Source of the DNA: Candidatus Hodarchaeota archaeon
GTDB lineage: Archaea > Asgardarchaeota > Lokiarchaeia > Sigyniarchaeales > SOKP01
Assembly: GCA_048887225.1 (NCBI GenBank)
Contig: JBHLJY010000025.1
Location: 1,371-27,011, forward strand
Length of the DNA: 25,641 bases
Reading direction: 5' to 3'
The notes under the pieces were generated by a model. The model ran no database searches and was not told where the DNA came from. It saw nothing but the letters and a program-made list of their open reading frames with translations. Made by a program: the position numbers and the translations under genes. Each line of letters opens with the position of its first letter. Positions within the stretch are counted from its first letter, which is position 1. Below, piece after piece: positions 1 to 25,641 of the stretch.

Positions 1-1
1 T

Positions 2-1012
2 CCGTGTTCCAGAAGATCTTTTGGGAGTTTTTTTCTTGGCTGCTGGTTTTTTCTTGGCTGCTGGTTTTTTCTTGGCTGCTGGTTTTTTCTTGGCTATAGC
101 CTTCTTCATAGGAACACGCTTTTCTTTTATGGTTCTCTCGTCCTCCTTTTCCAATAATTCTATTGCTTCAACTATACCTCTTTTAGCGTCTGAATAAATT
201 CTCACTTTTTCATAATCTAACTCAATCATACCTTCGGGAACTTTTTCAACTTTGTCCCAAATAGTTTCTTGTATATTAGTAGTTTCACCATATAGCGTAT
301 GTCCCAAAATAAAGTTTCGTCGTTTATAACCTTTAGGAACTTCAGTTTTAAGAATTTTATCTTTAATTCTATTTTCTTGCTCTACTGTAAGTTCCATTTC
401 TATTGTTGATGTTATTGAAGATTTCCGAATGGGAGGTGAAACAGATCGGTGAGTAGTAGATAGTGAAGTTACAGGTTTAGATACAGAACTTATAGGAGGA
501 ATAGCTATTTTTGGCTTTTGATCTTGTATTTTTGAGGGTGTAATGATTTCTTCTTCTATTTTCTCCACTTTAACAAATTTTGGACCCTCATCGGGTATAA
601 TACCAGCTTCCAACATCTTTTCTCGATCGATGTTGCGTATGTATCGCATATCTGCCAGTTTTTCTGTAACTGGCATAGAAGTAAAATGAAATGTGTTTAA
701 AAACTCCTCTACTTCATCGCCTTGATCTACAGAGACTATCTTGCATCGATGGAATGATGCTTGTTGAACTAATTCGTCTTGAAGCTGACTTGCTACTCGA
801 GAACTTATAAAGCGTTTTCGAACAGCCGATTTTGAACCTTTCCAAATATATATTCTTCTTATATCCTCTTTTACTATGACCGCAACCTGTTCTGGGTGCA
901 AGACATTCATTCCATTATTTTCGCGAAATTCTCCTTCTGTTACATCTAATCTAATTCTTTCGCCAGAATCATCGAGCTCATAGACCATAAAATTTTTGTA
1001 GGCTTCGGTCAT
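2..1012 (-). CDS. Gelsolin-domain protein: one gelsolin fold, S/T/P linker, second unknown globular domain and Lys/Ala/Pro tail; 3' end runs off the window
   Basis: Manual translation from ATG at 1012 (MTEAYKNFMVYELDDSGERIRL...) stays open to the window edge. It has gelsolin-like motifs 'VIVKEDIRRIYIWKGSKSAVRKRFISSRVASSLQDE' and 'KIVSVDQGDEVEEFLNTF' and ends '...AKKKPAAKKKPAAKKKPAAKKKTPKRSSGTR'. Absent from the ORF track, presumably because there is no stop codon in the window. Confidence 0.85.
   Translation of the reverse strand, partial: MTEAYKNFMVYELDDSGERIRLDVTEGEFRENNGMNVLHPEQVAVIVKEDIRRIYIWKGSKSAVRKRFISSRVASQLQDELVQQASFHRCKIVSVDQGDEVEEFLNTFHFTSMPVTEKLADMRYIRNIDREKMLEAGIIPDEGPKFVKVEKIEEEIITPSKIQDQKPKIAIPPISSVSKPVTSLSTTHRSVSPPIRKSSITSTIEMELTVEQENRIKDKILKTEVPKGYKRRNFILGHTLYGETTNIQETIWDKVEKVPEGMIELDYEKVRIYSDAKRGIVEAIELLEKEDERTIKEKRVPMKKAIAKKKPAAKKKPAAKKKPAAKKKTPKRSSGTR
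29..95. repeat. 18-bp tandem repeat (TTTTTTCTTGGCTGCTGG), ~3.7 copies, encoding AKKKPA on the minus strand
   Basis: Exact copies at 29-46, 47-64 and 65-82, plus a partial copy at 83-95. Confidence 0.95.
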
Positions 1013-1158
1013 TTTCGCATTAAATACTTATGATTCATTAATAAATAATTGCTGTGAAAATTTAATCGTATTCTTTTAAAGAATTTATAAATTAGAAATA
1101 TAAAAATTTTATTTGTTTACTGATTGTTCGTGAAGCCTAAAAAAAATAAAAGGTAGAT

Positions 1159-1860
1159 CTAATGGTCATGCATAACATTATCTATACTCAGAACAAATCC
1201 CAGAAGAATTCGTCTATCAGTTTCTTTATCTAAAATTCGGAGTGCATATGTATCTTTAAAATCAAACATTCCACCAAGGAATACGTCCCTCCAACGGTCA
1301 GCTTTCTCAATTTCAGCAACAATTTTTCCAGTTGATAAATCTTTTACTTTAAATGAGAATCCCATAAATTTTCCATCTGCTTCGTACCATCGATTCCCAT
1401 CAGGGTCGGTTAAAAAGAATTTTGGTTTAAATAATGTAAGAATCTTTTTCTTGATTCGTGCTATCATATTCCCTTCAGCATCCTTTAAAGTTTGAGCTCC
1501 GCGGGCACTTATTATTTTCTCATGTATTGTAGCTGATACGGTTCCATCAACCTCGCATAATTCAATTTTTTTTCTGATGCTAAAGATTTTCCGGTGCATT
1601 TTACCGATAATTTGACCCTTATCATCCAAAATATCACCGCTCCCCCAGTCCCAGTACTTTTCCTTTAGAACGTAATAAGTTCGGTTGATATCAAATAATC
1701 CTCCAGGAAAACTGTGTGGTACCTGTTGAGATGGTGCTGCTGTTAGACTTTCAGTTTTTTCTTCTTTTTCTTCTTTTATTATAGATAATTCAGTTCCGCA
1801 TTTTTCACAAAATTTTTGGTCAGATTTTCTAATTTCTACTCCACAATTTGGACAATGCAT
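1159..1860 (-). CDS. Zinc-ribbon + LURP-one/scramblase (Tubby C-terminal-like) family protein
   Basis: N-terminal CPNCG-x9-FCEKCG zinc ribbon. The C-terminal domain has repeated 'D-x-x-G-x-x-(I/V)-(G/A)-x-(I/M)' beta units and ends 'DTYALRI...DRRILLGFVLSID', typical of LURP-one/scramblase barrels. ATG at 1860 (MHCPNCG) is a more likely start than TTG at 1899. Confidence 0.8.
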   Translation of the reverse strand: MHCPNCGVEIRKSDQKFCEKCGTELSIIKEEKEEKTESLTAAPSQQVPHSFPGGLFDINRTYYVLKEKYWDWGSGDILDDKGQIIGKMHRKIFSIRKKIELCEVDGTVSATIHEKIISARGAQTLKDAEGNMIARIKKKILTLFKPKFFLTDPDGNRWYEADGKFMGFSFKVKDLSTGKIVAEIEKADRWRDVFLGGMFDFKDTYALRILDKETDRRILLGFVLSIDNVMHDH

Positions 1861-2046
1861 ATTTTTCTTACCACTCTTTTTCTTTTTAGAACATTGCAAA
1901 TAAATGATTTTTGATCAACAAAAGGGAATAATCTCTTTTAAATTTAAGCTAAGGAGAAAAAGGTATATTAAATTCTCTAGAAAATGTTATAATCAGAAAA
2001 TGTTTTAAATAAATAAATAAAACAAAATAAAAATTATTAGATTATA

Positions 2047-2820
2047 ATGACGAGTATTCCAAAACTTTTAAAACTAAAAGATTATATCACGCTAACAGGA
2101 ACAACTTTGGGAATACTAGCACTCATCTGCGCCTTAATGGGTTCAAGATTTTTTATCTCGTGGGGATTTTTTCTGATAACAATTTCCCTTGGTACAGATT
2201 TATTGGATGGTTATATAGCTCGTAAAACTGGAACACTAAATAAGTTTGGTATAGAATTAGATTCGCTCAGCGATTCCCTAACTTTTGGAATTGCACCTGC
2301 GGTTTTAATTTATCAAGCTTTTAGAACAGGTCAATTGTATGATTGTGTTCTAATGATTGGATGTATTTGTTTTGCTCTTGCTGCAATACTTAGATTGGCA
2401 AGATTTAATATAACAACCGAGAGTGAATTAGGTTATACAGGAGTTCCTACTCCAATGAGCTGTTTAACGATAATAGCATTTTTTTATGGAAATTACTTTT
2501 TCGCATTTGGTTTAGGTGGTATAAGTTATCCTTTTCCACTATTTTCTTACTATTTAATCCCAATTTTCATGATATTAATTGGATGGTTTAATATCACAAC
2601 TCATATTAGGTTTGGTGAAAAAAATAAAAATGTCTACATTATAGTCCTTATTCTCTCCCCAATTGCTCCTATTTTAGGAATCATAGGTCTAATGTCTCCC
2701 AATTTTGAGATTTCAATTGGCATTAGTCTTTTCTTTTTTGTATCTTTTTTTATTTTAATTATCTACTTTATAATAGGCTTTTTTTTGGAGCCTAAAAAAA
2801 AGATTGACGGTTCTACATAA
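2047..2820 (+). CDS. pssA: CDP-alcohol phosphatidyltransferase, PssA/archaetidylserine synthase-like
   Basis: Signature DLLDGYIARK-x6-GIELDSLSD, followed by the PssA-type 'FGIAPA' and 'LRLARFN...YTGVPTP' motifs; multiple TM helices. Confidence 0.8.
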   Translation: MTSIPKLLKLKDYITLTGTTLGILALICALMGSRFFISWGFFLITISLGTDLLDGYIARKTGTLNKFGIELDSLSDSLTFGIAPAVLIYQAFRTGQLYDCVLMIGCICFALAAILRLARFNITTESELGYTGVPTPMSCLTIIAFFYGNYFFAFGLGGISYPFPLFSYYLIPIFMILIGWFNITTHIRFGEKNKNVYIIVLILSPIAPILGIIGLMSPNFEISIGISLFFFVSFFILIIYFIIGFFLEPKKKIDGST

Positions 2821-2866
2821 TCAAAAAATCAGTATTTTAAAGAATCTTAATATTTCTTTTATCTTT

Positions 2867-4786
2867 TTATAATAATCTCATCTTAAATTCTTCTATTTCT
2901 TCAAATATTTCTTCTCTTTCCTTTTGACTAATAATAGGTGCCAATTGTTCTTTATATTTATTAATTAGACTTCTCATTTTATGCAACGTAACGGAAAAGC
3001 CTCTTTTCTCTAAAATAAGGTCAGCGATTTTTTGTAATTCGTTACTAAATTCTTCGCCTGTAGCTGTTTTTAATCTTTGAATTAATAAGTTAAACGCATT
3101 ATTAATTTGCATTCCTAATTCATCTCCAGGTTTTGGTTGAATATTTGATACAAAATTGTCTTGAGTTGATTCAGTTGTTTGCGTCTCAACAGAACCAACT
3201 GGAGATTCATAAGCAAATGGAATTTTTTGGGCTTCTGTTTTTTCAATATGGGGCATTTTCTGAGGTGGTACTTTTATTTTTGCGGATTTTTTTTTTTCGT
3301 TGGTCGATACTGTTTCACCACTCGCAGTAGCCCAAGTTGCTTCGAGTATGGGGGTTAATATGGTTATTAAAGGCTTGAAATTACTTCCAATACCAATAAA
3401 ATTCTCCAATGGGTTTTTTGAGTCCTTGTTGACTAAACAAATTATTATTTTATTATTATCTCCTTTCAGAGCAATTCGGTTCTCGTTTTGAATGTTCCTA
3501 AATTCTAAATTTTTTATATTCTTAAAGCTCTTCACCAAGCTATTCATGTGAGCGTCTGATGAGGCTATTTTGATTCTAAGATTTGTAGGAAGATTTTGAA
3601 ATTGTACAATATTTAAAAATTCTTCAATTTTAGGAATGATAAGTATAACTTCTCCTTTTGAATTAGTAATTATATTTGTAATTTCTTCTAATAATCTAGA
3701 TTTGCTTTTAATTAACCAAAGATCATCAATACTCATTTTTTCAGAATAGATGCTTTTATTTTCAAATTGGTGTATTATACTTTCCATAAGTTTGCTCAAT
3801 CCTGAAAATTGATTCATAGAATCATGAATAATAGAATCTATATTTTTTAATACAAGATTTTCTGCTTTTTGTAAATTACTTTTAAGGCTTTCCTTTTTCT
3901 TTACTATCATTTTCTGAAGTTTATTCATTATTGCCTCAAAATTACTTATTACATTTAGATATAATAATTTGAAATCGTTTACATATTGGAAGCTCTCTTT
4001 AATTTTAGTTTCAATTGGCTCTATGGTTATTTTTTCAATGCTCTCTTCAATTTTTTTAAATTCTTCTTGAATTGATTTTTTTAAATGTAAAATTAAATCT
4101 TCTAACCTCTTTTGTATCTCTGCTTTAAATAGATCTTCAATAATATTAATAACTTCCCCTTCCTTTTTCTTGAGTTCTACTACTTTTATTTTATCAATTA
4201 TGTTATATTTTAGTTTTGGTAGCTCTTTTAATAAAGTTGTAATTTGTGGAAGAAGAACACTCATAATGTTTTGATAGAAGGCTGGTATCATTTCTTTTAA
4301 TTCAGATAATATCTTTTCAGTTTCTTTAAATTTTTCAATGTCAGCTATAATTTCTTCGACATCCTGTTTTTGAATCAAGGCATCTTCTGAGAAATCATTA
4401 AAGATATCTTGAAATTGATTGTAAATGGAATCTATTTCAATTACTTCACTTTCCTCAAAAATCCGATCTAATGAATTTAACATCGATTTATGAATAATTT
4501 CTTGGATATTATTCAAATTAGAGGGAAGATTTAAATAATAATCTAAAATAGATTTAATTGGAGGAATAATCATATAGTGAACAAGAATTTCAGGTTTTCT
4601 TGGTGTTATTTGAACCATTAAATCATGATCAATAAGCTCATCAACAATATTTTTAAAATCATCAGGAGATAAATCAGAAACTAGGGAATATAATTCATTA
4701 TAAGTTAATGGTGATTTTAAGAAACATTCATTGTAAATTTTAATAGCTTCATCTGAGAGTTTTAGTTGTTTTAAAAATTCTTCCAT
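2867..4786 (-). CDS. TrmB-like winged-HTH protein with long helical/coiled-coil spacer, TrmB effector/PLD-like alpha-beta domain and small C-terminal helical domain
   Basis: N-terminus 'LKLSDEAIKIY...LTYNEL...IVDELIDHDLM...HYMIIPP' matches the TrmB HTH pattern. About 270 aa of amphipathic helices follow, then 'LWLIKS...ITNIITNSKGEVILIIP', which resembles the start of the TrmB C-terminal domain. Confidence 0.6.
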   Translation of the reverse strand: MEEFLKQLKLSDEAIKIYNECFLKSPLTYNELYSLVSDLSPDDFKNIVDELIDHDLMVQITPRKPEILVHYMIIPPIKSILDYYLNLPSNLNNIQEIIHKSMLNSLDRIFEESEVIEIDSIYNQFQDIFNDFSEDALIQKQDVEEIIADIEKFKETEKILSELKEMIPAFYQNIMSVLLPQITTLLKELPKLKYNIIDKIKVVELKKKEGEVINIIEDLFKAEIQKRLEDLILHLKKSIQEEFKKIEESIEKITIEPIETKIKESFQYVNDFKLLYLNVISNFEAIMNKLQKMIVKKKESLKSNLQKAENLVLKNIDSIIHDSMNQFSGLSKLMESIIHQFENKSIYSEKMSIDDLWLIKSKSRLLEEITNIITNSKGEVILIIPKIEEFLNIVQFQNLPTNLRIKIASSDAHMNSLVKSFKNIKNLEFRNIQNENRIALKGDNNKIIICLVNKDSKNPLENFIGIGSNFKPLITILTPILEATWATASGETVSTNEKKKSAKIKVPPQKMPHIEKTEAQKIPFAYESPVGSVETQTTESTQDNFVSNIQPKPGDELGMQINNAFNLLIQRLKTATGEEFSNELQKIADLILEKRGFSVTLHKMRSLINKYKEQLAPIISQKEREEIFEEIEEFKMRLL

Positions 4787-5074
4787 TTAATTTTCCAATC
4801 CTCTTAAAACAATTTTCCATATTTTAAATTTCTTCAAAAGAAATTATTAATTTTTAATATAAAAATATTTATTTTTATCGAAAAGAATTTATTCTTTTTT
4901 TATTTAAATATTAACTTAAAGGATCTCTATTAATTTATGCATAGTTTGCCAAACTAAAATGTCCACTTCTAATTTGTTATGATTTTAGGAATTGATTTTA
5001 AATTAAGATTAAATAAGAAGAGTAACATCTTTCACTTATAATATAGATTTTTAAAAAAAATATTTGATGGTACG

Positions 5075-6553
5075 ATGACAACGGAGATAAAAACTATAAA
5101 CGCCGAAGAGGTTATATTATATATTGATTTGACAACAGAATATATTGGTAAAAAAGGTCTAATCAAAGAAATTAATACATTTATCGAAAATAAAAATAAA
5201 TTAGGTATAGACTCTTCATATGGTATAGTCATATTTCAAGAAGAAGATAATCCTATAACTCTATATGATAGCAAAGATGTTAATTCTATCATTAAAATAA
5301 TTGAAGAAAAATGGGAAACAAGACCAAAAAACCAAAGCTATATAGAAAACGGGCTTTTTGAGATACTATCATATATTTTTAGGAAAAGTAGAGAAGTTAA
5401 GAAAATTTATCAAGTAATTATTTTTTCCGATACCCCATCAAAACGCTCAGATGAGTATCAGCAAGCCGTATACGATTTAATTACTAAATCGAAAAAATTT
5501 TTAACTTTCATTGATATTGTTCGAGTTGGAGAGGCCGAATATTACGAAGATGATGTAAAAATAAAAGTTATTACCAGCGAAACTCTCGGAGGTACGTTTC
5601 ATTGTAATAGTAATCAGTTCAGCGACGTTCTTGGCTCTTTAGTTAAGAGTAAACAAGGATTCAATATAATAAAACCAGAGAAGGAACAGGTTTTAGAAGA
5701 AGATAAATTTTTTTACGAGAGATTGGCAGTTGATCTAATCTCTCTTGACCCGGAAGATGAAATAAATTGCTCAATTTGTCAATTTGAATTATGTCCCATT
5801 TGCAAAGCATATTCTGATGAAATACATAAATGTTATAACTGTAATGCAAAATTTCATAATTGTTGCATAGCACATTATTCAATTTCTAATAATATTGGTT
5901 TTAAACATATTTTTCGTTGTCCTAAATGTCAGAATTTATTAAAATTAGACGAGGATTACGTTGATTTAATTTATGAAGAAGATTTAGAAGAAAAAGAGAT
6001 TTTAAAAATCCCTGAAAAAGAAATCTTAGAGGAAGAAATTGAAGCTGGCGAAGATATAAGCGCCATAATTGTAGAAGAAGAGATTGAGGTAGGAGAGGAT
6101 GTAAACGCAGAAATTGTAGAAAAAAATATTGAAGCAGAAGGAGATATAAGCGCCGAAATTGTAGAAGAAGAAATTGAAGTAGGTGAATATTTAGAACCCC
6201 CCCCATTAGAAAATAAACAACCTATTGAGGAAAAACATGAACTAGAACAACCATTAGAAAAGAAAGTAATGCAAACTATAAGTGAATTAAAGATTGATCT
6301 TCAAGAACTCCCACCTCCGCCTCCAATAAAAAAAATAAAGGTTGGGGGTTTTTTTGGGAGAGAAATAGAAATCGGATCTAAGCTAAAAAAACAACCAATT
6401 AAAGTTTTGGAACCACAATATATAGAGGAAAAAAAATCTATTACTGAATTAAAACCTCCAAAAAAAAGGGCATCATTTAAATTTTGTAAAATATGTGGAG
6501 CTTCCGCGAAAGATACAGTTATATGCCCAAACTGTGGAGCTAGTATTGATTAA
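5075..6553 (+). CDS. vWA-like domain + RING/PHD-like zinc finger + acidic repeats + polyproline + C-terminal zinc ribbon protein
   Basis: vWA-like strands 'EEVILYIDLT', 'YGIVIF', 'QVIIFSD' and 'IDIVRVG', ending 'TLGGTFH'; Cys/His cluster CSIC-CPIC-CYNC-HNCC-CPKC; terminal CKICG...CPNCG. Confidence 0.75.
   Translation: MTTEIKTINAEEVILYIDLTTEYIGKKGLIKEINTFIENKNKLGIDSSYGIVIFQEEDNPITLYDSKDVNSIIKIIEEKWETRPKNQSYIENGLFEILSYIFRKSREVKKIYQVIIFSDTPSKRSDEYQQAVYDLITKSKKFLTFIDIVRVGEAEYYEDDVKIKVITSETLGGTFHCNSNQFSDVLGSLVKSKQGFNIIKPEKEQVLEEDKFFYERLAVDLISLDPEDEINCSICQFELCPICKAYSDEIHKCYNCNAKFHNCCIAHYSISNNIGFKHIFRCPKCQNLLKLDEDYVDLIYEEDLEEKEILKIPEKEILEEEIEAGEDISAIIVEEEIEVGEDVNAEIVEKNIEAEGDISAEIVEEEIEVGEYLEPPPLENKQPIEEKHELEQPLEKKVMQTISELKIDLQELPPPPPIKKIKVGGFFGREIEIGSKLKKQPIKVLEPQYIEEKKSITELKPPKKRASFKFCKICGASAKDTVICPNCGASID
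6029..6187 (+). repeat. Degenerate 45-bp (15-aa) intragenic tandem repeat, consensus EEEIE(A/V)GEDISAEIV, ~3.5 copies
   Basis: Units start at 6029, 6074, 6119 and 6164; the DNA motif GATATAAGCGCC...ATTGTAGAAGAAGA recurs. Confidence 0.85.
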
Positions 6554-6629
6554 TCCTTAAATAAAAACCTTCCTACTAACAATTTAGAATATTTATCAAT
6601 GTTAATAAACTAAAGTTAATTCTTAATAT

Positions 6630-6896
6630 ATGATGGAATCAGAGAATAATAAAGAGCAAACCAAGGACCATTATAAAGATATGAAAGTAAATGAAGCAAA
6701 TTTAACTAAAAATCAAGTTATTTTATATACAATAATAATTGCTGCTGCATTAACAGTTTTTATTCTTTCTATGGTGGGTATTGATCTTTTTATAATGCTA
6801 CTTATTATTGGTGCCGTTTTAATTTATGTATATTTAGATAAAGATATTCAAAACGGCGAATTTAAAGAAGCTCCAAATGAAATTAATTCTGAATAA
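6630..6896 (+). CDS. Small membrane protein (two predicted TM helices), function unknown
   Basis: 88-aa ORF with a hydrophobic hairpin (VILYTIIIAAALTVFILSMVGIDLFIMLLIIGAVLIYVYL), co-oriented with its neighbours. Confidence 0.7.
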   Translation: MMESENNKEQTKDHYKDMKVNEANLTKNQVILYTIIIAAALTVFILSMVGIDLFIMLLIIGAVLIYVYLDKDIQNGEFKEAPNEINSE

Positions 6897-6977
6897 GAAA
6901 ATTTCATAAACATAAAATTCTTATCCCTTTTGACTTATATAAATTCGAAAAACTAAAAATTGAATTAACGATGGAAA

Positions 6978-8054
6978 GTGCCCTACTTAGAAATTAATTT
7001 AAAAAAAATCCATCATAATGCGAAGGTTTTGAAAGAAGCATTAAATTCAAAAAACATCTCAATTATGGGTGTAACCAAAGTTATATTAGGGAATCCTACA
7101 ATTGCTAAAAAGATAGTACAAGCTGGAATAAGCTATTTAGGAGATTCTAGAATTGAAAACATTATTAAAATGCGAAAAGAAGGCATAAATGCTCACTTTA
7201 TATTAATAAGAAACCCCTCTCTAAAGGAAATCCCCTCTGTTATTAAAAATTCGGATATTAGTTTAAATACCGAATTATTTATAATTAAGAAACTTTCTAA
7301 AGAATCTATACGGCAAAATAAAAAACATGGAATAATCCTTATGGTTGAGATGGGGGATTTAAGGGAAGGAATAATGCCAAAAGATTTGGAAAATATTGTA
7401 GACCACGTTCTGAAATTAAAGGGTGTTGAATTAAGAGGCATAGGGACAAATCTCAAATGCTTTGCGGGTGTGATTCCTGATGAGAAAAATATGAAAGCTT
7501 TCTCAGAAATAGCTGAAACAATTCAAGATAAGAAAGGAATTAATTTCGAATTTGTTTCAGGTGGTAATTCCGCCAATTTCGATTGGCTAATGTCCACTGA
7601 TAATATCGGATTAATTAATAATTTAAGATTAGGCACAGCCATTTTATTAGGAGTAGGTGGTATTTATGAAACTCCCCTCCCAGAACTTTATACTGATGCT
7701 TTTACCTTTGTTGCGGAGATTGTTGAATTAAAAAGGAAACCACTATTTCCTAAGGGAATTATTACTACGAATGCTTTTGGAGAACCATCGATTTTTAAGA
7801 ATAAAAAAAGATTCCCTGACGAGAATAGATTAAGGACCCAAGCCCTTTTAAATTCTGGCAGACAAGATATTCTTGAAACGAAACTAATCCCTAAGGAGGA
7901 TACTGAAATAATGAGCGCAACAAGTGATTATATCATTGTAGATCTAAAAGATAATGAAAACTATAAAGTTGGGGATGAATTAAGATTTGATATAAAATAT
8001 GAAGCTTTACTCCATGCTATGACAAGTCCATTTATTTCGAAAGTTTTTGTTTGA
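6978..8054 (+). CDS. PLP-dependent alanine/ornithine racemase family protein (fold type III)
   Basis: PLP-Lys motif 'GVTKV', plus 'LGDSRIENI', 'MVEMGDLREGI', 'VSGGNSA', 'INNLRLG' and 'ATSDY', as in ornithine-racemase-like proteins; GTG start. Confidence 0.85.
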   Translation: MPYLEINLKKIHHNAKVLKEALNSKNISIMGVTKVILGNPTIAKKIVQAGISYLGDSRIENIIKMRKEGINAHFILIRNPSLKEIPSVIKNSDISLNTELFIIKKLSKESIRQNKKHGIILMVEMGDLREGIMPKDLENIVDHVLKLKGVELRGIGTNLKCFAGVIPDEKNMKAFSEIAETIQDKKGINFEFVSGGNSANFDWLMSTDNIGLINNLRLGTAILLGVGGIYETPLPELYTDAFTFVAEIVELKRKPLFPKGIITTNAFGEPSIFKNKKRFPDENRLRTQALLNSGRQDILETKLIPKEDTEIMSATSDYIIVDLKDNENYKVGDELRFDIKYEALLHAMTSPFISKVFV

Positions 8055-8093
8055 AAAACCAACTATTAAAGTTATAAAAAATTCTTTTAATTA

Positions 8094-9032
8094 ATGGATG
8101 ATTTAGCTAAAGAGAATAAAGTCAGTCCGACGGTTTCTAAAATTAGTATGCTTTTATCTGCGATATTTATGGGGAACGTTGGATTATTTGTTACATTATT
8201 GGGGCATTATTCAGTTTTTACAATTGTTATATTAAGAGGAATATTTGGAACCATCTTTCTAACATTATTTATGGCAAAATCTCGTTCATTCTCAAAAGAA
8301 TTTTTGAAAGAATCCTTTAAATTACATTGGAAGCCCTTAATAATTAGCGGGTTAATCTACCCATTTATTGTCTATTTTTATTTTTTTAGTATTACTATAT
8401 ATGGCTATGCAATTGCTGCTTTTTTGCTTTATACAAGTGGAATTTTTGTCCTTATTTTTATAATATTGTCAAAGATGGAAAAAGTGTCAAAAATAACTAT
8501 TATAAGCTTCATTTTAGCGATTATTGGTGTAGCGATTATTATGGAAGTTTGGAAAGCAGAAGCTTTTTCTCTGGGGTTATTAATAGGACTACTTTCTGGA
8601 TTCACATTAGCTATTTTTGTTTTTTGTAAAAAGATTATTTACAATAAAAGGAGTAATAATGTAGAAAATTTGCATACAAAAGGAGATTTTGATATTTTTT
8701 TAGCTTGGTTCCACACACTGTTTTTAGTCTTCATATTTTTACCAATAGGGTTTGAAGATCTTCCTAAATTAATTTTAATTGATTTAATTCTTGCTTTATT
8801 ATTAGGTTTAATCCCAACTGCATTAGCTTTTGTTTTACATAATGTTGGAACTAAAAATGATAAGGGGGGGAATATCTTAATATTGGCCTTTTTTGAACCA
8901 GTTGTGGCAACTATAAATACAATTATTTTTCTCCAAATTTTTTCAATTTATACTATTATAGGAGGGGCCTTAATTTTGATAGCAAATATAATTGTATTGA
9001 AATATTCGAGTGAAAGTTATCTCGAACGGTAA
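8094..9032 (+). CDS. EamA/DMT family transporter
   Basis: About 10 TM helices in two repeats; 'AIAAFLLYTSG', 'EKVS' and 'FFEPVVA' motifs. Confidence 0.85.
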   Translation: MDDLAKENKVSPTVSKISMLLSAIFMGNVGLFVTLLGHYSVFTIVILRGIFGTIFLTLFMAKSRSFSKEFLKESFKLHWKPLIISGLIYPFIVYFYFFSITIYGYAIAAFLLYTSGIFVLIFIILSKMEKVSKITIISFILAIIGVAIIMEVWKAEAFSLGLLIGLLSGFTLAIFVFCKKIIYNKRSNNVENLHTKGDFDIFLAWFHTLFLVFIFLPIGFEDLPKLILIDLILALLLGLIPTALAFVLHNVGTKNDKGGNILILAFFEPVVATINTIIFLQIFSIYTIIGGALILIANIIVLKYSSESYLER

Positions 9033-9104
9033 TAAAATATAAAGATAATTTTTAATTGACTTCTATAATTTATTTTTGTGAAGTAAACTCTGAAGTGGAA
9101 ATTA

Positions 9105-9653
9105 ATGCCTTATTCGGAAATCTCGTTCGATCAAATTGCTTTTGATCCAGAGGTCCAAACCTATTGTAATAATCCTAAATTTCAGTGTCCATATTACGGA
9201 CATTCATGGACTTGCCCTCCTGAAGCTCCATATTTAGAAGAAGAGGTTTCTAAATATAAAAAAATTTACCTATTGTATCATCAATTTGATGTAGAAGCAT
9301 ATGTAAAAGAAATTAAAGCAAAACACCCTAGAAGAAGTGAAGATAGAATAAGATCTTCTATTTTCAGAAGAAATTACGTTCGAGATTATCTAGAAAAAGA
9401 GATCTACCAGTTTTTAGACAAATTTCAATACAATTTCAAAGATAAACTTGTTTTATGGGATGGCCATTGTAGAATTTGTAAAAAAATATGTACTTACGAT
9501 AGCGGGGATCCTTGTCGTTATCCTAACAAAAAAAGGTATTCAATGGAAGCTGTAGGGATTAATGTAGATAAAACTGTGAAGAATTTAAACATTATTATAG
9601 AATGGCCTCCTGTTAACTATATTTATCGCTTTGGCTTAGTATGCTTTAAATAG
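9105..9653 (+). CDS. DUF2284 family predicted metal-binding protein
   Basis: 'C-x6-CPYYGHSWTCPP', 'GHCRICK-x2-C' and 'CRYP-x3-RYSMEAVGINV' motifs. Confidence 0.85.
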   Translation: MPYSEISFDQIAFDPEVQTYCNNPKFQCPYYGHSWTCPPEAPYLEEEVSKYKKIYLLYHQFDVEAYVKEIKAKHPRRSEDRIRSSIFRRNYVRDYLEKEIYQFLDKFQYNFKDKLVLWDGHCRICKKICTYDSGDPCRYPNKKRYSMEAVGINVDKTVKNLNIIIEWPPVNYIYRFGLVCFK

Positions 9654-9715
9654 AATCTTAAATTATTAATAAAATTTAAAAAATAATAAAAAAAGAGAAT
9701 TAAATATACAGATTC

Positions 9716-11041
<1,326 letters not shown>

Positions 11042-11155
11042 TTATTCAATAAGGTTTAAAAAATTTTTTATGTTAAGTATGGAATGATTTTTATAGGTAA
11101 ATTTACTTTATGGCTTTAGATTTAGGTTAATTAAAATTTCATTTTTTGGGTAATA

Positions 11156-12097
11156 ATGCCTAAGAAAGCAGCAATACTTTTTGATTTAGCACATGCGGAG
11201 ATGCTTAATATTGAGGATAATGATTTTTCTGAATTCTCAAAATTACTCAAATCTATAGGCTTGAAAGTTATAAAAAATGATAATAAAAACCTAACAAGTA
11301 GCGAACTACAAAATACAGATATATTAGTAATAGGAAATCCAATTGATGATTATTTTTCTAATATAGAAATTAGAACAATTGTCAATTTTGTGAGGGGAGG
11401 CGGACGATTATTACTTATAAGTGAATATGGTGGCGATTATCTTCAAAAAACAAACCTAAATGACATTTCTGGAAAAAATTTTGGTATTTATTTTCAAAAA
11501 AATATTGTTAAAGAATATAACAGCATTAATCAGAATTGCTCCAGCATTTTATCTATTCAAAATTTTAATAAACACAAAATAACAAATCAATTAAGAGAAT
11601 TAATAATTGGGGGTACTTGTTCTTTATTATTAAATAAAAGCTCAGAACCATTGATGTACTCAAATAATTCGTGGTCTGAGATTTATAACGGCTCTCAGGG
11701 GCAATGGTCAAAAGAAAATGGAGAAAAGAAGCAGATTATCTCTGCCTGTGTAGAATACAGTCGAGGTAAAGTGGGAGCGATTGGAGATATTGACATCTTC
11801 TCTAATGATCAAAATATTGGGTTAAATTGTTTGGACAATAGAAATTTTGTTAAAAATTTAATATCTTGGTTATTAGAGCCTGTAAAAGAATCTGACGTAA
11901 CATTATGGGCGTTAAATCAATTAGGAGAACTTCAAACTGAAGTAAAACGGATTAATAAAAAAATTAATAATATTATTGAAACAATGACTATATTGGAACA
12001 TCGAATTAGTACAATAGAAGAAATAGAAGATGGTGCATATAAACAAGGTTTTAAAAAAAATCGCGAAAAAACAAAAATAGAAAAAGAACAATATTGA
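11156..12097 (+). CDS. GIFT/DUF4350 (GldG/IFT52-like, class I GATase-like fold) protein with C-terminal coiled coil
   Basis: 'ILFDLAHAE', 'DILVIGNP...FSNIEIRTIVNFVRGGGRLLLISEYGG', 'NLNDI...FGIYF', 'GKVGAIGDIDIFSN' and 'NRNFVKNLISWL'; heptad-like C-terminus. Confidence 0.7.
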   Translation: MPKKAAILFDLAHAEMLNIEDNDFSEFSKLLKSIGLKVIKNDNKNLTSSELQNTDILVIGNPIDDYFSNIEIRTIVNFVRGGGRLLLISEYGGDYLQKTNLNDISGKNFGIYFQKNIVKEYNSINQNCSSILSIQNFNKHKITNQLRELIIGGTCSLLLNKSSEPLMYSNNSWSEIYNGSQGQWSKENGEKKQIISACVEYSRGKVGAIGDIDIFSNDQNIGLNCLDNRNFVKNLISWLLEPVKESDVTLWALNQLGELQTEVKRINKKINNIIETMTILEHRISTIEEIEDGAYKQGFKKNREKTKIEKEQY

Positions 12098-12264
12098 TGT
12101 ACTAGTCTAAACAAGTTAATAAATTTAAAAATAGGTCCTTTTTTCCTTCTTTTTTGATTATAACAACTTTAAAGTGTTAGAAACTTAAATTGTATTAGAG
12201 TTATTTTTAATAATAAATGAATGTTAATTTTAGTAAACTAATTAGTTTGAGAGAGAATTAAAAA

Positions 12265-13710
12265 TTGCCATTAAAAACTCCAGAAGAATATTTAGAAAGT
12301 ATTAAGCGAGATATGAATTTATATATGTTTGGTGAAAGAGTAAAAGATTTTTGGAATCACCCTATAATAAAACCCTCAATCAACACTGTTATGAAAATTT
12401 ATGAATTAGCTCAAATGGAGGACCATAAAGAATTGATGACCGCTAAATCACATATAACTGGTGAAACTATAAATAGATTTACTCATATTCATCAATCTAT
12501 TGAAGATTTAGTTAAAAAAGTGAAAATGCAGAGATTAGTAGGCCAAAACACCTCATGTTGCTTTCAACGATGCGTTGGATTTGATGCAGCAAATGCATTA
12601 TATAGTGTTACTTACGAAATTGATAAGAAATATGGTACTAAATATCACGATCGATTTAAGAAATATTGGGTGGAGGTTCAATCGCAAGATTTAATGGTAG
12701 ATGGAGCTATGACTGATACTAAAGGGGACCGCAGTAAAAGACCCGCGCAACAAAAAGATCCAGACCAGTATTTACATATCGTAGGAGAGAACGACGATGG
12801 AATTGTTGTGCGTGGAGCCAAAATTCATCAAACAGGATATTTAAATTCTCATAGAGCAATAATTATGCCTACACTTTCAATGAGATCTGGTGAAGAGACT
12901 TATGCAGTAAGTTTTGGTGTTGATACTAATGAGAAAGGGATAACACTAATATATGGACGCCAAACATGCGATACTCGTAAAATGGAGGATGGTAAATGGG
13001 ATGTAGGCAATTACAAATATGGAGGTCAAGAGGTTTTTGTTATTTTTGATGATGTATTTATTCCTAATGAAAATATTTTCATGAAAGGGGAAATTGAATT
13101 TTCTGGTGAATTAGTTAATAGGTTTGCTGGATTCCATCGACAATCATATGGAGGCTGTAAAGTTGGTGTAGGTGATGTAATTATTGGTGCATCAGCTTTA
13201 ATTGCAGAATATAATGGAGTTGAAGGAGCCTCACATATAAGAGACAAACTTGTCGAAATGGTTCATTTAAATGAAACACTTTATTGTTGTGGTATTGCCT
13301 GTAGCTCTTTAGGTTTTAAAAGAGAAGCTGGAAATTACGAGATGGATATGTTATTAGCAAATATCTGCAAACAAAATGTTACCCGTCTTCCATATGAAAT
13401 TGGTAGATTAACAGAAGATATAGCAGGGGGGATAATATGTACATTACCTTCTGAAGAAGATTTTAAATCGGATGATATCGGACCATTATTAAAGAAATAT
13501 CTTTCTACTTGCAATGGGGTCTCGGTTGAAGATAGATATAAGGTTTTGAGATTCATTGAAAACATTACTATGGGATTAGCATCTTTAAGTTATAAAACGG
13601 AGTCGATGCACGGAGCGGGTTCACCTCAAGCACAGCGAATTATGATTAGTAGGCAAGCAAATTTAGATAGCAAAAAAAAGCTAGTAAAAAAAATTTTAGA
13701 TATTAAATAA
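12265..13710 (+). CDS. abfD: 4-hydroxybutyryl-CoA dehydratase / vinylacetyl-CoA delta-isomerase (HpaB-like fold, FAD and [4Fe-4S])
   Basis: Cluster ligand motifs CFQRCVG and HRQSYGGCK, plus 'AMTDTKGDRS', 'GAKIHQTG' and 'ESMHGAGSPQAQRIMI'; TTG start. Confidence 0.9.
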   Translation: MPLKTPEEYLESIKRDMNLYMFGERVKDFWNHPIIKPSINTVMKIYELAQMEDHKELMTAKSHITGETINRFTHIHQSIEDLVKKVKMQRLVGQNTSCCFQRCVGFDAANALYSVTYEIDKKYGTKYHDRFKKYWVEVQSQDLMVDGAMTDTKGDRSKRPAQQKDPDQYLHIVGENDDGIVVRGAKIHQTGYLNSHRAIIMPTLSMRSGEETYAVSFGVDTNEKGITLIYGRQTCDTRKMEDGKWDVGNYKYGGQEVFVIFDDVFIPNENIFMKGEIEFSGELVNRFAGFHRQSYGGCKVGVGDVIIGASALIAEYNGVEGASHIRDKLVEMVHLNETLYCCGIACSSLGFKREAGNYEMDMLLANICKQNVTRLPYEIGRLTEDIAGGIICTLPSEEDFKSDDIGPLLKKYLSTCNGVSVEDRYKVLRFIENITMGLASLSYKTESMHGAGSPQAQRIMISRQANLDSKKKLVKKILDIK

Positions 13711-13730
13711 AAGATTATCTCTGTTCTTCT

Positions 13731-14942
13731 TTATTTTTCAATGATTATTTCTATTAAATTGTAATGTCTATTTCCTAAACCTATTTCTTTAGCAGCCTTT
13801 AATTGTAATTCCCATCTTTTGGATATTTTTCCCTCTGGATTTAAATCAACCTCTTTAGTTTCTGGATTAAATCGAGGTAAATAAGAAAACCAATCATATT
13901 TTCCTTTCCTTGGGATGTTTTTCACATTTCTAAGAATTGAATAAGGATTTATAGAAGAGAGATGTACTAAATCAATACAAGCTTGATCTAATGCAACTGG
14001 ATCTAAAGAAGAGAGCACTCCAATATCATTTACAAAAGGGACATCAGTTCCGCCACAACAATCGCATTGATAAGTTATATCGATTGCGTAATTTATATAA
14101 TATATTTTGTCTTCTCCAAAGTAATCAACTACTCCTTTAGCATTATCAACAGTCTGCAATATGAATTCCTCTGGAGTAGCAATACCAATATCAATAACAT
14201 TATCTTCACATACAGATTTGCACATGTAACAATACCTACACTTAGTTTTATCATAGTTTAATCTTTTGTTATTATTTTTAGTCAAGGCTTTTGAAGGGCA
14301 AATTTTTAAACATTCTTCACAATCAGGCACACACTCATTAAAATTAAATTCAAATTTTTTACTATTGTGCGCTTGAACTTTACCTCCTTTTGAGACACAC
14401 CCAATTCCTAAATTTTTTATAGAGCCTCCAAATCCCGCACCGTAATGACCTTTAAAATGCGTTGCCAAAATCATATAATCAAATTCTCTAAGCCTTCCAG
14501 CAACCAAAACATCGTCAAATCTTTTTCCTTTAATATTTTGAATTTCGTAATCAATACCATCAGGTCCATCTAACATAATAATATGAGCGTCCATAGTTTC
14601 ATCGGTATAACCATGTTTTAGAGCAACTTCTAAATATTCTTGTTGATTCGCTCTCCCTCCATATTCTCCCATTGCGCCTGGTATACCCCACCCGCACGAT
14701 TCAGCAACAAATGGAATACCCCCTAACTCTTTAATGTAATCGCATAAAAATCTAATATAACTGGGTCTTAGATATCTCGTATTTTCTAAGGCACCAAAAT
14801 GAGTTTTTATAACAACTTTTTCTTTATTTCTCACTCTTTCTTCAATTCCTAAATTTTTTAATGCTAGAGGTCCTTTAACCTTTGACATGCTTTCTTTATG
14901 GGTATGTGTTCTTGCTGAAAAAAAATAAACATCTGACTTCAA
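13731..14942 (-). CDS. DUF362 domain protein with inserted 2[4Fe-4S] ferredoxin domain
   Basis: 'VVIKTHFG', 'HFKGH...GFGGSIKNLGIGC', CxxxCxxCxxxCP / CxxCxxCxxxC, 'CDC' and 'SLDPVALDQACIDL'; TTG start. Confidence 0.85.
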   Translation of the reverse strand: MKSDVYFFSARTHTHKESMSKVKGPLALKNLGIEERVRNKEKVVIKTHFGALENTRYLRPSYIRFLCDYIKELGGIPFVAESCGWGIPGAMGEYGGRANQQEYLEVALKHGYTDETMDAHIIMLDGPDGIDYEIQNIKGKRFDDVLVAGRLREFDYMILATHFKGHYGAGFGGSIKNLGIGCVSKGGKVQAHNSKKFEFNFNECVPDCEECLKICPSKALTKNNNKRLNYDKTKCRYCYMCKSVCEDNVIDIGIATPEEFILQTVDNAKGVVDYFGEDKIYYINYAIDITYQCDCCGGTDVPFVNDIGVLSSLDPVALDQACIDLVHLSSINPYSILRNVKNIPRKGKYDWFSYLPRFNPETKEVDLNPEGKISKRWELQLKAAKEIGLGNRHYNLIEIIIEK

Positions 14943-15086
14943 TTATAAGCACATCGAAAAAAATAATTAATTTCCATTTAGATTTTTTTAATTTTTAAGG
15001 TAAGAAAATTGATCCAATAAATATTTTAGCATTAAAAAATTCTAATACTATAATTAATAAGATAACAAAAAGAGAGAATTAGAAAA

Positions 15087-15317
15087 TTGCCACGATGCCC
15101 AGAGTGTGCTGGCGTAATGAAATTTCAACCGTCAATTAAGAAATTAGTCTGTAAATCCTGCGGATTATCATTATCGAGAGCTGAATTAGATGACTATTGG
15201 AAAAAGATCAGATCCCAAAATACTTCTGATGAAGATGATTTCCACCGACAAAAAAGCCGTCGCAAAGAATGGTTGGAATGGTACAGTAAATCTAAATCAG
15301 AGAAAGAGAAATATTAA
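15087..15317 (+). CDS. Small zinc-ribbon protein
   Basis: CPECAG...CKSCG followed by a charged helical tail (RRKEWLEWY). The TTG start shares its leader with abfD. Confidence 0.75.
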   Translation: MPRCPECAGVMKFQPSIKKLVCKSCGLSLSRAELDDYWKKIRSQNTSDEDDFHRQKSRRKEWLEWYSKSKSEKEKY

Positions 15318-15408
15318 AGTTATATAATCCCTTTCGGGGAAAATTTTTATTAGTTAGTTAATTTTCTTCTTTCTAACACTATTTTTTCTAAAAATGAAAT
15401 CTTAATAA

Positions 15409-16602
15409 TTAGCTTCCAAACTTTTTTTCAAATATATCGTCTAATAACTCAATAAGTTTCGAAGCTGGTATATCTAATAAAGTAATTTGTAAATGTCTAC
15501 CACGTTGGGCTTCTTCAATTCTAACCGTTTTTGATGCAATTATTTTAAGTTGATTTAATTGACGAACATATTTTCTAAAACTCATTTTCACATGAGATTC
15601 AATTGAAAAATTTTCACAGGCAACTAAATATTCTTCATAGGCATCATCTACTAATGTAAACGGCTCATCTTTATTTATCAAACATTTTACAATTCCATAT
15701 AAAGCAAGGAGTTCTTGTTCGTTTAATTGGTCAACAATATCTCCTCTAAAAGTTGGATAAACTTCATTCGAAGCAGCTCTAACTATATCAGGAGTTATCG
15801 AATTTAATCCCTCTTTATCAACATATAATCCACATTTTCGCAATATTTCTATACCATGCCTCATATTTTTATTTTCAACGACAATTTGAGCAATCATAGT
15901 CAATAAATCATCGTCAATGACATTATCCTTAAATGCAAGCTCGCTTCTATATTGTAAAATTTGCATAGATTCCTCAAAATCATAAGGTTCAAGTTTTATT
16001 TTTTCGTTTAATCTGCTCAGAATTCTTTCAGTTTCAATTCTCATCCAATCTTTTATTCTTGAAACTAATAATATTGAAAGTCTTGCGTTTTGATGACCAA
16101 ATGTTTCGGCAATATCAAGAAAAGCTAAGACGTCTTCGGATTTTAGAAGATGAACCTCATCTATTATTAAAAACATGTATCCCTTATTTCTAACAAGTTG
16201 CGTTAGAATTAATTTCAATGCCTCATCATCTGAAAATCCCCTTCCAGAGCCATGTGTATATTTTGCCAATAATTCTCTAATAATTTTACTTTTAGATCTA
16301 AAATTAATACAATTATAGTATTCTATGAAAAGGTTGACATCCTTCTCAATTGCTATAGTTCTGAAATTTTTTCCGAAATATCTCGCTGTGACTGTTTTTC
16401 CAACTCCTCCCTTTCCTAGTAATAAACAATTTATACTAGGAGGTTCAGGTTCATCTAAAATTCTCCTAAAATTGTAAATTAAAGTATTAATAGTTTCATC
16501 ACGGGAGTATAACTTTTCTGGTACATAACTTAAGTCAAGAGAACTCGCTTGTTTAAAAACAGATTTTTTTATGAATTGTGCTCGAAATTCATCCTCGTCC
16601 AT
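15409..16602 (-). CDS. cdc6: Orc1/Cdc6 replication initiator AAA+ ATPase
   Basis: 'LSYVPEKLYSRD', Walker A GKGGVGKT, 'YYNC', Walker B IIDEVH, 'RILSRL', 'EPYD...ILQYR', sensor-2 region 'NMRHGIEILR' and a C-terminal winged helix with 'RGR'. Confidence 0.93.
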   Translation of the reverse strand: MDEDEFRAQFIKKSVFKQASSLDLSYVPEKLYSRDETINTLIYNFRRILDEPEPPSINCLLLGKGGVGKTVTARYFGKNFRTIAIEKDVNLFIEYYNCINFRSKSKIIRELLAKYTHGSGRGFSDDEALKLILTQLVRNKGYMFLIIDEVHLLKSEDVLAFLDIAETFGHQNARLSILLVSRIKDWMRIETERILSRLNEKIKLEPYDFEESMQILQYRSELAFKDNVIDDDLLTMIAQIVVENKNMRHGIEILRKCGLYVDKEGLNSITPDIVRAASNEVYPTFRGDIVDQLNEQELLALYGIVKCLINKDEPFTLVDDAYEEYLVACENFSIESHVKMSFRKYVRQLNQLKIIASKTVRIEEAQRGRHLQITLLDIPASKLIELLDDIFEKKFGS

Positions 16603-16761
16603 GACAAATCGTAGGATTTTTTTTATATTTATCTCGTATAAGTAAATATATTACATTTTAAGTTTAAATTTTCTTATACTTTTAAGTTAATAAGGAAATA
16701 TAAAAAAAATTGAAATAAATGGATATAAACTAATCAATTACTATATAATTATACTTTATAT

Positions 16762-17691
16762 TTATTCATTTAAATCCTCGATTTTATTTAGAGGATGCAT
16801 TGCATTATACGATTGTTTTAATTTAGATATATCATTTTTAGCATAAATTCGGGTTGTATTGGGACTTGAATGTCCTAATATATCTTGTAATTCGCTTATA
16901 TCCATACCTGAGCGTCTAAGATGAGTAGCTCCTGTATGTCTAAACACGTGAGGGGTCACTATCTTTGAATCTGGAAATTCACACCTGATTTTTATGTTTT
17001 TTATATCTTCCTGTACAATTCGCGGATTTAATTTATGCAGTCTTGTATTTACTAGTAAAAAATCATCAGAACTATATATGAATCTACTTTGCAGGTACTC
17101 TTTAATAAGTTCTAAAGTTTTATCATCAACTGGAACCATTCTTTCTTTATTCCCCTTTCCTCTAAGTCGAACGTATCCTTGCTTAAAATCAATATCTTTA
17201 ATTTTAATGTTACAAAGTTCACTTACTCGAGCCATAGTAGAATACAACAACCTTATAATTAAATACTGACGTTGACTTTTTTCAGATCTTAATTGCTTAT
17301 CATCTTTTAAAATTGTGAAAATTTTTTTTATATCTAAAATATCAAGAAATTTAGGGAGATTTTCTTCTGTTTTAATTTTTGGACTTTGGATTCTATCCAT
17401 AGGATTCTTTTTAACAAACCTATTGACGACTAAAAATTTAAAAAAGGATCGTAAAGATGCTATTTTTCTAGCAATCGATTTCTTAGTATAGTTTTTTTCC
17501 TTGAGAGTTTTTAAAAATAACCTAATTCTTTGACGTAAGAATGAAGAATTAACGCTAATATCTCCTACAGAGTTAATAAATTTTTGAAGATCGTATTTAT
17601 AAGCTTGAATTGTAGAAGAAGCGCACCCTTCTTCAATTTCCTTAGCAAATAAAAATTCTTCGATGAAATTTGAGATTTTCTTTTTTCCCAT
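16762..17691 (-). CDS. xerA: XerA/XerC/D-type tyrosine recombinase
   Basis: SAM-like N-domain 'STIQAYKYDL...SIARKIASLRSFFKFL...NP'; intact catalytic set R (ARVSEL), K (GKGNKER), HVFRH, LGH and Y (TRIY). Confidence 0.9.
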   Translation of the reverse strand: MGKKKISNFIEEFLFAKEIEEGCASSTIQAYKYDLQKFINSVGDISVNSSFLRQRIRLFLKTLKEKNYTKKSIARKIASLRSFFKFLVVNRFVKKNPMDRIQSPKIKTEENLPKFLDILDIKKIFTILKDDKQLRSEKSQRQYLIIRLLYSTMARVSELCNIKIKDIDFKQGYVRLRGKGNKERMVPVDDKTLELIKEYLQSRFIYSSDDFLLVNTRLHKLNPRIVQEDIKNIKIRCEFPDSKIVTPHVFRHTGATHLRRSGMDISELQDILGHSSPNTTRIYAKNDISKLKQSYNAMHPLNKIEDLNE

Positions 17692-17716
17692 ATCAATTGA
17701 ATAAATATGTATTGGA

Positions 17717-17750
17717 TCTCATATATGAGAGTGATATGTAAATATATAAA
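17717..17750 (-). promoter_or_regulatory. Putative xerA promoter: TATA box (TTTATATA on minus strand, 17743-17750) followed by the perfect 14-bp palindrome TCTCATATATGAGA (17717-17730)
   Basis: The palindrome is read directly and overlaps the expected transcription start ~25 nt downstream of the TATA-like box. Confidence 0.5.
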
Positions 17751-17780
17751 CCATGAAGATAAGAAGATTTCTACTTAAAT

Positions 17781-18725
17781 TTATTCTTTTTTTAATTGCC
17801 GAACGTATTTATTAGCATTTATTCCAGCGCGGGCACCCTCTGATGTTGCGAATACCACTTGGTATAAACCACCAGTAACATCTCCTGCTGCAAAAACTCC
17901 CTTTACATTCGTTTTCTGCTCCATATCAACCTTAATATTACCTCTTTCATCCAATTCAATGCCGGCCTTCTTAAAGATTGAATTTGAAGGTAGATGAGAC
18001 AAAATAAAAAGGCAATCCAATTCAAATGTCTTAATTTCGTTTGGTTTATTTGGATCCGTAGAACTACAAATAATCTTTTGAACAATACCTTGATTATTTC
18101 CAACGACTTCTATAATTTGATATTTATCAAATACTTTAATATTATTATCTTTGACCTCTTTAATTTTATCAGGCAAATCTTCGATTCCTACTTCTGTAAT
18201 AATGTTTACAATACAACCCATTTGCTGTAAAATTAACGCCTCTTCCAAAGCTTCTTCGTCGTTTCCATAGATAAATACCACTCTATCTTTATATAAAGGG
18301 CCATCGCATAATGCACAATATGATACACCAAAACCATTTAGTGCTTCTTCCCCTTTTATCGATTCTTTACGTAGCCCCCTTCCAGTGGCGATAATTACAG
18401 CATCAGCAGTAATATTTGCAGTTCTAGTAGAAATCATATTTGACCCCATCCCTATAATTAGTGATATCACATCTCCTTTAATCAATCTAACGGTTTCATG
18501 GCTCTGTGCGTGGTCTCTAAAACTTTTCAAGAGCTCTGGACCTGTCATCAATTCATAACCGGGATAATTCATTATTTCATTAGGATACTCTAAAGCTGAT
18601 TCTTGTTTTCCATCAAGAATAAGTACATCTCGTTGCGCTCTTCCACAATAGATCGCAGCACTACACCCTGCGGGGCCAGATCCTATTATTAATATTTCAC
18701 AATTATATTGATCTAATTGTTCCAT
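17781..18725 (-). CDS. trxB: Thioredoxin reductase-like FAD disulfide oxidoreductase with degenerate NAD(P)H-binding motif
   Basis: GSGPAG FAD motif, 'VIIATG', 'GVSYCALCDG' redox motif and 'TNVKGVFAAGDV'. ATG at 18725 (MEQLDQY) is more likely than GTG at 18764. Confidence 0.88.
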   Translation of the reverse strand: MEQLDQYNCEILIIGSGPAGCSAAIYCGRAQRDVLILDGKQESALEYPNEIMNYPGYELMTGPELLKSFRDHAQSHETVRLIKGDVISLIIGMGSNMISTRTANITADAVIIATGRGLRKESIKGEEALNGFGVSYCALCDGPLYKDRVVFIYGNDEEALEEALILQQMGCIVNIITEVGIEDLPDKIKEVKDNNIKVFDKYQIIEVVGNNQGIVQKIICSSTDPNKPNEIKTFELDCLFILSHLPSNSIFKKAGIELDERGNIKVDMEQKTNVKGVFAAGDVTGGLYQVVFATSEGARAGINANKYVRQLKKE

Positions 18726-18785
18726 TAAGATTGACCTTTTATTGGAAACCTGCTTTAATATCACTTTGTTTAATAATATTGAGAT

Positions 18786-18977
18786 AATACGATTTTTAAT
18801 AAATCGAATAATGTATTATAGGAATATTTAATACGATGGTATATATGGTTTTCGATTTAGAGAAAGATGTAAGATCTCTTTCGAATTATCGAAATAGAAG
18901 ATATCCTAATATTACATTTTACTAATTGTCGAAAACGATCTTACATCATTCGATTTATAGAAAGGTGTGTTATCTCT
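18786..18977. repeat. Cluster of iterated direct and inverted repeats in the long intergenic region upstream of trxB-xerA-cdc6
   Basis: A 29-bp direct repeat at 18851-18879 and 18949-18977 (24/29 identical); perfect 11-bp inverted repeat GATGTAAGATC (18866-18876) / GATCTTACATC (18937-18947); TTCGATTTA also inverted at 18800-18808. Confidence 0.8.
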
Positions 18978-19220
18978 GTATTATATTTTGAGTAATTTTT
19001 GGTATATTATCCAGATATATGCTTTTTTTACTGAAACAAAGATTTCACGGTTTCTCCTATACATCTGCATAATACTATAATTTATAATACTCGTTTAAAA
19101 AGTCAGCAGCCCAATCTAAATTTTAAATAATTAAAATTATTTAAAGAAAAATTTTTTCTATAAAATTGATTATGAAATTTATCTACTAAAAAATAGTTTA
19201 ATATTACCTTGCGCAAAACA

Positions 19221-20795
19221 ATGTATAAATTGAGAAAATCTGAATGGTTTAAGGCAGTTGATAAGTGGGAACTTCTTATTGCTCTTAGACTTTATATTCT
19301 TGTTTTCTTAATTATCTATCCTCTAATTTATGTCGTACTTCTTCTTAGATATATTTCTCCCGTTGGCATATTGATATTAGGAATGTCTATTTGGCTTATT
19401 TTAAAATATGTACTTTTCGAATCAAGAAAGAGATCTATACGATTTATTAAAACATTATCTATTATCGTAGGTATAATTTATGTTAATTTCGTGTTCAGTC
19501 TAATAATCAATATTATTCATGCTAATTTAGCTAATATTTTTTTAGCTTTGGGTATATGTTTAGGTTCTGCTATATATTTTTTAGTTGTAATTTTGCGAAA
19601 ACTATTTAGAGGAATAAATTCAAGTTTAACCTTAAAAAAACTAAAGTGGTCAAAAAGAATAAAGAAAAGTAATTTTTGGCGTAGGATTTTTAGACATTCA
19701 TTAGTTTTTTGGTTATTAATTTCAATTAACCTATTATTTCTTCCTTATCCAATTTACATTCAACAATATACAACTTCAAATTATATATATCGAAAGAATA
19801 AATCACCTATAACCGAATTTGGAATCTGGACTTATGGGCAATCGCTAGACGATGATAAAAAAGGGGATCCTGAATATGTGGATAATAAAACATTAAAATT
19901 GCTTGGAGATGCGGGCATATATTTTATATACGGGATAAGTGAGCCAAAATTTGATAGTAAATTTTTAAGTAGGATTGGCAGATGTAAACAATTTGGTATT
20001 GAAGTTCACTTATCAATAGGTCCTAAGGATTGGAGCTATGCCAACGTCTGGTCATTTAAAGACCTTAAGGACGAAATTGAGGATATCCTCGCTTCATGCA
20101 AAGCGTATAATTTATTAGGAGATCCAATAACGACTATTGTATATGATATGGAAACAATAGTAGATACTCCATTCCCCCTATTTGGTTTCAATCTTGATTA
20201 CATTAATAAATTGAAAGAATATTATGAGATTCAAAAGGATTTTATTAAATTCAATGATTTTATAAAAATAGAATATGACCTCGATATTCGAATTACTACA
20301 GATATATTTCAAGGCGTCGATTTTAATGATGGAGACGATGACCTTAAAATTTTATTGGGATTGATTGATGATGCAAATGCAGATATGAGCTACATGGTGT
20401 ACCGACGCAACACTTTCGGACAAAATCAAATTCTCGATCATTTCAGATTTTTAAGAGATGGCGATACAATAATATTAAATGCTTGGAAATCCCAAGGATA
20501 CCTTTGCTGGGGAGATATTGACTGCGCTATTAGGGATTGTAGACTTGTTTTAGGCTATCCTGATAAAACTTTTAAATTAGAAATCTGGGAGTTATATCAT
20601 TTTCTTGTAACATACGGAGATGAAGGTTTAGAAAATTTGGTTGAAGCTATATGTGAAATTGATAGTTCTGAATGGCCTCCGATTATTGTAAGTAATCATT
20701 TTCCGTTCTCACCCTATTGGGATATTGTATTTATCGGGATAATAATGATAGATTTATATAGTCCTCTTTTTAGGATTTTGTATAGCGCCTATTGA
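19221..20795 (+). CDS. Membrane protein: about 5 N-terminal TM helices, soluble alpha/beta (possibly TIM-barrel-like) domain and hydrophobic C-terminal segment
   Basis: Long ORF with hydrophobic segments in the first ~180 aa, then alternating strand/helix motifs (FGIWTY, YFIYGI, IEVHLSI, TTIVYDME, IRITTD, SYMVY). ATG at 19221 or TTG at 19209. Confidence 0.7.
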   Translation: MYKLRKSEWFKAVDKWELLIALRLYILVFLIIYPLIYVVLLLRYISPVGILILGMSIWLILKYVLFESRKRSIRFIKTLSIIVGIIYVNFVFSLIINIIHANLANIFLALGICLGSAIYFLVVILRKLFRGINSSLTLKKLKWSKRIKKSNFWRRIFRHSLVFWLLISINLLFLPYPIYIQQYTTSNYIYRKNKSPITEFGIWTYGQSLDDDKKGDPEYVDNKTLKLLGDAGIYFIYGISEPKFDSKFLSRIGRCKQFGIEVHLSIGPKDWSYANVWSFKDLKDEIEDILASCKAYNLLGDPITTIVYDMETIVDTPFPLFGFNLDYINKLKEYYEIQKDFIKFNDFIKIEYDLDIRITTDIFQGVDFNDGDDDLKILLGLIDDANADMSYMVYRRNTFGQNQILDHFRFLRDGDTIILNAWKSQGYLCWGDIDCAIRDCRLVLGYPDKTFKLEIWELYHFLVTYGDEGLENLVEAICEIDSSEWPPIIVSNHFPFSPYWDIVFIGIIMIDLYSPLFRILYSAY

Positions 20796-20986
20796 TTTTT
20801 TCTATACTTCTTCAAATTTTTTTAAATTTAATATCATTAAAAAATTCGAAGATTTAGCAATTTTTGATTATTTATCAATAAAAATCATTTGCAATAAAAA
20901 TCAATAAGGTTTTAAAGAAATCAGTTGATAGTTTAATTACAATTATTTACATAATAAAATACTAAAAAAAAATATTGTGATAAAAT

Positions 20987-23065
20987 ATGGAAGTACCAAG
21001 CTATATTTTTATTGCTATAGGTGTTGGAATTCTTAGTATCTTAATTGCTATATATTTCGCAAAAAAAGTAATTAAAGCAGACCCAGGCAATGAAAGGATG
21101 CAAGAAGTCGCTGGTTATATTGAAGCTGGCGCTGGAACATTTCTTAGACGACAATATATTACTTTAGCCATATTTGTTGGTGTTCTTACTGTTGTTTTAT
21201 TTTTTCTTCCCTCTCCACTTGAGGAAGGTAATCGACATATTGTTTATTATAATTGGGAGCAAAGTTTAGCTTATGTAATTGGTGCGGTCGGTTCTATGAT
21301 AGCTGGTTGGCTTGGAATGAAAATAGGTGTCAAGGCAAACACGAGATCTGCGCAAGCTTGTTCTATTGGTCCGAAGGAAGGATTTGATATAGCATTTTTC
21401 GGAGGGGCTGTAATGGGACTAGCTGTTGTTGGAATAGCATTAATAGGAGTTTCCATTTTATATATATTATTTTTATCTCCTTTTGTTGTTTTAGGCTTTA
21501 GTTTTGGAGCTAGTAGTGTAGCTTTATTTATGAAATGCGGAGGCGGAATTTATACAAAAACTGCAGATGTTGGAGCAGATTTAGTAGGGAAAGCAGAGTA
21601 TAAACTACCTGAAGATGATCCAAGAAATCCAGCTACAATTGCTGATAATGTAGGCGATAACGTTGGCGATATTGCAGGTATGGGAAGTGACTTATTTGAC
21701 TCATATGTAGCTTCTATTGTAGCGGCAATGATCTTAGCCGCAGCTCTAGTATTTGGAAGTGCATTGCCACTATTTGTAATATTACCAATTGTTCTATGTG
21801 GTGTTGGCTTATTTGCTTCGTTAATTGGCATCTTCATTATAAAATGGTTCGGCTCAGAAGAACCAGGAAAAGCTTTAAATACAGGAACTTATCTAGCAAC
21901 TGTTATTTTTGCAGCATTGGGCTTCATAATTATTTTTGCTATGTCATTAGATTATCCTGGCTCTGCAGGAAGATTATGGCGAGTTTATTTAGCAACTGTA
22001 GTTGGTCTATTAAGTGGAATGGTAATTGGCTTTACAAGTGATTATTACACAAGGGATGATAGAAAGCCAACAAGAGCAATTGCTCATGCTGCGGAAGAGG
22101 GTGATGCTGTTGTTATTCTATCTGGATTTTCTTATGGGCTAATAAGCGTAGTTCCACCAGCAATAGGAATTGTTATAGCGATGGCTATTGCCTATATGCT
22201 TGATGGTGTTTTTGGAGTAGGTATGGCTGCGGTTGGTATGTTAGCGGTTGTTGGGACAATAGTGGCTAATGATGCGTATGGTCCAATTGTAGATAATAGT
22301 CGTGCTATTGCTGAACAAGGTGATCTAGGTGATGAAGTAATTCGAACAGCAGATCGTTTAGATTCGGCGGGAAATACAGCAAAAGCAATAACAAAGGGTT
22401 TTGCAATTGGAGCTGCTAATTTGACTGTTCTTGCTTTAATGTTTTCATTTGCAGAAGAGTCTGGAATTGAATTAATTGACTTAATTTCTATAAATGTTCT
22501 TATAGGAGCGTTTTTAGGTGTTGTTGCCCCCGCTTTATTTTCTGCTTTATTAATTCTTGCAGTACAACGAAATGCAGGCAAAATGGTTAGAGAAATTAGA
22601 AGACAATTTGATGAAAATCCAAAAATACTTACAGGCGAAGAAGCTGCTGATTTTAATAAATGCATTGATATAGCTACTCGAGGTGCCTTGCGAGAACTTA
22701 TTTTTCCAAGTATCATTTCAATTGTCATCCCCATTGTAGTAGGCATTCTTTTTGGTGTTGCGGCATTAGGAGCTTTCTTAGCTGGTGCTATCTTATCTGG
22801 ATTTGTTTTCGCAATACTTATGTCGAATGCAGGAGGTAGTTGGGACAATGCTAAGAAATGGATTGAAGATGGTAATTTAGGCGGTAAGGGTACTGACACC
22901 CATAAAGCTTCAATAACGGGTGACACTGTTGGGGATCCATTCAAAGATACTGCTGGCCCAAGTATAAACACATTACTCGTAGTAATGTCCTTGACAGCCT
23001 CAATCTTTATGGGATTTCTCCTCTTATTTAGCGGTGGGGCTGGATTACTTACGCTTTTTCTTTAA
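20987..23065 (+). CDS. hppA: Membrane-bound H+-translocating pyrophosphatase, K+-independent type
   Basis: GGGIYTKTADVGADLVGKAE, EDDPRNPATIADNVGDNVGD, DAYGPIVDN, GNTAKAITKG, GGSWDNAKK and GDTVGDPFKDTAGP motifs. Confidence 0.96.
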   Translation: MEVPSYIFIAIGVGILSILIAIYFAKKVIKADPGNERMQEVAGYIEAGAGTFLRRQYITLAIFVGVLTVVLFFLPSPLEEGNRHIVYYNWEQSLAYVIGAVGSMIAGWLGMKIGVKANTRSAQACSIGPKEGFDIAFFGGAVMGLAVVGIALIGVSILYILFLSPFVVLGFSFGASSVALFMKCGGGIYTKTADVGADLVGKAEYKLPEDDPRNPATIADNVGDNVGDIAGMGSDLFDSYVASIVAAMILAAALVFGSALPLFVILPIVLCGVGLFASLIGIFIIKWFGSEEPGKALNTGTYLATVIFAALGFIIIFAMSLDYPGSAGRLWRVYLATVVGLLSGMVIGFTSDYYTRDDRKPTRAIAHAAEEGDAVVILSGFSYGLISVVPPAIGIVIAMAIAYMLDGVFGVGMAAVGMLAVVGTIVANDAYGPIVDNSRAIAEQGDLGDEVIRTADRLDSAGNTAKAITKGFAIGAANLTVLALMFSFAEESGIELIDLISINVLIGAFLGVVAPALFSALLILAVQRNAGKMVREIRRQFDENPKILTGEEAADFNKCIDIATRGALRELIFPSIISIVIPIVVGILFGVAALGAFLAGAILSGFVFAILMSNAGGSWDNAKKWIEDGNLGGKGTDTHKASITGDTVGDPFKDTAGPSINTLLVVMSLTASIFMGFLLLFSGGAGLLTLFL

Positions 23066-23166
23066 ATAAACTGATAGGGTGAAAAAGAACTAACAAAAAT
23101 TTTATTTTCTTTTTTAATCTTTTACTTGCTTAAATGATAAGAAAATTAATAAATAAATTAAAGTTT

Positions 23167-23494
23167 GGACGCTTGAGAAATATACCCACCCTTTTGTCCT
23201 ATTCTCGTCGCCGAGATATAGTTGAGGCATCAAACTAAGCGGTCTACCTAAAACTCGTTCCAAGAACTCATTGTTTTCATTTGGCCTTGCTCCGAGGTTT
23301 TAGCGCGTTCCAACCATTCCCTATCATAATTTCTTTGGCTTATTTCCAATTCATTAATATACATAAAAGGGCAGTGTCGTTTCAGTTGCTAAAATACGGT
23401 TTTCACCGTAGTAGTTATCTACTCCTCGCTTGGAATGAGGGGTGAGGTTCCTCAGCGGGTCGAACCCACCGTCAGCCTCATTTCTCACTCGTCC
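23167..23494 (-). ncRNA. rnpB: RNase P RNA (archaeal type A-like)
   Basis: Minus strand: P1 GGACG..UGAGAAAU / AUUUCUCA..CGUCC; P2 GAGGC/GCCUC; CR-I GAGGAACCUCACCC pairs with CR-V ACAAAAGGGUGGGUA (P4); P6 UUCCAAG/CUUGGAA; P7 CGAGG/CCUCG; P8 AGUAG-AUAA-CUACU; P9 ACGGU-GAAA-ACCGU; CR-II GCAACUGAAAC; CR-III UGGAAC; GGAGCAAG; CR-IV UAGUUUGAUG. Locally higher GC. Confidence 0.93.
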
Positions 23495-23516
23495 TTTATT
23501 AAAAAGTTAAGATTTG

Positions 23517-23524
23517 AATATAAA
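23517..23524 (-). promoter_or_regulatory. Putative TATA box of rnpB (TTTATATT)
   Basis: Lies 23-30 nt upstream of the predicted 5' end of the RNA (23494), the usual archaeal spacing. Confidence 0.55.
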
Positions 23525-23571
23525 TGTTTATTTTTATCTAATTATAAGTTTCTACAAAGAAATGAAGAAAA

Positions 23572-23781
23572 TTATTTTTTTAGAACTAAATTGGCAAAGT
23601 ATTCAAAGCTTCTGTTGTAAGAACTCTCAGCGTCTCTTGAAATTTTGGCAAACACACAGCCTGGCAATTCATTCATTTTTAGGTGGTATTTAATACATTC
23701 ACAACACTTTCCCAATCTGCTACATGTACCATAGGTACAAGAACATATTTTTATAATTTCTTCTTGATTACATTCGGTCAT
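23572..23781 (-). CDS. DUF6485 family small Cys-rich protein
   Basis: C-x-C-TY-x2-C-x-R-x-G-x-CCEC-x3-H...ELPGC-x-F...E-x2-Y-x-RS-x3-F pattern. Confidence 0.8.
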   Translation of the reverse strand: MTECNQEEIIKICSCTYGTCSRLGKCCECIKYHLKMNELPGCVFAKISRDAESSYNRSFEYFANLVLKK

Positions 23782-24103
23782 TATATGTTAAAATGCTTGA
23801 TATATATAATTAAAAATGGTTTTCCCTTAAGTATTTCAATATTCCTTTTTGTCGTAAGAAAAAAAGGAAAATATATTTATAAATATTAAAGCATAGTTCT
23901 AAGATATACTCTAGTGTCATCAATATTGTTCACTAGTGGAATACCATAAATTATCGTTCATTGGCAGCTAAGAATTAAATGTTTAAAATTTTGTACAGCT
24001 TGAAATAAAAAACGTTGAGCGCAGAACTTATATAAATATGAGGGAGAGAAAAACGGGGAAAATAATAGGATTATTTAAATATTTTGTGAACTCCAAAAAT
24101 AAA

Positions 24104-25641
24104 ATGAAAATTATCATTTTCGTTTCTTTTTTAATCGGAGTTTTTTTAATATTGAACGCTCTTTCGCAAACCGATATAAAAACTGCCAATAATTCTGCCG
24201 AAATACAGAAAAATGGGAGTTATATTGAAAATTATCCAAAACAATCAGATTATTGGCCAGATCTTGATCCAATTGAGATTGATGATCTTAATCCCTCTAA
24301 GAATTGGACGACTACGAATCAAACTTATGATTGGTGCATTGGTTCTGGCACTCTGAACGACCCTTATGTTATCAAAAACGTAATTATTAACGCTAGTGGT
24401 CCAAAATTCGGTATCCTAATTAATAACTCTAGAAATGTTTATTTTGTAATTAAAAACTGTACTATTTTTGATTCAGGCTCTCTTGATGGAGATGCTGGAA
24501 TCCGATTGGAAAATACCAGTAATGGGACATTAATTAATAATAATTGTTCTAATAATAATTTTGGAATCTTTTTATATAATAGCCGTAATAATTCAATTTC
24601 GTTGAATAATATTACATTTAACGAATATGGAATATCATTAGAGAATAATTGCGATAATAATACAATCTATGGAAATAAAATTATTGATAATGATGTATAT
24701 GGAATTAATATAACCACATCGAATTGTAGCTACAATCTTATGTACAACAATAATTTCACCTCTAATGGATTAAATGCTTATGATAATGGAACTGATAATT
24801 ATTGGTATAATGAGACATTAGGTAATTATTGGCACAATTATATTGGCAAAGATGTAAACGATGATGGAATCGGAGATACCTCTCATAATCTTCCTGGTCC
24901 TACTGGAAGTAAAGATAATTATCCTATTTGGTGGGATGCTCCAAATATTACAATTATTTCACCCTCTAATTATTCACTTTTTGGAGTAGCTTCCCCAAGC
25001 TTTATTTTAAAGATTGTTGAGGGTATAAATGATACCATGTGGTATACATTGGACCAACAAGCTACGATTTATGAATTCATGTTGAATAACACTATTAATT
25101 CAATAGCTTGGGGAGATTTATTAAATGGAACCCACACAATTACTTTTTTTATAAATGATAGTAAGGGATATATAGATAATGAAGAAGTTCGAGTTTATAA
25201 GGATATAGATGCTCCGATTGTAAACATAATTTCCCCTTTCAATTACACTTTATTCGGGAATAACACCATCAATTTTAGCTTTTCTATAACAGAGGGTAAT
25301 TTGAACGAGACGTGGTATACTCTAAACGGAGGAGACAAGGAATTCTTTTCTGGAACGACGGTAAATATTCCACAAGGTGATTGGGACTCATTAGGAAACG
25401 GTTCCGTTGTAATTATTGTTTACGCTAACGATACCTTAAGTAATTTGGGTATGGCACAAATCATAATTTACAAAGATATGGAACCTCCTGCAATAGATAT
25501 TACGAGTCCCGATGAGGGCGATCTGTTTGGAAACAGTACTATCAGTTTTGACATTACGTTAATCGAGGGTAATTTGAACGAGACGTGGTATACTCTAAAC
25601 GGAGGAGACAAGGAATTCTTTTCTGGAACGACGGTAAATAT
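24104..25641 (+). CDS. Secreted/surface protein: signal or TM anchor, NosD-like right-handed beta-helix and tandem ~91-aa Ig-like repeats; 3'-truncated
   Basis: Manual translation: MKIIIFVSFLIGVFLILNAL... 'WCIGSGTLNDPYVIKN', Asn-rich beta-helix turns, 'GNYWHNY...DVNDDGIGD...DNYP', then DAPxIxIISP...WYTL...NG repeats. An in-frame ATG also exists at 24038, but the TATA-like TTATATAAA at 24028-24036 favours 24104. Confidence 0.88.
   Translation, partial: MKIIIFVSFLIGVFLILNALSQTDIKTANNSAEIQKNGSYIENYPKQSDYWPDLDPIEIDDLNPSKNWTTTNQTYDWCIGSGTLNDPYVIKNVIINASGPKFGILINNSRNVYFVIKNCTIFDSGSLDGDAGIRLENTSNGTLINNNCSNNNFGIFLYNSRNNSISLNNITFNEYGISLENNCDNNTIYGNKIIDNDVYGINITTSNCSYNLMYNNNFTSNGLNAYDNGTDNYWYNETLGNYWHNYIGKDVNDDGIGDTSHNLPGPTGSKDNYPIWWDAPNITIISPSNYSLFGVASPSFILKIVEGINDTMWYTLDQQATIYEFMLNNTINSIAWGDLLNGTHTITFFINDSKGYIDNEEVRVYKDIDAPIVNIISPFNYTLFGNNTINFSFSITEGNLNETWYTLNGGDKEFFSGTTVNIPQGDWDSLGNGSVVIIVYANDTLSNLGMAQIIIYKDMEPPAIDITSPDEGDLFGNSTISFDITLIEGNLNETWYTLNGGDKEFFSGTTVN
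24935..25641 (+). repeat. 273-bp (91-aa) Ig-like domain repeats, including an exact 77-bp duplication (25292-25368 = 25565-25641)
   Basis: Units start at 24935, 25208 and 25481; the last 77 nt of the window are identical to 25292-25368. Confidence 0.92.

Follow-up and report, generated by a model that had tools for sequence, protein, structure and literature searches.

The closest described relatives of the protein reported here are the 1DGelX proteins of Asgard archaea, in which a single gelsolin domain is followed by a 'domain X'. Akil et al. described and assayed this class in 2020 (PNAS, PMC7444086). Thor 1DGelX binds rabbit actin with a Kd of 7.7 µM, severs and nucleates independently of Ca2+, and was the most active Asgard gelsolin in that study (PMC7444086). 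At 4 µM it caused some bundling, and the authors hypothesised an actin side-binding element in its C-terminal extension (PMC7444086). When expressed in human U2OS cells, GFP-1DGelX was concentrated at nuclear-membrane/ER regions (PMC7444086). Lokiarchaeota are reported to have two to three genes of the 1DGelX type (PMC9433394). In a Lokiactin co-IP, five gelsolin homologs are enriched (PMC13716822). ProGel (7c2f) and the Asgard 2DGels (7c2g, 7c2h, 7whf and 7whg) have been solved in complex with actin. ProGel is a bare domain and the 2DGels are two Ca2+-binding gelsolin repeats; neither has a domain X, a basic tail or a terminal motif.

The window, which is the whole stretch of 25,641 nucleotides analysed, begins with a gene for a gelsolin-X protein (Table 1). 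We are confident that this is an actin-binding protein of the gelsolin-X class. It is very probably the ortholog, in Lokiarchaeia, of the 1DGelX actin regulators of Asgard archaea, and could work as a modular five-part tether. The open reading frame is real: it has an ATG start, runs off the window edge and contains, within its 337 amino acids, all of the peptides quoted in an earlier note on this DNA. In contig C25 the window begins immediately beyond a scaffold gap of 100 N. On its two sides this gap is flanked by 77 bp that are 100% identical, and it is therefore most likely a pair of overlapping contig ends, the assembly having broken in a repeat. Beyond the gap the frame continues with AKKKPAAKKKPAAKKKTPKRSSGTRKLPKIPKA and then stops, the protein ending ...GTRKLPKIPKA; the full protein would therefore have about 346 residues if the identical flanks overlap, with an uncertain number of repeats. 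Counts in a promoter and terminator scan were at the level of shuffled sequence.

Table 1. Coordinates (in the window) of the gelsolin-X gene, its parts and its neighbours.
Feature	Position	Strand	Basis and remarks
Gelsolin-X protein ORF	2..1012	-	337 codons within the window; 3' end past the 100-N gap at contig C25:1168-1270 (L001), adding ...KLPKIPKA and a stop
Gelsolin-homology domain (residues 1-110)	683..1012	-	AF2, Foldseek, phmmer, family profile, invariant columns
Extension after the gelsolin domain (residues 111-137, SMPVTEKLADMRYIRNIDREKM)	602..682	-	Conserved columns; short strand and helix in the model
S/T/P-rich variable linker (residues ~138-205)	398..601	-	Low pLDDT; unalignable across orthologs
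Domain X (residues ~206-292)	137..397	-	Model; one helix and a five-stranded antiparallel sheet
Lysine-rich disordered tail (residues 293-337)	2..136	-	Composition, alignment; stands where most orthologs have a HeH/SAP domain
Exact 18-bp tandem repeat	29..95	-	3.7 copies, 100% identical, TRF score 134; encodes (AAKKKP)n
Zn-ribbon and LOR/scramblase-like (Tubby-fold) protein	1159..1899	-	Upstream neighbour, same strand; Pfam LOR 8.6e-12; context only
CDP-alcohol phosphatidyltransferase	2047..2820	+	Divergent neighbour; Pfam 9.3e-15; 6 of 6 other loci; context only

The N-terminal domain has the gelsolin fold, in which a central beta-sheet lies between a long and a short helix. Residues 1-135 are ordered in the AF2 model, with pLDDT mostly 83-97, falling to 69 in a block near residue 125. 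The top Foldseek match is ProGel from Thorarchaeota (7c2f_B; E 4.2e-6, TM 0.83, rmsd 2.7), followed by adseverin, gelsolin and villin. There are 88 PDB matches at E<=1e-3, and every top rank is a member of the gelsolin family. At the sequence level, phmmer matches the protein to 7c2f with an E-value of 3.6e-4. The family profile matches ProGel 7c2f at 2.2e-7, Asgard gelsolins at 2e-7 to 8e-4, and adseverin at 1.5e-3. With ProGel and the 2DGels the protein shares both the fold and the WxG-K-S/x motif before the long actin-binding helix. This helix (residues 64-84), the actin-contacting helix of gelsolins, is nearly invariant across 67 orthologs. Pfam PF00626 (Gelsolin) scores 15.8 bits on the window's protein, below the 21-bit cut-off, and is matched at E<0.01 in 36 of the 67 orthologs. 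Homologs go publicly under the names 'hypothetical protein', 'Rho termination factor N-terminal domain-containing protein' and 'HeH/LEM domain-containing protein'. The earlier note had proposed an unannotated gelsolin-like domain. Its assignment of the fold is borne out by the AF2 model, the ProGel match and the family profile; the word unannotated is fair in the sense that homologs are named, only not for gelsolin, and that the Pfam score here is sub-threshold.

HMMER alignments place ...SVDEK... of the Loki 2DGel opposite a VRKRF segment in the present protein, such that the acidic pair aligns with RK. The D and E of the 2DGel segment we take to be Ca2+ ligands of the type-2 site. In the alignments against Asgard 2DGels, acidic residues of this kind are absent from the start of the long helix in the window's protein, and R65 and R67 of the VRKRF segment are invariant in the family. 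Residues M113, D121, Y124, R126 and N127 of the extension that follows the gelsolin domain are also invariant, and a paralog on contig C4 keeps the extension too. By analogy with Thor 1DGelX, the gelsolin-fold domain and this invariant 25-residue extension would bind actin and would sever, cap or nucleate without calcium control.

The linker is disordered in the AF2 model (pLDDT <50 at residues ~160-205) and would be the second part of the tether, between the gelsolin extension and domain X. When folded alone, domain X is predicted by AF2 with a pLDDT of 83.9 and a pTM of 0.72. Comparison of the model with the PDB by Foldseek gave a best E-value of only 0.75. The best scores in a wide VIA-align search (Z 3.7, under the meaningful level) were to Cache/PAS/GAF-like sensors, a profile search against the PDB gave no match, and hhalign assigned a probability of 0.2% to a match with the family's own gelsolin domain. 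The modelled domain is without a detectable solved relative, which by itself does not prove a new fold. Matches in a structure atlas (TM 0.66-0.88) come exclusively from gelsolin-type clusters of Promethearchaeota, and 122 cluster representatives were found among 1.84 billion proteins. In full-length matches domain X is C-terminal, starting at about residues 150-240, and a gelsolin repeat was detected at E<=0.02 in five of ten sampled matches. The earlier note's separate, beta-rich second domain is thus upheld by the model and by the Foldseek and VIA searches, and it co-occurs only with gelsolin domains in Asgard archaea. Because it is confined to Asgard gelsolin proteins, it is very probably the published 'domain X' of the 1DGelX class. 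What was previously a blank after the gelsolin domain can now be described as a defined alpha+beta domain confined to gelsolin-X proteins. This Asgard-specific domain may form a second contact.

The protein has the architecture of the 1DGelX class, which is confined to Asgard archaea: one gelsolin domain with a non-gelsolin domain X behind it. Thorarchaeota-labelled members are present in the gelsolin-X family. As in Thor 1DGelX, the N-terminal gelsolin/cofilin domain is related to ProGel (~30% identity over 64 residues here, 35% reported there; PMC7444086), and acidic Ca-site residues are not seen. The mean length of the family, ~380 aa, also matches that of a protein running beside actin on gels (PMC7444086). 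The two descriptions differ in domain X, which I-TASSER rendered as a coiled coil (PMC7444086) and which is here a confident helix plus five-stranded sheet. These features and the published description suggest orthology with the assayed 1DGelX of Thor SMTZ1-83. The 2020 paper makes no mention of a HeH/SAP domain, basic repeat tails, an RxLPx(I/V)P motif or a conserved locus (PMC7444086).

All 19 of the high-quality genomes from the same taxonomic family yielded an ortholog. The same locus is found in six other Asgard genomes, where it comprises, in this order, a ~650-aa protein, the CDP-OH transferase, at some loci the LOR protein, gelsolin-X and, at some loci, a HEAT-repeat protein. The LOR neighbour is present at four of the six other loci examined in full, and also upstream of P0003 and P0004 on short flanks. 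The orthologs that keep this synteny are only 45-65% identical. We also considered, and rejected, a co-variation of the HEAT-repeat neighbour and the C-terminal motif: over seven loci the two show no correlation.

The region behind domain X is strongly basic in the window's protein, with 22 K/R and 5 D/E in 50 residues, and the tail is disordered in the AF2 model. The 18-bp unit reads TTTTTTCTTGGCTGCTGG on the plus strand and codes for AAKKKP; a second, partial array of 2.7 copies lies across the N gap. The earlier note had reported a polybasic tail of exact 18-bp repeats, likened it to histone H1 and AlgP, and suggested that its length is tuned by slippage. TRF finds the repeats as described. 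Variation in tail length is seen among near relatives, which differ by whole repeat units (AKRRPT occurs once in P0006, twice in P0005 and three times in P0002), and the assembly itself broke within the repeat. Slippage of this exact 18-bp unit may thus let the tail drift in length. The histone likeness is one of composition only. The tail has in common with the C-terminal domain of histone H1 and with Pseudomonas AlgP its K/A/P hexapeptide repeats, disorder and strong positive charge, but it lacks the winged-helix globular domain of H1, no homology was detected, and a Pfam scan of the window's protein at E<=10 returned neither a linker-histone nor an AlgP-type family nor any other for this region.

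Comparison of orthologs reveals what stands in this position elsewhere. In about 70% of those at the same syntenic locus, a HeH/SAP/Rho_N domain is found where the window's protein has its K/A/P tail, a replacement that is new in this analysis. By pattern, HeH, Rho_N, SAP or Ish1 lies between domain X and the C-terminal motif in 79 of 110 orthologs; with Pfam, such domains are detected in 30-32 of the 67 members aligned, and the hits in P0040 and P0074 (the latter HeH 30.3 bits, cut-off 28.9 bits) exceed the gathering cut-off. No HeH-clan profile matches the window's own protein. K/P/A-rich tails with a net charge of +9 to +22 are present in 20 of the 110 orthologs, P0024 carries a long K/P/A stretch plus HeH, and in some orthologs a second domain X fills the position. 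Because about 10% have a short, neutral or acidic spacer there instead, not every member of the family has a polyanion-binding module. On a tree from which the tail columns were left out, the basic-tail state requires seven changes, and well-supported branches force at least four of these; basic tails thus arose independently at least four times in the family. Given these origins and the occurrence of a comparable basic stretch in only 3 of the 2605 ORFs of at least 120 aa in the genome, the tail is not a matter of general compositional drift. The norm for the family's core gene is thus a DNA-binding-type HeH/SAP domain at its end, and histone-H1-like lysine repeats have repeatedly taken the place of that domain. 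The HeH/SAP-type domains seen here are presumed nucleic-acid binders. Heh1/Heh2/Src1, LEM2/MAN1, SAF-A and the Rho N-terminal domain resemble the HeH/Rho_N/SAP/Ish1 domain of most orthologs and not the window's protein; the eukaryotic HeH/LEM/SAP proteins lack gelsolin domains and belong to membranes or the nuclear matrix. No mention of an Asgard gelsolin together with HeH, LEM or SAP was found in the literature searched.

The (AAKKKP)n tail would be an electrostatic polyanion-binding module, a role for which the HeH/SAP/Rho_N domain at the same position in orthologs provides indirect support. Nucleic acid is favoured as its ligand because the tail replaced, in this lineage, the HeH/SAP-type module that most orthologs have, so that DNA or RNA (the nucleoid) may be preferred. 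Taken whole, a tether of actin to nucleic acid has in our estimate a probability of roughly 0.4 to 0.45. If it holds, actin dynamics in these Asgard archaea would be tied physically to the nucleoid or some other polyanionic surface.

The same charge could serve other surfaces. Lysine-only repeats are typical electrostatic lipid binders, and a polylysine tail binds any polyanion, acidic lipids and F-actin included. The tail could accordingly hold the protein to acidic archaeal phospholipids, as in MARCKS, K-Ras and PIP2-regulated gelsolins, with severing or capping placed at the membrane together with the neighbouring lipid genes. Those lipid-related neighbours are conserved at the other loci, and the nuclear-membrane/ER position of GFP-1DGelX in U2OS cells (PMC7444086) fits as well. 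Nevertheless, the replaced module is of a type whose known relatives bind nucleic acid and not lipid, archaeal gene neighbourhood is weak evidence (the lipid-synthase gene is divergently transcribed), and the basic stretch has no amphipathic or hydrophobic anchor. We consider membrane attachment unlikely.

The repeats must be very young, because they are 100% identical at the DNA level, and their number differs among near relatives. These features, the short, neutral or acidic spacers of some orthologs, the loss of the sister clade's terminal motif behind a stop codon (below) and the deletion within domain X of this copy are consistent with a largely neutral, low-complexity spacer that followed HeH loss, is driven by slippage and has no specific ligand, its length acting as a leash for a docking peptide. 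Such a spacer is distinctly improbable in view of the repeated origin of similar tails, always with strong positive charge, and of their rarity in the genome. Polycations bundle F-actin. It is nonetheless quite improbable that the tail promotes severing or bundling from the acidic side of F-actin, as the side-binding hypothesis of Akil et al. and the bundling by 1DGelX might suggest (PMC7444086), since severing should be a core activity, whereas the tail is the least conserved part and its place is taken in most orthologs by HeH, another copy of domain X or an acidic spacer. A second actin contact would more plausibly be made by domain X or by the invariant extension.

The nucleic-acid tether would be completed by its fifth part, a terminal RKLPKIP peptide that may dock the protein to a putative partner. 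The family C-terminus has the form R-x-L-P-x-(I/V)-P, a motif that is new in this analysis. Of 120 homologs, 106 carry LPx(I/V)P no more than 8 residues from their end; its L and both prolines are invariant, and the R at -2 is kept in 90% or more. In the window's protein LPKIP stands 3 residues from the C-terminus, just outside the window. Gelsolin-X family proteins are thus closed by an invariant proline peptide, putatively for docking. RKLPKIP fits the MIM2 core phi-P-x-phi-P (as defined in PMC8970359) and the class I SH3 pattern RxxPxxP. Like the MIM2 of ESCRT-III (PMC8970359), it stands at the end of a flexible tail, but its carrier is not an ESCRT-III protein. MIT domains are present in at least six proteins of the genome, Vps4 included; others lie at C14:16767, C1:403310 and C2:242123. 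Complex prediction for the Vps4 MIT domain and the C-terminal 33 residues gave a score of 0.09, against a mark of 0.32, which speaks in neither direction on binding. SH3_1, SH3_2 and SH3_9 had no match at E<=0.1 in this 98%-complete genome, and control genomes were matched weakly or not.

It is very improbable that the family is an Asgard adaptor in which the severing or capping of actin filaments is joined to chromatin, by way of HeH/SAP or an H1-like lysine tail, and to ESCRT, by a C-terminal MIM2 that docks to Vps4 or another MIT protein. Were it one, it would be a prokaryotic forerunner of the connection of nuclear-envelope HeH/LEM proteins with ESCRT-III and chromatin, with actin added. 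The motif was also considered as a common C-terminal signal in the genome, and this was rejected, the sole ORF ending in this way being gelsolin-X. Internal R-x-L-P-x-I-P occurs in four other ORFs, which by a rough estimate is about the chance expectation.

In a sister clade the C-terminal motif is lost through a stop codon and is decaying behind it. The motif-like peptide in frame after this stop raised the possibility of programmed read-through, which was rejected: in other members the stop is doubled and the invariant prolines are gone. The window's copy itself looks derived: its branch is long, and after LYGETT its domain X has a unique deletion of 8 residues, with which three nearly invariant columns (K, V and G) are lost. 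Because of these derived features and the sister clade's loss of the motif, the C-terminal region may be under relaxed constraint in this lineage.

Members of the gelsolin-X family, to which the window's protein belongs, differ between domain X and the C-terminus. Most orthologs have a helix-extension-helix domain there (scored as HeH/LEM, Rho_N, SAP or Ish1; Pfam detects it in 30-32 of 67 members and a pattern search in 79 of 110), which in homologs P0074 and P0040 passes the Pfam gathering cut-off. A K/P/A-rich tail with a net charge of +9 to +22 over 31-78 residues is present in 20 of the 110, as it is in the window's protein; in a few others a short or acidic spacer stands there. One small, well supported clade (P0087, P0100, P0103, P0113; loci L070, L073, L076-L078) has a tandem duplicate of domain X in place of the HeH domain or basic tail, and keeps the terminal motif LPx(I/V)P. 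On a maximum-likelihood tree computed without the tail columns, the basic-tail state requires seven changes, at least four of them being forced by well supported branches. P0024 carries a long K/P/A stretch and an HeH domain together, and the distant domain-X proteins P0147 and P0155 likewise end in HeH/SAP. The tree itself gives no direction, but these patterns suggest that lysine repeats took the place of an older HeH domain several times.

The tail is lineage-specific in sequence and recurrent in kind. Near relatives differ in the number of AKRRPT hexapeptides (one in P0006, two in P0005, three in P0002), and a comparable K/P/A stretch is found in 3 of 2605 ORFs of at least 120 aa in the genome, the only two others being C1:809-1546 and C2:26040-29048 (e.g. 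PKKPKVKKPAKKKPAKKKPATKK). The earlier note had likened the tail to histone H1 and AlgP and proposed that the protein could link actin filaments to DNA or acidic membranes, or bundle them. By Pfam scan the likeness is compositional only, but the DNA or polyanion idea gains indirect support, since the tail occupies the position of an ortholog domain that is related to nucleic-acid binders. The exact 18-bp repeat was recovered by Tandem Repeats Finder (window 29-95, 3.7 copies, 100% matches); ORFs on the opposite strand across this stretch are merely the repeat's mirror image.

The window spans C25:1371-27011. A run of 100 N (C25:1271-1370, in locus L001) lies directly left of window base 1, inside the coding repeat, and the 77 bases flanking it on each side are identical. 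The 404-aa ORF as deposited, 34 residues of it X, is therefore probably artificial, produced by the overlap of two contig ends. Beyond the gap the same frame continues with AKKKPAAKKKPAAKKKTPKRSSGTRKLPKIPKA and then a stop. Most simply, the contigs broke within the repeat and their two ends overlap across the gap, which would give a protein of about 346 aa with the C-terminus ...TPKRSSGTRKLPKIPKA, the number of repeat units not being fixed.

Coordinates of the gelsolin-X gene, its locus, other gelsolin-domain genes of the same genome, and remnants of the terminal motif in the sister clade
Feature	Location	Strand	Remarks
Gelsolin-X ORF	window 2..1012	-	337 codons, ATG start, open at window edge
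Conserved gene order	window 1159-4786 + L001:464-1072		~650-aa Asgard-specific protein, CDP-alcohol phosphatidyltransferase, usually Zn-ribbon/LOR (scramblase-like), gelsolin-X, often HEAT-repeat/Zn-ribbon
Gelsolin-domain gene	C3:231704-232456		diverged domain X
Gelsolin-domain gene	C3:178536-179183		diverged domain X
Gelsolin-domain gene	C4:122468-123406		same N-domain + DMRY(L)RN extension, different C-terminal domain
Gelsolin-domain gene	C2:165883-166881		2DGel ending in zinc ribbon
Sister-clade motif remnants	L056:2377-2560; L085:1301-1525; L087:936-1154; L086:1331-1474		KRKLPNFPSSED, IRKLPNFASSKD, KRKLLKISSSED or further stops

More than 460 proteins make up the family, every labelled one Asgard, and each of 19 high-quality genomes from the same taxonomic family has an ortholog. 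Six further loci have the gene order of the window, which is thus found in seven Asgard genomes and indicates that these are true orthologs. Among members of the two Atlas clusters nearest to the ~650-aa neighbour, between a quarter and a third show a TrmB-like helix-turn-helix, which is a lead only.

Several analyses agree that the N-terminal domain has the gelsolin fold, as had been proposed from motifs. Pfam Gelsolin by itself is sub-threshold (15.8 bits vs 21). By phmmer the protein matches Thorarchaeota ProGel (7c2f, E 3.6e-4) and the Loki, Thor and Heimdall 2DGels among PDB sequences; with a 67-ortholog profile the match improves to E 2.2e-7 and adseverin and CapG are reached too. Residues 1-120 of the AlphaFold2 model have pLDDT 83-97. 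Foldseek ranks 7c2f_B first (E 4.2e-6, TM 0.83 by target, rmsd 2.7 Å); dozens of domains from gelsolin, adseverin, villin and fragmin come next. The long helix, which touches actin in solved gelsolin-actin complexes, is near-invariant across the family (V64, R65, R67, F68, I69, S70, S71, A74, Q78, E80). Equally invariant is a 25-residue extension after the gelsolin domain (SMxVxEKLADMRYIRNIDRE), which is retained in the C4 paralog although the C-terminus of that protein differs. The SVDEK of calcium-binding 2DGels aligns with VRKRF in this family (R65 and R67 invariant), which fits the calcium independence reported for one-domain Asgard gelsolins (PMC7444086).

The earlier note could not tell whether the second domain is the previously named Asgard gelsolin 'domain X'. 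It very probably is the domain X of the 1DGelX class of Akil et al., and we infer from architecture, size and identity to ProGel that the protein corresponds to the assayed Thor 1DGelX. The architecture matches, Thor 1DGelX co-migrated with actin and the family averages ~380 aa, and the gelsolin domain is ~30% identical to ProGel, against 35% reported for 1DGelX. However, the published I-TASSER 'coiled coil' disagrees with our model of residues 203-293, which, folded alone from a 73-row alignment (pLDDT 83.9, pTM 0.72), consists of a helix and then five antiparallel strands. Comparison with solved structures gave no match (Foldseek best E 0.75, VIA-align best Z 3.7, PDB profile search empty). 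A cryptic gelsolin repeat was rejected by sequence (hhalign probability 0.2%). In the ESM Atlas the shape occurs in three Promethearchaeota clusters only (TM 0.88, 0.70, 0.66), one being the gelsolin-X family itself (Rho_N/SAP/HeH-bearing) and another named gelsolin-like. When 1.84 billion cluster representatives were searched exhaustively with a profile, domain X turned up in 122 proteins only; it begins at about residue 150-240 in full-length matches, and 5 of 10 sampled matches have a gelsolin repeat N-terminal to it (E≤0.02). The genome holds three domain-X genes, the window's and two on contig C3. Eight residues of domain X are missing from the window's copy alone (window ~290-300, residues 239-240), with the frame intact; they are present in every other aligned homolog and include three near-invariant columns (K, V, G).

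Of 120 homologs, 106 carry LPx(I/V)P no more than 8 residues from the C-terminus. Its L, P and P are invariant, the arginine two residues before L is at least 90% conserved, and the window's protein carries it past the gap (RKLPKIPKA). It matches the MIM2 core, phi-P-x-phi-P (PMC8970359). MIT domains occur in at least six proteins of the genome, including Vps4; a predicted complex of the Vps4 MIT domain with the protein's C-terminal 33 residues scored 0.09 against a mark of 0.32, a score that counts neither for nor against binding. The motif is compatible with the class I SH3-ligand pattern, RxxPxxP, too; three SH3 Pfam models (SH3_1, SH3_2, SH3_9) found no match at E≤0.1 in this 3.27-Mb, 98% complete genome, and gave weak signals or none in control genomes too.

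Because the class was already described, with an assay of one member, the gene does not represent a new kind. The literature searched contained no earlier description of the family's HeH/SAP domain or of lysine repeats replacing it repeatedly, nor of the invariant terminal motif, the domain X fold or the conserved locus. The protein begins with a domain of gelsolin fold, homologous to Asgard gelsolins solved with actin, and its invariant extension. A disordered linker leads to the alpha+beta domain private to the family; a cationic repeat tail then takes the HeH/SAP position, and a conserved proline motif closes the protein. The locus that encodes it is conserved. Thor 1DGelX binds actin with a Kd of 7.7 µM and severs and nucleates without Ca2+ (PMC7444086); by analogy, the N-terminal module would bind actin and sever, cap or nucleate without Ca2+. 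The tail may bind a polyanion, and the terminal peptide may dock a partner. We favour nucleic acid as the tail's ligand, because the tail is equivalent to HeH; the whole mechanism has a probability of about 0.4. The tail may instead bind membrane, as the neighbouring lipid genes and the localisation of GFP-1DGelX to the ER and nuclear membrane in human cells (PMC7444086) would suggest. It could also be a near-neutral spacer, given that the window's copy, which sits on a long branch and has the domain X deletion, looks derived. Direct binding of the tail to the side of F-actin is a further alternative.

In the sister clade (P0002-P0006, including a genome of the same genus) a stop codon now precedes the terminal motif, and in-frame remnants (LPNFP, LPNFA, LLKIS) or double stops follow it. 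Read-through was rejected, as the remnant is decaying; by its sequence, the clade is a case of recent motif loss through nonsense mutation. No other C-terminus in the genome was found to carry the motif. An internal R-(E/Q)-L-P-x-I-P, whose genome-wide count is by estimate about at chance level, occurs in apparently disordered regions of two proteins (C9:9550-10479 and C10:56479-56949); both end in zinc ribbons, and one of the motifs follows a transmembrane helix.

Follow-up and report, generated by a model that had tools for sequence, protein, structure and literature searches.

Archaeal regulators of the Lrp/AsnC type bind operator arrays, for example that of Sulfolobus Ss-LrpB, which consists of three regularly spaced 15-bp boxes. 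ORBs of archaeal replication origins share a conserved core, the dyad TTCC ... GAA, and in Pyrococcus the ORB clusters span 5 kb around cdc6 (PMC1904270). The known archaeal dif site has the form WTKDSMTATAA-N6-TTATATSHMAA (PMC4640148). For Asgard archaea, our literature search found no description of replication origins, dif sites or promoter control. Here we describe a set of interlocked repeats that is the fast-changing part of a single-copy non-coding DNA module of about 300 bp (approximately 18795-19075), present in three Lokiarchaeial genera. Our best, tentative reading of this module is a phased operator array that governs promoters within or adjacent to the conserved core.

The window, i.e. 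the whole analysed stretch of 25,641 nucleotides, is archaeal by its RNase P RNA and has a G+C content of about 30%. The repeats lie in a 444-bp spacer between the gene of a thioredoxin-reductase-like (TrxR-like) flavoprotein (17781-18764, minus strand) and the gene of a 528-aa membrane protein (19209-20795, plus strand). The latter protein has no Pfam match, and the gene next after it encodes an H+-pyrophosphatase (H+-PPase). For the TrxR-like ORF, the listed GTG (18764) probably lies too far upstream; translation more likely begins with the ATG at 18725, which has AAAGGT ahead of it and aligns with the 314-aa orthologues. The features of the locus are collected in Table 1.

Table 1. Coordinates of the module, its parts and the relevant genes in the window.
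Feature	Position	Strand	Remarks
Cdc6/Orc1	15409-16602	-	Same strand as XerA and the TrxR-like gene
XerA-type recombinase	16762-17691	-	Behind the TrxR-like gene, same strand
TrxR-like flavoprotein, box-side neighbour	17781-18764	-	Heads the trxR-xerA-cdc6 run
Outermost box copy	18795-18818	-	Minus strand reads TAATACATTATTCGATTTATTAAA; dyad 18795-18808
Box copy	18851-18876	-	Dyad TTCGATTTAGAGAA (18851-18864), then head GATGTAAGATC; 18/24 matches on minus strand
Best dyad, dyad only	18880-18893		TTCGAATTATCGAA, 5-4-5 palindrome
Box 2, weak copy	18910-18933	+	TATTACATTTTACTAATTGTCGAA; offset -122, kept in nearly all orthologues
Box 1, reference copy	18939-18962	+	TCTTACATCATTCGATTTATAGAA; invariant TTCGAT and TAGAA columns
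Invariant block	18979-18992		TATTATATTTTGAG; minus strand AAAATATAATA, resembling BRE+TATA
Outer dyad, left arm	19003-19022		TATTATCCAGATATAT; from reverse-strand self-matches of model positions 60-137 and alignments
Palindrome	19030-19049		7-8 bp arms, 6-bp spacer; consensus (T)CGTGAAA-N6-TTTCACG(A)
Outer dyad, right arm	19058-19075		TATACATCTGCATAATAC; the conserved module ends here in genus g1
A+T-rich tract (90%)	19117-19208		Precedes the 528-aa membrane-protein gene; outside the conserved module
Archaeal RNase P RNA	23170-23491	-	Rfam, 131.8 bits, full length

The repeats reported by the initial annotation were recovered. The copies of the direct repeat (18851-18879 and 18949-18977, 98 bp apart) are identical at 24 of 29 positions, and the inverted arms (18866-18884 and 18929-18947) can be extended to 35 nt (18850-18884 and 18929-18963, 77%). 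The element TAAATCGAA is found at 18800, and TAATACGAT occurs at 18785 and 18829, which are its only two copies within the window. The tract ahead of the membrane-protein gene is indeed very AT-rich, compared with 69.5% A+T for the window. A further inverted pair of 43 nt (18773-18815 and 18942-18984, 79%) had not been noted before. In 60 dinucleotide shuffles of the 444-bp spacer, inverted matches as long as 43 and 35 nt were never reached, and a 29-nt direct match was reached once.

All these interlocked repeats reduce to one box of 22-24 bp, composed of a TTACAT head and a 14-bp dyad TTCGA-N4-TCGAA (5-4-5 geometry with an A/T centre). Four or five copies of the box are located at 18795-18962, phased with a spacing of 29-40 bp, and the genome contains no other box cluster. 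The arms and the "16-bp flanks" that had been taken for terminal inverted repeats with a long target-site duplication are this same box repeated in opposite orientations. The outermost copy agrees with the reference box at 19 of 24 positions, is placed at offset -237 relative to the palindrome and supplies the left arm of the 43-nt inverted repeat; the copy at 18851-18876 combines the first copy of the direct repeat with the left inverted arm. The genome has just three TTCGA-N4-TCGAA sites, among them the dyad at 18880-18893. When up to two mismatches are allowed, the 14-mer TTCGATTTATAGAA matches 153 places in the 3.27-Mb genome; four of these fall within 170 bp at the module, while other clusters contain at most two. 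Both genome-wide copies of GATCTTACATC are at the module. Two further candidates were set aside. Near the second cdc6 paralogue, at a distance of 3.5 kb, a TTCGA-N4-TCGAA site stands alone, and the shared 13-mer ATATTACATTTTA upstream of cdc6 was treated as chance because it is not conserved in relatives.

Orthologues of the module were searched for using BLAST and a sequence-only model of 141 positions. One strong copy was found in each of G000, G002, G005, G006 and G009, which belong to the same genus, and in all five genomes of genus g8; the copy in G013 (genus g5) is weaker but syntenic. The metagenome scan added eight more orthologues on contigs. Neither search found the module in G001, G003, G004, G007 and G008 of the same genus or in the large genera g11 and g2, and no analogous repeats were seen at the G001 locus. 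Viral contigs yielded 16 chance matches to the box pattern, none of which fits the profile of the element, and no homologue. The module is conserved in part of genus g1 and in genera g8 and g5. The unit itself occurs once in the 3.27-Mb genome, and the suggested BLAST count of copies gave a single syntenic copy per genome.

About 215 bp are conserved across genera whose proteins are 59-74% identical. The conservation is block-wise, and the spacers between the blocks vary in sequence and are constant in length, a pattern like that of a protein-binding region. Box 1 is followed by 18 variable bases, the invariant block TATTAYATTTTGA, a T-run and a nested dyad, in which CGTGAAA-N6-TTTCACG stands between an outer arm (TTATCCAGATATAT type) and its mirrored counterpart. 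The core is the TATA-like block together with this nested dyad around the 8-6-8 palindrome. The TATA-like block is 40 bp from the start of box 1, and the distance from that start to the palindrome equals 92-93 bp in every orthologue. The palindrome spacer is 6 bp long in every orthologue found, and the inner 7-8 bp of each arm are symmetric. In this genome the palindrome is degenerate (ACTGAAA CAAAGA TTTCACG), and its left arm is degenerate in G000 and G002. G009 and L176 lack the A+T-rich tract, and the gene there begins some 80 bp past the core.

The number and orientation of boxes upstream of box 1 are variable. The array comprises two minus and two plus boxes in G000, four minus and two plus boxes in g8, four plus boxes in G005, and 4.7 tandem 40-bp units in G006. 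Such free change suits orientation-tolerant dyad sites. Boxes 2 and 1 together make up a 75-bp unit, and the minimal part retained in L198 is the same unit. In G016 this unit is duplicated with 88% identity (L031:1393-1747 and 3406-3480), and the duplicates flank a 1.7-kb insert with MscL and a 144-aa ORF; the H+-PPase gene of that genome retains the old box array and not the core.

Wherever the module occurs, its place is between H+-PPase and TrxR, which ancestrally are divergent neighbours. In g11 these two genes are divergent neighbours separated by a 299-bp spacer without boxes or palindrome. Seven different contexts were found on the box side (TrxR, a TrxR paralogue, H+-PPase, ORFs of 144, 206 and 133 aa, and a small ORF), and in each of them the gene is oriented outward from the module. 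On the palindrome side, toxin-antitoxin-type genes (HicA, PIN/VapC, RHH/UPF0175) are found in three separate lineages (L029:1218-1675 in G006, L201:10240-10644, and L066:13102-13428 in G013). Besides Cdc6 and XerA, no DNA-binding domains were found in the window or in the orthologous loci, except a weak ribbon-helix-helix match in a probable antitoxin adjoining the module in G013.

Several observations concern the surroundings of cdc6. A small zinc-ribbon ORF (window 15085-15318, plus strand), convergent with cdc6, is conserved in g1, g2 and g11, and a conserved block of the AAATATTTTARCATTAA type (window approximately 15000-15050) precedes it in g1 and g11. A dyad/TATA-like block of the AAGTATAAGAAAATTTAAACTT type upstream of cdc6 (window 16645-16690; also in L138, L139 and L140) is conserved across genera and is probably the cdc6 promoter. 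In the one-contig genome G106, a run of N (L138:11920-12020) is located just downstream of the cdc6/zinc-ribbon pair; therefore something there failed to assemble. Further, three g11 loci (L148, L149, L150) contain a conserved stretch of about 75 nt, some 150-230 bp past a tRNA gene and behind a TATA-like block. It is closed by a terminal stem of about 12 bp (GAAAAAACGCC ... GGCGTTTTTTC) and is possibly an unannotated small RNA.

The module acts as DNA and not as RNA. We consider the array to be a set of DNA-level repeats in a conserved module, which would be bound by protein. The 22-24 bp boxes may serve as sites for a dimeric sequence-specific DNA-binding protein. Several dimers on phased boxes 29-40 bp apart could then assemble into a higher-order complex that keeps a constant distance to the core. 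Transcription under its control would begin at TATA-like elements within or adjoining the core and proceed towards the box-side gene. The palindrome might be a second protein site or an insulating end. Dyad-symmetric phased boxes are present in what appears to be a promoter region, the promoter elements themselves being putative. The invariant columns of the block at 18979-18992 were recovered in orthologue alignments. Read on the minus strand, this block is similar to the BRE/TATA regions that precede the RNase P RNA and tRNA genes in this genome, and so are the ATATAT motifs next to the palindrome. It is a resemblance only, and from the sequence we infer a promoter role for the block; promoter function and the direction of control are likewise predicted for the module as a whole.

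Several facts count against an operator array. No regulator gene adjoins the module in the window or in the orthologous loci, and the boxes have no second target in the genome. The genes downstream of the boxes are unrelated between lineages, which is odd for gene-specific control, and the conservation of about 215 bp across genera exceeds what ordinary promoters keep. Elsewhere in the order the palindrome family is found mostly near gene 3' ends. Moreover, in g8 the palindrome is a sharp homology boundary, which points to recombination.

The strongest rival, and a serious one, is a site for XerA. Here the palindrome would be the crossover core (dif- or att-like) of the single tyrosine recombinase, and the boxes, as a cer/psi-type accessory region, would impose direction in place of FtsK control; we regard this as possible though unlikely. 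The geometry agrees with that of Xer/dif sites (two inverted arms of about 11 bp around a 6-bp spacer), the symmetric part being the inner 7-8 bp. The spacer always has 6 bp and its sequence varies by lineage, whereas the arms do not vary. The boxes are one-sided and at a fixed distance. The xerA gene is 1.1 kb from the module here, 3.5 kb in g5 and 7.6 kb in g8, and this genome has one tyrosine recombinase and one palindrome. In contrast, each arm agrees with the Thermococcales dif consensus (PMC4640148), compared by eye, at only about 6 of 11 positions. A scan of the genome for Thermococcales-type dif sites gave no convincing or better candidate.

The eight aligned g8-type sequences (L041, L040, L031, L042, L259, L201, L198, L226) bear on recombination. 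As far as the right arm of the palindrome, their identity is approximately 100%. The next 30 bp or so can still be recognised despite much greater divergence, after which the sequences continue into four unrelated flanks. There are two left haplotypes, each of which occurs with right flank types a and d. Between these types about 0.7-0.85 kb is replaced, with a methyltransferase gene in one and a PIN-domain gene in the other, and an arm-like half-site is present at the far junction of the replaced segment (L064:11390-11420; L201:10640-10670). The near-identity ending at the right arm, the joining of each haplotype to two of the flanks, the half-site, and the toxin-antitoxin genes on the palindrome side in three lineages all speak for a XerA site. 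Against it, no second full palindrome flanking the g8 inserts was found, and the left arm is degenerate in G000 and G002.

The palindrome belongs to an order-wide family, (T)CGTGAAA-N6-TTTCACG(A), which was surveyed at window 19030-19049 and at loci L092-L152. With at most one mismatch, most genera typically have 8-18 members per genome versus 0-2 for the reversed control. The count is 0-2 in the module-bearing part of this genus and 1-5 in g8; G000 and G049 have one each. The members are intergenic, mostly near gene 3' ends (12 convergent, 17 tandem and 6 divergent). Their spacers are unique within a genome, and the same spacer recurs across genomes, even across families; identical 20-mers, spacer included, are sometimes found in non-homologous contexts of different genomes. 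These last properties, too, fit a recombination site. However, genomes of the order encode one or two tyrosine recombinases, while other genera typically have 8-18 palindromes and dif should be unique. The other palindromes have no boxes, with no enrichment of TCGA boxes near them, and no integrase gene was seen in their vicinity. Two other explanations of the family were dropped: no parS-like clustering near cdc6 was seen in G106 or G108, and, against a REP/RAYT reading, no Y1 transposase was found in five relatives.

The recombinase hypothesis can be extended. The module could be a XerA locus for dimer resolution or cassette exchange, with an 8-6-8 core and a cer/psi-like array giving the directionality that in bacteria comes from FtsK, and the order-wide palindromes with their genome-unique spacers could be further XerA sites for segment swaps. 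We consider this extended form unlikely. To our knowledge, archaea lack FtsK control.

The main idea of the initial annotation was that the module is a chromosomal origin with non-canonical ORB-like boxes bound by Cdc6/Orc1. Of the proposed iterated initiator-binding sites of a new type next to a DUE, one part stands: the sites are iterated, of a binding type and of a new sequence kind, and act as DNA. The initiator and the DUE do not follow, and we find an origin quite improbable. In its favour, the module spacer is the longest near cdc6, on the same contig and at a distance of 2.2 kb here, 6.2 kb in g5 and 8.6 kb in g8, and in Pyrococcus ORB clusters extend over 5 kb around cdc6 (PMC1904270). 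The box is unique and combines a dyad with a one-sided extension as in ORBs, inverted copies occur in G000 and g8, and the genes diverge from the module in the window. The annotation was also right that no canonical ORB is present: a regular-expression scan gave no cluster near either cdc6 gene or elsewhere in the genome, with matches only inside coding sequence. The lack of any canonical cluster also favours this reading.

On the other side, the module is missing in g11, in g2 and in half of the genus (G001-type), despite a conserved trxR-xerA-cdc6 run and Cdc6 identity of 77-81%. Identity of Cdc6 to that of this genome is 77-80% in g11 and g2, 70% in g5 and 59% in g8. The distribution is patchy, because g11 and g2 are closer by Cdc6 than g5 and g8, and the H+-PPase/TrxR spacer of the closer genera lacks the module. 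Such a pattern would fit a dispensable element better than an essential origin. The box dyad TTCGA-N4-TCGAA lacks the TTCC/GAA core of ORBs, and the box motif is at control level in genomes without the module. Only direct copies are found in G005 and G006. In G049 the neighbouring genes are on the same strand, and the gene strand switches at cdc6 and not at the module. The A+T tract proposed as a DUE is not conserved, with only about 80 bp in that place in G009. GC and GC3 skew, computed for 400 kb of G049, follow the gene strand only, with no replication-linked signal; therefore skew neither helps nor hurts the origin reading.

A transcribed RNA element, whether a hairpin leader or a repeat-containing RNA that acts as a protein sponge, is very improbable. 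The regions of G000 and G049 fold better than shuffled sequences (z about -3), the number of repeated motifs varies as in sponge RNAs, and TATA-like blocks are nearby. However, both strands fold equally well (z -3.2 and -3.0 for G000), as inverted repeats in DNA predict, and no fold is seen in the tandem-repeat region of G006 (z +1.0). The consensus structures of 6 and 11 orthologues had energies of -2.9 and -1.8 kcal/mol with 1-2 compensatory pairs, and the suggested check of these two sets revealed no covariation. Changes that break the stem of the small hairpin are uncompensated. Rfam has nothing at the module at gathering or permissive thresholds. The weak consensus structure, the lack of an Rfam family and the unfolded G006 array speak against the hairpin-RNA alternative raised earlier. 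A small protein was also rejected: none of the reading frames stays open across the six aligned orthologues, and the one 29-aa ORF changes frame from genus to genus.

A MITE or transposon scar, or else a centromere-like partition site, is hardly probable at all. A MITE is excluded, although the arms and repeated flanks superficially look like TIRs with a TSD: each genome has one copy in a syntenic place rather than dispersed copies with TIRs and target-site duplications, the boxes cluster nowhere else in the genome, no viral contig carries a fitting element, and five relatives contain no Y1 transposase. As to a partition site, tandem 40-bp units each containing a dyad may recall centromeres of the sopC type, but no ParA/ParB/SegAB-type gene was seen nearby.

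As a defined DNA target, conserved and present in one copy close to cdc6 and xerA, the module lends itself directly to work with recombinant Cdc6, XerA and cell extracts. Should it prove to be no more than a promoter-operator cassette, it would still be this lineage's first candidate regulatory array.

In comparison with archaeal oriC (PMC1904270, PMC4010727), the module likewise presents a unique cluster of 22-24 bp repeats, both direct and inverted, near cdc6 in an A+T-rich spacer. Unlike oriC, its boxes lack the TTCC...GAA core, it is not conserved wherever the initiator is, it may be as far as 8.6 kb from cdc6, and it has no conserved DUE. With the cer/psi sites of bacterial plasmids and archaeal XerA/dif (PMC2958812, PMC4640148) it has several traits in common: a 6-bp spacer between inverted arms, repeated sites that cover about 180 bp on one side and keep a fixed distance, a recombinase gene in the vicinity, and foreign DNA adjoining the site. 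Its arms are unlike those of known dif sites in sequence, and the palindrome is multi-copy in sister genera. The favoured operator array is best compared with those of the Lrp/AsnC type. It differs from them in its TTCGA half-site, 4-bp centre and one-sided TTACAT head, in having no regulator gene beside it, and in being portable between unrelated downstream genes. By analogy, it is similar to them in its palindromic 13-15 bp boxes with an A/T-rich centre and, as with Ss-LrpB, in the presence of several copies about 3-4 helical turns apart (a period of about 40 bp) in what may be a promoter region, a geometry that would be fit for cooperative binding and DNA wrapping.
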